DNA from: Calditrichaceae bacterium
Lineage (GTDB): Bacteria > Calditrichota > Calditrichia > Calditrichales > JBFXGD01
Direction of reading: 5' to 3'
Length of the DNA stretch: 64,000 bases
Assembly: GCA_050173015.1 (NCBI GenBank)
Contig: JBFXLE010000007.1
Location: forward strand, 119,658-183,657
Every line of letters begins with the position of its first letter. Positions within the stretch are counted from its first letter, which is position 1. Of this stretch, positions 1 to 64,000 are shown one piece after another. The notes beneath the pieces are model-generated. The model saw nothing but the letters and a program-made list of their open reading frames with translations, was not told the origin of the DNA and searched no databases. A program made the position numbers and the translations under genes.

Positions 1-660
1 CGCGGCTTCAGCGAGTAGCCCGCGTTCACCACTTGAGAAATGTATATATTCTTCCGATAAAGCGCTCGGTAAGCTGGCAATAATACCTATAAAGATGATA
101 AGAGAAATACCATTACCAATACCTCGATCATCTATTTGTTCACCAAGCCACATGATAAGCATGGTTCCGGAGGCCATGGAAATCATTGTCATTAATTGAA
201 ATCCTATACCCGGATCGGGTACGGCGAGCCTGCCGTCCGCAATCTGAATACTCTGCAGAAATATAGCAACACCATAAGCCTGCATGGCAGAAATCAACAA
301 TGTGCCATAACGGGTATACTGAATGATTTTTTTTCGGCCTTCTTCACCTTCTTTTTGAAGCTTCTGAAAGTGCGGAACTACGGCTCCCAGCAGCTGAATA
401 ATAATGGATGCGCTGATATAGGGCATAATACCCAGCCCGAAAATAGCTGCCTTGCTAAACGCGCCGCCGGCAAACAAGTCATACAGACCAAATAAAGTAC
501 CTTGTAAGTTCTTAAATCCTTCTGCCAACACACTTGTATCGATTCCCGGCGTAACGATATGGGTACCGATTCGCTCGATACCTAAAATCATCAATGTAAA
601 AAAAATACGCCTTCTCAATTCACCGATCTTGAATATATTTCTAAAAGTATCGAGTATCAT
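1..660 (-). CDS. secY: Preprotein translocase SecY (5' part; runs off window start)
   Basis: Not in ORF track. Read by eye from ATG at 660 (ATGA overlap with rplO stop): MILDTFRNIFKIGELRRRIFFTLMILGIERIGTHIVTPGID..., later LGIMPYISASII; canonical position after rplO. Confidence 0.95.
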   Translation of the reverse strand, partial: MILDTFRNIFKIGELRRRIFFTLMILGIERIGTHIVTPGIDTSVLAEGFKNLQGTLFGLYDLFAGGAFSKAAIFGLGIMPYISASIIIQLLGAVVPHFQKLQKEGEEGRKKIIQYTRYGTLLISAMQAYGVAIFLQSIQIADGRLAVPDPGIGFQLMTMISMASGTMLIMWLGEQIDDRGIGNGISLIIFIGIIASLPSALSEEYIHFSSGERGLLAEAA

Positions 661-1097
661 GATAGCGTAACGGTGCCTCCTAATTTTTCGATCTTTTCCC
701 TGGCTGATTTGCTGATGGCATCAATCGTTAAATTGACTTTCGATTTCAATTCACCGTTACCGAGAATTTTTACAGGCACATTTTTTTTACGAATAAGCCC
801 GTTCTGTAATAAAATCTCCCTGGTAATCATCTCTGAACCGGATACTTTCTCAAGATCTCCGACATTTACAACCTGATGGGTTATTTTATTGATATTTGTA
901 AAACCAAATTTTGGTAAACGACGTTGCAGAGGCATCTGGCCACCTTCAAACCAGGCTCTTTGTTTCGCGCCGCCTCTGGAACCATAACCTTTATGTCCTC
1001 TACCTGCGGTTACCGCGAGACCTGAACCTTCACCCCGGCCACGTCTTTTTTTCTTTTTGGTTGCCCCACTCGCAGGACGTAATGTACTTAAATCCAT
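657..1097 (-). CDS. rplO: 50S ribosomal protein L15
   Basis: GRGHKG, FEGGQMPLQRRLPKFGF motifs. Confidence 0.98.
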   Translation of the reverse strand: MDLSTLRPASGATKKKKRRGRGEGSGLAVTAGRGHKGYGSRGGAKQRAWFEGGQMPLQRRLPKFGFTNINKITHQVVNVGDLEKVSGSEMITREILLQNGLIRKKNVPVKILGNGELKSKVNLTIDAISKSAREKIEKLGGTVTLS

Positions 1098-1125
1098 AAT
1101 TGAACTATCCCCTATACAATATATT

Positions 1126-1323
1126 CTATTTTACTTCTTCCACATTGACAAGATGCTTAACTTTATTAACCATTCCGAGGATTTGTGGAGTGGCATCATG
1201 CACCACGCTATGATTTAATTTTTTGATACCCAATGCTTCAATAGTCAATTTCTGACCTTTGGGATAGCCTATTGCACTTTTTTTCTGGGTAATCTTTATT
1301 TTTTTTAACTTACTTGTTGCCAT
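1126..1323 (-). CDS. rpmD: 50S ribosomal protein L30
   Basis: IKITQKKSAIG...GMVNKVKHLV; synteny. Confidence 0.97.
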   Translation of the reverse strand: MATSKLKKIKITQKKSAIGYPKGQKLTIEALGIKKLNHSVVHDATPQILGMVNKVKHLVNVEEVK

Positions 1324-1347
1324 TATTAATATCCTTGAAATTAGCTG

Positions 1348-1854
1348 TTAACCATGAAATAACTTGCCAAGCGAAATATTTCTTCTCTTCGCAACTTCTT
1401 CAGCACTCATCATATTTTTAAGAGCATAAAATGTCGCTTTGCTGAGATTGTGCGGGTTTGAAGAACCGATCGATTTGGTCAAAATATCAGTAATTCCCGC
1501 CATTTCGCAAATTGCGCGGACCGGACCACCGGCAATAACTCCTGTACCGGGTGAAGCCGGATTTAAGGAGACATAACCAGCGCCGTATTTAGCATTGACC
1601 GGATATGAAATCGTACCATTTATCAGTGATACTTTAGTTAGATTTTTTTTAGCCTGATCAGTGGCTTTTGAGATAGCATTAATAACTTCATTGGCTTTAC
1701 CTAAACCAAGACCTATAATGCCACTTCCATCGCCAACTACAACAATGGCATTGAACGAGAAGCGCCGACCGCCTTTTAATACTTTGGCGACACGGTTGAT
1801 ATAAACCACCTTCTCTTTTAAATCTAATTCACCTGGATTAATTCGTTCAACCAC
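1348..1854 (-). CDS. rpsE: 30S ribosomal protein S5
   Basis: [31 protein letters not shown] start. Confidence 0.98.
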
Positions 1855-1871
1855 CGTTCACTCCCTATAAT

Positions 1872-2204
1872 TTAAAAATCCAAGCCACCTTCACGGGCAC
1901 CATCGGCGAACGATTTTACACGCCCATGATAAAGATAACTGTTTCTGTCAAAAACTACTTTTGACACATTTTTCTTTTTTGCTTCTTCAGCCAGCAATTT
2001 ACCGACAATAAAAGCTTTTTCTTTTTTTGATTTGGCTTTTTTCAGAGCATCTTTGACTGATTTACTTATATCAGACAGCCCTAATAACACCTTTTTCTGG
2101 GAATCGTCAACGATTTGCCCATGCATATATCTCAGGCTTCTAAAAACCACTAAACGCGGTCTTTCAGTTGTACCGAATATCCTTTTTTTACTTTTCTCAG
2201 GCAT
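1872..2204 (-). CDS. rplR: 50S ribosomal protein L18
   Basis: RPRLVVFRS, VVFDR..YLYHGRVK..ADGAREGGL. Confidence 0.98.
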   Translation of the reverse strand: MPEKSKKRIFGTTERPRLVVFRSLRYMHGQIVDDSQKKVLLGLSDISKSVKDALKKAKSKKEKAFIVGKLLAEEAKKKNVSKVVFDRNSYLYHGRVKSFADGAREGGLDF

Positions 2205-2223
2205 CTTAATCGTTCCTATCTAC

Positions 2224-2763
2224 TTATTTTCCTGCCGTTTTTCCAGCCTTGCGACGTATATGTTCGCCGGCATATTTCACGCCTTTGCCTTTGTAGGGCT
2301 CTGGCTTTCTGTAACTGCGAAGCTTGGATGCGATCATTCCCACCAATTCTTTATTTATACCCGAAATTTGTATTTCATTCGGACCGGGAACATTTATCGT
2401 TATACCCTCAGGTGCAGAAAAAACGATCGGATGAGAAAAACCTAAATGGAGTACAAGACGACTACCCTTGGTTTCAGCCTTATATCCAACACCAACAATT
2501 TCAAGTTTCTTTGTAAAACCGTTTGATACACCTTCAACCATATTCGCAATCAGAGTACGGGTTAATCCATGCAATGAGCGACTAACCTTTTCATCATTCA
2601 TTCTGGAAACCACAATCTCTTTATTTTCAATCACAATATTGATCTGCTCTACGAACTGACGGCTCAGCTCGCCTTTTGGTCCTTTAACAGTCAATATTTT
2701 ATTATCCAGATTAACATTAACGTTATCCGGAATCTGAACTGGTAATTTGCCGATTCTCGACAC
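2224..2763 (-). CDS. rplF: 50S ribosomal protein L6
   Basis: MSRIGKLPV, PEPYKGKGVKY. Confidence 0.98.
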   Translation of the reverse strand: MSRIGKLPVQIPDNVNVNLDNKILTVKGPKGELSRQFVEQINIVIENKEIVVSRMNDEKVSRSLHGLTRTLIANMVEGVSNGFTKKLEIVGVGYKAETKGSRLVLHLGFSHPIVFSAPEGITINVPGPNEIQISGINKELVGMIASKLRSYRKPEPYKGKGVKYAGEHIRRKAGKTAGK

Positions 2764-2787
2764 TTTATTGTCTCCTATTCCTTCATA

Positions 2788-3186
2788 TTACCAAACGTAA
2801 CATAAAATTTCGCCACCAACGTGTTGTCTTTTTGCTTCACGAGCAGTAATTACACCTTTAGGAGTTGTCATAATCGCAATACCTAAATTATTTTTTACCC
2901 TGGGTAAATTCTCTACAGGAACATATTGTCTTCTTCCAGGCTTGCTTACTCTCGTTAAATTCTGAATGATTGGATTTTTATACTGATCGTATTTCAACCA
3001 GATTCGTATAAGACCCTGTTTACCATCATCAACTACAACATATTTTGCTATATATCCTTGTTCGAGCAAGATACGGCTCATCTGACGTTTAACGTTAGAT
3101 GACGGTATATCCACATATTTGTGTTTGGCATGCAGCCCATTTCTTATTCTTGTCAAAAAGTCTGCAATTGGATCTGTCATTGACAT
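2788..3186 (-). CDS. rpsH: 30S ribosomal protein S8
   Basis: MTDPIADFLTRIRN, GGEILCYVW. Confidence 0.98.
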   Translation of the reverse strand: MSMTDPIADFLTRIRNGLHAKHKYVDIPSSNVKRQMSRILLEQGYIAKYVVVDDGKQGLIRIWLKYDQYKNPIIQNLTRVSKPGRRQYVPVENLPRVKNNLGIAIMTTPKGVITAREAKRQHVGGEILCYVW

Positions 3187-3210
3187 TTATTTATTCTCCT
3201 TCAATTGGGT

Positions 3211-3396
3211 TTACCAGCTTGCCTTGGTAACGCCCGGTATTTCACCTTGTAAAGCTAATTGTCTGAAGCAAAGACGGCAGATTCCATATTTCCGGAGATA
3301 TCCCCGTGGACGGCCGCATCTATTACAACGGTTATATTCACGCACTTTAAATTTTTGCTTACTTTTAGACTTTTCAATCAAACATTTCTTTGCCAA
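3211..3396 (-). CDS. rpsN: 30S ribosomal protein S14, short Zn-binding (type Z) form
   Basis: 61 aa, CNRC...CRLC, GVTKASW; TTG start. Confidence 0.97.
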
Positions 3397-3411
3397 AGCA
3401 CACCTCTTATC

Positions 3412-3972
3412 TTAATTTTCCTGTTTCTTGAAAGGGAAACCCAGTGACCTTAATAGCTCATAAGCTTCTTCATCGGTTTTCGCAGTGCTTACAAAAGTGA
3501 CATCCAAACCGCGAATTTTATCAATTTTATCAACGTTAATCTCAGGGAAAATTATCTGTTCTTTGATCCCCAATGTATAATTGCCTCTGCCATCGAATGA
3601 TTTATCAGAGTAACCTCTGAAATCCCTGATACGAGGAACAGCGATACTGATAAAGCGATCAAGAAAATCAAACATCATCTTATTACGTAATGTGACACGG
3701 CAGCCTATCTTCATTCCCTGACGAAGCTTGAAATTTGAAATCGATTTCTTCGCAGTTGTTATCGCCGGCTTCTGGCCACTGATAACTGTCAGATCACTTA
3801 CAGCGCCTTCCAGGACTTTCGCGTCCTGAATCGCATCACCAACACCGACATTAAGACTAATTTTTACCAATTTGGGAACTTCATTTATATTTTTATACCC
3901 AAATTTTTTCATCATGTGAGGCACAACTTCGTTTTTATATTGATCGAACAACCTCGGTACGTATTCAGCCAT
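3412..3972 (-). CDS. rplE: 50S ribosomal protein L5
   Basis: [29 protein letters not shown]. Confidence 0.98.
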
Positions 3973-3995
3973 TTTTAACCTCTAAATATTCCGTG

Positions 3996-4322
3996 CTATA
4001 CGTTAACTGATATTATTTCGCCGCAATCTTTATTTTTGCAGAACCTTACCTTGGAGCCATCATCCAGAAAACGATAGCCTACACGGGTTGGTTTATTACA
4101 TTTACCACAAACCAGCACGACATTGGAAATGTGTATGGGGGCTTCTTTTTCAACAATGCCGCCCTGTGTATTTTTTTGTGACGGACGGGTATGCTTTTTA
4201 ATAATGTTTACACCCTCAACAATTACCCGGTCCTTATCAGGGAAAACTTTAAGTACTTTACTTATCTTTCCCTTATATTTGCCTGAAACCACTTTAATAG
4301 TGTCGTTTTTAACTACTCTCAT
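3996..4322 (-). CDS. rplX: 50S ribosomal protein L24
   Basis: KOW motif, [18 protein letters not shown]. Confidence 0.98.
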
Positions 4323-4342
4323 TTATACAATCCTACCCATAG

Positions 4343-4711
4343 TTATAGTACTTCGGGAGCCAAAGATACGATTTTCATAAACTGCATATCACGCAACTCG
4401 CGAGCGACAGGCCCAAAAATACGTGTTCCCCGTGGTTCATTTTGGTTATCGATGATTACGGCTGCATTTTCGTCAAAACGGATATAGGTTCCATCCGGCC
4501 TGCGTATTTCTTTCTTCGTGCGAACGATTACCGCCTTCTGAACTTCACCCTTTTTCACGGTACCCCCGGGAATAGCGCTCTTTACAGCCACAACAATTAT
4601 ATCACCGACTGATGCGTATCTTCTACCTGAGCCGCCCAGGATACGAATACACATAACCTTCTGAGCACCGGAATTGTCCGCGACATTTAACCTTGTATAT
4701 TCTTGAATCAT
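4343..4711 (-). CDS. rplN: 50S ribosomal protein L14
   Basis: [27 protein letters not shown]. Confidence 0.99.
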
Positions 4712-4734
4712 CTTCCAGGTCCTTTTTCAGACAT

Positions 4735-4995
4735 TTATTTAACTTTTTCAACAACTTCCACTAAACGCCATCTTTTGTTTTTACTGATGGGTTTGGTTTC
4801 CATTACTTTTACAAGATCACCTTCATTGCATACATTTTGCTCATCATGCACAGTCAGCTTCATCGTCTTTTTTACGAATTTTCCATACAGAGGATGCTTT
4901 AAGCGTCTTTCAACTGCAATGGTGATTGTTTTGTCCATCTTATTACTAAGAACTTTACCGATACGAACTTTTCGTAACCCGCGTTCTGTCTTCAT
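4735..4995 (-). CDS. rpsQ: 30S ribosomal protein S17
   Basis: [25 protein letters not shown]. Confidence 0.98.
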
Positions 4996-5012
4996 ATCTT
5001 TCCCAATCTCAC

Positions 5013-5222
5013 TTATGCTTTGATATTTATACCTAATTCCTGCTGACGTATAAATGTTTTAATGCGCGCAATCTCCCTACGCACAAATCTGATCCGAATG
5101 GGGTTAGTCAGCTGATGCGTCGCTTTCTGAAGGACAAGATTTTCATATTCATCTTGAACTTCACGCAACTTCTCATTTAATTCGTCCAGGGTAAGTCCTT
5201 TTATATCTTCTTTGCTCTTCAT
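5013..5222 (-). CDS. rpmC: 50S ribosomal protein L29
   Basis: [10 protein letters not shown]; synteny. Confidence 0.95.
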
Positions 5223-5236
5223 CGCTTTTACCCCTG

Positions 5237-5644
5237 TTACTCATTTACAACAAATTTTGTTTTAATTGGTAATTTATGCGAAGCTAAGCGCATAGCTTCT
5301 TTGGCCAGTTCAAGATCTACACCTTCCAGCTCGAACATAATACGGCCGGGCTTTACCACTGCTACCCAATATTCGGGAGATCCCTTACCTTTTCCCATAC
5401 GAGTTTCCGCCGGTTTTTTAGTGACGGGCTTATCGGGAAATATACGAATCCAAACTTTTCCACCGCGCTTCACGTGCCTTGTGATCGCAATACGTGTTGC
5501 TTCTATCTGTCTGCTGGTAATCCAACCGGATTCCATAGCCTTTAATCCATATTTACCGAATGCAATATAATTGCCCTTCTGGGCATTACCCTTCATTCTT
5601 CCGCGTTGTTTCTTACGATATTTAACTCTCTTAGGCATTAACAT
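5237..5644 (-). CDS. rplP: 50S ribosomal protein L16
   Basis: [21 protein letters not shown]. Confidence 0.99.
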
Positions 5645-5667
5645 TAGAAAGACTCCTAAAACTCATC

Positions 5668-6300
5668 CTATCTTTTTCCGATTACTTCGCCATTAAAGAT
5701 CCAGACCTTTACGCCAATTGTTCCATAAGTTGTGTTTGACGTATAAGTGGCATAATCTATGTCTGCTCTTAGCGTATGAAGGGGAATTCTTCCTTCTTTA
5801 TATTGTTCAGTTCTTGCCATTTCAGCTCCGCCGAGACGCCCGGAACACATAATCTTAATTCCTTCAGCTCCAAGTCTCATTGTCGATGTAATCGCTTTTT
5901 TCATAGCGCGACGAAAACTAACCTTGCCTTCCAGCTGCTTCGCAATGTTTTCGGCAACCAGATATGCGTCTAATTCCGGTTTCTTGATTTCATTGATATT
6001 GATCTGAACATCTTTACCTGTTAAAGCTCTCAGTTCTTCTTTTAACTTATCAACCTCAGAACCCTTTTTCCCGATCACAATCCCGGGCCGGGCCGTATGA
6101 ACCGTTAAAATGACTTTCTTCACAGTACGTTCGATCTCAATCTTGGACACCGCCGCTTTCTTCAAACGATTCCTGATGTACTGTCTAAGCTTTAAATCTT
6201 CCTGCAGTTTCGCCGCGAAATTCTTTTCGTCAAACCAACTGCTATTCCAGGTTTTGATGATCCCTAATCTGAAACCAACCGGATGAACTTTTTGCCCCAA
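5668..6300 (-). CDS. rpsC: 30S ribosomal protein S3
   Basis: [27 protein letters not shown] start. Confidence 0.99.
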
Positions 6301-6326
6301 ACCGATTCTCCTTATAGTGAACAGTT

Positions 6327-6668
6327 TTAAATATGTTCAACAATAATTGTTAAATGTGATGTTCTTTTACGTATTTTACCCGCTCTGCCCATTGACATAG
6401 GACGAAATCTCTTCAGAGTTGCCCCGCCATCTACGAATGCGGTTTTAATATAAACATCATTCATATTAATACGCTCGCCTTCTTCCTTGTTGCCAAGATT
6501 AGCATAGGCAGCCTGAATTGTCTTGGCGATAGGCTCAGCGGCATTTTTTCTTGTAAAATGAAGTAAATTCAATGCTTCTTCCACATTCATACCGCGAACC
6601 AGGTCCAGGACCCGTCGCATTTTTATCGGGGACATTCTCAAATATTTGGTTTTTGCAATAGCTTCCAT
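6327..6668 (-). CDS. rplV: 50S ribosomal protein L22
   Basis: [20 protein letters not shown]. Confidence 0.98.
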
Positions 6669-6685
6669 CTTTACTCCGATTTTTT

Positions 6686-6973
6686 TTACTTAACACGACT
6701 CATGCGTTCAGCCAGCTTACCCCCGTGACCTCTAAATGTACGAGTCGGAGCAAATTCACCAAGTTTGTGACCCACCATATTTTCAGATACATAAACAGGT
6801 ATGAATTTTATTCCGTTATGAACAGCAATTGTATGACCTACAAATTCCGGTGGAATTGTGCTTCTTCTTGCCCAGGTCTTCACAACTACTTTTTTACCAT
6901 CAGCATTCAATTTTTCAATTTTACCGGCAAGATTCAGGTCAATGTATGGACCTTTTTTTATCGAGCGTGCCAT
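6686..6973 (-). CDS. rpsS: 30S ribosomal protein S19
   Basis: [20 protein letters not shown]. Confidence 0.99.
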
Positions 6974-6986
6974 CTACATAATTCTC

Positions 6987-7811
6987 CTATTTACGCCGCT
7001 TCACAATAAACGCATCAGATTGTTTTCTTTTCTTACGAGTTTTTAATCCCTTGCTTAACTGGCCCCATGGTGAACACGGATGGCGACCGCCTGATGTCTT
7101 GCCTTCTCCACCACCCATAGGATGGTCAATGGGGTTCATGGCAACACCTCTAACATTGGGACGACGCCCAAGCCATCTTGAACGACCTGCTTTACCAATC
7201 GAAATATTCATGTGGTCAACATTCGAAACCTGTCCAATGGTCGCGTAACAATTCGCATGAATTTTTCGAACTTCACCGGAAGGCAGCTTAACCATCGCGA
7301 ACTTACCCTCTTTGGCAACCAACTGCGCCGAAGCGCCCGCGCTTCTTACAAGCTGCGCGCCTTTTTTTACTTTTAATTCAATTCCAAATATTCTTAATCC
7401 GACCGGGATTTTCTCCAATGGAAGCGAATTCCCGACTTTAATTTCCACATTCTCGCCAGAAAGAACTTTATCACCAACTTTTAATCCATCGGCAGCGAGA
7501 ACATATCTTTTTTCGCCATCCGCATAATTCAAAAGAGCAATTCTTGCTGTTCTGTTCGGATCATATTCAATTGACGCGACAGTGGCCGGGATATCAAATT
7601 TATTTCTTTTAAAATCTATAACCCTGTAACGTCTCTTATGACCGCCTCCACGATGAAACGCAGTCACTCGTCCATTATTATTTCTTCCACCGGTCTTTTT
7701 AAGAGATTCGGTTAATGATTTTTCAGGTTTTGACTCAGTAATCTGAGCAAAATCACTCACCGTTTTATATCTTTGACCAGGTGTAATTGGTTTAAAACTT
7801 TTAATTCCCAT
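6987..7811 (-). CDS. rplB: 50S ribosomal protein L2
   Basis: [25 protein letters not shown]. Confidence 0.99.
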
Positions 7812-7832
7812 TTATAAACCCCGTATCTCGAA

Positions 7833-8132
7833 TTAGGCGTTACCAAACAAATCTAATTTATGACCGCTTTCAAGCGTGACTATAGCTTTTTTCCATGCAG
7901 GACGCCGACCATAAAATCTACCTTTTTTAGTCATTTGCTGACGCATCTTCCCGACAACATTCATCGTCTTCACAGATTTAACCTTAACATCGAAGCGACT
8001 TTCAACTTCACTCTTAATCTCAATCCGATTCGATTCTTTATTCACCTCAAAACCGTACTTATTAAGATTTTCCTGCATACCGGCAAGTTTTTCGGTATAT
8101 AACGGCCTGATTATTATTCTCTTTTTTTTCAT
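7833..8132 (-). CDS. rplW: 50S ribosomal protein L23
   Basis: RPLYTEK, WKKAIVTL. Confidence 0.97.
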   Translation of the reverse strand: MKKKRIIIRPLYTEKLAGMQENLNKYGFEVNKESNRIEIKSEVESRFDVKVKSVKTMNVVGKMRQQMTKKGRFYGRRPAWKKAIVTLESGHKLDLFGNA

Positions 8133-8758
8133 TAGCCTAGCACCTCATTAACTTTTTCGAGCGCGCCTTCCTGAATCAATATTGTATCCGCTTTCAATAA
8201 ATCATAAGTGGAAAACGTAATCGAATCTCTAACCTGTACCCTGAACAAATTCGAAGACGATTTTACAATATTCTTCGATAAGTCCGAAGTGCACAGCAAT
8301 ACGTTCTTATTGTCAAGATTAAAGGCTGATACAAGACTAATAATTTTCTTGGTAGACGGAACTTCGTAATCAAAATTTTTAATGATTTTAATTTTGTCTT
8401 CACGAATCTTATAGGTCAAGACCGAACGACGAGCAAGCTGCTTTACTTTTTTGTTAACCTTCATCGTATAAGTTCTCGGTTCAGGTCCGAATACGCGTCC
8501 ACCGCCTACATGATGCGGCGCGCGGCTCGTACCCTGTCTTGCGCGACCAGTTCCTTTCTGACGGAAAGGCTTTTTACCACCGCCGGACACATACGAACGT
8601 CCTTTAGTTGCATGCGTACCCTGTCGTTGATTCGCGCGAATCAACTTTACATCAAGCCAAATCGCATGATCATTCGGCTCAGCGGCAAATACAGCATCGC
8701 TCAACTCAACTTGTTCTGACGTCTCTTTGCCATCTAGTTCATATACTTTAAGCTTCAT
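8132..8758 (-). CDS. rplD: 50S ribosomal protein L4
   Basis: RQGTHATK, KPFRQKGTGRARQG. Confidence 0.98.
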   Translation of the reverse strand: MKLKVYELDGKETSEQVELSDAVFAAEPNDHAIWLDVKLIRANQRQGTHATKGRSYVSGGGKKPFRQKGTGRARQGTSRAPHHVGGGRVFGPEPRTYTMKVNKKVKQLARRSVLTYKIREDKIKIIKNFDYEVPSTKKIISLVSAFNLDNKNVLLCTSDLSKNIVKSSSNLFRVQVRDSITFSTYDLLKADTILIQEGALEKVNEVLG

Positions 8759-8786
8759 TATACTCTACCTTGAATCTAATATTTGC

Positions 8787-9404
8787 CTATTTTTTTATTT
8801 CCAACAATGTGTTTTTCGAACCGGGTACAGCGCCTTTCAAAAACAGCAGATTATTTTCCGCATCTACTTTTACGATTTGAACACGTTTCAGGGTCGTGCG
8901 GGCATTCCCCATACGGCCGGCCATTTTCAATCCTTTAAATACCCGTGAAGGATACGAACTCTGTCCCAGTGAACCGGGAGCGCGCAATCTATCTGACTGC
9001 CCATGAGTCTTTGGTCCGCCGGCAAATCCATGCCGCTTGACTCCGCCCTGGAATCCCTTACCTTTGCTTAATCCTGACACTCTTACCTGCATGCCCGCAG
9101 TGAATATATCAGCTTTAATTTCAGAGCCGAGCTCAGCATTTTCAAGATCACTGCTTTCGAACTCCCTGATATATTTTTTCGGCGCCACAGATACTTTTTT
9201 AAAGTGACCCTTAAGCGGTTTGGATACCTTCTTCTCTTTTGCATCCAAAAAGCTTAACTGTACCGCATCGTATCCATCAGTTTCTTTTGTCTTTACCTGG
9301 GTGACATAACACGGACCCGCTTCCACGACCGTCACGGCGACAACGATGCCTTTGTCGTCAAATATTTGAGTCATCCCTATTTTACGTCCTAAAATACCAG
9401 ACAT
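8787..9404 (-). CDS. rplC: 50S ribosomal protein L3
   Basis: GILGRKIGMTQ, SKGKGFQG; start moved to ATG at 9404 behind GGAG SD. Confidence 0.98.
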   Translation of the reverse strand: MSGILGRKIGMTQIFDDKGIVVAVTVVEAGPCYVTQVKTKETDGYDAVQLSFLDAKEKKVSKPLKGHFKKVSVAPKKYIREFESSDLENAELGSEIKADIFTAGMQVRVSGLSKGKGFQGGVKRHGFAGGPKTHGQSDRLRAPGSLGQSSYPSRVFKGLKMAGRMGNARTTLKRVQIVKVDAENNLLFLKGAVPGSKNTLLEIKK

Positions 9405-9430
9405 TATTTTCTCCAAAGATTGAAGCTATT

Positions 9431-9739
9431 TCAGGTTTTTATTTCAATATCAACACCAGCAGGCAGTTCCAATTTCATCAGAGCATCTACCGTTTTGCTG
9501 GTTGCATTTAAGATATCGATCAGTCTCTTGTGAATTCTCGTTTCAAATTGCTCACGTGATTTTTTATCTACATGCGGTGAACGTAAAACTGTGTAAACTG
9601 ATCTGTCCGTCGGCAAAGGAATCGGTCCGGAAATCAACGCTCCTGTCGATCTTGCCGTTCTAATAATCTTGTCAGTCGATTTATCAATCAGATTATGATC
9701 GTAAGCTTTTAACCGAATTCTAATGCTTTGACTGGCCAC
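9431..9739 (-). CDS. rpsJ: 30S ribosomal protein S10
   Basis: [24 protein letters not shown]; likely GTG start at 9739 behind GGAG (track start 9751). Confidence 0.97.
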
Positions 9740-9788
9740 AACTTTCTCCACTAATTATTTGTTAAATGTGCAACTGAACCTATTTGCA

Positions 9789-10979
9789 CTATGCAATAAT
9801 CTCCGACACAACACCGGCTCCCACCGTACGTCCGCCTTCACGGATCGCGAAACGCAATTCCTTCTCCATGGCGATCTCTTTCAGCAACTCGATCTCAACC
9901 GTTATGTTATCACCAGGCATTACCATCTCTACGCCGGAAGGCATACTTACCATACCCGTAACATCGGTTGTACGGAAATAAAACTGCGGACGATACCCGT
10001 TAAAAAACGGAGTGTGACGCCCACCTTCTTCTTTTGTCAATACGTATACTTCACCTTTGAATTTGGTATGAGGCTTAATTGATCCGCCCTTTGCCAAAAC
10101 CATACCGCGTTCAATTTCTTCTTTTGTCACACCGCGCAACAGAAGACCAACATTATCTCCCGCTTCACCGCGATCCAACAACTTGCGGAACATCTCAACA
10201 CCGGTAACAACCGTCTTGCGATGAGCTCCCAAACCGATCATCTCAACTTCTTCACCAACCGTAACAACACCGCGCTCAATTCTGCCTGTGGCCACCGTAC
10301 CGCGACCGGTAATCGAGAACACATCTTCAACCGGCATCAGGAACGGCTTATCAACATCACGCTGCGGAGTCGGAATATATTCGTCAACCGCCGCCATTAA
10401 CTCAAAAATAGCCTTATTCGCTTCATCATCATCCGGATTATTCAACGCGTTCAAGGCGCTGCCTTTTATGATTGGTATGTCATCACCAGGAAATTCGTAT
10501 GAAGATAAAAGCTCACGCAATTCGAGCTCAACCAATTCCAACAACTCCGGATCGTCCACCTGGTCAACCTTATTCATAAATACTACGATATAAGGCACGT
10601 TTACCTGACGGGCAAGCAAAACATGCTCGCGGGTCTGCGGCATCGGACCGTCGGCGGCGCTCACTACCAGAATCGCTCCGTCCATCTGAGCAGCACCGGT
10701 AATCATATTCTTTACATAATCGGCGTGACCGGGACAGTCAACATGCGCATAATGACGATTGGCCGTCGCATACTCAACATGAGCAGTCGCGATCGTAATA
10801 CCGCGTTCACGTTCTTCCGGAGCATTGTCAATACTGTCAAAACTACGGAAAGATGCTGTACCACCTTTAGCAAGCGCTTGAGTGATCGCTGCAGTTAAGG
10901 TTGTTTTACCATGATCAACGTGACCGATGGTACCAATATTTACATGGGGCTTACTTCTATCAAATTTTTCCTTAGCCAT
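9789..10979 (-). CDS. tuf: Elongation factor Tu (str-operon copy)
   Basis: [17 protein letters not shown]; follows fusA. Confidence 0.99.
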
Positions 10980-11006
10980 TTTTCCTCCAGGACTTTTCTT
11001 CTAATT

Positions 11007-13097
11007 CTATGATCGGGATGTACGTTGCGATTTCTCTATAATTTCATCCGCAACACTTTGAGGCACTTTCTCATAATGTGAGAATTGCATTGTATAAATA
11101 GCCCGGCCCTGAGTGACCGAACGCAATGCTGTGGCATACCCGAACATCTCACTCAAAGCAACCATTCCATTCACAACCTGAGCATCTTTTCTTGGCAATA
11201 TACCGGAAATTTTACCTCTTCTGGAGTTCAAATCCCCTATAACATCACCTAAATACTCTTCCGGTACAATTATTTCTATACTAAATATCGGTTCAAGAAG
11301 AGCAGGACCCGCTTTTTTTGCTGCGTTTTGCAAAGCCATCGATCCGGCAATCTTAAATGCCATTTCACTCGAATCTACATCATGGTATGATCCATCGAAT
11401 AAACGAGCTTTAATATCTTCCATCGGATAACCCGCAAGCACGCCGTTCTTAAGCGCTCCTTCAATTCCCTGCTTAACCGAATTGATATATTCTCTCGGAA
11501 TCACCCCACCAACAACATTATCGATAAATTCAAATCCTTTTCCAGGCTCATTCGGCTCAACATCAATGATCACATGACCATACTGACCGCGCCCGCCTGA
11601 CTGACGAACAAATTTACCTTCAGCCTCAACTTTCTTCGTGATGGTTTCCTTGTAAGCAACCTGCGGCTTCCCGACATTCGCGCTCACTTTAAATTCACGC
11701 AAAAGTCTGTCCACAATAATCTCAAGATGCAGCTCACCCATACCACTAATGATTGTTTGCCCGGTCTCTTCATCTGTTTTAACATGAAACGTCGGATCTT
11801 CATCACTCAATTTCACCAAAGACTGGCTTAGCTTATCCTGATCAGCCTTCGTTTTCGGCTCGACCGCCACTGCAATTACCGGCTCAGGGAAGTTCATTTT
11901 CTCGAGTACAATTTGCTTATCTTCATCACAGAGAGTATCACCGGTACGCGTATTTTTCAATCCCACAATCGCAGCGATATCTCCTGTGGAGATTTGATCG
12001 ATATCCTCCCGGTGATTCGCGTGCATCTGCAGAAGACGCCCGACACGCTCTTTTTTCTCACTTACACTATTATATATATAGGAACCAGCCTTCAAGGATC
12101 CTGAATAAACCCGAACAAAAGTTAAACGACCGACAAACGGATCGACCATTATCTTAAAAGCCAAAGCAGAAAACGGCGCATTATCCAACGGTTTACGAGT
12201 GATTTTTTCGTCTGTTCTGGGATTTAATCCCTCTACATCCGGCAAATCGTTCGGTGACGGCAAATAATCAACCACGCCATCGAGAAGCCGCTGTACACCC
12301 TTGTTCTTGAAAGCGGAACCGCAAAAAACCGGCGTAATCTTTAAGTCAATAATCGCTTTTCTGATAGCGCCTTTTAACTCTTCCTTACCAATTTCTTCGC
12401 CATCAAGATACTTAATCATCAATTCTTCATCATATTCGGCGACCGCTTCAATAATATCATTCCTGTACTTTTCAGCTTTTTCAATCAAACCTTTTGGTAT
12501 CTCACCAACTTCAAACAACGCGCCAAGTGAACTATCATTATATAAAACAGAATTCATCTCAACTAAATCCACCAAACCGGTAAACAAATCGCCTTCACCA
12601 ATAGGAATCTGCAAAGGAACAGGATTCGATCCCAGCTTTTGTTTCATCATTTCCAGCACATTGTAAAAATCGGCGCCAATACGATCCATTTTATTCACAA
12701 ATGCAATTCTCGGCACATGATACTTATCAGCCTGACGCCAGACTGTCTCAGATTGCGGTTCAACACCCCCTACGGCGCAAAACAGAGCCACAGCGCCATC
12801 CAAAACCCTTAAAGAACGCTCAACCTCAACCGTAAAATCCACATGTCCCGGCGTATCAATAATATTGATCACATGATCTTTCCACATCGCTGTTGTCGCA
12901 GCCGAAGTAATCGTAATACCTCGCTCCTTTTCCTGCTCCATCCAGTCCATCGTGGCGGCACCATCATGCACCTCACCCATACGATGCAAGCGTCCTGTAT
13001 AAAATAAGATCCGCTCCGTCGTCGTGGTTTTCCCGGCGTCTATATGCGCCATGATACCTATATTTCTAATTTTATCTTTATTAACAATCTTACCCAT
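11007..13097 (-). CDS. fusA: Elongation factor G
   Basis: [27 protein letters not shown]. Confidence 0.99.
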
Positions 13098-13113
13098 ATT
13101 TCCTATCTATCCT

Positions 13114-13584
13114 CTACCACCGGAAATGCGCAAACGCCTTATTCGCTTCTGCCATTTTGTGGGTGTCTTCTCTTTTCTTAACCGTGGTGCCTTCGTTTTT
13201 CCAGGCAGCCAACAACTCATTAGCCAATCTTTCCGCCATCGTCTTTTCGCTTCTCAATCTTGAGAAACGCACCAGCCAGCGGATCGCTAACGCCTGACGG
13301 CGATTTTCCCTAACCTCAACCGGAACCTGGTAAGTCGCGCCACCAACTCGTCTTGATTTCACTTCAACCATCGGCGCTACATTATCCATCGCCTTTTTGA
13401 ATACGGTTAGCGGGTTTTCTTTTCCCCTCTGTTCCACCAAATCCATCGCAGCATAAAAAGATTTTTCCGCAACACTTTTTTGCCCGCTTTTCATCATCCC
13501 ATTTATAAATTTCGCAACTACAATGTCTTTATATTTTGGATCTGGCAATATTGTTCTTTTTTGTGCTCTTCTTCTTCTCGGCAT
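13114..13584 (-). CDS. rpsG: 30S ribosomal protein S7
   Basis: [25 protein letters not shown]. Confidence 0.99.
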
Positions 13585-13607
13585 ATCAACTCCACATTAC
13601 CCTAAAA

Positions 13608-13982
13608 TTAAGATTTTGGTTTTTTCGCACCATACTTGGAACGCCCCTGCTTCCTGTCGCTTACTCCGCTTGTATCCAATGTCCCGCGAATGATATGATA
13701 ACGAACACCAGGTAAATCCTTTACACGGCCGCCTCTGATTAGAACGATTGAGTGTTCCTGAAGATTATGTCCCTCACCAGGGATATATGCTGAAACCTCT
13801 ATACCGTTCGTCAATCTTACACGAGCAACCTTTCGCAACGCTGAATTCGGTTTTTTAGGAGTCGTAGTGTATACACGTGTGCAAACACCTCTTTTTTGTG
13901 GGCATGCACCAAGCGCGGGCGCTTTATTTGTTTTCGTTACAACTTTTCTGCCATGCCGAATCAACTGATTAATAGTAGGCAA
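13608..13982 (-). CDS. rpsL: 30S ribosomal protein S12
   Basis: [27 protein letters not shown] start. Confidence 0.99.
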
Positions 13983-14011
13983 ACCATACCTCCAAAAAAT
14001 TACAGACTGTC

Positions 14012-14040
14012 AATATAATATATTTAATTTACCATTTCAA
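14012..14040 (-). promoter_or_regulatory. Putative sigma70 promoter for str operon
   Basis: TTGAAA-N17-TATATT on minus strand between rpoC and rpsL. Confidence 0.55.
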
Positions 14041-14057
14041 GAATATTTTTTATTATT

Positions 14058-17000
14058 TTACACCTGCTCAACAGGTGTATCCACTGCTCCGGCAAGCTCC
14101 TCTTCGCCGGCTTCTTCCTGCTCAATAATCATCCGCATGTCATTATATTTGGACAACCCCGTACCCGCAGGAATCAAGTGCCCCATAATAACATTTTCTT
14201 TCAAGCCAATCAGCCCGTCTTCTTTACCCGCTGTGGCTGCATCTGTTAATACCTGAGTTGTTTCCTGGAACGATGCCGCGGAAATAAAACTCTTTGTCGT
14301 TAATGCTGCCTGCGTAATACCCAACAGAATCGGAGTAAAGGCCGCAGGTCGCGCTTTGCGGTATTTAACAGGATTTTTTTTGTCCTTTTTCAGGTCACGG
14401 TTAATTGACTCTACCGTTTTCCGGTCTGACTCTGATCCCTCCCTGTAAAGTGAATCACCGGGATCTGTGACGATAATCTTATTGGCTATACGGGCATTCT
14501 CTTCAAAGAAGTCGACCTTGTGTATTTGATCACCGTCCAGGAATCGTGTATCACCCGAATCTTTCACTCTGACCTTCTGGAGCATCTGTCTTACAATGAT
14601 ACCAATATGCTTATCATTGATTTTTACACCCTGTAAACGGTACACTTCCTGGATTTCATTAACCATATATTCCTGCACTTTACCAGGACCCTTAATCGCG
14701 AGGATATCATCAGGTGAAATTGCTCCGTCAGTCAAGCGTTCACCAGCTTCAACAAGATCGTTTTCGTGAACCAGAATATGCATCCCATGCGGGATTAAGT
14801 ATTTTTTGGCTTCATGTTCAGATTCCACATTTATCTCACGAACACCACGCTTAACCGGACCGAATTTGATAAAACCATCGATCTCACTTACAACAGCCTT
14901 TTCTTTTGGCTGACGAGCTTCGAAAAGTTCAGCTACGCGCGGCAGACCACCTGTAATATCCCTTGTTTTTCCAATTTCACGTGGTATTTTGACCAACAGA
15001 TCACCAGCGCTAACCTTATCATTATCATTAACCTGGAGAAAAGCCTTGACCGGTATAATATATTGACCCAGTTTTTCGCCATCTTCATCATGTATGGAGA
15101 TATACGGATTCAGATTTTTATTTTTCGATTCAATTACTACTCTCTGCTTCCGTCCGGTCTGTTCATCTAATTCCTCCCGGAATGTAATATTTTCGATAAG
15201 ATCCTGGAACGATACCTTACCAGACTTATCAGCAATAATAACAGATGAATATGGATCCCAGTCAAAAAGTATATCGCCTCGTTTTAAATCATCACCATTT
15301 TTGCATTTCAGAGTAGCTCCGTAAGCTACATTATAAGTATTAATGGTTCTGTTGTCAGAATCCATAATCTCAATCTTACCGTTCCTGCCGATAACTACTT
15401 CCTCACCAGTCACGCTTGTAACAACTTTAAGATTGATTAACTTAACCTTACCATCCGCCTTTGAAGCGATGTGTGACTCAGCAGCTATATGTCCTGCCGT
15501 ACCACCAATATGGAAGGTACGCAATGTCAGCTGTGTACCCGGCTCACCGATACTCTGAGCAGCCATAACACCCACAGCTTCTCCATTTTCGACCAATTGT
15601 CCTGTTGCAAGGTTACGACCGTAACACATTGCACAGATCCCCTGTTTTGATTCACACGTCAACTCTGTCCTGACCCGAACCACTTCAATTGCCGAGTTCG
15701 TTATCTTATCGGCAACCACTTCATCTATGATATTTCCACGGTTTAGAATTACTTCATTTGTAACCGGGTCTATGACATCTGCGGAAGCGACTCGTCCAAG
15801 AACGCGATCTGACAATGGTTCAATAATTTCTTCACCTTCCTTAAGATCGGTAATATCTATCCCAAGAATAGTGCCACAATCCAGTTCTGTGATTATCACA
15901 TCCTGTGCGACATCCACAAGTCTTCTTGTCAGGTAACCGGCATCTGCGGTTTTTAGCGCTGTATCAGCCAAACCCTTACGGGCGCCGTGAGTGGAGATAA
16001 AGTATTCTATAACCGACAAGCCCTCAAGAAAGTTGGCTGTGATCGGGTTCTCGATAATTTCACCAGTTTGACCCGTTAACGATTTTTGAGGCTTGGCCAT
16101 CAAACCACGCATCCCGGCCAGCTGTCTTATCTGTTCTTTGCTGCCTCGAGCTCCGGAATCCGACATCATATAAAGCGGATTAAATCCGTCTCTGTTTCTT
16201 TTTAGTTTTTCAAACATAGTCTCTGCAACATTTGCAGTGACCCTGGTCCAGATATCGATAATTTTATTATATCTTTCACCGTCGGTAATAATACCGCGAT
16301 TGTACTGATCCTGAATTTCGTCAACTTCTTCCTGCGCCATTTTTACAAGAATATTCTTTTCCGGTGAAATGATGATATCAGATAGTCCAACCGATGAACC
16401 GGATTTCATGGCATAAGTGAACCCGAGAGCCTTTAGGTTATCAAGAAATTCTGCTGTCACCTTGTTGCCGGCTACGCGATAACAATCTGAGATAATCTCG
16501 GTGATAGTTTTCTTTGAAAGTAATTTATTAATATAACCTATTTCATCCGGAACGATCTCATTAAAGATGATGCGTCCGGTAGTGGTCTCAATTATTTCAC
16601 CTTTGATGCGCACTTTAATTTTTGCGTGAAGACTGATTTTCTCATTATTGTATGCGGCAATAACTTCTTTTTCCGATGAAAAGATCATTCCTTCACCCAT
16701 TGCTCCGGGAAGCATCTTGGCAAGGTAATAACACCCTAGCACAATATCCTGACTCGGTATGGCAACCGGTTTACCGTTTGCCGGCGAAAGAATATTATGA
16801 CTCGACAACATCAGCATTTTTGTTTCAACCTGCGCTTCATATGAAAGCGGAATATGTACGGCCATCTGATCACCGTCAAAGTCAGCGTTAAACGCGGAAC
16901 AGACCAGAGGATGAATTCGAATAGCCTTTCCTTCAATTAATACCGGTTGAAATGCCTGAATACCCAGTCTGTGAAGCGTTGGCGCGCGGTTTAACAAAAC

Positions 17001-18290
17001 AGGATGATCCTCAATGATCTCCTCAAGAATATCCCATACCTCCGGACCGCGACGTTCAACCAGTTTTTTTGCGCTTTTTACGGTTTTCACAAAACGGCGT
17101 TCTACAAGCTTTCGGATAATAAACGGTTTGAACAATTCAATCGCCATATCCTTCGGTAAACCGCACTCATGCAGTTTTAATTCAGGGCCAACGACAATAA
17201 CCGATCTACCGGAATAATCAACGCGTTTTCCAAGCAAATTCTGGCGGAACCTGCCCTGCTTACCTTTTAACATATCTGATAAAGATTTTAGAGGTCGATC
17301 ACCATCCGAACGCATGGCAGCTGATCTTTTTGAATTATCAAAAAGAGAATCAACCGATTCCTGAAGCATTCTTTTTTCGTTTCTCAAAATGACTTCCGGC
17401 GCCTTGATTTCCAGCAGCTTTTTCAGCCGGTTGTTACGGATAATTACGCGTCTGTACAGATCATTCAAATCACTTGTTGCGAATCGCCCGCCTTCAAGAG
17501 GAACCAAAGGCCTTAATTCAGGAGGAATTACCGGAATAACATCCAGAATCATCCATTCGGGCCTGTTACGATATTCTGTATTTTCTTCTTTAACACGAAA
17601 CGCTTCAACAACTTTTAGTCTTTTGAGCGCTTCCTGCTTTTTCTGTTCTGAAGTTTCTGACTTCACCACTTTTCTCAACTGCAGCGCGAGCTCTTCTATA
17701 TCGAGCATTTTTAACAACTGGTGGATTGCTTCGCCACCAATTCTCGCGACAAATTTCTCTGGATCTTCATCAGTCAGTTCTTCATTCAAATCGCCATGAG
17801 CATCCAGCTGATTGAAGTATTCTTCCTCAGTAATCAGCTCTTTAAACTTTAGATTGCTCTTCCCCGGATTAACGATGACATAGTTTTCATAGTATATAAC
17901 TTTCTCAAGGTCTTTCGGCGACATATCGAGCAGATAGCCGATCTTGGAAGGCAATGATCTGAAGAACCAAATATGAACAACCGGTACCGCAAGGCTTATA
18001 TGCCCCATGCGTTCACGCCGCACAGCCTTTTGTGTGACTTCAACCCCGCAGCGGTCGCAAATAATGCCCTTATAGCGAATTCTTTTATATTTCCCGCAAT
18101 GACATTCCCAATCTTTTACAGGGCCAAATATTTTTTCGCAAAACAACCCGTCTTTTTCGGGCTTGAATGACCGGTAATTGATGGTCTCCGGCTTGGTGAC
18201 TTCACCGTGTGACTGTTCTAAAATATCATTCGGTGATGCCAGGCCGATAATAATTTTGTTGAATTTATTTGGGCTTCTTTTAATCTGCAA
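14058..18290 (-). CDS. rpoC: RNA polymerase beta' subunit
   Basis: NADFDGD catalytic motif, N-terminal Zn finger; TTG start. Confidence 0.99.
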
Positions 18291-18340
18291 AATTACGACT
18301 CCTATTTATAAAAAACCTTACGGCGACCAACCCTTGAACT

Positions 18341-21300
18341 CTACTCAAGTCTCACTTTCAAACCGAGACCCTGAAGTTCACGGACAAGAACATTGAATGA
18401 TTCCGGTGTTCCCGGGTCAGGGAGATTTTCTCCCTTCACGATCGCTTCATAGGTTTTTGAACGACCTGTTACATCATCACTTTTAACTGTCAGGATTTCC
18501 TGAAGTGTATATGCAGCACCATAAGCTTCCAGTGCCCAGACTTCCATTTCTCCAAATCGCTGTCCACCGAACTGGGCCTTGCCACCGAGTGGCTGCTGGG
18601 TAATTAATGAATACGGGCCGATTGACCTGGCGTGGATCTTATCGTCAACCAGATGCGATAATTTGAGCATGTAAATAAACCCGACAGATACATCCTGATC
18701 AAATCGCTCTCCGGTCCGACCATCCACCAGACGAACTTTACCGCTTTCCGGCAAGCCGGCGTTTTCCATTTCAGCAACCAAATCGTTCATTGTCGCGCCG
18801 TCAAAAACCGGAGTTGAGTATTTTTTACCAAGTTTATATCCCGCCCAACCTAAGGTTGTTTCAAAAATCTGCCCAAGATTCATACGAGAAGGAACGCCAA
18901 GCGGATTCAATATAATATCAATAGGCGTACCATCGTCAAGGAAGGGCATATCCTCCATCGGGACAACTCGTGAAACAACACCTTTGTTGCCGTGACGGCC
19001 AGCCATTTTATCACCTACCGAAAGCTTTCTCTTTTCAGCAATATAAACTTTGGCCAATTGCACTATTCCCGGCGGCAGTTCATCACCGATCATGATCTTA
19101 TGTTTTTCGCGTTTCAGATCATTCTCAATATCCAAAAGGACCTGTCTGTAATCAGAGTAAACCTGCCTCACAAAGGTATTTTTGGGATCTTCTTCAAACC
19201 AGGTTGAATTTATATCTAAATTTTTAACATCAATTTTTGAAAAAGTATCTTTCGTTATTACCGTATTTGCTTTTATTGCATTTTTACCGTCAACATAGCG
19301 AATTCCAACAGTTTTCATACCGTCAAAATGACCGGATAAATTTCCCGCCAGTTTCGAAACCACTATTTTGCGTTTCCGCTCGGCTTCCTGCTCAAGCTTT
19401 TCAACGATATGCTTCTCTTCTTTCTTTGTGACGGCATCCTTCTTTTTTCTGGAGAAGAGTCTCGTGTTTATTACGACCCCTTTCATCCCGGGAGGAGCTT
19501 TCAGAGAAGCATCCTTTACGTCACCGGCCTTCGATCCGAATATAGCTTTCAGCAATTTTTCTTCAGGAGTCGGATCCGTCTCTCCCTTCGGTGTTACTTT
19601 CCCAATAATAATATCAGTGGCATTTACTTCAGCGCCAACACGAATGATTCCGTTTTCATCGAGATTTTTTGTTGCCTCTTCGCTGACATTTGGAATTTCA
19701 CGGGTGAGTTCTTCTTCACCTCTTTTTGTATCCCGTACCTGAAGTTCAAACTCCTGAATATGAATCGATGTGTAGACATCATCCCGAACAACGCGCTCAC
19801 TCATGATGATCGCGTCTTCGAAATTATATCCCATCCAGGGCATAAAGGCAACAAGCACGTTACGGCCAAGAGCAAGTTCGCCATCATCTGTGGCGCAACC
19901 ATCCGCAAGAACATCGCCTTTTTTTACCTTCTGACCCGGCGCAACCAAAGGTCGCTGGTTAATGGATGTATCCTGGTTGGTTCTCATAAACTTTGTGAGC
20001 TGATACTCAACTATTTCAGATTGCTCTAAAAGTCTTCCCTTGCCGGATGTCGGTTGTTTTGGATTATCAAGCCGGATCAAAACCTTGTCCGCATCGACAT
20101 ATTCAACCACTCCGTCATCTTCCGACAATACCAGAGTACCGGAATCTTCAGCGACTTTCTTTTCCATACCCGTACCGACAATCGGTGCTTCAGGCACGAG
20201 AAGCGGAACAGCCTGTCGCTGCATATTTGATCCCATCAAAGCTCTGTTAGCGTCATCATGTTCGAGAAACGGTATCAGCGAAGCAGCCGGAGAGACGATC
20301 TGATTAGTCGCTACATCCATATAATCAAGCTCTTCGGGAGTGACCACCGGGAATTCGCCCTTGTATCTGGCCTTAACCCTGTCTCTTACAAAATTACCAC
20401 CTTGATCCAACGGCGCGTTAACCTGCGCGATAGTAAAACTATCTTCTTCGGTAGCGGACAGAAAAGCGATTTCTTTTGTTACTTTTCCCTTTTTGACAAC
20501 GCGATAAGGTGTTTCAATAAATCCGAAATCATTGATACGCGCATGAACACACATGGACGAGATCAAACCAATATTTGGCCCTTCAGGGGTCTCAATCGGA
20601 CAAAGCCGGCCATAATGTGTGTAATGAACGTCACGAACCTCAAACCCTGCGCGTTCACGGGTCAATCCACCTGGACCAAGAGCAGACAACCTTCTTTTAT
20701 GAGTTAATTCTGCCAGCGGATTTGTCTGATCCATAAACTGAGACAACTGCGATGTCCCAAAAAAGGTGTTTATGACTGAGGAAATGGTTCTCGCGTTAAC
20801 CAGATCCTGAGGTGTCAGCTTATCGGAATCTCCGATATTCATTCTTTCCTTGATGGTACGCGCCATGCGGGATAATCCCACACTGAACTGTGCTGCCAAC
20901 TGTTCGCCGACAGTTCTGACACGTCTGTTGCCAAGATGATCAATATCATCAGTAGCTCTGATACCTTCGCGTAATTCAAGCAGATATTTAATAATCGCAA
21001 GAATATCTTCACGTGTAAGAACAGTTGTTTCGTAGGGGATATCGAGCTTTAACTTTTTATTGATACGGTAACGCCCGACCGCTCCCATGTCATACCGTTT
21101 TTCATTAAAGAACATTCTTTCAATCAGGCTTCTTGCAGTTTCAATATCAGGCGGCTCGCCTGAACGCAATTGTCTGTATATAGCCTCGATTGACTGCACA
21201 TCAGTTCTGGTCGTGTCTTTTTGAAGTGTATTAAAAATGACATTAGGAGAATTAGTATCTCCAAGTTTAATGATTTTAAGCTTTTTGACTCCAAGCTCCA

Positions 21301-22117
21301 GACACTGCTCCAACAGCTCAGAAGTGAGCTCTTTGCCTTGTTCGGCGATAACTTCGCCCGTTTGAAAATCAACAAGATCCGACGCCAGCACCTGTCCGGT
21401 CAGCATCGGAAAAGCATCCAGAGTTACCTTGACTTCTTCATCCAAACCAAAGAGCTTTAATATCTCTTCATTTGTTGAGAATCCAATAGCACGTAAAAGC
21501 ATAGAGACAGGAAATTTCTTCTTCCTGTCAATATACACGAACATAACATCATTAACATCGGTTGTAAACTCAACCCATGACCCTCTAAATGGTATTATCC
21601 GCGCAGAAAACAACGGCGTACCATTCGGATGCTGGCTTTCGGAGAAGAAAACACCCGGGGAACGATGAAGTTGACTCACTACTACCCGTTCCGCACCATT
21701 TATTATAAATGTACCGCGGAATGTCATATACGGCATGTTGCCAAGATAGACATCCTGCTCGATAAATTCTGTGAAATTATCCGTTTCCCCGGTCGCGTCT
21801 TTTATAGCCAGGCGCATTTTTGCCTTTATCGGAACCGCGTAACTTACGCCGCGTTCCTGGCATTCCCTAACGTTGTATTTAGGCTTATCTACGTAATATT
21901 CCACATACTGGAGCTCAAAATTACCCGCGCTGTCAGTAATAGGAAAAATACTCTGAAATACGGCATTCAGCCCTTCAGCTTTACGTTGCTCGGGACTTAT
22001 ATTCGCCTGAATAAAATCTTCAAAAGATCTTGTCTGGATTTCCAGTAAATTCGGAAAATCCATGACCTGGGGTATCCGCATAAAAGATGACCGTGCAATC
22101 GGCTTCTTTTGTTTCAA
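18341..22117 (-). CDS. rpoB: RNA polymerase beta subunit
   Basis: [34 protein letters not shown] start. Confidence 0.99.
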
Positions 22118-22171
22118 AGGCTTACCCTCGCATAAGTTTTGTGAAAAAATTAAGAATTTTTAGCGAACAGA

Positions 22172-22555
22172 CTATTTAAGTTCTACTACGCCGCCAACTT
22201 CTTCGATTTGCTTTTTGATATCTTCTGCTTCTGCTTTGGATACACCTTCCTTAACCGGTTTAGGTGCGCCGTCAACCAAATCCTTCGCTTCTTTCAGACC
22301 AAGACCGGTGATTGCCCGAACAACTTTAATAACCTGAATTTTCTTATCCCCGGCTGCAGTAAGAACAACATCAAATTCGGTTTTTTCTTCGGCAGCTTCG
22401 GCAGGAGCCGCAGCAGCAGGACCGGCAGCAACAGCTACTGGAGCAGCTGCAGTTACACCGAATTTCTCTTCGATATCCTTGATTAACTCAGAGATTTCGA
22501 GCATTGTCGCACCTTCGAGATAGCTGAGAACGTCACCTCTTTTAATTTCTGCCAT
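22172..22555 (-). CDS. rplL: 50S ribosomal protein L7/L12
   Basis: Ala-rich hinge, [11 protein letters not shown]. Confidence 0.99.
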
Positions 22556-22591
22556 TATAAACCTCCAATACTGACTATAAAATTATTGTTT

Positions 22592-23110
22592 TTATCCCTG
22601 TTTCTTATCTTTTACACTATTAATTGTACCGACTAATTTCTGCATATTTGCCTGCAACAAACCAACCAATTTCGACATCGGGGCCTGGAGAGTACTGGCA
22701 AACTGAGCAATGAGAACTTCTCTTGATGGCAAATTCGCAATTACATCTGCCTGTGCCGCATCGAAAACCCGACCTTCAAACAGCACAACTTTCAGCTTAA
22801 GAAGTTCTTTCTTCTTGTTAAAATCCTTTAACAATTTTGCCGGAAGAGTAGGATCATCGTAGCCGATCACAAAACCGGTTACTCCGTTTAAGAAGGGATC
22901 CAGCTCGCTTATTCCCGCATTATTTAAAGAAATTTTCGCTAATCTGTTTTTAACTACTTTATACTCAACACCTGCTTCTCTGAATTTTTTCCGTATCTCT
23001 GTTACAGTAGCTACATCAAGACCAGCGAAATCAGCTAAATATACGCTTTTAGCCTTCTTAAACTTGTCTGTAAACTCTTCAACGATCTCAATTTTTCTAG
23101 GTGTAGCCAT
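22592..23110 (-). CDS. rplJ: 50S ribosomal protein L10
   Basis: YKVVKNRL, LPSREVLIAQ; synteny. Confidence 0.97.
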   Translation of the reverse strand: MATPRKIEIVEEFTDKFKKAKSVYLADFAGLDVATVTEIRKKFREAGVEYKVVKNRLAKISLNNAGISELDPFLNGVTGFVIGYDDPTLPAKLLKDFNKKKELLKLKVVLFEGRVFDAAQADVIANLPSREVLIAQFASTLQAPMSKLVGLLQANMQKLVGTINSVKDKKQG

Positions 23111-23136
23111 GACCTGATCCTTATTGTCTAATTATA

Positions 23137-23835
23137 TTATGATGTGTACGACGACACGTTTTTATCTAAATAGATACCTGGGCCCATTGTACTTGAAATT
23201 GATATTGATCTCAAATATGTGCCTTTGGCGGATGCAGGACGCAACTTTATGATAGCATTTACAAAAGTTTTAATATTTTGAACAATATTATCTTCTGAGA
23301 AAGACACTTTTCCAATACCCGTATGGACAATACCCGTCTTATCAACCCGGAAATCAATTTTACCCGCTTTGATTTCTTTTACCGCCAATTCAACATTCGG
23401 TGTTACTGTACCGCTTTTGGGATTAGGCATCAAACCACGGGTTCCAAGAATCTTCCCAAGCTTGCCAACCATTCCCATCACATCCGGCGAAGCTACCGCC
23501 ACATCGAAATCAAGCCATCCGCCTTGTACCTTTTCAATGTATTCCTCTAATCCGGCATAATCAGCGCCGGCATCCAGCGCCTGCTGAACCTTGTCGCCCT
23601 TAGTAAAAACCAGCACACGCACTTTCTTCCCGGTACCGAAGGGGAGCGCAACCGTACCACGGACCATCTGATCAGCATGCCTTGGGTCAACACCAAGCTT
23701 CATTGCTATTTCTACTGTCTCGTCAAATTTAGCCGTCGAGGTTTCCTTAATGATCTTAACAGCATCTTCTACCGGATACTCCCTGTTACGATCAATCTTC
23801 TCTAAGACTTGACGATAACGTTTACTTCGCTTCAT
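23137..23835 (-). CDS. rplA: 50S ribosomal protein L1
   Basis: [19 protein letters not shown]. Confidence 0.99.
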
Positions 23836-23855
23836 CCTTACCTCATTAATAAATT

Positions 23856-24278
23856 TTATTCAACAACAATACCCATGTTGCGAGCTGTTCCTTCAACCAT
23901 ACTCATAGCTGCTTCAATATCCGCAGCGGTCAAATCGGGCATTTTAATTTCGGCTATCTTTCTAACTTGAGCTTTTGTCACCTTACCGACTTTAACCGTA
24001 TGCGGTGTCGAAGACCCTTTTTCAAGTCCGGCCTCTTTCAACAACAACGTGGCGGCTGGCGGCGTTTTGGTGATGAATGAAAATGAGCGATCTGCATAAA
24101 CCGTAATCTCAACCGGGATAATCATTCCGCCTTTATCCTGGGTTTTCGCATTATACGCTTTGCAAAACTCCATAATATTTACACCATGCTGACCGAGTGC
24201 AGGTCCGACAGGTGGAGCCGGTTTTGCCTGCCCTGCGGGTAATTGCAATTTTATTTTAGCAATTTCTTTTTTTGCCAT
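23856..24278 (-). CDS. rplK: 50S ribosomal protein L11
   Basis: [21 protein letters not shown]. Confidence 0.99.
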
Positions 24279-24310
24279 AACAAATTAACCCTTAATTATA
24301 ATACGCATCT

Positions 24311-24856
24311 CTATTTTTCAAGCTCTACCTGAAGGAAATCAAGCTCTACAGGAGTCAACCTTCCAAATATGCTTATATTAACTTTTACTTTATTCTTCTC
24401 TTCGTTTATTTCTTCCACGAAGCCGGTAAACTCATTAAAAGGACCATCGACAACCCGGATGGGGTCACCAACCCTGAAAGGAACACTCACTTTACCCTTC
24501 ACTTCCTTCTCATGACTTTTCTCGATCTTACCAAGCACTGACCGAACTTCAGAATCTCTTAACGGCACCGGTTCGTTTCTCGGCCCCACAAAACTAATTA
24601 CACCCGGCGCGTTAACAATTACATGCTTGGTCTGATTATCCAGCAACATTTCAATGATCATATACCCCGGAAAAAAGACCTTGTTTTTAACGCGCTTTTT
24701 TCCATCCTTCATCTCAATGATATTTTCGGACGGGATAACGATGTTACCAACTTTTTCTTCGATGCCCTGTAGCTTTATTTCGTTTTCTATATGCGCTTTT
24801 ACCCTTGCTTCTTTACCCGAATACACTCTCAGCGCATACCACTGCTTGTCGGCCAC
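24311..24856 (-). CDS. nusG: Transcription termination/antitermination factor NusG
   Basis: WYALRVYSG, FFPGY, KOW DGPF..F.G, IFGRLTPVEL. Confidence 0.98.
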   Translation of the reverse strand: MADKQWYALRVYSGKEARVKAHIENEIKLQGIEEKVGNIVIPSENIIEMKDGKKRVKNKVFFPGYMIIEMLLDNQTKHVIVNAPGVISFVGPRNEPVPLRDSEVRSVLGKIEKSHEKEVKGKVSVPFRVGDPIRVVDGPFNEFTGFVEEINEEKNKVKVNISIFGRLTPVELDFLQVELEK

Positions 24857-24879
24857 AGTTTTTCCCTCGCGTTAAAAAT

Positions 24880-25062
24880 TTAATAAAACAATTGAATAAG
24901 TTTCGATATTATCGTATCTGCAAAAAATATAAACAGGGTGAATGCGATACTCACCGCAATGACCACAACTGTTGAATTAGTTAATTCAGGACGGGTCGGC
25001 CATGAAACCTTAGCCATCTCTACCTTAACATCTTCAATGAACTGCTGTATTTTCTTAATCAT
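24880..25062 (-). CDS. secE: Preprotein translocase SecE
   Basis: EMAKVSWPT + one TM helix; upstream of nusG. Confidence 0.96.
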   Translation of the reverse strand: MIKKIQQFIEDVKVEMAKVSWPTRPELTNSTVVVIAVSIAFTLFIFFADTIISKLIQLFY

Positions 25063-25105
25063 ATCTTAACCAAACTCCGGATATTTTGGAAAATAAAAAA
25101 GTCAG

Positions 25106-25179
25106 CAGGCCTGGAGGGACTCGAACCCCCAACCCCCGGTTTTGGAGACCGGTGCTCTAGCCAATTGAGCTACAAGCCT
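25106..25179 (-). tRNA. tRNA-Trp (CCA)
   Basis: AGGCTTGTAGCTCAATTGGCTAGAGCACCGGTCTCCAAAACCGGGGGTTGGGGGTTCGAGTCCCTCCAGGCCTG; cloverleaf, 3' CCA not encoded. Confidence 0.97.
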
Positions 25180-25194
25180 AGCTGTTTTTTTCAA

Positions 25195-25344
25195 TTATTT
25201 TGATTCTTTATGCATTGTGTGCGCGTTACATCTCGGGCAATACTTCTTGTGCTCTACACGCCCGCTGTGTAATCTTTTATTCTTTGTTGTGGAATAATTT
25301 CTTTCTTTGCACTTGGTGCATTCCAAATGTATGATATCTCTCAC
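25195..25344 (-). CDS. rpmG: 50S ribosomal protein L33 (Zn-binding form)
   Basis: Below ORF-track cutoff; translated by eye from [52 protein letters not shown]. Confidence 0.96.
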
Positions 25345-25362
25345 TATATACACCTATAGTTA

Positions 25363-26553
25363 TTATTGAATAATCTCGGACACAACACCGGCTCCCACCG
25401 TACGTCCGCCTTCACGGATCGCGAAACGCAATTCCTTCTCCATGGCGATCTCTTTCAGCAACTCGATCTCAACCGTTATGTTATCACCAGGCATTACCAT
25501 CTCTACGCCGGAAGGCATACTTACCATACCCGTAACATCGGTTGTACGGAAATAAAACTGCGGACGATACCCGTTAAAAAACGGAGTGTGACGCCCACCT
25601 TCTTCTTTTGTCAATACGTATACTTCACCTTTGAATTTGGTATGAGGCTTAATTGATCCGCCCTTTGCCAAAACCATACCGCGTTCAATTTCTTCTTTTG
25701 TCACACCGCGCAACAGAAGACCAACATTATCTCCCGCTTCACCGCGATCCAACAACTTGCGGAACATCTCAACACCGGTAACAACCGTCTTGCGATGAGC
25801 TCCCAAACCGATCATCTCAACTTCTTCACCAACCGTAACAACACCGCGCTCAATTCTGCCTGTGGCCACCGTACCGCGACCGGTAATCGAGAACACATCT
25901 TCAACCGGCATCAGGAACGGCTTATCAACATCACGCTGCGGAGTCGGAATATATTCGTCAACCGCCGCCATTAACTCAAAAATAGCCTTATTCGCTTCAT
26001 CATCATCCGGATTATTCAACGCGTTCAAGGCGCTGCCTTTTATGATTGGTATGTCATCACCAGGAAATTCGTATGAAGATAAAAGCTCACGCAATTCGAG
26101 CTCAACCAATTCCAACAACTCCGGATCGTCCACCTGGTCAACCTTATTCATAAATACTACGATATAAGGCACGTTTACCTGACGGGCAAGCAAAACATGC
26201 TCGCGGGTCTGCGGCATCGGACCGTCGGCGGCGCTCACTACCAGAATCGCTCCGTCCATCTGAGCAGCACCGGTAATCATATTCTTTACATAATCGGCGT
26301 GACCGGGACAGTCAACATGCGCATAATGACGATTGGCCGTCGCATACTCAACATGAGCAGTCGCGATCGTAATACCGCGTTCACGTTCTTCCGGAGCATT
26401 GTCAATACTGTCAAAACTACGGAAAGATGCTGTACCACCTTTAGCAAGCGCTTGAGTGATCGCTGCAGTTAAGGTTGTTTTACCATGATCAACGTGACCG
26501 ATGGTACCAATATTTACATGGGGCTTACTTCGATCAAATTTTTCCTTAGCCAT
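25363..26553 (-). CDS. tuf: Elongation factor Tu (tRNA-cluster copy)
   Basis: Same protein as 9789-10979 except last residue (Q vs A). Confidence 0.99.
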
Positions 26554-26604
26554 CGCTATTCCTCCGAAAATTTAAATTTGAAAATGCGCATTACAAAAAA
26601 CCAG

Positions 26605-26677
26605 AGCCCACGACCAGGATTGAACTGGTGACCTCATCCTTACCAAGGATGTGCTCTACCGACTGAGCTACGTGGGC
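26605..26677 (-). tRNA. tRNA-Thr (GGT)
   Basis: GCCCACGTAGCTCAGTCGGTAGAGCACATCCTTGGTAAGGATGAGGTCACCAGTTCAATCCTGGTCGTGGGCT. Confidence 0.97.
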
Positions 26678-26704
26678 TTGAGCCTGATTGCGATTATCTT
26701 AGAG

Positions 26705-26778
26705 AGCGGGAGACGGGATTCGAACCCGCGACCAACAGCTTGGAAGGCTGTGACTCTAGCCAACTGAGTTACTCCCGC
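26705..26778 (-). tRNA. tRNA-Gly (TCC)
   Basis: GCGGGAGTAACTCAGTTGGCTAGAGTCACAGCCTTCCAAGCTGTTGGTCGCGGGTTCGAATCCCGTCTCCCGCT. Confidence 0.97.
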
Positions 26779-26862
26779 TTACTTTCCGTAAACCTATGCG
26801 CGGTACAAACATAACCGACAATCTGACTAGACCAACATCGTTTGAGAAGGTCTATGAGGTTG

Positions 26863-26935
26863 AGCTGGTGAGAGGACTTGAACCCCCAACCGGCTGATTA
26901 CAAATCAGCTGCTCTACCAATTGAGCTACACCAGC
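26863..26935 (-). tRNA. tRNA-Thr (TGT)
   Basis: GCTGGTGTAGCTCAATTGGTAGAGCAGCTGATTTGTAATCAGCCGGTTGGGGGTTCAAGTCCTCTCACCAGCT. Confidence 0.97.
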
Positions 26936-26972
26936 AAAACATACAAAAGTCTGATTTTTAAAACAGTTGTTT

Positions 26973-27000
26973 AATTTATAAAATATTTTTCCGAAGTCAA
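26973..27000 (-). promoter_or_regulatory. Putative sigma70 promoter of tRNA-tuf supercluster
   Basis: TTGACT-N16-TAAATT about 40 nt upstream of tRNA-Thr(TGT). Confidence 0.5.
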
Positions 27001-27211
27001 CATAAAAATTGAAAAAATGCGCAATTTTTATTAAATGTATTGAACTAAATTTTGTACACTATCCAAACGCTCAAATTAAAATGTTATTTATCAGACAGAA
27101 ACTTATTTTTTACTTTGAATGATAATAAGATTTTGAACATTTATCCGCCAAAAAATTTTTTGCTTTAACAAGACCACATACCAGATAAGATCTGAGCATC
27201 TAATAAATTAT

Positions 27212-27240
27212 TTGACATGATAGTTTTAATCGATTAAATT
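27212..27240 (+). promoter_or_regulatory. Putative sigma70 promoter of rpsT
   Basis: TTGACA-N17-TAAATT. Confidence 0.65.
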
Positions 27241-27292
27241 AATTGATTATTTTAAAATTTACAAACAAATTTTTAAAGGAGAAGGTGGATTC

Positions 27293-27544
27293 ATGGCTCA
27301 CCATAAATCAGCTATCAAAAGAATTAAAACTTCTGAAGCAGCACGCTTGGTTAACCGGCAGCATAAAAGTCGTATCAGAACGGCTATTAAATCAGTATTA
27401 GGCGCAGAGAACAAAGAAGCCGGTGAATCCAGACTAAAAGAAACTTATGCTCTTTTAGATAAATTAGCCACAAAAGGCATCATCCATAAAAATAAAGCCG
27501 CCAATCAAAAATCACGTCTGGCTAAATTTATCAGTAATTTATAA
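27293..27544 (+). CDS. rpsT: 30S ribosomal protein S20
   Basis: MAHHKSAIKRIK, KGIIHKNKAANQKSRL. Confidence 0.98.
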   Translation: MAHHKSAIKRIKTSEAARLVNRQHKSRIRTAIKSVLGAENKEAGESRLKETYALLDKLATKGIIHKNKAANQKSRLAKFISNL

Positions 27545-27577
27545 TAAAAAATCCGCTCTAAGCGGATTTTTTATTAT
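27541..27577. terminator. Bidirectional intrinsic terminator between convergent rpsT and lon
   Basis: Perfect 17-bp inverted repeat ATAATAAAAAATCCGCT-cta-AGCGGATTTTTTATTAT with T-tracts on both strands; the loop is the lon stop codon. Confidence 0.8.
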
Positions 27578-29900
27578 TGAATATAATTCTGTATACCTGA
27601 TCAAAATGCTTTACAAACTTTAGTTCAATTCCTTCATATACCTGCGCTTCCATATCCTTGATGTCGCTTTTATTCTCTTCCGGAAGAATAATTGTTTTTA
27701 TACCATGTCTTTTAGCGGCAAGCAATTTTTCATTTAATCCGCCAACAGCCAGTATATTTCCTCGCAGAGTTATTTCCCCCGTCATAGCGATATCCGTTGG
27801 ATAAGCGACATTTTTCAATGCTGAAATGACAGCTGTCGTAAGGGTTATACCAGCTGAAGGACCATCTTTAGGGACGGCGCCTTCGGGTAGATGAATATGA
27901 ACATCGTATTTGTTGATAAATTCCGGATCGATATTATATTTTTTACTGCGGGACCGGATATAACTCATAGCGATTACGGCTGATTCCTGCATCACATCTC
28001 CCAGCTTACCGGTGAGCGTCAATTTATCCTTACCCTGAAGAAGATTCACTTCGATCCTGAGAATATCGCCACCATAAGATGTCCACGCGAGTCCTGTTGC
28101 AACCCCTATTTCACCGTTGCTCTTTAATCCCCTCGATGGATATTTGGGTTCACCTAAATATTTTTTCAGGTTTTTCAAAGCCACATTAATTTCTTTTTTT
28201 CTTTTGTTTTTCAGCAGTTCCATGACTGCCTGCCGGCAAATTTTGCTTATTTGCCTCTCCAAATTACGTACTCCGGCTTCCATCGTATAATTGACGATGA
28301 TCTCATTGATAGACTCATCATCGATTTGAAATTCACCTTTTTCCAAACCGTGAATTTTCATCTGCTTGGCTATCAAATGTTTCCGGGCAATCTGCAGTTT
28401 TTCGAAATCCTGATATCCCGGCAGCTCAATAATCTCCATACGATCCAGCAACGCATCCGGTATATCGTAGGGATTATTCGCGGTTACGATAAACATGACA
28501 TTGGAAAGACTATATTCGACTTCAAGATAGTGATCCATGAAACTTTTGTTTTGCTCAGGGTCGAGGACTTCAAGAAGCGCGGAGGCAGGATCACCATGGT
28601 AATCATGCCCAAGTTTGTCCACTTCATCAAGCAAAAAGACCGGATTTTTCACACCGGCTTTTTTCATCCCCTGAATTATTTTTCCGGGCATTGAACCAAT
28701 ATAGGTTCTCCTGTGCCCTCGGATTTCGGCCTCATCATGTACACCACCGAGCGAAATCCGTATGAACTCCCTGTTCATGGATCGGGCGATTGATTTTCCG
28801 AGCGATGTTTTTCCGACACCCGGGGGGCCGGCAAGACATAATATCGCTCCCTGCATTTTTTTAACCCTCTGCAGGACCGCGATATATTCCAGAATTCTTT
28901 TTTTGGGTTTTTCCAACCCGTGATGATCTTCATCGAGGATTTTCTGCGCGGCAGTTATACTCGTTGTATCATTTGTCATTTTGTTCCATGGCACCGAAAC
29001 CAGCCACTCTATATACGTCCTGATGACATTCGATTCCGGTGATAATTGCGGAATCTTTGCAAAACGCTGTAACTCCTCCATCGCCTTCGCGTGAACATCG
29101 GCTGGCATGGACGCGCTTTTTATTTTCTTCTTTAAGTGATGTATTTCCAGGGCAATTTCATCTTCTTCGCCCAGTTCATCCCGGATGATTCTCATCTGTT
29201 CCTGGAGATAAAAATTTCGCTGCGATTTCATCATTTCATCACGAACTCTGCCATCAAGGTCCGTTTTAATTGTCAGAACCTGATTTTCTTTTCGTAACAG
29301 CTGCAGCAGATGATCCAGACGGGCTTCATAATCCCATCTTTCAAGAAGTTTTTGTTTTTCCGCGATTCGAACATCAAGATAGGTCGCGACAAAATCAATT
29401 ATTTTTTCTGCTTCTTCCAATTGATTAAAAGAAAACAGGATTTCTTCAGGGATTTCATCATTCATCTTTATATAATCTTTAAAAAGCTCGCTAAGCTGGC
29501 GCCTCTTTGCTTCCATCTCTTCTGTTACATCAATAATATCAGGAGGTAAATCCAACTTTGCCTCAATAAATTTTTTCTTTTCACGATAGCGTGATACCTT
29601 TGCCCTGGCAACACCCTCAACAAGAATTTTAATTAGACCATTCGGTAATTTTACCATCTGGAGTATCTGGCCGACCACGCCAACCCTGAACAGATCTTTG
29701 GGATGAACATCTTCCAAAAGTGAATCTTTCTGGGCCACTAAAAATATACTTTTATTATCCAGCATGGCCAGCTCGATGGACTCAATGGACTGTTTCCTGC
29801 CGACAATCAGCGGAACAACCATGTGCGGAAAAACAACAAGATCTTTTAACGGCAATACATGAAAAATCTTTTTGTTAAGCAGATTTGATTCTCTTGGCAT
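27558..29900 (-). CDS. lon: ATP-dependent Lon protease
   Basis: GPPGVGKTS, GHRRTYIG, PKDGPSAG catalytic Ser. Confidence 0.98.
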   Translation of the reverse strand: MPRESNLLNKKIFHVLPLKDLVVFPHMVVPLIVGRKQSIESIELAMLDNKSIFLVAQKDSLLEDVHPKDLFRVGVVGQILQMVKLPNGLIKILVEGVARAKVSRYREKKKFIEAKLDLPPDIIDVTEEMEAKRRQLSELFKDYIKMNDEIPEEILFSFNQLEEAEKIIDFVATYLDVRIAEKQKLLERWDYEARLDHLLQLLRKENQVLTIKTDLDGRVRDEMMKSQRNFYLQEQMRIIRDELGEEDEIALEIHHLKKKIKSASMPADVHAKAMEELQRFAKIPQLSPESNVIRTYIEWLVSVPWNKMTNDTTSITAAQKILDEDHHGLEKPKKRILEYIAVLQRVKKMQGAILCLAGPPGVGKTSLGKSIARSMNREFIRISLGGVHDEAEIRGHRRTYIGSMPGKIIQGMKKAGVKNPVFLLDEVDKLGHDYHGDPASALLEVLDPEQNKSFMDHYLEVEYSLSNVMFIVTANNPYDIPDALLDRMEIIELPGYQDFEKLQIARKHLIAKQMKIHGLEKGEFQIDDESINEIIVNYTMEAGVRNLERQISKICRQAVMELLKNKRKKEINVALKNLKKYLGEPKYPSRGLKSNGEIGVATGLAWTSYGGDILRIEVNLLQGKDKLTLTGKLGDVMQESAVIAMSYIRSRSKKYNIDPEFINKYDVHIHLPEGAVPKDGPSAGITLTTAVISALKNVAYPTDIAMTGEITLRGNILAVGGLNEKLLAAKRHGIKTIILPEENKSDIKDMEAQVYEGIELKFVKHFDQVYRIIFNNKKSA

Positions 29901-29924
29901 GTATACTCTTTGTCCTTTTATTTC

Positions 29925-29952
29925 AAAAAAAAAGCGGAGCCAAGCCCCGCTC
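29925..29952 (-). terminator. Intrinsic terminator after clpX
   Basis: Minus strand AGCGGGGC-TTG-GCTCCGCT followed by long T run. Confidence 0.75.
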
Positions 29953-29974
29953 TATATTTGTCTTCAAATAAAAT

Positions 29975-31222
29975 TTATGCGCTTTGCTTTGAAGAAGAAT
30001 ATTCAAATTTCGGTTCTTCCTGCTTCATAACCGAATTGTAGGTTATTGTAACTGATTTTAATTTGGTCATTGATGGCACTTTAAACATCACATCAAGCAT
30101 GATATTTTCAAGTATGGAACGAAGCGCGCGCGCGCCTGTTTTACGTTTCATTGCCAGTTCAACAACGCCGCGGAGAGCTTTATCATCAAAGATCAGCTCC
30201 ACACCTTCCATCTCCATCAGTTTCTTGTATTGTTTAACCAGTGCATTTTTCGTATCAGTCAAAATGGAATACAACGCTTTTTCGTCCAGTTCGTTCAATG
30301 ACCCCAAAACCGGTAACCGACCGATGAGCTCCGGAATCAGACCGTATTGCAACATATCTTCCGGTTCAACCATGCTGTATAACTGCCCTTTGGACAAGGC
30401 GTTTTTACTATTGAGATCTTTTTCAAAACCGATATTCTTTTCGCCGACTCTTCTCCTGACGATATCTTCGAGCCCCTCGAACGCGCCGCCGCAAATAAAA
30501 AGAATATTTTTTGTGTCAACATTTATTAGATTTTGTTCAGGATGCTTTCTTCCACCCTTAGGAGGTATGCTTGACACCGTTCCTTCAAGCATTTTTAAGA
30601 TGGCCTGCTGAACACCCTCACCGGAAACATCCCGCGTAATAGAAGGATTACCGTCTTTACGGGCTATTTTATCAATTTCATCAATATATACAATTCCCCG
30701 CTGGGTCTGCTCAAGATTATAATTGGCCGCCTGATATAGACGGACAAGAATATTTTCAACATCCTCACCGACGTATCCTGCCTCTGTTAATACCGTCGCA
30801 TCTGCAATGGAAAACGGTACCTTCAGAACACGGGCCAGCGTTTGGGCAAGCAGTGTTTTTCCCGTTCCCGTCGGACCAAGCAGAAGAATATTGCTCTTCT
30901 CGATCTCAACATCAGAGACTTCTGTCCCGGTATTAATTCTTTTATAGTGATTATAGACCGCGACGGATAATATGGTCTTCGCCCGATCCTGTCCGATCAC
31001 ATATCTATCCAGTTCCGATTTAATATCAGCCGGCGGTACCAGCCGGTGTTCATCCAGCAAATTCGATTCTTTTTTGTGCCGGGCAATAATCTCCGTAGCG
31101 CTGCGGACACAATCATTACAAATATGTACATCCGGACCGGAAATCAAACTTTCAACTTCCTCAGCCGATCTGCCGCAGAATGAACAACGATATACGGGAT
31201 TCCGTAGATTCCTTCTACTCAT
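29975..31222 (-). CDS. clpX: ATP-dependent Clp protease ATP-binding subunit ClpX
   Basis: CSFC..ICNDC Zn finger, [11 protein letters not shown] loop; start set to ATG 31222 (MSRRNL). Confidence 0.98.
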
Positions 31223-31838
31223 TCTTTTTCTTTCCCTTTTCTTTTGAATTAGATCTGGGTTCCAGCACTTTATCGATGATTCCGTAATCCAGCGCCTCCT
31301 GAGAAGACATAAAATAATTTCTGTCCGTATCCTTCTCAATCTGGTTTACTGTTTTACCTGTGGAATCTGCCAGAATTTTATTAAGAATCGCCCGGATACG
31401 CAGAATCTCATTTGCCGCGATCTGAATATCCGACGCCTGCCCCTCTGCGCCTCCAAGAGGTTGATGAATCATAATTCTGGAATGCGGAAGCGCGTATCGT
31501 TTTCCTTTGGTGCCCGCGGCAAGCAATACCGCGCCCATACTCGCGGCCTGTCCCATACAGGTGGTCACGACATCAGGTTTAATATATTTAATCGTATCAT
31601 AAATTGCCAGTCCCGAGGAAACAATACCTCCCGGCGAATTAACATAAAGGAAAATATCCTTATCCGGATCTTCCGCTTCAAGGAACAATAGCTGGGAAAT
31701 GATGAGACTTGAAATATTATCATCAATCGGCGTACCCAAAAATATAATCCGTTCCTTTAACAATCTCGAATAAATGTCATAGGCGCGTTCACCACGCCCC
31801 GTTTGCTCTATAACCATGGGGATGAGAGTCATGCTCAA
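31215..31838 (-). CDS. clpP: ATP-dependent Clp protease proteolytic subunit
   Basis: [28 protein letters not shown]. Confidence 0.98.
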
Positions 31839-31920
31839 TCCTTTCCTGCGTTCATTTTAGTACATCGTAAAATACATCGCCTTATTCAGTTCATTGCAAA
31901 TATAAAAAGAATCAAGATGT

Positions 31921-33180
31921 TTAATCCAGCTTGATCTCATTATCTTTGACTTTGCTGTTTTCCACAAGGAAATCATAGATTTTCTTGTCTGCAAGGTCTT
32001 CCCTGACTCTTTCCATCAAACCCGGATTGGATTCATAGATTTCCCGAACTTTTTCATCCTTTAGATTTTCCATGAATTTCTTAATATCAGTGTCTTCGAC
32101 TTCAATCTTCTCTTCTTTAGCAATTTGATCTTTCAGGTAATGCCATTTGATATTAAAAAGCGCTTCAGACTCATAGTGCTGACGAATCGCGTCTTCTTTT
32201 AATTTCGGATCACGGGTTTTTACATCTTTCACGATATGATTTAAATAATTTTCGATTAATGCTTTTGGCACATCAAAAGGATTCTCATCGAGAAGTTTTT
32301 GGGATAATTCCTGCGCGAACCGCGCATCCGCTTCGTGCTGATAATCATGTTCCAGACGTTCCCTGGTGAATTTTCTTAAATCGTCAACCGTTTGCATTTC
32401 GCCGCCCAGCTCTTTAACAAATTCTTCATTAAGCTCAGGCAGCTCCTCTTTTAAAACATTTTTGATAGTAATTGAATATGATTCTTTCTTACCGGCCATT
32501 TCCTTCTGAGGAAAATCTTCTGGATATGTTTTGCTGATTGTTTTAGTGTCGCCATTTTTTAGTCCCAGCAACTGTTCCTCCAGATCCGGATCAAACCGAC
32601 CTTCACCGATACTGACCTGAATATCTTTGTATTTGCGACCAACAACCGGTTTGCCTTCAGAGTCTAATTCCTGCATATCCAAGGTGACGATATGGCTGTT
32701 CTCAATCGCGTTTTCTACCGGAACTCTGGTTGCTTTTTCTTTTAACAGTTTTCCAATTGTTTCATCTACAAATTTATCTGTTATTTCATATTTATCTTTG
32801 GTGAATTCAAAACCCTTATATCCATTCAGCTCTATTTCCGGATAAGTATCTACATCGATGACAATCTCAAGATTGCCTTCTTTGTTATATTCCACTTTTT
32901 TGGCTTCAGGGGTGCCGACCACATCAATTTTATGCTCTTCAACCGACTGCTGTAGCGCTTCCTGAACTGCCGCTTCCAGAGTATAAGCCTCAATCGCATC
33001 GGCATACTGCCTTTTCACCAGAGAAAGAGGCGCTTTTCCCTTACGAAATCCCGGATACTGAACTTCTTTCTGAACCTGCTTTGTTTCTTTTACGCGAAGC
33101 GGTTCCAGATCACTTTTATCCATTTTTATATTTAGTTCTTTTCTGCAACTGGATATTTTTTTAACTTCACTGCTGACCAT
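31921..33180 (-). CDS. tig: Trigger factor
   Basis: GFRKGKAP ribosome-binding motif, FKBP-like middle; tig-clpP-clpX synteny. Confidence 0.93.
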   Translation of the reverse strand: MVSSEVKKISSCRKELNIKMDKSDLEPLRVKETKQVQKEVQYPGFRKGKAPLSLVKRQYADAIEAYTLEAAVQEALQQSVEEHKIDVVGTPEAKKVEYNKEGNLEIVIDVDTYPEIELNGYKGFEFTKDKYEITDKFVDETIGKLLKEKATRVPVENAIENSHIVTLDMQELDSEGKPVVGRKYKDIQVSIGEGRFDPDLEEQLLGLKNGDTKTISKTYPEDFPQKEMAGKKESYSITIKNVLKEELPELNEEFVKELGGEMQTVDDLRKFTRERLEHDYQHEADARFAQELSQKLLDENPFDVPKALIENYLNHIVKDVKTRDPKLKEDAIRQHYESEALFNIKWHYLKDQIAKEEKIEVEDTDIKKFMENLKDEKVREIYESNPGLMERVREDLADKKIYDFLVENSKVKDNEIKLD

Positions 33181-33225
33181 TCCTTCAAATTCCTCCTGAA
33201 AGTATAAATTAAAATCAATCTTAGT

Positions 33226-33254
33226 AATTTAGCTTGAATCATTGCTAAATGCAA
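33226..33254 (-). promoter_or_regulatory. Putative sigma70 promoter of tig
   Basis: TTGCAT-N17-TAAATT. Confidence 0.5.
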
Positions 33255-33293
33255 ATTTATCATATGCTCTCCAGCCCGCGTATATCAATGATA

Positions 33294-34064
33294 TTAAAAC
33301 AAAAACTCAAGCCCGTTTGATATTTCCAAATCGCTGTTTTTGACCTCCCCGGGAGGGTTATTATCGTACCTGTGGTTAATCATGACCGCGATACTCAAAC
33401 GACTGTTGATAGTAAATGAGATGTTGCCTTCCGATAGAATCCTGTAATCTGAAAAATCTTCAAAAGCCGCCTGAAAGTAACTAATCAACTGAAACCGCAC
33501 CCGTTCATCCTTTTTCCAGAACAAACCAAGATAGTTAGTCGTTCTAATCAGACTTTTTTCAGGTTCGATATCATCATTATACGATTCATTTTCAAACATT
33601 ATTCCTGTACCAAGATATGTTTTCAGCTCCTGCGCATCATTTCCGGCGGGTTTCTTTTGAAGAATAGTGAATCTCAATCCTGTACCTGCCAAATTACGGT
33701 CACTCAGCATAATAAATTCATCATATTCTTTCTGAAGGAACGATTCCGCTGCTACTTTATTGTTTAGGGTTTTCTGCCCTCTTAAATGTATAAATCCTTT
33801 ATTAGTATAACGTCTGTCGTCTTTTTCTCCCTGCTGGTAATCCAAAACGCCGAAGAAATGATACTCGCCACGCAAGTAATCGCTTCGAAGTCCCGTTTTT
33901 ATTTTATACAGATTTGTGTTTCCGGACTGATATGAAATGCTAAAATTTGCTTTGTTGTGGAGCCCCGGGGAAACTTTAAACTTTCTAAGCGCTTCCGTGT
34001 TTACCTGCGCTTTCAGGAGAGAGCAGGAAATCATCACTAATAGTACTATTTTAATAATCCGCAT
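33294..34064 (-). CDS. Outer-membrane beta-barrel protein, DUF481-like
   Basis: Signal peptide, SGNT motif, amphipathic beta strands, C-terminal Phe. Confidence 0.7.
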   Translation of the reverse strand: MRIIKIVLLVMISCSLLKAQVNTEALRKFKVSPGLHNKANFSISYQSGNTNLYKIKTGLRSDYLRGEYHFFGVLDYQQGEKDDRRYTNKGFIHLRGQKTLNNKVAAESFLQKEYDEFIMLSDRNLAGTGLRFTILQKKPAGNDAQELKTYLGTGIMFENESYNDDIEPEKSLIRTTNYLGLFWKKDERVRFQLISYFQAAFEDFSDYRILSEGNISFTINSRLSIAVMINHRYDNNPPGEVKNSDLEISNGLEFLF

Positions 34065-34135
34065 AATCCTTTACCATTTTTGAATTAATCTTTTTATGAA
34101 TTGAATAAATCAGCCAACCGACCGTTACAATCTTC

Positions 34136-35149
34136 CTATATTTTTACAACGACCTTTCCCATGCTGTTGCGGGATTCAATAAACCGGTGTGATGCCGGTA
34201 AATCATTGAACGAAAACACCTTGCCTATGACCGGTCTGATATTATGGTTTATAACAAAAGCTTTTAAATCACCATATATCTCGCTCATTTTATCAGGATC
34301 ATCCAGGAGATATCCAAGATGCGTGGCCATCACCCCGGTTGATTTCATCGCCATTTTAACCACACTTGCCGAGGGGACATCCCTCCAGGTTTTCCACCAT
34401 GAGACCGGATTCCATTTTTTCAGATCGAGACTGGCAAATCCGGCAACAATCATTCTGCCAAACGGGTTTAATAAATTCATACCGTTCTTATAAACAGTTC
34501 CACCGACGAGATCGAGAACAGCATCCACACCGGGTAGCGTTTCTGAAATTTCCCTGAAATAATCCTTCTTCCTGTAATTAAATCCCTTTTTGGCGCCAAG
34601 CGACTCTATAAGCTCGATTTTTTCATCATTGCCAACCATCCCGTAAACTTTACATCCAAATGCCGACGCAAGCTGAACGGCCGCCGTACCCACTCCGCCT
34701 GCCGCCGCAGTGATCAAAACAGATTCATTCGGTCGTAGTCGCCCCATTTCAAACAATGCTACCCACGCGGTCATATAATTAACTGGAAACGCAGCATTTT
34801 CTTCCGGTGAAAACTTATCAATACCGCTAAGCGCCCTCTGCGAACCAACTACAACTTTTTCCGCGTAACAGCCATATTGTGTGCCGATTACGACCTTTTC
34901 ACCGATCCGGGAAGAATCAATACCATCCCCCACTGCAGTGATCGTCCCACTCGCCTCCATTCCCGGAATATACGGGCGTTTTGGCGCCCAGCCATACAGT
35001 CCTTTACGGGAGAGAATTTCAGCATAATTTATTCCAATACAATCAACCGCCACCTGCACCTGGCCGGCCATAGGCACAGGATCATCTGTACGGGACATCT
35101 TCAAAACTTCCGGAGAACCTGTTTTCTTTAGAAAATAAGCGTTCATCAC
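34136..35149 (-). CDS. MDR-family NADPH:quinone oxidoreductase (VAT-1/QOR-like)
   Basis: GINYAE..R.GLY, PGMEASG, AAAGGVG, GKVVV. Confidence 0.9.
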   Translation of the reverse strand: MMNAYFLKKTGSPEVLKMSRTDDPVPMAGQVQVAVDCIGINYAEILSRKGLYGWAPKRPYIPGMEASGTITAVGDGIDSSRIGEKVVIGTQYGCYAEKVVVGSQRALSGIDKFSPEENAAFPVNYMTAWVALFEMGRLRPNESVLITAAAGGVGTAAVQLASAFGCKVYGMVGNDEKIELIESLGAKKGFNYRKKDYFREISETLPGVDAVLDLVGGTVYKNGMNLLNPFGRMIVAGFASLDLKKWNPVSWWKTWRDVPSASVVKMAMKSTGVMATHLGYLLDDPDKMSEIYGDLKAFVINHNIRPVIGKVFSFNDLPASHRFIESRNSMGKVVVKI

Positions 35150-35161
35150 TTTGAATCCTTC

Positions 35162-37771
35162 CTAAAAAGCAAACCCGATTTTCCAATACGTAAAAATCCC
35201 GTCATCCGATCGGGCGACATTTAATGAAGCTGTATAGTTACGGTTTACGGGCGCGAAATAAACACCTCCTCCAAAACTGCCGTGCCAGCCATCCGGGCTT
35301 TCACCTTCATACCATATTCGGCCCGCGTCTGTAAATCCGATTACTCCGACATCCGATGGAAAAATAATCCGCGTTCTTTTCAGAAACCAGCGGATCTCTG
35401 CCCCCCCTGTGACGGCCACGTCTCCCGCAAAACGCTGGATATTATATCCACGCAATGACTCCACCCCGCCGATGTACGCGGCATGATAATACGGAAATTC
35501 ACCGGAGACATGCTGGATTTGAGTCCGGAAAGCGATAGTCACTCTCGTTTTTAGAGGAAGAAACGAATTTCCGTTCAAAGTCATACGTGTATAAGCATGG
35601 GTATTGTCAAACATTTCCGGATAATGTGTAATAAATCCGTTCAACAATATACCGCGCCGCGCCGCAACCTCATTATCCCGGGTGTCATAGGTAAATCCGG
35701 CGCCTAAACCAAAGGTATGATGAATATCAATGCCATAAGGTCGCTGTATTTTGATCAGAGATTCTTCATCAAGTTCCGTAAACAGATATTGATATGAAAG
35801 ATCAAATTGCACCGATATGGATGGCTGAATTTCTCTGAGTCCTTTTACATCCACGCGGAAATGATTATTTCTGGCGCGATAGAAGTGATCTTCTTCAAGG
35901 TTTTCGTCTTTTTTTGAATCATTCCCATAACCAAAAAAATTCGGTTTATCTTCCGGAACCGCGGTTTTGACATCAAATTTTAACCGCATACCGGGGATTA
36001 TCTCAAAAAAATCTCCCTTGTACTCAATCTGAAAAGCGGAGGTACGGAAGACATAACTTCCCGATAATTTGTGGCGGCTTACATACGGTTCCGCTCTGAA
36101 TCCGTATTTGGTTACCTGAGCGCCTCCTCCCAGGAAAAGACCGTTATCGCGGTCATATCCGAATATCGGGAGCGGCGCCCAGACCGCTCCGTAATCAAAC
36201 GGCGGCTGAAGTTCTTTACCCTGAAGTGTATGCTTCAGGCGTGATTCCGGATAACCGATTGGCGGACGCTCAAAGGCTGATTTCTTTTTTGAAAGTACGA
36301 CTTTCGCAGCCGTGCCTTCTTTAACCTTAATGCCCTTTTCCGTATCATAAAAAAATATTTTCCCGGCAGTTTTTTCTCCGGCCAGCTGATCATCTCCCTT
36401 TCCCCCGATAATCCGGATGACAATCTTTTCAGCTCCCGCCCCGGTGACTCTTACTTCGTCATTACCGCCGAGCATATAAATCCTTATCTCATCGGTTTCT
36501 TGCGGTGTAAAAATTCTGCTGTAAAAAACCGATTTCTTCTGTTCTAATTCTGATATTGTCAATCGGATTTCACCATTTTCAAGCCTTGAAATCTCCAGCA
36601 GTTCAGGACTGTCAGTCAACTGAATATCAACCGCCTTCGTCAGTTGACGGTAATAGGACAACGCTAAATCGACCATCTGATCACGGCGTATTTTAAGACG
36701 CTTGACCACCAAGTTCCCGACCTGATTATAAATTTCATCCGGAAGCGCCTTTACCGCGTCTTCCAAAATCAGGTCATCCATTTGTTTAACAAAATCTTCC
36801 GATATCCGACGCCAATCTTCTTTCGTTAAAGAATTTAAGAGTCTGGCATCCAGATAGCGCGCTTTATGCGTAAGACTTATGATATCCGGATTGTTTTTGT
36901 TAAAGCCATCAATCCCCCTGTCCACCCATCTTTTATCGATTATCGACGGAATGATTCCGTCATAGACGACAAAGGCAAAATCCCGGTCACGCGCGATCGG
37001 TTTCCATATATGAATCTCTCCTCTCTTAAAGCGCGCCCAGCGCCACTGATCCGCGTGGCGGTCCCAGTCACCAATAAATATATCCAGAAGCCGGGCGGTA
37101 AGATATGCCCGGGCATCAATCTTTTCACCGGGATCTTCATCCAGTTTTTTGCTAAATTTTTCAGTACCAATTATTTTATCGGAATCCGCAAATCCCGGCG
37201 TATCTTCTTCGCTCTCATCCGCTCTTTCTTCTATTGAACCCAACAAGCCGGCGAAATCGTTATAATATTCACCTAAGATTTTATCATGAGGCATTACGAA
37301 GTAATAAGGTTTTGAATGCAGAACATCGAGCCTGTCTGCCAGCTTATCGACGATCAGCGAGCCGAAAGGAAGCATAAGGCCGATCTGGTCCTTCCCGAAA
37401 GTTTCAATGATGGTGCCTTTTAATTCTTCAGGTAAAGCCCTTCCCGGAAACTTATCTACAGAACGAAATACCCATGTTTTTCCATCGGCGCCCTTAAATC
37501 GCAATGAATTGGTTTGCAGACCGCCGCCTCTTTTCAAAGGCACCAGTCCTCCCGCGAAAGTATTAAGATCCAGTCGCGGCACTTGTACCGGAGTGTTCCA
37601 TACATCACGATATCCATTGCCAAGAATCAATCTATGCAATTTACCGGCTTGGTATTGGGCTCCCGGTATAATTGTCACGAGCGAATCGGAACTCGCGCTC
37701 AGACCGGTCACCAATATGCCCGTCAGAATGAATATCCGGTACAGAATCGTTGAATAGCTTAGATTCATCAT
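35162..37771 (-). CDS. Omp85/BamA-TamA family outer-membrane protein with N-terminal atypical-kinase-like domain
   Basis: Signal peptide; C-terminal barrel with SLRGY loop-6 motif and terminal GFAF; N-terminal GGG, DWDRH, DRDFAF motifs. Confidence 0.8.
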   Translation of the reverse strand: MMNLSYSTILYRIFILTGILVTGLSASSDSLVTIIPGAQYQAGKLHRLILGNGYRDVWNTPVQVPRLDLNTFAGGLVPLKRGGGLQTNSLRFKGADGKTWVFRSVDKFPGRALPEELKGTIIETFGKDQIGLMLPFGSLIVDKLADRLDVLHSKPYYFVMPHDKILGEYYNDFAGLLGSIEERADESEEDTPGFADSDKIIGTEKFSKKLDEDPGEKIDARAYLTARLLDIFIGDWDRHADQWRWARFKRGEIHIWKPIARDRDFAFVVYDGIIPSIIDKRWVDRGIDGFNKNNPDIISLTHKARYLDARLLNSLTKEDWRRISEDFVKQMDDLILEDAVKALPDEIYNQVGNLVVKRLKIRRDQMVDLALSYYRQLTKAVDIQLTDSPELLEISRLENGEIRLTISELEQKKSVFYSRIFTPQETDEIRIYMLGGNDEVRVTGAGAEKIVIRIIGGKGDDQLAGEKTAGKIFFYDTEKGIKVKEGTAAKVVLSKKKSAFERPPIGYPESRLKHTLQGKELQPPFDYGAVWAPLPIFGYDRDNGLFLGGGAQVTKYGFRAEPYVSRHKLSGSYVFRTSAFQIEYKGDFFEIIPGMRLKFDVKTAVPEDKPNFFGYGNDSKKDENLEEDHFYRARNNHFRVDVKGLREIQPSISVQFDLSYQYLFTELDEESLIKIQRPYGIDIHHTFGLGAGFTYDTRDNEVAARRGILLNGFITHYPEMFDNTHAYTRMTLNGNSFLPLKTRVTIAFRTQIQHVSGEFPYYHAAYIGGVESLRGYNIQRFAGDVAVTGGAEIRWFLKRTRIIFPSDVGVIGFTDAGRIWYEGESPDGWHGSFGGGVYFAPVNRNYTASLNVARSDDGIFTYWKIGFAF

Positions 37772-37960
37772 CTTATTCCGTCTATTGCGGTTTAAACCGT
37801 GACACCAATCTGTTTAAATGACGACTTAATACTGATTCTAAAAACTTCAAACATTATTATTTCAGGTGTGTGTCACATTATAAAATTAGATTATTCTATT
37901 TAAAAATCAACAATTTCCCTGATAAAACCTTGCTAAATTTAACTTGAAGGAAATCATTGT

Positions 37961-37989
37961 TTGACATACTACGGCATATTTTTTATTTT
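37961..37989 (+). promoter_or_regulatory. Putative sigma70 promoter of carbonic anhydrase
   Basis: TTGACA-N17-TATTTT. Confidence 0.45.
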
Positions 37990-38101
37990 ATTAACAACTA
38001 CCAGGTCATAGAAGTTCTTAACATTTTAGCCACGCTTTGAACAATCTCATAACTGAGAGATATTGAATAAACCAAAACCATTAATATTTGGAGATTATTA
38101 A

Positions 38102-38692
38102 ATGTCTTCTGAACCGATAACCGCCAAAGAATCTTTAAAAAAACTGCTCGAAGGCAATAAACGTTTTGCCGGCGACAACGCTATTCAGCCAAACCAGACA
38201 TCAAAACGCCGGACGTCTCTGCAGGAAACACAAAATCCCTTTGCGGTTATCATGACATGCGCCGACTCGAGAGTATCCCCCGAGATAATATTTGATCAGG
38301 GACTCGGAGATCTTTTTGTCACACGGGTTGCGGGTAATGTCGCAAGTGACTTTGCTTTGGGAACAATCGAGTATGCCGCCATCCAGCTAAATGTGCCATT
38401 AGTGCTTGTTGTTGGCCACTCTGCCTGCGCTGCCGTTCAGGGGGCTATGAATATTTCCGGAATTTCCGGTCAGTTTATCAGTGTCGCGAAAGCCATTAAA
38501 CCGGCAATTGATCGGCTCGACATTCATCTGAGAAACGATATGGAGACAGTGATTAAGGAAAATGCGAAGATGGTAGCCGAACAAATAAGTTCATCCGGAC
38601 CGCTTATCGCTGATCTCGTTTCTTCAGGCAAATTAACCGTCCTAAGCGCCTTTTATAATTTTTCAACCGGATTGGTTGAAGTTATCTCTTAA
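38102..38692 (+). CDS. Beta-class carbonic anhydrase
   Basis: CADSR and HSAC Zn ligands, GDLFVTRVAGN. Confidence 0.95.
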   Translation: MSSEPITAKESLKKLLEGNKRFAGDNAIQPNQTSKRRTSLQETQNPFAVIMTCADSRVSPEIIFDQGLGDLFVTRVAGNVASDFALGTIEYAAIQLNVPLVLVVGHSACAAVQGAMNISGISGQFISVAKAIKPAIDRLDIHLRNDMETVIKENAKMVAEQISSSGPLIADLVSSGKLTVLSAFYNFSTGLVEVIS

Positions 38693-38860
38693 GAATCGAT
38701 CGCAGAATCTTCAAATTAAACTTTATTTTGGGTGGAATATCAAAGCGTATTTTTATTGTTTAATTTGATAATTGAATAATTTAATATTTAAAATTTTATG
38801 CCGATATGATATAAAACTCATTAAAATTGTCTATAATAAAATATATCCAGGGGAGTTCAT

Positions 38861-39178
38861 ATGGACCACGAAAATTTACCGGAAAAATACCGTTTGCTTA
38901 AGGAAAATCGGAAGAACTACATCAAGGCTATGGAAACGCTCGGAGAGGCTGTTCGGAAAGAAGGTCCTATTGATGAAAAGACCACCCATCTCATTCAATT
39001 AGCGGGCGCGGCTACTCTTCGATCAGAAGGCGCGGTGCACAGTCACGCCAGACGAGCCCTTGAAGCGGGCGCCACACCTGAAGAGATCTATCACGCGGTC
39101 ATTTTATTGACTCCGACCATCGGATTTCCAAACGTAGCCGCCGCGCTGAGTTGGGTTGATGATGTCATTGAAAAATAG
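38861..39178 (+). CDS. Carboxymuconolactone decarboxylase (CMD/AhpD-like) family protein, no CxxC
   Basis: HSHARRALEAGATPEEI, TIGFP. Confidence 0.88.
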   Translation: MDHENLPEKYRLLKENRKNYIKAMETLGEAVRKEGPIDEKTTHLIQLAGAATLRSEGAVHSHARRALEAGATPEEIYHAVILLTPTIGFPNVAAALSWVDDVIEK

Positions 39179-39205
39179 TATTTCAGTGCCTCTAGTCATT
39201 TTAAA

Positions 39206-39239
39206 CCGGATATAATAAATGAAAATATCCGGTGTTTTT
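39206..39239 (+). terminator. Probable terminator after CMD gene
   Basis: ACCGGATAT...ATATCCGGT followed by GTTTTT; between convergent genes. Confidence 0.5.
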
Positions 39240-39275
39240 ATATTAACGGCGATTTATCTCATTTGAATCATACTA

Positions 39276-40139
39276 TTAATGAAACCGGCGCAAACCGTCC
39301 CAGCCCATTTTCTTTTTTATCGGTAAGGGTAAATGTTTTTGACTGATATCGATTGGAAACCAGAGTTCCTTGTTTTTATATTTTAAAATATACAACGGAC
39401 AGGCGGGTGTATCACCCTGAGCAACCAGGGCCGCTAAATTGCCATATTCATCTTTGGCCAGATCCATGATCATAACCGCGTGCCCTTTTCGTCCTTTTTT
39501 GACAAAAAAATCTCCGATTTGCAATTCTACAGCGGGAATATCTTTGTAAAAATGATAAAAAGTTTGTGTACCCGAATATTCAAATATCACACGAAGATAT
39601 TTTTCATAATTATCATGGGAAAAATCCTGACCGGAAATTTTTCTTAAGAAAAAATGCAGGCCCGCGAAATCAGGACGGTAACCTTCTGCCCACTGATTCC
39701 ACGAAAAGGCCAGTCCGTCCGGCAACGGAAATACAATTTGTTTTTTTAAACCTGAAGTCCAAAGATAATCCGCCCGAATTCGAATCAGAATATCCATACA
39801 TTGTTCGAGATTTCTGCCCGAAATATCGATGGCGGTCACGGCAGCGAGAGTGGTATCACCGGAGTTGACGCTTATTTTTCCACGATAGTCCAATACAGCT
39901 GTTTCAGGTGGCATCAGCGGCAAATTCCGCAAATATTCAGCAAAACCGCCTTTTTCGGCCGGTAACCTTTTGAACCCCCGGGGTGGTGGAAATCTTTCTT
40001 CGATGGTCTCAAATTTTTGTAAACCGTATGCCTGGGGATCCTGGTATCTGATTTGTCCGAATAAGCCGGAATTATTCAAAAAAATGAGTAAGAATACCGC
40101 TAAATTGACTGTTGTTTTCACACCAAACGGATCAGTCAT
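39276..40139 (-). CDS. Secreted DUF4846-like protein (putative Cys-His hydrolase)
   Basis: PPP.GF.R, YLRNLPL, QCMD..IR.RA.YLW, GHAV, AQG..PA; hydrophobic N-terminus. Confidence 0.7.
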   Translation of the reverse strand: MTDPFGVKTTVNLAVFLLIFLNNSGLFGQIRYQDPQAYGLQKFETIEERFPPPRGFKRLPAEKGGFAEYLRNLPLMPPETAVLDYRGKISVNSGDTTLAAVTAIDISGRNLEQCMDILIRIRADYLWTSGLKKQIVFPLPDGLAFSWNQWAEGYRPDFAGLHFFLRKISGQDFSHDNYEKYLRVIFEYSGTQTFYHFYKDIPAVELQIGDFFVKKGRKGHAVMIMDLAKDEYGNLAALVAQGDTPACPLYILKYKNKELWFPIDISQKHLPLPIKKKMGWDGLRRFH

Positions 40140-40911
40140 TGATTTCAAAAGAATCTCCATCCATCCAGGCCGGAAATTTCTCCCGGTATCCGGTCAGCGT
40201 ATGTTGTGAAAGTCTTGCAGTACTGATCATTTCATTCTCCCGCTGACGAACCAGTTCATTCCCCAGAGGATCAATTATGGAAGAATCACCTATATATTCT
40301 ATCCCTATGCCATCCCGTCCAACACGATTTACCCCGGCCACATAACATTGATTTTCTATCCCCCTGGCTGCCAAAAGCGCGCGCCAGTGATTCGCCCTGC
40401 GCTCCGGCCAATTGGCGATAAAAATGGCCATGTCATATTCATTATTCCGGTTGCGACACCAAACAGGGAAGCGGAGGTCGTAGCATACAAACGGGCGGAT
40501 TTTCCATCCTTTGAGATCAACAGTTAATGTCTTATTGCCCGCGGAATATGTCTTATGCTCATCAGCCATGCGAAACAGATGACGCTTATCATATGTAAAC
40601 AACTGCCCGTCCGGCTTAGCCCAAAACAACCGGTTATAAAAACTCCCGTTCTCGTTGATAATCAGGCTTCCAACGAGATCAACTTTTTTCTGAGCGGACT
40701 TTTTGAGCATCCATTTTACTGACGGGCCGTCAGGTGGTTCTGCCAGCCGCGCCGCGTTCATACTGAACCCGGTGGTGAACATCTCCGGAAGAATAATTAA
40801 ATCGTTCGCCTCCGTAATCGATTCAATTTTCGCATCGAAACGTGATATATTCTTTGCCGCGTCTTCCCAAACCAGATCGGCCTGAATAATGGTAATATTT
40901 AAATCCTGCAT
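40132..40911 (-). CDS. yafV: Carbon-nitrogen hydrolase / omega-amidase (YafV-like)
   Basis: LPEMFTTGF, YDKRHLF, VCYDLRFP (Glu-Lys-Cys triad); start ATG 40911. Confidence 0.9.
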   Translation of the reverse strand: MQDLNITIIQADLVWEDAAKNISRFDAKIESITEANDLIILPEMFTTGFSMNAARLAEPPDGPSVKWMLKKSAQKKVDLVGSLIINENGSFYNRLFWAKPDGQLFTYDKRHLFRMADEHKTYSAGNKTLTVDLKGWKIRPFVCYDLRFPVWCRNRNNEYDMAIFIANWPERRANHWRALLAARGIENQCYVAGVNRVGRDGIGIEYIGDSSIIDPLGNELVRQRENEMISTARLSQHTLTGYREKFPAWMDGDSFEIND

Positions 40912-42056
40912 AACTTCTCCGCGGCTCTTTTGAGTGTTTCTTCTTTTTTGGCGAAACAAAATCTTAACACATGGTTGTCATCATTTTGGTTATAAAAAAC
41001 GGATGTCGGAATACTTGCAATTTGATATTCCTTTGTCAGCCGGACGGCAAAATCCATTTCTTTTTCATCGCTGATTCCCGAATAATCTAACAGTTGAAAA
41101 TATGTTCCCTGACATGACAAAACATTAAAACGCGAATTTTTTATTAAATCCAAAAAAAGATCACGTTTTTTCTGGTAAAAATCTGATAATCCCAAATAAA
41201 GATCTTTATTGCTCAAAAACTCCGCGTAAGCGTACTGTACCGGAGTATTGACCGCATAAGTGATAAATTGATGTATTTTTCTGAATTCATCCGTTAAAAC
41301 CTTTGGCGCCAGACAATACCCGACTTTCCACCCGGTTGTGTGATATGTTTTCCCGAATGAACTGATGACCATGCTCCTGGAGGCCAGATCCGGATATCGG
41401 CTCATACTTAGATGCTCCCGGCCGTCAAAGATGATATGTTCATAAACTTCATCACTGATGATGATAATATTGGTACCTAAAACAATACTTTTTAATAGAT
41501 GAATATCGCTATTGTTTAGCGTCGTTCCGCTTGGATTATGCGGTGAATTAATAATAATTGCCCTGGTTTTATCAGTAATCGCGTTTTTAACTTCGCTCCA
41601 GTCAATATGATAATCCGGCAATTTCATTTGTATAAAAACCGGTTTCCCGCCATTGTATTCGATCACGGGCACGTATGCGTCATACCAGGGTTCAAATACA
41701 ATCACCTCGTCACCCGGATGAACTATGGAGGTGATGGCGGCATAAAGCGCTTCCGTGGCCCCGGCGGTTATTGTTATTTCATTCCCGGGATCATAATCGG
41801 TGCCGTACAATTCTTCCGTTTTCCCGGCGATGGCTTCCCTGAGCGCTGATACCCCCTGCATGGGAGCATACTGGTTATATCCGTTCTTCATATATTTATT
41901 CACCAGGTTGACAAGATCCGGACTGGGATCGAAATCAGGGAAACCCTGTGATAAATTTACGGCCTGATATTCAGTAGCCAGTTTTGACATCACCGCAAAA
42001 ATGGACAGATTTAAATCAGGTTGTTTTGAGTGGATTTTTAAGGAGGATGCAATCAT
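40899..42056 (-). CDS. ybdL: PLP-dependent methionine/aromatic aminotransferase (YbdL-like)
   Basis: NLSQGFPDF, SDEVYEHI, SSFGKTYHTTGWKVGY, RFCFAKK. Confidence 0.9.
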   Translation of the reverse strand: MIASSLKIHSKQPDLNLSIFAVMSKLATEYQAVNLSQGFPDFDPSPDLVNLVNKYMKNGYNQYAPMQGVSALREAIAGKTEELYGTDYDPGNEITITAGATEALYAAITSIVHPGDEVIVFEPWYDAYVPVIEYNGGKPVFIQMKLPDYHIDWSEVKNAITDKTRAIIINSPHNPSGTTLNNSDIHLLKSIVLGTNIIIISDEVYEHIIFDGREHLSMSRYPDLASRSMVISSFGKTYHTTGWKVGYCLAPKVLTDEFRKIHQFITYAVNTPVQYAYAEFLSNKDLYLGLSDFYQKKRDLFLDLIKNSRFNVLSCQGTYFQLLDYSGISDEKEMDFAVRLTKEYQIASIPTSVFYNQNDDNHVLRFCFAKKEETLKRAAEKLCRI

Positions 42057-42526
42057 GATTCCGTTTCTTCTCCTGGACCAATATTTTCAATTTTATTTTT
42101 ATCCCGGATAACCGATCCGAGCCCAAGTGAAAATCCGATGGCATAAAAGGCCAGCCAAAACCCCGATAGACCTCTAAGTTTTATGGCTGAAACATTGCTA
42201 TCGATATAGCCGCCGCCGGATTTAAAAGACATGGATGAAATAAAATTTACAAAGGAATATACGATAACCATATAAGTAAAATATTTTAACCAGACGGGAA
42301 TCAAACTAAATAGGTCCACCCAGGGATTTCCCCCGGGATATTCACTTTTGTGATGCCTCATAATTCTGCTTGAATACAGCCATGAAAGGATAATACCTGA
42401 TGTCATAATTAGAATAACCCAGCTATGTGGCAGATAAAGTTCAAGATAAATAACCAGGTGAAGCACAAAACTTGTTATAAATCCCCCTGCCAAAATATAA
42501 TTGATTTGATCCGTTTTTAATCGCAT
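42053..42526 (-). CDS. Hypothetical membrane protein (about 4 TM)
   Basis: Four hydrophobic segments; ATGA overlap with ybdL. Confidence 0.7.
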   Translation of the reverse strand: MRLKTDQINYILAGGFITSFVLHLVIYLELYLPHSWVILIMTSGIILSWLYSSRIMRHHKSEYPGGNPWVDLFSLIPVWLKYFTYMVIVYSFVNFISSMSFKSGGGYIDSNVSAIKLRGLSGFWLAFYAIGFSLGLGSVIRDKNKIENIGPGEETES

Positions 42527-42546
42527 GAATTTCCTTAGGCTATGAT

Positions 42547-42584
42547 TTTTATTCTATATTTCATTAATCAAATATAGAATAAAA
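42547..42584. promoter_or_regulatory. Near-perfect 38-bp palindrome (candidate operator)
   Basis: TTTTATTCTATATTT-cattaatc-AAATATAGAATAAAA, 20 nt upstream of the 42526 start. Confidence 0.5.
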
Positions 42585-42789
42585 TAAACCTGAAATCTAA
42601 TTCCGGGAGTCGGACGGATAAATTATTAATTCCGCGCGCCTAAAACATTTTCGCAATTATGGAAATTTTTCACATGAGTTTCCGACAAATGAGAAAACCC
42701 GAAAATGGTTCAAAATCCAATAAAGTATATAAAAACAACAAATTAAACCACTTGTGCTTTTTTTCATTTTATTGGCATCATTTTTGTCT

Positions 42790-42811
42790 ATCTACATTGA
42801 CAAATGTAGAT
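42790..42811 (+). promoter_or_regulatory. Palindromic operator centred on a TTGACA -35 box upstream of MerR gene
   Basis: ATCTACATT-GACA-AATGTAGAT; TTGACA at 42797-42802. Confidence 0.65.
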
Positions 42812-42849
42812 TTTCTACTTATTTCAAATCACACGAAGTGTAAATTGCA

Positions 42850-43323
42850 ATGAAGAAAAAAATTGATATCTATGACGCGGTATTAACGATAGGCACAGTC
42901 GCGAAACTCGTTGATGTGGCTGTCCAGACCATTAGAATGTATGAACAGGCGGGCCTTATTCTGCCGGTCAAAACCAGCACTGGTCGCCGAATGTATTCCG
43001 CTCGCGATGTTGACAGATTGCGGTGTGTAAGAAATATGATCAGAGAACACGGACTGAATCTGAACGGAATTAAACGACTCATGTCATTATTACCCTGCTG
43101 GGAATTTAAAGGCGGTCTTGATGAAGACTGTCGCCACTGCCCGGCTTATTATGATCTCGAAGGTCCATGCTGGACTTTGAGAAATGTGGGTGATAAATGT
43201 AAAAACGCGAATTGCCGGGATTGCGAAGTTTACCGTATGGAGCTGGATTGCAAGAGACTTAAGGAGATCGTTTTTGGCCACAAACGACCACTGGATCCTC
43301 AGGGGACTAAAAGCGAAAAATAA
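42850..43323 (+). CDS. MerR-family (HspR-like HTH) regulator with Cys-rich 'two-CW' C-terminal domain
   Basis: TIGTVAKLVDVAVQTIRMYEQAGLI.P....GRRMYS; tail CWE..CRHCPAY..CW..C..CRDCEVY..C. Confidence 0.88.
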   Translation: MKKKIDIYDAVLTIGTVAKLVDVAVQTIRMYEQAGLILPVKTSTGRRMYSARDVDRLRCVRNMIREHGLNLNGIKRLMSLLPCWEFKGGLDEDCRHCPAYYDLEGPCWTLRNVGDKCKNANCRDCEVYRMELDCKRLKEIVFGHKRPLDPQGTKSEK

Positions 43324-43419
43324 AATACCTGAACAATTTCACATTAAATAAGCGGTGGCAGGTTAATTAAACCTGTCTATAATTTCAACCATATATTACT
43401 TAAATTAGGAGAAAGCAAA

Positions 43420-44691
43420 ATGAAAGTAAAGACGATTAAAGCTTTTGCAATTCTTTCAGTTGCTGTTTTTGTCCTGTCTCTAACTTCCTCAGAAGCTTTA
43501 GCGACAAATGGTTATTTTAGTCACGGTTATGGAACTCAAAGCAAGGCAATGGCAGGTGTCGGTGTAGCCCTACCGCTTAATACGATGGACGCGGCTTCAA
43601 ATCCCGCAACCATGGTGTTTTTAGGCAACCGTTATGATGTGGCAGTTTCATTGTTTAATCCCAATCGTGAATACACTATTACAGGTAACCCTTCAATGAT
43701 GGAAGGTACTTTTGGATTAGCTCCCGGGACGGTCGAAAGTGACACAAAAACCTTTTTTATCCCTTCTCTGGGCGCCAACTGGATGCTGAATCCGCAAAGT
43801 TCATTCGGATTGTCAATCTTCGGAAATGGCGGTATGAATACCGATTATGACACCAACACGTTCTGGGGAACCACTCCTACGGGCGTCAATATTTCACAAT
43901 TATTTGTTTCAGGTACCTATGCCCGGAAAATTAATGACAATCATGGTTTAGGCATTAGCGCCATATTTGCGTACCAGTATTTCAGCGCTGACGGCCTGGA
44001 AGCATTCGGAGGTTTTTCAACCGACGCCTCGAAATTAACCGGAAATGACAATTCCAATTCAACCGGTTTTGGATTTAGAGTCGGTTATATGGGTTATATA
44101 CTGCCGAATCTAAGTCTTGGCGCTTCCTATCAGTCCAAAATCTATATGAGTGAATTCGATGATTACGCAGGTCTTTTTGCCGAAAAAGGTGATTTTGATA
44201 TTCCGGCCAACTGGACAGTGGGTCTTGCATATAACGCGACTGACGCGCTGACATTTGCCGTTGACGTTCAGCAGGTATTATACAGTGGAATTAAATCAAT
44301 CAACAATCCGATGAATCCGGCTGATTTTCAGCAGGGTATTTTGCTGGGCAGCGACGACGGCGCAGGATTTGGCTGGGATGACATGATGGTTTATAAATTT
44401 GGTGTTCAGTATGCTGCTATTCCTTCGTGGACATTCCGCGCGGGTTATTCATTTGGTGAACAGCCGATTCCGGAAAGTGAAGTCATGTTCAATATCCTCG
44501 CGCCCGGTGTTATAGAACAACATATAACTTTTGGTCTTTCAAAAATGGTTGGTGAAAAAGAAGTCAGCTTGTCGGTAATGCATGCTTTCTCAAATTCTAT
44601 AAGCGGTGCAAATCCAATGGAAGTACCCGGACAGCAGGAAATAGAACTTAAAATGGATCAATGGGAAGTTGAGATCGGCTTTGCATTCTAA
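43420..44691 (+). CDS. OmpP1/FadL/TodX family outer-membrane transporter
   Basis: Signal peptide, hatch ATNGYFSHGYG...AMAG, NPA motif, C-terminal Phe. Confidence 0.9.
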   Translation: MKVKTIKAFAILSVAVFVLSLTSSEALATNGYFSHGYGTQSKAMAGVGVALPLNTMDAASNPATMVFLGNRYDVAVSLFNPNREYTITGNPSMMEGTFGLAPGTVESDTKTFFIPSLGANWMLNPQSSFGLSIFGNGGMNTDYDTNTFWGTTPTGVNISQLFVSGTYARKINDNHGLGISAIFAYQYFSADGLEAFGGFSTDASKLTGNDNSNSTGFGFRVGYMGYILPNLSLGASYQSKIYMSEFDDYAGLFAEKGDFDIPANWTVGLAYNATDALTFAVDVQQVLYSGIKSINNPMNPADFQQGILLGSDDGAGFGWDDMMVYKFGVQYAAIPSWTFRAGYSFGEQPIPESEVMFNILAPGVIEQHITFGLSKMVGEKEVSLSVMHAFSNSISGANPMEVPGQQEIELKMDQWEVEIGFAF

Positions 44692-44742
44692 TTGAAAGAA
44701 TAGAATAATTTTACCGAAAGATCTCTACAAATAAAAATGACA

Positions 44743-44793
44743 AAAAAGCCGTCTCTGCTTTAAAAATCTTGCTGAGACGGCTTTTTCTTTTTT
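44743..44793 (+). terminator. Intrinsic terminator/attenuator after FadL-like gene
   Basis: AAAAAGCCGTCTC...GAGACGGCTTTTT then T-rich tail. Confidence 0.7.
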
Positions 44794-44815
44794 CACGTTA
44801 AAAGGGGTCCTAAGA

Positions 44816-45826
44816 ATGAGAAAATTCACTTCAATAATTGTGGTTCTGACTTTTTGTATGATATTACCGGTTCTGCTAATCGCCCAGGATCACATCGAAA
44901 AAAAGCAAGGCGTGTATGAGTATGTAGTCACTAAGGCGAATGGTGATTTTAATCAGGTGTCATCTTCCATTGAAAACGCCGTCAATGTCAAAGGTTATAA
45001 ACTTCTTGCTAAAATGGATACAGGCTTAAAAGAGGAATGCTCGTACAAATCCCGCGTATTTGTAATTTATGATTCAGTCTATGCCGAAAAATTGATGGAT
45101 ATGAATAAATTAACAGCGCCATTTGGCATTATTGACCGCTTCAACCTATTTGAGGATGAGGACGGCATTCATATTAGTATCGTTAACCCGGTTTCCATAA
45201 ACCGGACAATATTGATGGAAGATGAAAAGAATCTGTCTTTCCTAAATCAACACAAAAATAATCTCAGGGCCGTAATCGAAAAGGCAGTATCCGGAACTAT
45301 GACCAGCGTCCAGTATGGCGAATTCAGGAAAAAAGGATACATCGGCCGTACCATGGGTGTAATGGCAGGCGGTGACTTCGACGGTAAAATTGAAGAAGCA
45401 GCCGTAGTTACAGGAATGGATCTTCCCGTTGTTTTACAAAAACTGCAAAAGGGATTTGAAAAGAGCGACGGTAAATGGAATCTGCATCTCATTTACTCGC
45501 TGAATGTTCCCGGAAAGCAACTCGCTGTCCTTGGTTTAAGCAGCTCCGCGGTGGAAGGCAAATCTTATTCAATCGTCAAAAACGGCAATGATAATAATCG
45601 GGATGGATTCTCATGTCCGGGTCTGGCTCATGCAGCGGCTTATCCTCTGGAAGTGGTTGTGGTGAAGGAAAGTGACGGTATAAAAATTAAAATTGTTGAC
45701 GCCATGTTCAGGATGAAAATGTACTTTGAAGATGCCGGAATGATGGCATTCGCGAAAAACATGACCATGCCCGGATCAATTCAGGACGAAATAAAAGATA
45801 TGATTAAATCCGCGCTTGAACTGTAA
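44816..45826 (+). CDS. Exported protein, two DUF302/TT1751-like domains (tentative)
   Basis: Signal peptide; two similar alpha/beta halves (F..V...IE.A....GY.LL / RFNLFEDEDGIHISIVNP and YPLEVVVVKE..GIKIKIVD). Confidence 0.55.
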   Translation: MRKFTSIIVVLTFCMILPVLLIAQDHIEKKQGVYEYVVTKANGDFNQVSSSIENAVNVKGYKLLAKMDTGLKEECSYKSRVFVIYDSVYAEKLMDMNKLTAPFGIIDRFNLFEDEDGIHISIVNPVSINRTILMEDEKNLSFLNQHKNNLRAVIEKAVSGTMTSVQYGEFRKKGYIGRTMGVMAGGDFDGKIEEAAVVTGMDLPVVLQKLQKGFEKSDGKWNLHLIYSLNVPGKQLAVLGLSSSAVEGKSYSIVKNGNDNNRDGFSCPGLAHAAAYPLEVVVVKESDGIKIKIVDAMFRMKMYFEDAGMMAFAKNMTMPGSIQDEIKDMIKSALEL

Positions 45827-45850
45827 ACACATTCTGACTGATTAACTTCT

Positions 45851-45889
45851 AAAAATCCCCGCTAATTTTTAAATCGCGGGGATTTTTTT
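45851..45889. terminator. Bidirectional terminator between 45826 gene and rhodanese
   Basis: AAAAATCCCCGC...GCGGGGATTTTT. Confidence 0.8.
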
Positions 45890-45915
45890 CTTTTTTCAAA
45901 GGATGATTTGATTTT

Positions 45916-46245
45916 TTACTCGAGTTTTGCGGAATCGACAGGATATCCCTCCTCATTCCACGCAACGATTCCCCCCGCCAGATTGATAAGGTTAGAGTAG
46001 CCCCTTGATGCCAGGTAAGTTAGAAGATCAGCGCTCCTGCTGCCGGTCCGGCAATAAATGACAACATCCCTGTCCCCCGGTAATTCATCCATACGACGGC
46101 CAATTTCACTCATGGGCAGCCACCGTGATCCCGGGATTCTCGCTTCAGCGAATTCGTGTTCCTCGCGTATATCAATAAATTCAATCCCGTTATCAAATTC
46201 GGTTTTAGCCGTGTCAGGCCACATATTACGAAATTTTGAGTTCAT
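45916..46245 (-). CDS. Single-domain rhodanese (sulfurtransferase)
   Basis: IDIREEHEF...RIPGS, active-site YCRTGSRS, NLAGGIVAW; start ATG 46245. Confidence 0.93.
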   Translation of the reverse strand: MNSKFRNMWPDTAKTEFDNGIEFIDIREEHEFAEARIPGSRWLPMSEIGRRMDELPGDRDVVIYCRTGSRSADLLTYLASRGYSNLINLAGGIVAWNEEGYPVDSAKLE

Positions 46246-46501
46246 ACAATTGCTGCCATTCAGTTTATAAGATCCATTAAACAAAAATAACAAAAAATTA
46301 TTTCTATAATTATCTTAAATTTCTGATCAAACACTGCAATATTGAATTAATTAAGTATCACCACAATGCAAATTCCCGGACTAATTTTGATCAGATATCA
46401 CCATTGTACTAAGATTTGTAAAAAATCCGTCGTATAATGATATTTTAACAACATGCAGCATTTTTTCAAAAAAACATTCTTCCACCATCCGGGTTACAAA
46501 A

Positions 46502-46915
46502 ATGAGAATTAAAAGACGTATTCTTCTTATTAATGATCGAGAAGATGAAATTATATTAAGAATGTTTCTGATCAAAAAATGGATTTCTGAATCAAAAAAT
46601 GATAAACCCTATCTTATCAGTTTATTCAAAGCTTTAAACTCAAATGAAGCTTTCAATACACTCATCAGTAATGGTTTTGAATTCGACCTTATTATAACGG
46701 ACCTCGAACGTGGGGATGATGATCCAATAAAATTTATACAATTCTGCAAAGAATTTTTCCCTGATATCAAAGTGTTGGTTTTAAGCTATCACTCTGAGAA
46801 AAACCTTCTTGAACTCGGACAGGATGCGGATTTCGCTTTGTCTGCCGCGGAAAGTTACGAGACTACTGTTGCAGTACTGGATCACTTGTTGTTTAACCGA
46901 CCTCTTAATATTTAA
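46502..46915 (+). CDS. Stand-alone atypical receiver-domain protein
   Basis: RILLIND, FDLIITDL, IKVLVLS; conserved Lys absent. Confidence 0.65.
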   Translation: MRIKRRILLINDREDEIILRMFLIKKWISESKNDKPYLISLFKALNSNEAFNTLISNGFEFDLIITDLERGDDDPIKFIQFCKEFFPDIKVLVLSYHSEKNLLELGQDADFALSAAESYETTVAVLDHLLFNRPLNI

Positions 46916-46949
46916 AAAGCTATCAAAAATATATTTTTTGATAGCTTTT
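46915..46949. terminator. Bidirectional terminator between receiver gene and pntB
   Basis: AAAAGCTATCAAAAA-tatat-TTTTTGATAGCTTTT. Confidence 0.7.
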
Positions 46950-46978
46950 GATTATTAAGACGCTTTTCGATTGGCTTC

Positions 46979-48358
46979 CTACAGTTCTTTTACCTCTCTC
47001 ACCAGGTCGGTCACCATCTTTTTTGCGTCCCCAAACAGCATCATCGTTTTATGATCATAAAATAATTCATTGTCCTCCCCGGCAAAGCCCGGACTAAGAC
47101 TCCGTTTTACAATCATGACGCTTCTGGCCTTATCGACATTAAGAATGGGCATACCGTAGAGCGGACTTTCCTTTTTGTATCGGGCGGCGGGATTAACAAC
47201 ATCGTTAGCTCCGATGACCAGCGCCACATCCGTATTTTGAAAATCATCATTAATTTGATCCATTTCAACCAACTGATCGTATGGTACATTCGCTTCCGCC
47301 AGCAGGACATTCATGTGACCCGGCATACGGCCCGCGACAGGATGAATAGCATAACGAACATTGACACCCTTGGCCATCAGCAGAGTGGCCAGCTCCTGTA
47401 AAATATGCTGCGCCTGGGCTACGGCTAATCCATATCCCGGTATAATAATCACTGACTGAGCGCTGTCCATCACCATCGCGGCGTCTTCCGCGGAATATTC
47501 CGTGACCTGTGAACGCTCCCCGGCCGACATCTCTCCGGTTCCCCCTTCTGTACCAACCGCTCCAAACAGTACATTCGTCAAAGAACGATTCATTGCTTTA
47601 CACATAATCTGTGTTAATATAAGACCGGAGGCTCCCACCAGGGCACCTGAAATAATTAATACATTATTTGAAAGCACAAATCCCGTGGCGGCGGCAGCCA
47701 GACCGGAATACGAGTTCAGCAATGAAATTACCACCGGCATATCCGCACCACCTATCGGTATGACCAGCATAATTCCAAGCACAGCCGATATCCCGATGAT
47801 TATCAGGAGAAAATTGATTAATAATGGATCAAGGACAACAAATACACCGAGAACCACAACCGCGATAATAAAAATCACATTAATGGCCTGATGCATAGGG
47901 ACTACAATTGGCGCGCCCCTCATGATACCCTGCAGTTTGGCAAAGGCGATCAGACTGCCGGTAAATGTGACGGTTCCGATCAGCAGACTTAGTATCATAG
48001 TGATAATCACATCATTGGTCATGCCCATACCGCCTGAATGAATGTATTCGGCAAATGCCACAAATGTTGACGCGACACCTCCAAACCCGTTGAAAAGCGC
48101 CACCATCTGAGGCATTTGCGTCATTTCAACCTTTTTGGCGGCAATTCCGCCAATGGCCGCGCCGATAATCAGACCGGCGATGATATATGTGAAGTCCAGA
48201 ATGGATCTGTCTAGCAGTGTCATGACCACGGCCAGAAGCATCGCGATCATGGCCAGCAGATTCCCTTGTCTTGCTGTTTTTGGTGAGCTCAGTTTTTTCA
48301 GACCGAAAATAAAAAGCGCTGCAGCAATCAGATAAACCACATTTGTAATCGTTACCAT
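46979..48358 (-). CDS. pntB: NAD(P) transhydrogenase beta subunit
   Basis: GGADMPVVISLLNSYSG, HPVAGRMPGHMNVLLAEA, GANDVVNP. Confidence 0.98.
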   Translation of the reverse strand: MVTITNVVYLIAAALFIFGLKKLSSPKTARQGNLLAMIAMLLAVVMTLLDRSILDFTYIIAGLIIGAAIGGIAAKKVEMTQMPQMVALFNGFGGVASTFVAFAEYIHSGGMGMTNDVIITMILSLLIGTVTFTGSLIAFAKLQGIMRGAPIVVPMHQAINVIFIIAVVVLGVFVVLDPLLINFLLIIIGISAVLGIMLVIPIGGADMPVVISLLNSYSGLAAAATGFVLSNNVLIISGALVGASGLILTQIMCKAMNRSLTNVLFGAVGTEGGTGEMSAGERSQVTEYSAEDAAMVMDSAQSVIIIPGYGLAVAQAQHILQELATLLMAKGVNVRYAIHPVAGRMPGHMNVLLAEANVPYDQLVEMDQINDDFQNTDVALVIGANDVVNPAARYKKESPLYGMPILNVDKARSVMIVKRSLSPGFAGEDNELFYDHKTMMLFGDAKKMVTDLVREVKEL

Positions 48359-48660
48359 CAGTTGCTCCCCTTCTTTTCTTTGTCCTTTTTAAACATTTCC
48401 AGCATCCGGTCAGTAACCATAAATCCTCCGACCACATTGATCGTGGCGCTGATCACGGCGAGCATTCCCAGGATTTTCCCAAGCTCATCAAATCCGCTGC
48501 CGGCGCTGATCAAAGATCCGACCAGGGTAATACCCGAGATCGCGTTTGATCCTGACATTAAAGGCGTATGCAGTAAAGGCGGAACTTTTGTGATGACTTC
48601 AAAACCCACAAACATTGCCAAAACGAACACATAAAGAGAAACCATTATCACGTCATTCAT
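48358..48660 (-). CDS. pntA: NAD(P) transhydrogenase alpha subunit part 2
   Basis: VPPLLHTPLMSGSNAISG, VTDRMLEMF. Confidence 0.97.
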   Translation of the reverse strand: MNDVIMVSLYVFVLAMFVGFEVITKVPPLLHTPLMSGSNAISGITLVGSLISAGSGFDELGKILGMLAVISATINVVGGFMVTDRMLEMFKKDKEKKGSN

Positions 48661-48661
48661 T

Positions 48662-49795
48662 CTATTTACCTCCGCTTGTTACTGCTTTCGCGATTGCATC
48701 ATTGAGGATATTTCCGTCATGAGTGATGCACGCGCCCTTTGTAATTTCGTCATCAAAATCAAACTGCTCATTCTGATAAAGATGTTTTAACAGATTTGTA
48801 ATATTTTTGGAATACATCTGACTGGCATGAACAGGCAAAGTCGCGGGCAAATTTACCGTTCCGTTAATAATAACTCCGTTCTTTTCAATAATCTTATCCG
48901 CCTGAGTCAGCTCACAGTTTCCTCCCTGTTCCGCAGCCAGATCAATAATAACAGAACCGGGTTTCATCATTTTCACCATTTCTTCCGTAATAAGAATCGG
49001 CGCTTTTTTGCCGAATATCTGAGCCGTGGTTATCACGGCGTCGATCTTTGGCAGACGGGCTCCAATGGCTTCCTGTTCTTTTTTGAGAAATTCATCCGAT
49101 TGTTCTTTCGCGTATCCGCCCGATGTTTCAGCGTCTTCCGGCATCTCCATTTCTACAAACTGCGCCCCGAGACTCTGAACCTGTTCCCTGACCGCGGCGC
49201 GCGGATCAAACGCTTCGACTTTCGCTCCGAGACGTTTAGCCGTGGCGATTGCCTGTAATCCGGCCACACCCGCCCCAAGCACGAACACGCCGGCCGGAGG
49301 AATAGTACCGGCGGCAGTCATCATTAGCGGAAAAATCTTGCCTAAATGATTGGCTGCAAGCAGCACGGCTTTGTAACCCGCCAGTGTCGCCATCGAACTT
49401 AACGAGTCCATACTTTGAGCTCGGGTTATTCTTGGGATAAATTCCATTGCGAATGAAGTAATTTTACGGTCCGCTAATTTTTGGATCACATCAAGATTGT
49501 TAAATGGCGCGAGGTAGGATATGAGGTGACCGCCATTTTTTATCATTTCAACTTCTTGCGGCTGTGGTACCTGTACTTTAATGATGACATCTGCCGCCTT
49601 GTACAATTCCGCGCTATTTTTACAAATCTGAGCTCCGGCTTCTTTATATTGATCATCACTGAAAGAAGCAGCGGTCCCGGCGCCTGACTCTATGAACACT
49701 TCATGATTATTGCGGGTTAGCGAGCTGATCATTGATGGAATAACCGCCACACGCGTCTCACCTTTTGTGATTTCCCTGGGAATTCCGAATTTCAA
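48662..49795 (-). CDS. pntA: NAD(P) transhydrogenase alpha subunit part 1
   Basis: PRITRAQSMD.LSS, GAGVAGLQA, GGYAKE, GGNCELT. Confidence 0.97.
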   Translation of the reverse strand: MKFGIPREITKGETRVAVIPSMISSLTRNNHEVFIESGAGTAASFSDDQYKEAGAQICKNSAELYKAADVIIKVQVPQPQEVEMIKNGGHLISYLAPFNNLDVIQKLADRKITSFAMEFIPRITRAQSMDSLSSMATLAGYKAVLLAANHLGKIFPLMMTAAGTIPPAGVFVLGAGVAGLQAIATAKRLGAKVEAFDPRAAVREQVQSLGAQFVEMEMPEDAETSGGYAKEQSDEFLKKEQEAIGARLPKIDAVITTAQIFGKKAPILITEEMVKMMKPGSVIIDLAAEQGGNCELTQADKIIEKNGVIINGTVNLPATLPVHASQMYSKNITNLLKHLYQNEQFDFDDEITKGACITHDGNILNDAIAKAVTSGGK

Positions 49796-49976
49796 TTTTA
49801 CCTCCCCTGTTATTTTTGTTTTCCATTTAATATGATATTCATTTGAAGAAAACGAACTGAATATGTTACAAATAATATTTCTTGAAACGAATCTTTTATA
49901 TAAATCAAACTGACTATCTTTGTTAAATTTCTGCTATTCCTTGGGCCGCGCTTGGACAAGTATTGAATTTATCAGA

Positions 49977-51521
49977 CTAAAAAACGGTATGAAGCCAGTA
50001 ACCGAGAATCATCAGACTGCCGGTAAAGAAATGGATACCGACCGTTGAAGCATTCACCTTTAACAATTCATACGGCATTCTTTGCCGGTCCGCGTCGACT
50101 CTGTTCCAGCGGATCATCCACTCTTCACCCCATTTTACCGCGTGTCTTACAAGCACCAACGGGAGCAGAGAAATCAATACAAATGGCGTGGCAAGAGCGG
50201 GGCGGAAGAAGCCAATTATACCCAGCATTAAAATGAACGCAAAACTCATATAATTAAATATGGCATAGTATTTAAAAGGCCGTTCATACAGGACATGATC
50301 ATCCTTGAAACCGGCCAGCCTTACTACCCAGGTAATTTTTCCCGCTTGTTTATCGGATGGTAAATCCTGAAATTGATTGATCCATACAACCAGCATGATC
50401 AATAAAGCAACCGGTATCGACGCGAGTAAGGGCTTTTGCCAGCTCCAACCCAGACTATTGGCATTAAGATACGGCGCGGTTAACACATAATGTGTGCCCA
50501 GCACCATCACCGGACCGAATCCCAGCGCGATTGCCGGCTCTCCCCATCCGTGATAGGACAGGCGAACCGGATTCCAGGTGTAAAATATTCCCAACGCGAT
50601 TCCGAAAAACCCAAACCACAAAAGCGGGCTGTTTCCAAAATAGAATCCGGTGATCATCATATTTAATTCTAATCCGATATAGATCGTAGCGCCAAAGGAC
50701 ACAATCGTGGCAAACAGAACTTTCGACGGCGCCATTAAACCCGCCTGTATCATCCGGCTGCCGCCGTTAAACGGACTGAACACTTTATTATATTCATCCG
50801 CCCGGCTGGTATGATCGAAATAATCATTACCCATATTTGTTCCGGCCTGCGCCAGAATCGCCCCCGTGAGAATAAGCCAGAACGTTGACCAACTCCATGT
50901 GCCAGACGCGCCTCTGCTGAGCAGATCATTCCACGCGATCACCGCGCCAAGCAAGACCGGCACAATCGCCGCCGTAAAAAACGGAGCCCTGACCGCCCTC
51001 AACCACAGTCCTACTCTTGCGTAAACGGACTGCAACAGGTCTGCCATGACATTCACCCGGTTTTCAGGATATTCACGCCATTCAAATTTGTCCTCCGCAT
51101 AAAAATCAACGTATTTGACGCGGACAGGTTTAATCCGGTAATATCCGACCACTTTGTTTTTGATCAGGAACTGGTCATTCATGTATTCCTTAAAGGCGGT
51201 TGTCTTTTCCAAAATAAGATCATGCGCTCGTTCTTCTTCGGATTTATCTTTTATCCGGTGACAAATCCCCTCCATCTGAATACCGCGGATTCCTTCCTGA
51301 CCGACCGGCCATATAACAGCCTGAATTTTGGGATTAACACGAATCTGTTCAGCTTTACGCGTGGGATTAAAAGTAAAAAAAACAAGATCCCGGTCATCCC
51401 TGGCGAAGAATACGGATGCCCCGGAACTGTTATTGTTCACAGACGTCGCGATAACCATCCTGTCCGCTTCGTCCAATAGCCTGCCTATCCTGAGATCAAG
51501 TTCATCCAAATTATTCTTCAT
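49977..51521 (-). CDS. Fusion: N-terminal PPOX-like split-barrel domain + MenA-like UbiA-family prenyltransferase
   Basis: N-term TRKAEQIRVNPKI..GIQMEG..YYRIKP; C-term RAVRAPF, NMGNDYFD, GGSR, NQFQD..SD..AGKIT, about 9 TM. Confidence 0.82.
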   Translation of the reverse strand: MKNNLDELDLRIGRLLDEADRMVIATSVNNNSSGASVFFARDDRDLVFFTFNPTRKAEQIRVNPKIQAVIWPVGQEGIRGIQMEGICHRIKDKSEEERAHDLILEKTTAFKEYMNDQFLIKNKVVGYYRIKPVRVKYVDFYAEDKFEWREYPENRVNVMADLLQSVYARVGLWLRAVRAPFFTAAIVPVLLGAVIAWNDLLSRGASGTWSWSTFWLILTGAILAQAGTNMGNDYFDHTSRADEYNKVFSPFNGGSRMIQAGLMAPSKVLFATIVSFGATIYIGLELNMMITGFYFGNSPLLWFGFFGIALGIFYTWNPVRLSYHGWGEPAIALGFGPVMVLGTHYVLTAPYLNANSLGWSWQKPLLASIPVALLIMLVVWINQFQDLPSDKQAGKITWVVRLAGFKDDHVLYERPFKYYAIFNYMSFAFILMLGIIGFFRPALATPFVLISLLPLVLVRHAVKWGEEWMIRWNRVDADRQRMPYELLKVNASTVGIHFFTGSLMILGYWLHTVF

Positions 51522-51653
51522 TGGTTCTCCGTTTCAATGAAAAATTACCGGCCCTTACCTGATAAAATAAATCTTCTGAAAACTATGCACAGAACTTATG
51601 ATCTACAACTCAAAAACAAATCTTTCGACAAGTAATCATTTTTATATTACAAA

Positions 51654-53630
51654 TCACATCGAGTTTTGAATGGCGTTGACCGCGCCGGGATCTTCCAGTC
51701 CGCTCAGATCACCCATCGCCTCCTGTAAATACGCCGCTCTGATAATACGATGCATCACTTTGGCATTCCTGGTTTTTGGAAGCGCTTTTACAAAACGAAC
51801 TTCTTTTGGCTTCAATGCTTTTCCAAGACCGGTGGCTACTAATTCATGCAGCTCCGATCTAACTTTTTCATCAGGTTTATAACCCTTCCTGAGCACGCAG
51901 AACCCAATGACTTCCTGATCCTTAATTGGATGAGGAACACCGATAGCCGCCGACTCCGTCACAGCCGGATGACTGTTTAAGATCGCTTCAACTTCAGCGG
52001 GTCCCAGGCGTTTTCCGGCGATTTTTATTGTATCATCGCTTCGACCGAGGATAAACCAAAGATTTTCATCGTCAATCGCGGCAAAATCGCCATGAAGCCA
52101 CATGTTACCAAACCGGCTCCAGTAAGTATCCAGGTACCGCTGACGGTCATCCCAAAAACCGCGGGTCATCCCGATCCAGGGTTTTCGGATTACCAACTCG
52201 CCTACCTCACCGCGAACCGAATCTCCGTTTTCATTCACCACATCGGCATCCATTCCGATTACCGGGCCGGAAAAAGAGCATGGCTTCAGCGGTTTAAAAA
52301 AATTTCCGCATAAAATACCGCCGCTTATTTCCGTGCCTCCCGAATAATTAAAAATCGGTTTTTCACCACTTAATATATTTTTAAACAACCAAAGCCATGA
52401 ATCCGGATCCCACGGACTGCCCGTTGACCCGGCCATCCGCAGGGAGGCGACATCATGTTTTTTGACTGCATCAGGTCCATGAGTTTTAAGTGTCCGTATG
52501 AGCGCGGGAGATATCCCCAGATGAGTAATATGATGGCTTTCAATCAGTGACCATAAACGATCGGGTTCGGGATAATCAGGCGCGCCTTCATAAAACACCA
52601 TGGTAGCTCCAATGATCAGCGAGCCAAATACTTCCCACGGACCCATCATCCAGCCCATATCGGTCATCCAATACATGACATTTCCGGGTTTTAAATCCAT
52701 GGCGTAGAACATATCCATCGCTGCTTTAACCGGAAATCCGCAATGACTATGCACAGCCCCTTTCGGCTTTCCGGTCGTCCCGCTGGTGTAGATGAGCATC
52801 GCCACATCTTCCGCGTCAGTTTTTTCGGTGATCGCTTTGTCCGATTGCCTTGGAATGAGTTCATGCCACCAGTGATCTCTTTCTTCCACCCAATTTATAT
52901 TTTTTCTGGAGATATAATCGACCACAATCACATGCTTTACCGAAGGGGACTCGAGCAAGGCCTCATCGGCGATGGCTTTCATACCGATACTTTTTCCCCT
53001 GCGGTAGTAACCGTCTGCGGTTATAAGCGCCTTTGCGCGGCAATCATTCAATCGGCTCGATATGGCCGAAGGGCCGTAGCCGCTGAACAAGGGAAGTATC
53101 AATCCGCCTATTTTTAGTATTGCCAGAAACGCGATAGCCAATTCCGGTATCATCGGCATCAGCAATCCCACAGAATCCCCTTTTTTAAGTCCCAGTGAAC
53201 GCAATCCGTTGGCGCACCGGTTTACTTCATGATACAGTTCTTCATAGGTAAGAATTTTTACGGATCCTTCTTCATTTTCCCAGCGAATTGCCGCCTGATG
53301 ACGAACTTTTGTTTTTTGCCATTTATCCAGACAATTATGTACAATATTCATTTTACCGTCAACACACCAGACCGGCAACTCGATACCGCCGCTGGTATCC
53401 AGCACATTCGAGTATGGTTCATAGAAATCGATTCCCAGATCTCGGATTACCGCGTCCCAAAACCAGGAAGCGTCATTGATAGACCGTTCCATCAGATGAT
53501 CATAGTCAGCAATATCATGTTTAGTCATGAATTTTTTCAGATTGCTGTCATCCATCCATTCTTTTACCGGTTTCCAGACTATTTTCTGATCAAAAGGAAA
53601 AGAGGCAAGCTGTTTCTGTTTACTGGGCAT
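51654..53630 (-). CDS. AMP-forming acyl-CoA synthetase (acetyl-/acetoacetyl-CoA synthetase-like)
   Basis: YTSGTTGKPKG, SGGTE, GRSDDTIKIAGKR, PKTRNAK; start ATG 53630 behind GGAG. Confidence 0.9.
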   Translation of the reverse strand: MPSKQKQLASFPFDQKIVWKPVKEWMDDSNLKKFMTKHDIADYDHLMERSINDASWFWDAVIRDLGIDFYEPYSNVLDTSGGIELPVWCVDGKMNIVHNCLDKWQKTKVRHQAAIRWENEEGSVKILTYEELYHEVNRCANGLRSLGLKKGDSVGLLMPMIPELAIAFLAILKIGGLILPLFSGYGPSAISSRLNDCRAKALITADGYYRRGKSIGMKAIADEALLESPSVKHVIVVDYISRKNINWVEERDHWWHELIPRQSDKAITEKTDAEDVAMLIYTSGTTGKPKGAVHSHCGFPVKAAMDMFYAMDLKPGNVMYWMTDMGWMMGPWEVFGSLIIGATMVFYEGAPDYPEPDRLWSLIESHHITHLGISPALIRTLKTHGPDAVKKHDVASLRMAGSTGSPWDPDSWLWLFKNILSGEKPIFNYSGGTEISGGILCGNFFKPLKPCSFSGPVIGMDADVVNENGDSVRGEVGELVIRKPWIGMTRGFWDDRQRYLDTYWSRFGNMWLHGDFAAIDDENLWFILGRSDDTIKIAGKRLGPAEVEAILNSHPAVTESAAIGVPHPIKDQEVIGFCVLRKGYKPDEKVRSELHELVATGLGKALKPKEVRFVKALPKTRNAKVMHRIIRAAYLQEAMGDLSGLEDPGAVNAIQNSM

Positions 53631-53740
53631 AAATTTCTCCGGTGTCTTCAAAAGTTAAATCAGGGCATACCCTATTCATGTGCCATTTATTAAATCTGCT
53701 CAGTGAAATTTCAATAAAAAAAGTGATTCTTAAATCTAAT

Positions 53741-54361
53741 TCATGATTTATAAATTTTACGTTCCAATGAGAAACGCCTGCCAAGCGTAGTGTACTCCGC
53801 TCCGGCTAAACGTCCCACGGGATTTAGCATACCGGTGTCAATCCGTCCATTCTCAAGAAGAGCATCATCCACATGAAACAGAACGATCTCACCAATCACT
53901 AAGAAACCGCCACCCTGTTCAGCGGGGCCGATTTCAATGATCTTGTACAATTTGCATTCAAAGCTTATGGGCGATTCCTGCACTCTCGGCGGTTTTACGA
54001 TCACTGACTTTACCGGCGTGAGTCCCGTTTGTTCAAACTCGCTGATCTCAGGAGGAAACTCTGTGGCGGCGTCATTTACCTGTTCAATGATTCCCTCCGT
54101 GACGATATTAACAACAAATTCTTTGGTTTGTTCGATATTGTTCAACGTATCCTTTTTCAAGCCGTCATTTCCCCTGCGGGTCGGTGAAAAACAAATGGTG
54201 GGCGGCTGCGAAGTGATTCCCGTAAAAAACGAGAATGGCGCCAGATTCGCCAGTCCATCCGTGGAGAGCGTTGAGACAAACGCGATGGGACGGGGAAGAA
54301 TGCTTCCGATCATTAACTTGTAGTTTTCTTTAAATGTCTGTTTTTTAGGATCAAATATCAT
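53741..54361 (-). CDS. Flavin reductase-like (flavoredoxin/DIM6-NTAB) protein
   Basis: PRPIAFVST, NLAPFSFF, KDTLNNI, ESPISFEC, VGRLAG. Confidence 0.9.
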   Translation of the reverse strand: MIFDPKKQTFKENYKLMIGSILPRPIAFVSTLSTDGLANLAPFSFFTGITSQPPTICFSPTRRGNDGLKKDTLNNIEQTKEFVVNIVTEGIIEQVNDAATEFPPEISEFEQTGLTPVKSVIVKPPRVQESPISFECKLYKIIEIGPAEQGGGFLVIGEIVLFHVDDALLENGRIDTGMLNPVGRLAGAEYTTLGRRFSLERKIYKS

Positions 54362-54397
54362 ATCTTCCTTCCGGTGTGTTTCGTTTTTTATATCTGT

Positions 54398-55555
54398 TTA
54401 TTCTTCAAGCCAGCTCAGAGGATAAGCCGGATCATCAATTTCGTCCGCTTCTTTGGACATTATAAGCGGTTTGAATGTATCCAGCATCACCGCCAGTTCT
54501 TCGGTTTTTTTCTTCCCGATTGACTCCTCATAACGCCCGGGATGCGGGCCGTGCGGCAATCCCGCGGGATGAATAGTGACTGATCCCTGACTGACACCTT
54601 TCCGGCTCATAAAATCGCCTTCCACATAATACAGTACCTCATCACTATCCACATTGCTGTGATTGTAAGGCGCCGGGATGGATAATTCATGAAAATCGAA
54701 CAGCCTCGGGACAAAGGAGCAGATAACAAATCCGGGCCCTTCGAACGTTTGATGTACCGGAGGTGGCTGATGCAGCTTACCAACGATAGGCATAAAATCA
54801 CTGATATTCAAAATCCAGGGATAATAAAACCCGTCCCACCCGACAAGATCAAAAGGGTGATGCGCTAGAGTGAACTCCTGAATGCCGGACCTGAGTTTCA
54901 ACAAAATTTTAAAATCCCCGGTTTGATCAACCGGGCCTGAAAATTCAGGGACAATGATATCCCGCTCACAATAGGGGGCGTGTTCAAGAAGCTGTCCGAA
55001 TTTATTGAGATAACGTTTTGGAGGCTCCACCGGACCATAAGATTCGATGACCAGTAAACGTGTATCATCACTCTCATATTTAAGCTGGTGCAGCGTTCCG
55101 CCGGGAATAATAATATAATCACCGTCTTCAAACGGCAGATCTCCAAACTGACTTTTCAGCATGCCCCGGCCGCTATGAACAAAGATCACTTCATCCGCAT
55201 TTCCGTTCCTGTAAAAAAAATCCACGTTTTTTTCCGGAAATATGGTGTACATGACAACATCGCTATTGTAAGCGAGCATCCGGCGCCCGCTAATCCAGTC
55301 TCCAAAAGGTTTAAATTTAAAAGTTTCAAGATGCCTGTGGCGATGCGTGGAATCCGTGGCGGGAACCTGATTAACCGGTTTGAATGAACCGACTTTCTTT
55401 ATTCGGGTAGGAGGATAAATATGATAGGCATTTGAATAGATGTTTGAAAAACCCTCCCGGCTGATCAGTTCCTCGTATCTCAATCCTCCCTCTGAGCCAC
55501 GATGCTGAATATGCCTTTTTGGTGGTATTTCACCTCTTTTTATATAATATGGCAT
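54398..55555 (-). CDS. hmgA: Homogentisate 1,2-dioxygenase (short type)
   Basis: HQPPPVHQTF, PYNHSNVDSDE, HGPHPG. Confidence 0.93.
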   Translation of the reverse strand: MPYYIKRGEIPPKRHIQHRGSEGGLRYEELISREGFSNIYSNAYHIYPPTRIKKVGSFKPVNQVPATDSTHRHRHLETFKFKPFGDWISGRRMLAYNSDVVMYTIFPEKNVDFFYRNGNADEVIFVHSGRGMLKSQFGDLPFEDGDYIIIPGGTLHQLKYESDDTRLLVIESYGPVEPPKRYLNKFGQLLEHAPYCERDIIVPEFSGPVDQTGDFKILLKLRSGIQEFTLAHHPFDLVGWDGFYYPWILNISDFMPIVGKLHQPPPVHQTFEGPGFVICSFVPRLFDFHELSIPAPYNHSNVDSDEVLYYVEGDFMSRKGVSQGSVTIHPAGLPHGPHPGRYEESIGKKKTEELAVMLDTFKPLIMSKEADEIDDPAYPLSWLEE

Positions 55556-55673
55556 ACGTTTCCTTCTTTTACCTTCAATTTCTACATTGAACCATCTTTA
55601 GAAGATCAATGTTTCACTTTCCGCTTAAAATTCCCCGGATTTTACCGTTTGCAAAACACCACTGTAAATTCCA

Positions 55674-56783
55674 TCACGTTTTTCGGGCATCTGCCTGCGT
55701 CATATCCCACAAATACAATAACAGACTGCCGGCGCCCAGACAGACCGCTCCCACATCAATCAACCATCCTATTCTTGGTATTTCCCTGAACAGCGCGATA
55801 ATAATGATTCCGATGAGCAGGGAAAAAATTAAACTTCCTGATTCCCCGCCTTTTTTCAGCAATTTCAGCAAATAATCGCCGATGAATAATCCAGTAATGA
55901 TAATCCCTATATAAACCGTAACAAGATACGCTGCCGTTAAGATCAGGGCGGCCGGGATGGTAATAATCAAAACCAGAAGTATTGCTATCGCAAGGGGTGT
56001 TAAAACAAGAAACAGAAATCCTATGCCGGAGCCTAGCCCTACCCTCTCGGTCATCGAATTTGTTAACTTTTTTAGAAAGGGATTTAAAAATATACTCAGG
56101 ATAATCCCGACAACAAACATCGCTAAAATTCCCCAATAAAAAAACTTTGTCTGATAAAAGGATGGTTCTGTTTTGATTAAAATTTCAAGATCCGCCGGCC
56201 GAAACGGTATTTTTTCGACATCCACTTCTTGTGTTAACGTCAATTTTGTACCCATCGGCGATGAATAATCCGGACCAAAATCAATATGGCGCGCTTCGAG
56301 TTCAACACCTTGGCCGATCGTTCCGTTTAAAAAAGAATGCCTGGAGCTACCTCTGACAGAACCATTAATCCGTCCGCCCTCCAGCCTAAACTCACCCGAA
56401 CCGGTGATTACATTCCCCCTGATTAATCCGCGATCCGTAATCTTGAGACTACCGCTATAAACAAGAACATCACCACCAACCTCACCATCAATGATGACGC
56501 TTTCGCCTCCGCTGATCACCATATCATTGACTTTTCCGGTCAGAATTAACCGACGGCAGCCGGCAATGACATCATCTTCTACTACGCCTTCAATGTTCAG
56601 TGTTTCACACCCCGTATAGAGGTCGCCTTTAATATATCCCCGGATATCGACATTCGCGGACCCGGCGAATAAATCCGTCAACATGGTGTCACCACTAACA
56701 ACTCTCACGGACTCCCCGCTTTTAAATTCAGCCGCGAACGAACTCAAAACCAGGGAAAGAATCATGATGTAAAAGAGTTTCAT
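55674..56783 (-). CDS. Bactofilin-like beta-helix repeat membrane protein
   Basis: Signal peptide, ~15-aa G.V.GD[VL]..G repeats, about 5 C-terminal TM helices. Confidence 0.7.
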   Translation of the reverse strand: MKLFYIMILSLVLSSFAAEFKSGESVRVVSGDTMLTDLFAGSANVDIRGYIKGDLYTGCETLNIEGVVEDDVIAGCRRLILTGKVNDMVISGGESVIIDGEVGGDVLVYSGSLKITDRGLIRGNVITGSGEFRLEGGRINGSVRGSSRHSFLNGTIGQGVELEARHIDFGPDYSSPMGTKLTLTQEVDVEKIPFRPADLEILIKTEPSFYQTKFFYWGILAMFVVGIILSIFLNPFLKKLTNSMTERVGLGSGIGFLFLVLTPLAIAILLVLIITIPAALILTAAYLVTVYIGIIITGLFIGDYLLKLLKKGGESGSLIFSLLIGIIIIALFREIPRIGWLIDVGAVCLGAGSLLLYLWDMTQADARKT

Positions 56784-56827
56784 GTTCACTCCTTTTTTTC
56801 AGGCTTATATACGAAGATTAATACAAT

Positions 56828-57811
56828 TTATTCCACCGGCGTGCTTAAAATCCCTAAATGTTCAATTTCAAGTTCTACCATATCCCCTCTTTCTATCCAG
56901 CCGTCTGCTCGCTCCGGCCTTAATTCCAGAATGCATCCTGTTCCCACCGTTCCCGATCCGATAACATCACCCGGGAACAAGGTAACCCCCTGAGAGGCGC
57001 GGGCGATCATTTCTTCAAAACTATAGGTAATATCCGCAAAATTACCTTCGGAAAGCAACCGGCCGTTTTTTTTAGCGGTCATTTTTAGATGATACCCTTT
57101 GTTTTTTCTGAATCCTTCGATTTCATCCGGTGTGACCATATAAGGCCCGAGACCCGAAGCAAAATCTTTTCCTTTTGCCGGCCCCAACCCTACACGCATT
57201 TCTTTTCTCTGAATGTCTCTCGCGGACCAGTCATTAAGAATTGTGTACCCGGCGATATACTCCGCGGCTTTATCCGGCGAAATATCTCTGCCCGCTTTTC
57301 CGATGATACAGGCAACTTCAAGCTCATAATCCAGTTCCCGCGTATAATCAGGTTTACGCAGACTCTGACCATGTCCGAGAAACGCGTTTGGATTTGAGAA
57401 ATAAAAGACCGGAAATTCATACCATTCAGGAATCATCCGCAAATTGCGGAGCGCGCGCGCTGTTTTGACATGCTGTTCAAACGCGTAGAAATCTCTGAAT
57501 GACGGAGGATTTATTACCGGTGGAAGAAAAATCACATCGGATGACTTAAAAGCCGCGGGCTGACCATCAACGATGATATCAGCAGGATTTACATTTAAAA
57601 GAATTTCAGATAAGCCGGTCAACTTTGAGAAATACCTGCTCCATTCTTTCAATAAACCGTCCACGGTGAAGCTCGGCTCAAGACCGGCATCATAGCTGTT
57701 TTTGACTTTTATCCACGTCGCGGCCTTCTCCAGATCAATGACCCGATCAGAAAGATATATGCCCGCGCGCTGCCGGTTATCCGTCTTACTACTGAATGTG
57801 AGTAATTTCAT
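56828..57811 (-). CDS. fahA: Fumarylacetoacetate hydrolase family protein
   Basis: RDFYAFEQH, LDYELE, NDWSARDIQ, KGKDF, GSGTVGTG. Confidence 0.9.
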   Translation of the reverse strand: MKLLTFSSKTDNRQRAGIYLSDRVIDLEKAATWIKVKNSYDAGLEPSFTVDGLLKEWSRYFSKLTGLSEILLNVNPADIIVDGQPAAFKSSDVIFLPPVINPPSFRDFYAFEQHVKTARALRNLRMIPEWYEFPVFYFSNPNAFLGHGQSLRKPDYTRELDYELEVACIIGKAGRDISPDKAAEYIAGYTILNDWSARDIQRKEMRVGLGPAKGKDFASGLGPYMVTPDEIEGFRKNKGYHLKMTAKKNGRLLSEGNFADITYSFEEMIARASQGVTLFPGDVIGSGTVGTGCILELRPERADGWIERGDMVELEIEHLGILSTPVE

Positions 57812-57949
57812 ATATTTTTTATCTGCAAAGTGAATTTAATAAAGGTGACAATTAATCAGAGTTTTTAAATCAGATACAACCCGCCACGGGAACCGGATTC
57901 ATCTGTAAACTAATGGATTACATGAACTGAAAAAACCGAAAAAATATTT

Positions 57950-59041
57950 TTACAGATTTCCTCTGCGATCCTGTTCTCTTTCAATGGCCTCAAACAACGC
58001 TTTAAAATTACCTTTGCCAAAACTCTGTGATCCCTTACGCTGGATGATTTCAAAAAACAATGTCGGGCGGTCCTGAACCGGCTTGGTAAATATTTGCAGC
58101 ATATAGCCAATCTCATCCCTATCCACAAGTATCCCCAGCTTTGAAAGCGCGGTGAGATCTTCATCTATTTTTCCGACACGATCCGGCAGTTCCTGATAAT
58201 ACGACTCCGGCACATCCAGAAACTCTACGCCGTTCGCGACCAATTTTCCCACCGTCTGAACAATATCTTTTGTCTCCATGGCGATGTGCTGTATGCCCGG
58301 ACCCGAGTAATATTCTACAAATTCCTCTATCTGAGATTTACGCAGACCCGCCGCGGGTCTGTTTATGGGCATTTTTATGCGTTCATTTTCATTCGCGACT
58401 ACCACAGATCGAAGCGCCGAATGTTCGGTGGAAATGTCTTTGTCATCCGCTGACCAGAAACGGTGAAAACCGAACACCTTTTCATACCATTCCGCTACCC
58501 TGTTCATTTCACCTTCCGGCTGATTGCCTACAAAATGATCAATGTAATTTAATCCCACGGATTCTGCGCGCAACGCCGAACGATAGGGAACGTATCCCGG
58601 AAGAAACACACCTTTATATGATGAACGTTCAACAAAACTGTGCACCGTGTCTCCGAATGTTTTCACCGTGGCGATTTTGACTTCTCCATTTTCATCGGCG
58701 GCAACGGTCGGGTGAAGTGTGGAGACTGCTCCGTTACCCGTCACGTAATCCCACGCGGACTGAGCATCATCTACCCAAAAGGCGATGTTTTTGACTCCGT
58801 CACCGTGCATCTTTAAATGTTCATTCAGTTCTGAATCTGCTTTTAAGGGTGAAGTTAATATAAACCGAATTTTATCCTGTTGGAGAACGTATGACACGCT
58901 ATCCCTGTTTCCGGTCTCCAGCCCGCTGTAAGCGATCGGCTCGAAACCGAATTGTGTTTGATAATAATGGGCCGCCTGCCTGGCGTTTCCAACAATAAAA
59001 CTTACATGATCAATACCCACTATTTCGAATGGTGCTTTCAT
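57950..59041 (-). CDS. hppD: 4-hydroxyphenylpyruvate dioxygenase
   Basis: IDHFVGN, SQIEEF, GIQHIA, FFEIIQR, FGKGNFKALFEAIEREQ. Confidence 0.97.
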   Translation of the reverse strand: MKAPFEIVGIDHVSFIVGNARQAAHYYQTQFGFEPIAYSGLETGNRDSVSYVLQQDKIRFILTSPLKADSELNEHLKMHGDGVKNIAFWVDDAQSAWDYVTGNGAVSTLHPTVAADENGEVKIATVKTFGDTVHSFVERSSYKGVFLPGYVPYRSALRAESVGLNYIDHFVGNQPEGEMNRVAEWYEKVFGFHRFWSADDKDISTEHSALRSVVVANENERIKMPINRPAAGLRKSQIEEFVEYYSGPGIQHIAMETKDIVQTVGKLVANGVEFLDVPESYYQELPDRVGKIDEDLTALSKLGILVDRDEIGYMLQIFTKPVQDRPTLFFEIIQRKGSQSFGKGNFKALFEAIEREQDRRGNL

Positions 59042-59132
59042 GCAATTACTCCTGAAAATATTTTTATTGAAATGTATTCATCTTAACTCACAGCAGGGCG
59101 ATTTTATTCTGTGAAGAATGAGAAAAGAAGAA

Positions 59133-59164
59133 AAGTAGGAAGTAGGAAGTAGGAAGTAAGAAGT
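59133..59164 (+). repeat. Heptamer tandem repeat (AAGTAGG)x3 + degenerate copies
   Basis: AAGTAGG AAGTAGG AAGTAGG AAGTAAG AAGT. Confidence 0.85.
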
Positions 59165-59190
59165 TAAGACAAAAGAAAAAAGATGAACGC

Positions 59191-59214
59191 GTAGAGACGC
59201 AGCATGCCGCGTCT
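59191..59214 (+). repeat. GTAG-type REP-like palindrome
   Basis: GTAG-AGACGCAGC-AT-GCCGCGTCT: GTAG tetranucleotide followed by imperfect GC hairpin. Confidence 0.55.
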
Positions 59215-59477
59215 GGAGTGGGAAGTGAAGAAAGGAAAACGTCTGAACTGTGATGAAAAGGATTAAATGATTCCATGATTAAGAGATGGGACATCAGTCC
59301 TCAGCTAATCATATAATCCCGCCATAGGTGGGCGGGTCAGACAATCTTTAATCAGAGTTTAGAAAACAAAGATTATTGATGACATGCGGGATTAATTTAT
59401 TAAATCTTGTCGAATACTGTATTTCTATTTAAATTCACCGCCTTGTTGTACTATTAAAAGAAAACGACGGAGTCTGT

Positions 59478-60890
59478 ATGCGTTATATTAAACCATCTAT
59501 TTCGATTATCATACCGGTATTGATTCTGATCATGCCCGGCCAATGGATTCCGCTTGATAATATATCCGTTGTCGAACAGCGGCTTATCGCCATATTTGTC
59601 ATGGCAACCCTTTTCTGGGTACTGGAACCCATACCTATTTTCGCCACATCTGTGCTGATCATTACCCTTGAACTCGTCATGGTATCAGACAGCAGTTTTT
59701 TTCTGTTCAGCGCGCCACCCGAAGCTTCAAATTTCGGAACAGTGCTCAGTTACAAATCCATCATGGCCGCCTTCGCCTCGCCGATCATCCTGCTTTTCTT
59801 AGGCGGATTCTTTCTGGCCATGGCGGCGACCAAATACCGGCTTGATATCAATCTGGCGCGAGTGTTACTAAAACCATTCGGAACGGATCCCAAATGGGTG
59901 ATGCTTGGATTGATGGTGATAACGGCCATCTTTTCCATGTTTATGAGCAACACGGCGACAACCGCCATGATGCTGGCCATTTTAACCCCGGTGCTCGTTA
60001 CCTTCAGGGATGATGATCCCGGCAAAACAGGATTTATCCTCGCCATACCCTTCGCGGCCAATGTTGGCGGAATCGGCACGCCAATCGGGACACCGCCAAA
60101 CGCGGTGGCAATGAAATACCTTACCGGAGTCAATACTATTTCCTTCGGTGAATGGATGGAATTCGCCATTCCGTATGTGATTGTATTGCTGATTATTCTC
60201 TGGTTCGTTTTACTAAAATTTTTCCCGCCATCAACAAAAGAGATAAAGGTACAGATTGAAAACAAGTTTCTTAAAACAGGAAAAGCGAAAACGGTTTATG
60301 TTACATTCATTATAACCATTCTTCTATGGCTTTTTACTGATTTTCACGGCATGAATTCGTATATTGTGGCCATGATCCCTGTTTCGGTATTTCTGGTTTC
60401 AAGAATTTTAACCGCCGATGATCTGAAAAGAATCAGCTGGGATGTTCTGTGGCTGATTGCCGGCGGTATCGCTTTGGGAACCGGTCTCGAACAAAGCGGG
60501 CTTACCGAACATTTGATAAGTTCTATTCCTTTTGACCGTCTGCATCCATTGCTCATTGTGGCGATTGCCACCATCATTACATTGCTGATGGCGAATTTCA
60601 TGTCCCACACGGCCACGGCCAACCTGCTTCTTCCGGTGATGGCTGCATTGGGAGCGAATGTGGAGTCCCTTGGCGCGTTTGGAGGCAGTAAAATGATTAT
60701 TCTGGCGGTGACTTTTGCATCAAGCATTGCCATGTCACTTCCCATCAGCACACCGCCAAACGCCATGGCCTACGCCAGCGGAATTATCAAAACCCCCCAG
60801 ATGGCCCGCACCGGGGTTTTAATGGGAATGACAGGATTAATTCTTATCTATTTGATGCTATACATTTTAAAAACAATCGGGTTTCTATGA
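59478..60890 (+). CDS. SLC13/DASS family anion:Na+ symporter
   Basis: SMFMSNTATT, GTPIGTPPN, NFMSHTATAN, PISTPPNA. Confidence 0.93.
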   Translation: MRYIKPSISIIIPVLILIMPGQWIPLDNISVVEQRLIAIFVMATLFWVLEPIPIFATSVLIITLELVMVSDSSFFLFSAPPEASNFGTVLSYKSIMAAFASPIILLFLGGFFLAMAATKYRLDINLARVLLKPFGTDPKWVMLGLMVITAIFSMFMSNTATTAMMLAILTPVLVTFRDDDPGKTGFILAIPFAANVGGIGTPIGTPPNAVAMKYLTGVNTISFGEWMEFAIPYVIVLLIILWFVLLKFFPPSTKEIKVQIENKFLKTGKAKTVYVTFIITILLWLFTDFHGMNSYIVAMIPVSVFLVSRILTADDLKRISWDVLWLIAGGIALGTGLEQSGLTEHLISSIPFDRLHPLLIVAIATIITLLMANFMSHTATANLLLPVMAALGANVESLGAFGGSKMIILAVTFASSIAMSLPISTPPNAMAYASGIIKTPQMARTGVLMGMTGLILIYLMLYILKTIGFL

Positions 60891-62233
60891 AAACTGTTGA
60901 ACAAATCGCTGAATTTGACTGGCTTATCCGTACTTATTTTTCCGAGCCGTCCCGCCGTATCCGCCTGAAAAAGGGCGAGATATTGATGGAGCAGGATAAA
61001 CTTAATAATCGTCTTTATCTTGTCCGAAGCGGGATGCTTTCCAGCTATGTAAAAGAACCTGACGGTACAAAAGAAGAAATTTTTACGGCCGGAAAGAATA
61101 CTTTTGTGGGAGCGTACAGTTTTTTCTCAAAGTCATTTAAGAGTCTCGCCACGGTGGAGGCGTTGACTGATTGCGAGCTCGCCTATATTGATAAAGATCA
61201 GGTTCCGGTTCCGAAGGATGACGCGAAATGTCTCGAAAAACAGTTCATGCCGGTAGCCGTTGTCGATTTAATGAAAAGACAGCAGCGTGTACAGGAAGTA
61301 GCCAGAGAAAGAGAACAGGCGCTTAAAAAATTAGTGGATAATGAAAAATACGCTTCTCTTGGGCAGATGGCGGCCGGGATCGCGCATGAACTCAACAATT
61401 CCATCTCGGTCATCGCGAGAAATTCAAACTGGCTGGTTGAACAGATCAATCAAAGATGGAATGATGAAAAGGAAGCCGCCATCTTCGAATCGGGCTTTTT
61501 AAGGGGACGATTCCTATCCAGCAGCGATGTCCGACGCCGTAAAAAAGAGCTCCTGGCAAATTTTAAATTATCCGATGATTCGGCCTCCCTGCTCGCGCAA
61601 ACAGGTATAACTGATCATCAGTTGCCTTCATTTACAAAGGACCCGAGTAAAGATGCCCGAAAAATATATGAATTGTGGGAAATGGGCGCTGCATGGAATG
61701 ATATGATCGTCGCCGCGGAACAATCCACTCATGTTGTTAAATCCATCAAAGAGCTAGGCGTCCGCTCCACTGTCCGCAATCCGGGTCTGGACATCAATGA
61801 AAGTATCCGGGACGCTCTCGCGCTGCTGCGTCATAAATTAAAACTGATCACTCTCGATCTTGAATTAAACGATTTACCGCCGATCAACGGCAACATGGGA
61901 GAATTTGTTCAGATTTGGACCAATATTCTCCGTAACGCCTGTGAGGCTATGTTCGCGTCGGATAAAACGGATCATCAACTAGCTATAATCAGCAAGCATG
62001 AAAAAGCAAACATCAGCGTGATAATCCGCGATAACGGACCGGGCATACCAAAAGATATATTACCAAATATCTTCCAGCCGAATGTCACGACAAAAATTTC
62101 AGGATTATCATTCGGCCTGGGACTGGGCCTGACAATTGTTCAGCGTATTATAAATGAATATAACGGCGCCGTTTCGGTTAAGAGTTCTGAAAAGGGTACT
62201 AGTTTTTTAATAACCATACCTGTCGGAGGTTGA
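60887..62233 (+). CDS. Cytoplasmic histidine kinase with N-terminal cNMP-binding (Crp-like) domain
   Basis: LKKGEILMEQ..LYLVRSG..VG; AAGIAHELNN H-box, NACEA N-box, DNGPGIP, GLGLGL. Confidence 0.92.
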   Translation: MKTVEQIAEFDWLIRTYFSEPSRRIRLKKGEILMEQDKLNNRLYLVRSGMLSSYVKEPDGTKEEIFTAGKNTFVGAYSFFSKSFKSLATVEALTDCELAYIDKDQVPVPKDDAKCLEKQFMPVAVVDLMKRQQRVQEVAREREQALKKLVDNEKYASLGQMAAGIAHELNNSISVIARNSNWLVEQINQRWNDEKEAAIFESGFLRGRFLSSSDVRRRKKELLANFKLSDDSASLLAQTGITDHQLPSFTKDPSKDARKIYELWEMGAAWNDMIVAAEQSTHVVKSIKELGVRSTVRNPGLDINESIRDALALLRHKLKLITLDLELNDLPPINGNMGEFVQIWTNILRNACEAMFASDKTDHQLAIISKHEKANISVIIRDNGPGIPKDILPNIFQPNVTTKISGLSFGLGLGLTIVQRIINEYNGAVSVKSSEKGTSFLITIPVGG

Positions 62234-62234
62234 C

Positions 62235-62717
62235 ATGGCAAAACTGAATATACTATGCATCGACGATCAAAGAGAAGTACTGGCCGCTCTTAAAAAGGAT
62301 CTTGAATATTTTAGCCCGATCGTCAATCTGATTGATTGTGAATCAGCCGGCGAAGCGGATGAAGTTCTTAACGAACTGGATTCCGAGGGCCAATTGGTCG
62401 GCGTCATTATCTGCGACCATATTATGCCCGGTGAAACAGGTGTGGATTTTCTTTCGAGAATGAACAGGGATGATCGTTTTATACTGACCCGAAAATTACT
62501 GCTTACCGGGCTCGCGACACACCGGGATACCATTCAGGCCATTAACCAGGCCAATATCGACCGGTACATCGAAAAACCGTGGGAAAAACAGGAATTGATT
62601 GACGCGGTTAAAATACTCTTTACACTATTTATTATCGAATCCGATGAAGATTATAATGATTATCTCACTTTTTTGGATCAGCCGACCTTGTATCGTCTGC
62701 TCCGCAAGCGCGTCTAA
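62235..62717 (+). CDS. Response regulator (receiver only)
   Basis: ILCIDD, IICDHIMP, LLTG, IEKPW. Confidence 0.93.
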   Translation: MAKLNILCIDDQREVLAALKKDLEYFSPIVNLIDCESAGEADEVLNELDSEGQLVGVIICDHIMPGETGVDFLSRMNRDDRFILTRKLLLTGLATHRDTIQAINQANIDRYIEKPWEKQELIDAVKILFTLFIIESDEDYNDYLTFLDQPTLYRLLRKRV

Positions 62718-62737
62718 AAGATACCGGATTGAGATAT

Positions 62738-62777
62738 AATCCCCGTCTCTCATCAATTGAAAGACGGGGATTTTTTT
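62738..62777. terminator. Intrinsic terminator between convergent genes
   Basis: AATCCCCGTCT...AGACGGGGATT followed by T run. Confidence 0.75.
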
Positions 62778-62778
62778 A

Positions 62779-63747
62779 TTATTCGTAAAAATTCCGGTCC
62801 CAGCGGTGTTCTTTAAGCCGCTCAAGCAGATCTTCCGACAGCGCTCCCCGCGTGACACTCTCCACATTCGAAAGTAGATTTTTTTCTTTACGCATTCCCG
62901 GGATTACGGTGGTAACCGCTTCAAAACTGATGAGATATCTTAATGCCGCTTCAGCCATGGAACCGGTTTCATTGCCGGTGTCTTCCAAAATCTTTTGAAC
63001 CCTGTCCCAAACCTGCTCTTTCCGTTCGCCTCTGAAATAACGGTTCCGGAAGTCTTTATTCGGGAACGTGGTATCCGGTTTGATGTTGCCCGTCAAAGCC
63101 CCTTCATCAAAGGGCACTCTGGCAATGACGCTGATCTTGTTTTCAAGGCAGAAAGGCAGCAGCTTCTCTGTCGGCGACTGATCAAAAATATTAAAGATCA
63201 CCTGATATGAATCTATGAGTCCCGTCTTTCCCGCTTCGATGCCGTTCTCCGGCTGATGATCATTGATGGAAATTCCAAAAAACCGCACTTTCCCGTCCTT
63301 TTTCAGTTTTAATACGGCTTCCTTCCATTCATCCTGCTCCGCCCAGCGGTCGTTCCATACATGAAACTGCTGTAGATCCAGATAATCGCGATTCAGATTC
63401 TTAAGACTCTTCTCTGTGGTCTCAATGATATAATTTTTTGGGAACGAGTCTTTTAGAAGGGACTCGTCTCTCGCCGGCCATTCCATTTTTTTTGATGGAA
63501 TTTTAGACGTGACAAATAACTCTTTCCCCGATTCTTTTTCCACTTCACCAATCAGTTTTTCACTATGTCCCATTCCGTAAACCAGCGCTGAATCAAAGAA
63601 GTTAATCCCCTCTTCAATGGCCCGACGCAAAACTCTCTTTGACTCTTTGTCTTCCGCGCCAATCCACATGGCCCGGCCGATGCCCCAGGCGCCAAAGCCA
63701 AGCTGCGAAACTTCTGTTGATGATCTTGCAAATTTTTTGTATTCCAT
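62779..63747 (-). CDS. Aldo/keto reductase
   Basis: LGFGAWGIG, FFDSALVYG, SLKNL..DYLDL.QFH, VIPGMR. Confidence 0.93.
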   Translation of the reverse strand: MEYKKFARSSTEVSQLGFGAWGIGRAMWIGAEDKESKRVLRRAIEEGINFFDSALVYGMGHSEKLIGEVEKESGKELFVTSKIPSKKMEWPARDESLLKDSFPKNYIIETTEKSLKNLNRDYLDLQQFHVWNDRWAEQDEWKEAVLKLKKDGKVRFFGISINDHQPENGIEAGKTGLIDSYQVIFNIFDQSPTEKLLPFCLENKISVIARVPFDEGALTGNIKPDTTFPNKDFRNRYFRGERKEQVWDRVQKILEDTGNETGSMAEAALRYLISFEAVTTVIPGMRKEKNLLSNVESVTRGALSEDLLERLKEHRWDRNFYE

Positions 63748-63897
63748 TCTGACTCCTTTGTTTTAGACTGAATTCAAATTCAACCATCCGGCGCCATAAT
63801 TTATTTCATACCGCGCGCTGATGATGAACGGTTAAAACTACAAGAATTTAGAAAAATGTTCAAATAAATGAGGAAAAAGTGACTTGTCCTGAATAAA

Positions 63898-63926
63898 TTG
63901 ACAAAAAAGTGTTAATTTATTACCCT
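63898..63926 (+). promoter_or_regulatory. Putative sigma70 promoter for a gene beyond the window end
   Basis: TTGACA-N17-TACCCT; SD-preceded ATGs at 63967 and 63980. Confidence 0.45.
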
Positions 63927-64000
63927 TGCCCAAAGGGTGCTACTCTAAACAAAGAAAGGGATCTTTATGGAAGGACAAGATGTATGTCTGCGTTATAGCG

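Follow-up and report, generated by a model that had tools for sequence, protein, structure and literature searches.

Elemental sulfur (S0) hardly dissolves in water; even so, it is respired, oxidised or deposited extracellularly by many bacteria. The locus described here raises the question of how such sulfur passes the outer membrane; it lies at positions 42790 to 46245 of a 64,000-nucleotide stretch of DNA from a Calditrichaceae bacterium, and this whole stretch is called the window throughout. According to passages in PMC10045233 and PMC13510729, no protein has been confirmed for this passage, and for Chlorobaculum tepidum a preprint speculates that hydrophobic sulfur chains are carried by a member of the FadL family (bioRxiv 10.1101/172254). 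In this study, the conserved core of the locus was found to be a pair of genes, one for a TodX/FadL-type outer-membrane channel, the other for a secreted double-DUF302-like protein in which one cysteine is invariant. This two-gene candidate for S0 passage occurs in about eight phyla, repeatedly inside SQR and Psr operons, and one invariant cysteine together with a defined operator and promoter makes the question directly testable. Judged from sequence and gene context, the odds that the pair is a transit module for zero-valent sulfur, co-regulated with polysulfide respiration, were put at roughly even (about 0.5).

The channel and its secreted partner

The preliminary description of the locus listed four open reading frames, namely a co-oriented MerR-type regulator, FadL/TodX channel and exported protein and a convergent rhodanese, and all four were found in place. 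The channel gene (43420..44691, forward strand) encodes an outer-membrane protein with a signal peptide, an N-terminal hatch and a barrel, which matched PF03349 with 96.2 bits (cut-off 29.7). Residues 30-423 of its AF2 model (pLDDT 85.8) superimposed on E. coli FadL (1t16) with a Z of 38.6 and an rmsd of 2.6 over 348 aa, and the model matched TbuX with a Z of 37.0; the match covered both the monomeric beta-barrel and the N-terminal hatch plug. In the PDB sequence profile search, TbuX (1.2e-23) and TodX (2.8e-23) were the best matches among solved structures. By sequence the channel proved nearer to the small-hydrophobe channels TbuX, TodX and CymD (E 1e-23 to 7.5e-20) than to the fatty-acid channel FadL of E. 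coli (about 1e-4). Moreover, the hatch carries the NPA motif of FadL/TodX channels, and its N61 and P62 were invariant in 23 sequences (consensus ATNPAAM).

TodX of Pseudomonas putida, TbuX of Ralstonia pickettii and CymD thus belong to the same Pfam family (PF03349) as the window channel, and these proteins and, more distantly, E. coli FadL share its fold including the N-terminal hatch (Z 36-38.6). Unlike them, the window-type channel has no hydrocarbon or fatty-acid catabolic neighbours, is paired with a secreted DUF302-like protein and is embedded in sulfur operons. As the preliminary description had noted, neither beta-oxidation nor aromatic-degradation genes were found near the regulator, channel and exported-protein genes in the ORF list and profile search of the 64-kb window. 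Barrels of the FadL/TodX type let hydrophobic solutes pass by lateral diffusion, and the window channel may serve the passage of a hydrophobic substrate through a lateral opening at the S3 kink.

The second member of the pair (44816..45826, forward strand) is a protein of 336 aa that begins with a signal-like helix (signal peptide). Residues 31-159 of its AF2 model (pLDDT 88.2) matched the DUF302 structures 1q9u (Z 14.9, rmsd 1.9, 123 aa) and 1j3m (Z 12.7). The label DUF302-like, under which the protein had been introduced, therefore holds for the fold and not for the Pfam match, since PF03625 gave no hit on the window protein at E<=0.01; some homologues carry a precomputed PF03625 match. The C-terminal domain of the model shows the same order of strands and helices as the N-terminal DUF302 domain, and alignment of the two halves with hhalign gave a P of 0.003 and a probability of 10% over 121 colinear columns. 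The best structural rows for residues 188-336 were Flpp3-like, with a Z of about 8. Cys75 was invariant in 80/80 covering relatives, and approximately 40 positions, many of them Arg, Asp or Glu and including C75, R108, R130, R171, R262 and R299, were conserved in at least 97% of 81 sequences. No rhodanese or SoxY/Z profile of Pfam or NCBIfam matched the protein.

The fold of the N-terminal domain is common to the DUF302/TT1751-like proteins (1J3M, 1Q9U; PF03625). The window protein differs from these in its length of about 336 aa, two domains, signal peptide and score below the Pfam threshold; with its invariant Cys it belongs to a compact family of its own, a discrete set of 200 representatives at E<=1e-3 among 1.84 billion. 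A linkage of DUF302 genes to sulfur genes is in print as well: Acidithiobacillia have single-domain DUF302 genes within their sox clusters, and a part in the oxidation of trithionate has been speculated on (PMC5037610); another lies in the sqr operon of Synechocystis (PMC5061849). In those parts of the literature that a search for the term brought up, no function was described for any DUF302 protein; if the sulfur reading of the pair is true, it would give the first functional lead for this widespread fold.

Three hairpins lie between the genes. The one in the spacer between the regulator and channel genes (43357..43377, forward strand) is short and has no T-run after it. The second, terminator-like and followed by a T-run (44743..44786, forward strand; 16-nt arms, 94% complementary), stands between the channel and 336-aa genes, so that tight co-transcription of the trio is putative, and it counts against the sulfur-transit reading of the pair. 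The third (45851..45887; 17-nt arms, 88% complementary, flanked by A/T runs) lies between the convergent 336-aa and rhodanese genes and is likely a bidirectional terminator.

Gene neighbourhoods and sulfur metabolism

The survey of gene neighbourhoods covered 80 loci, from about eight phyla, that each encode a relative of the 336-aa protein, with type III SQR, DsrE2, DsrC/TusE, YeeE, rhodanese-like, PsrA and NrfD genes counted as sulfur genes within the available flanks. Such a survey had been put forward in the preliminary description as a check on its sulfur reading, and the outcome favoured that reading. The channel gene was adjacent to and co-oriented with the 336-aa gene in 54/80 loci (37 upstream, 13 downstream, 4 on both sides), and the pair was spread over Calditrichota, KSB1, Vicinamibacteria, Gemmatimonadota, Bacteroidota, Rhodothermia, Eisenbacteria and Krumholzibacteriota. 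Sulfur genes were present in 34/80 loci, 19 of the SQR type (type III SQR-DUF1641-DsrC-DsrE2) and 16 of the Psr/YeeE type (PsrABC-YeeE-rhodanese-like), one locus having both, and in 21/40 loci with at least 4 kb of flank on both sides. The neighbouring SQR scored 675 bits on NF049943 (cut-off 525), and DsrE2 and TusE/DsrC were likewise recognised by profile. Four loci (L019, L021, L023 and L044) combine the 336-aa gene with psr/yeeE/rhodanese-like genes and have no channel gene. The sulfur module that the preliminary description envisaged was thus borne out in part: orthologues of the regulator head sulfur operons, as described below, but 46/80 loci, including 19/40 with at least 4 kb on both sides, had no sulfur gene in the available flanks, which counts against it, and co-occurrence across the phylum is weak. 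No alternative theme recurred in the loci without sulfur genes.

The operons closed by the pair in these relatives resemble the type III SQR-TusA-DsrE2 operon of Methylacidiphilum fumariolicum SolV. According to the relevant parts of PMC10205796, that operon rises with H2S, and its authors propose that the SQR oxidises H2S to S0. Here, the small carrier in the SQR/DsrE2 operon is a DsrC/TusE together with a DUF1641 protein, the first gene encodes a MerR-type regulator, and the channel and DUF302-like pair follow.

The window's own genome differs from SolV in that the type III SQR part was absent from the genome profile search, and its core sulfur genes sit at one locus only, so that chance adjacency to sulfur genes within 7 kb is estimated at below about 1%. 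Within the phylum, a type III SQR or PsrA-like gene was present in 63/86 genomes, that is in 20/23 genomes with the 336-aa protein and 43/63 without it; this genome-level co-occurrence is weak and adds little to the link with sulfur.

The sole sulfur-related neighbour in the window is the rhodanese (45916..46245, reverse strand), a single-domain protein without a signal peptide whose open reading frame spans 45916-46293, the likely ATG being at 46245. It had been described as having an intact CRTGSR active site, and the active-site Cys loop is indeed present in a protein matching PF00581 with 65.3 bits. Its proposed membership of the module did not survive the survey: a convergent rhodanese was adjacent in only 2/80 loci, the same-genus relative L002 and L026, where it is a ThiF-rhodanese. 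The window rhodanese is a genus-specific neighbour and not a conserved member of the module, and this too counts against the sulfur-transit reading.

The regulator, its operator and the promoter

The gene upstream of the pair (42850..43323, forward strand) encodes a MerR/GlnR-like regulator. Its N-terminal winged HTH is of the MerR type (PF13411, 67.4 bits; PF00376, 43.1 bits), and its Cys-rich C-terminal domain carries two PCW motifs; C83, C97, C107, C117, C122, C125 and C134 were invariant among the 9 related sequences, which agrees with its first designation as a Cys-rich MerR. The closest solved DNA-binding domain was that of GlnR (5.9e-16), from which, as from the rest of the GlnR/TnrA branch, the regulator differs by the seven-Cys C-terminal domain. 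PDB profile matches spanned residues 1-82 for nearly all chains and 1-100 at most, and none in that search fell on the seven-Cys domain. The described effector subfamilies (CueR, ZntR, SoxR, MerR, HspR and GlnR/TnrA) were rejected, the NCBIfam equivalogs scoring far below their cut-offs and covering only residues 10-100. The persulfide sensors CstR, SqrR/BigR and FisR likewise head SQR-type operons; these have CsoR-, ArsR- and NtrC-type folds with a reactive Cys pair, whereas the window regulator has a MerR-type HTH and was placed outside that class.

A perfect inverted repeat precedes the regulator gene at 42790..42811, ATCTACATT-GACA-AATGTAGAT, with the core TACATT-N4-AATGTA; the palindromic operator ascribed to the trio was thus recovered with 9+9 nt arms that are 100% complementary. 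A paralogue of the regulator overlaps psrA in a psrABC-yeeE-rhodanese-like operon on another contig (C4) of the same genome, preceded by the near-identical operator ATCTATATTGAAAAATGTAGAT. These two sites were the best genome-wide matches to the operator 22-mer, with 1 mismatch each, whereas the next-best had 4-5 mismatches and a shuffled-genome control gave 13 matches at <=5 mismatches. Furthermore, the operator core recurs 35-60 nt ahead of the regulator gene, both in four surveyed loci (L005, L034, L038 and L042) and in 19/20 metagenome loci.

Directly before the palindrome stands a sigma-54-type -24/-12 element, TGGCAT-N5-TTG (42773..42786, forward strand; motif scan), which ends 6 nt ahead of the palindrome core, and rpoN is encoded in the genome. 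A new feature found here is that the operator lies 4-7 nt downstream of such an element (TGG[CT]A[CT]-N5-TTG) in 23/26 promoter regions of the regulator family, against 0.013 expected from the genome-wide frequency of the motif. In classical MerR systems, the operator lies inside the 19-20 bp spacer of a sigma-70 promoter, and activation proceeds by distortion of the DNA. The position of the palindrome behind the -24/-12 element, by which the window operator also differs from those of GlnR/TnrA and the persulfide sensors, does not fit that architecture, and among the promoter-like sites listed by the sigma-70 consensus scan none spanned the operator. The arrangement points to repression rather than MerR-type activation. 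Read from this context, transcription would start from the sigma-54-type promoter, and the regulator would bind the palindrome overlapping the predicted transcription start, and act as an autorepressor, the signal for its release being sulfane sulfur or a redox shift at the seven-cysteine domain. If true, this would add a MerR-type protein apparently acting on sigma-54 promoters.

The signal need not be sulfur. The regulator could possibly, if somewhat doubtfully, be a general redox or oxygen sensor, with iron-sulfur or zinc sites on the seven cysteines, that activates anaerobic respiratory operons regardless of sulfur. Known persulfide sensors use two cysteines, against seven invariant ones here, and a third paralogue in the window's genome heads a GltD-like FeS flavoprotein-Rieske-cytochrome b operon in which no obvious sulfur enzyme was found. 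Against such a general role, the gene that follows the regulator orthologues at 20 metagenome loci is SQR in 14, Psr in 1 and the channel in 1, the other 4 loci being cut, so that all but one of the 16 judgeable orthologues head SQR or Psr; moreover, the same operons carry ArsR/BigR-like regulators in other phyla. There the pair stands beside ArsR/BigR-like regulators in 6 loci and NtrC-type sigma-54 regulators in 13, and sigma-54 motifs come directly before the pair in approximately 10/80 loci; both observations count in favour of the sulfur-transit reading.

A possible route for sulfur and its alternatives

With substrate, direction and hand-off read from gene context, S8 or polysulfane would travel between the cell's surroundings and the periplasm by way of the pair. 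Passage of the hydrophobic sulfur across the outer membrane would be the task of the channel. The 336-aa protein would receive this sulfur, probably as a polysulfane attached to Cys75 close to the invariant arginines, and exchange it with sulfur enzymes in either direction. In the window organism, the putative partner is the polysulfide/thiosulfate-type reductase PsrABC on the other contig, predicted to be Tat-exported by the twin-arginine signal of PsrA (RREFIK), and sulfur would be taken up; relatives in which the pair stands last in a type III SQR operon could instead release it. The combined proposal, in which the pair is the long-sought outer-membrane route for S0, taking it up before Psr and releasing it behind type III SQR with polysulfane on Cys75, and a new MerR/GlnR-like seven-Cys regulator of Calditrichota blocks the start of a sigma-54 promoter, is put forward tentatively. 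Sud of Wolinella succinogenes and SoxYZ are periplasmic carriers that hold sulfur on a cysteine, and the proposed principle is the same, a Cys-borne sulfur chain feeding a periplasmic enzyme such as Psr. The fold of the 336-aa protein is unrelated to theirs, and sulfur binding by it is a proposal only.

The conserved residues of the 336-aa protein also bear on a rather unlikely alternative, that the pair is linked to sulfur without conducting S0. The 336-aa protein would then be a periplasmic enzyme or sensor for an anionic or organic sulfur compound (polysulfide, thiosulfate, polythionate, lipoate or another organosulfur), and the channel would let in either this compound or an organosulfur molecule that is small and hydrophobic. 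So many invariant residues with a charge would also suit an enzyme or anion binder instead of a carrier of a hydrophobic ring, the roughly 40 highly conserved positions being more active-site-like, and this is counted against the conduit; the published occurrence of DUF302 genes in sox clusters and in the sqr operon of Synechocystis fits the alternative as well. It is weakened by the neighbour families scanned, among which lipoate-ligase, sHdr and sox genes were not found. Moreover, anions would need no lateral-diffusion channel of the FadL type.

That the pair moves a hydrophobe other than sulfur (hydrocarbon, lipid or quinone-like), with sulfur genes as mere frequent neighbours on the same islands, is less probable still. 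Among solved structures, the channel's nearest relatives are carriers of toluene, cymene and the like, over half of the loci had no sulfur genes in the available flanks, and such genes are common in the phylum, as given above. However, no fatty-acid, beta-oxidation or aromatic-degradation genes recurred among the neighbours in the 80 loci, the pair stands on the same strand and directly beside SQR or Psr genes in several phyla with differing gene orders, and the shared regulator heads sulfur operons.

A module for selenium or another chalcogen is very improbable: several neighbour families scored on the NCBIfam profiles for YedE/FdhT, selenoprotein-subtype SQR III and rhodanese-related selenoprotein, all but SQR below the cut-offs, and a porin with a rhodanese-like lipoprotein has reportedly been linked to selenite uptake in a Geobacter study, but the SQR genes read through as ordinary Cys forms with no in-frame stops, and DsrC/TusE, DsrE2 and Psr are sulfur-pathway families.

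The channel and the 336-aa protein

The window (G000:C7:119658-183657) belongs to a 4.34-Mb genome, 97.5% complete, whose closest named relatives are Calditrichaceae MAGs. The module is flanked by housekeeping genes for an aminotransferase, a C-N hydrolase, a DUF4846 protein, PntAB and a UbiA-type protein. The preliminary description had reported a palindrome, three co-oriented genes and a convergent rhodanese with an intact CRTGSR loop at this locus; all four ORFs were found, and the observation as a whole was confirmed. The forward strand encodes a MerR-type regulator of 157 aa with a Cys-rich tail (42850-43323; PF13411, 67.4 bits), a FadL/TodX-family channel of 423 aa (43420-44691; PF03349, 96.2 bits versus a cut-off of 29.7) and a 336-aa protein with a hydrophobic helix at its N-terminus (44816-45826), and the reverse strand encodes the rhodanese (ORF 45916-46293, with a likely ATG start at 46245; PF00581, 65.3 bits; loop CRTGSR). 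Hairpins were located at 43357-43377 and, between the convergent 336-aa and rhodanese genes, at 45851-45887; a terminator-like hairpin followed by a T-run separates the channel gene from that of the 336-aa protein (44743-44786). For transcript evidence, a check of 18 runs found none with RNA. Beside the rhodanese, a 137-aa ORF (46502-46915, forward strand) has the look of a receiver domain by eye (ILLINDRED...DLIITDL), with no Pfam match at E<=0.01.

Modelled by AF2 (pLDDT 85.8) and compared from residue 30 to the end, the channel matched E. coli FadL with Z 38.6 (348 aa, rmsd 2.6), TbuX with Z 37.0 and TodX with Z 36.9. In profile comparisons of sequence, the closest chains of solved structure were TbuX (1.2e-23), TodX (2.8e-23) and CymD (7.5e-20), whereas E. 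coli FadL reached merely about 1e-4. Thus, the channel shares its fold with E. coli FadL but is closer in sequence to TbuX, TodX and CymD, and it is a genuine FadL/TodX-family protein, of the type of TodX and TbuX rather than a FadL for fatty acids. The notion of a PorV-type shuttle of the T9SS was rejected, because the NCBIfam PorV model gave 37.6 bits versus a cut-off of 90, PorV and BAM-associated FadL-fold proteins gave Z 27-30 (PorV about 27, versus 38.6 for FadL) and the 336-aa partner has no T9SS tail. The complex prediction for channel residues 29-423 with residues 25-336 of the 336-aa protein, each with its own alignment, scored 0.00, which weighs neither way.

The 336-aa protein itself had zero matches in Pfam and NCBIfam. 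Nevertheless, the DUF302-like character attributed to it was borne out by its model (pLDDT 88.2, pTM 0.84), in which the DUF302 fold spans residues 31-159 (Z 14.9 to 1q9u, with rmsd 1.9 over 123 aa, and Z 12.7 to 1j3m). The strand and helix order of the C-terminal half is that of the N-terminal half, and hhalign aligned the two halves colinearly but weakly (P 0.003, probability 10%, 121 columns); Foldseek and VIA searches with the C-terminal domain gave middling Flpp3, Bet v 1 and TBP-like rows (Z about 8) and named no fold. On this basis, the C-terminal half may plausibly be another DUF302-like domain. In five Calditrichota genomes (G011, G015, G020, G021 and G046), ORFs of 341-398 aa matched the C-terminal domain alone (profile positions about 190-330, E 1e-24 to 1e-29), and these look like a paralogous family that has this domain in common with the 336-aa protein.

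The 336-aa proteins form a discrete family. Of 1.84 billion representatives searched by profile, 200 passed the E<=1e-3 threshold and 66 passed E<=1e-30; many of these sequences are fragments, and the matches did not extend into ordinary DUF302 proteins. Moreover, a word-indexed search gave 387 relatives, and look-alike clusters in the Atlas were found in Nitrospirota, Pseudomonadota, Gemmatimonadota, Ignavibacteriota and Bacteroidota. When the protein was aligned with the 80 relatives encoded by the surveyed loci, Cys75 was kept in all 80 sequences covering that position, and 75 of 81 have Cys267. Conservation reached at least 97% at about 40 positions, including R108, D114, E115, R130, R171, R262, E279, the M297-R-M-K-M-Y-F stretch, D306, N315 and M318.

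Gene neighbourhoods of the related loci

The search for related loci with the 336-aa protein, in contigs of one genome per species, yielded 101 confirmed matches, from which 80 loci were kept, all from MAGs; they span Calditrichota, KSB1, Vicinamibacteria and other Acidobacteriota, Gemmatimonadota, Bacteroidota, Rhodothermia, Eisenbacteria and Krumholzibacteriota. Six-frame ORFs of these loci were searched with the four proteins of the window, and ORFs of at least 80 aa were clustered and their representatives named by Pfam and NCBIfam. The ORFs were maximal ORFs with greedy overlap removal, and because this calling is crude, small genes such as TusA are missing from the counts. A co-oriented FadL-family gene lies within 400 nt of the 336-aa gene in 54 of the 80 loci (upstream in 37, downstream in 13, on both sides in 4), and several distinct channel subfamilies are represented among these neighbours. 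The conserved unit, namely the channel with the double-DUF302-like protein, is well supported.

The neighbourhood survey proposed in the preliminary description was thereby carried out, and at least one core sulfur gene was present in the available flanks of 34 of the 80 loci (21 of the 40 with flanks of at least 4 kb on both sides). Two architectures recur. The first runs from the regulator through a type III SQR gene, a DUF1641 protein, DsrC/TusE and DsrE2 to the channel and the 336-aa protein; its SQR scored 675 bits against NF049943 (cut-off 525), and at least one of SQR, DsrC and DsrE2 occurs in 19 of the 80 loci. In the second, PsrA, PsrB, NrfD (PsrC), YeeE in two halves and a rhodanese-like protein adjoin the pair or the 336-aa gene alone; at least one of these genes occurs in 16 loci, and one locus carries both architectures. 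It is likewise well supported that the unit has repeatedly been built into operons that make (type III SQR) or consume (the polysulfide/thiosulfate-type reductase Psr) zero-valent sulfur.

Regulation and gene order vary among the lineages. In Gemmatimonadota, the order is inverted, with the 336-aa gene before the channel, and an ArsR/BigR-like regulator stands ahead of SQR; in Vicinamibacteria and KSB1, 13 loci have an adjoining sigma-54 response regulator of the NtrC type, accompanied by a histidine kinase in 4. A conserved gene of about 385 aa (cluster c16), with no Pfam or NCBIfam match, flanks the pair in 12 Gemmatimonadota loci (those named are L051, L053, L058, L060-L063, L066, L071, L076 and L081).

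The remaining 46 loci had no sulfur gene within the available flanks. Their neighbours were heterogeneous, and no beta-oxidation, aromatic-degradation or lipoate genes were recurrent among the 76 of 124 selected neighbour ORFs that were scanned. The window's own locus has no sulfur gene except the rhodanese, and the proposal that this protein belongs to the module was not upheld, because the convergent rhodanese recurs only at L002, a locus of a same-genus relative; a further locus, L026, carries a convergent ThiF-rhodanese.

Operator and promoter of the regulator gene

The palindromic operator previously ascribed to the module is present as the inverted repeat ATCTACATT-GACA-AATGTAGAT (42790-42811), perfect over 9+9 nt. 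The corresponding site upstream of the regulator's paralogue on contig C4 is ATCTATATTGAAAAATGTAGAT. In a genome-wide 22-mer scan, these two sites were the sole 1-mismatch matches and the next best had 4-5 mismatches; a shuffled genome gave 13 matches at five or fewer mismatches. The core TACATT-N4-AATGTA also precedes the paralogue on contig C8 and lies about 40-55 nt 5' of the regulator gene in four compared genome loci (L005, L034, L038 and L042). Upstream of the C8 paralogue (L083) there are three sites of this kind and no sigma-54-type element. An exact core palindrome at G000:C15:66189-66204 (L104, about 2690) has no adjoining regulator gene, and the adjacent 1.4 kb or so contains no ORF of at least 70 aa.

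A scan of metagenome contigs for close regulator orthologues gave 20 loci, 19 of which carry the core palindrome (at most 2 mismatches) 35-60 nt 5' of the regulator gene. The gene after the regulator was type III SQR in 14, PsrA in 1 and the channel in 1, and the contig ended in 4. In the PsrA case, psrBC, yeeE and a rhodanese-like gene were also present, and the channel case was a 97%-identical relative in which the 336-aa gene follows the channel. Two of the loci (L087 and L088) run from SQR through DsrE2 into a channel gene but two others (L089 and L094) lack one after DsrE2, and the pair is thus an optional extension of the SQR operon.

Furthermore, 26 promoters (the window, the two paralogues, the four genome loci and 19 metagenome loci) were aligned on the palindrome; within this set, the L038 and L088 sequences do not differ, and that of L084 is almost the same as the window's. 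The motif TGG[CT]A[CT]-N5-TTG, the -24/-12 signature of sigma-54 promoters, ends 4-7 nt 5' of the core in 23 of the 26, versus 0.013 predicted from its genome-wide frequency. The three that depart from this pattern are L034, the C8 paralogue and L090, whose sequence ends after 15 nt. In the window, the element occupies 42773-42786, and the genome encodes rpoN (199.9 bits). Since the element ends so close to the core, the operator covers the predicted transcription start, which in the window is placed about 12 nt 3' of the TTG at 42784-42786; a second, weaker palindrome lies 23 nt further on in seven loci. MerR-type activators bind inside a long sigma-70 spacer, whereas here the palindrome lies just 3' of the sigma-54-type element, a layout that points to a repressor on a sigma-54 promoter. 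A sigma-70 promoter of the MerR type was discounted, as a consensus scan of the region stood at chance (10 sites versus 12.2 expected). The regulator's DNA-binding domain is nearest to GlnR/TnrA (5.9e-16), and its Cys-rich domain had no match among solved structures.

It is also well supported that, in Calditrichota-type genomes, a dedicated regulator and operator are common to the pair and to the SQR and Psr operons. Sigma-54-type motifs lie directly 5' of the channel or 336-aa gene in about 10 of the 80 surveyed loci (L005, L008, L012, L015, L017, L018, L048, L054, L057 and L067). About 200 nt 5' of the window's element, an AT-rich inverted repeat of 19+19 nt (42547-42584; 95% complementary, no spacer) could be a site for an enhancer-binding protein.

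Sulfur genes of the genome and the possible transit of sulfur

When a representative of each neighbour family was used in tblastn, no type III SQR, DUF1641 protein, DsrC or DsrE2 was found in the window's genome, and a single sulfur locus was recovered, on contig C4. At this locus, the gene of a Cys-rich MerR paralogue (39% identical to the window's regulator) overlaps the start of psrA by 8 nt. The PsrA is PhsA-like (495 bits, under the equivalog cut-off) with the Tat motif RREFIK, and psrB, psrC, two YeeE halves and a membrane-anchored rhodanese-like gene follow. The protein of this last gene (L082, G000:C4:98000-111000, 9415-10077, forward strand) has an active-site loop without cysteine and ends ...DEGC; a family of about 211 aa resembling it is represented at 12 of the 80 surveyed loci. 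The third Cys-rich MerR gene of the genome, on C8 (L083, G000:C8:149000-159000, 5094-5510, reverse strand), stands at the head of an operon with a 645-aa GltD-like FeS flavoprotein, a Rieske protein and cytochrome b. The 336-aa protein is patchy in the phylum, with strong matches (E <= 2.2e-74) in 23 of 86 genomes. By our own tally, an SQR III or PsrA-like gene is present in 20 of these 23 versus 43 of the 63 others, a base rate too high for the co-occurrence to be informative.

The preliminary description held that the channel may import a hydrophobic sulfur species, and its interpretation was supported in part. The sulfur-gene context of 34 loci speaks for this reading, and against it stand the 46 loci without sulfur genes, the window's own locus with its genus-specific rhodanese alone, and the terminator-like hairpin that separates the channel and 336-aa genes. 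From the conserved unit, its membership in SQR and Psr operons and the common regulator and operator, we infer that the pair would move zero-valent sulfur across the outer membrane and periplasm, with Cys75 and the conserved arginines holding polysulfane; an enzyme would explain the pattern of conserved charged residues equally well. The odds of sulfur transit by the pair are about even on the present sequence comparisons, and a general link of the pair to sulfur metabolism is far likelier and, in our estimate, highly probable. If sulfur does transit, uptake for respiration would be the likely direction in this organism, because a periplasmic Psr is present and SQR is absent, and the regulator would probably act as a repressor that lets go once sulfane sulfur or a shift in redox state has altered its cysteine domain.

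In the literature searched, no FadL-DUF302 sulfur module was described, including from the angles of MerR with Psr and of type III SQR with DsrE2 and DUF1641, and the system appears to be a variant of FadL-type uptake system undescribed in print. Carriage of sulfur chains by a FadL-family protein of Chlorobaculum tepidum is only speculated (bioRxiv 10.1101/172254), sulfur transport through the outer membrane is called unconfirmed or unelucidated (PMC10045233, PMC13510729), and the presence of DUF302 genes in sox clusters and in an sqr operon is mentioned with no function given (PMC5037610, PMC5061849). Additionally, a type III SQR-TusA-DsrE2 operon goes up with H2S, and oxidation of H2S to S0 is the role proposed for its SQR by the authors (PMC10205796). 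As far as this literature extends, published work supports the need for an outer-membrane sulfur route and describes none. In several Calditrichota genomes (G006, G011, G040, G044 and G066), a type III SQR and a PsrA-like gene share a contig at a distance of 2-7 kb and make up a combined sulfide-oxidation and polysulfide-reduction island.
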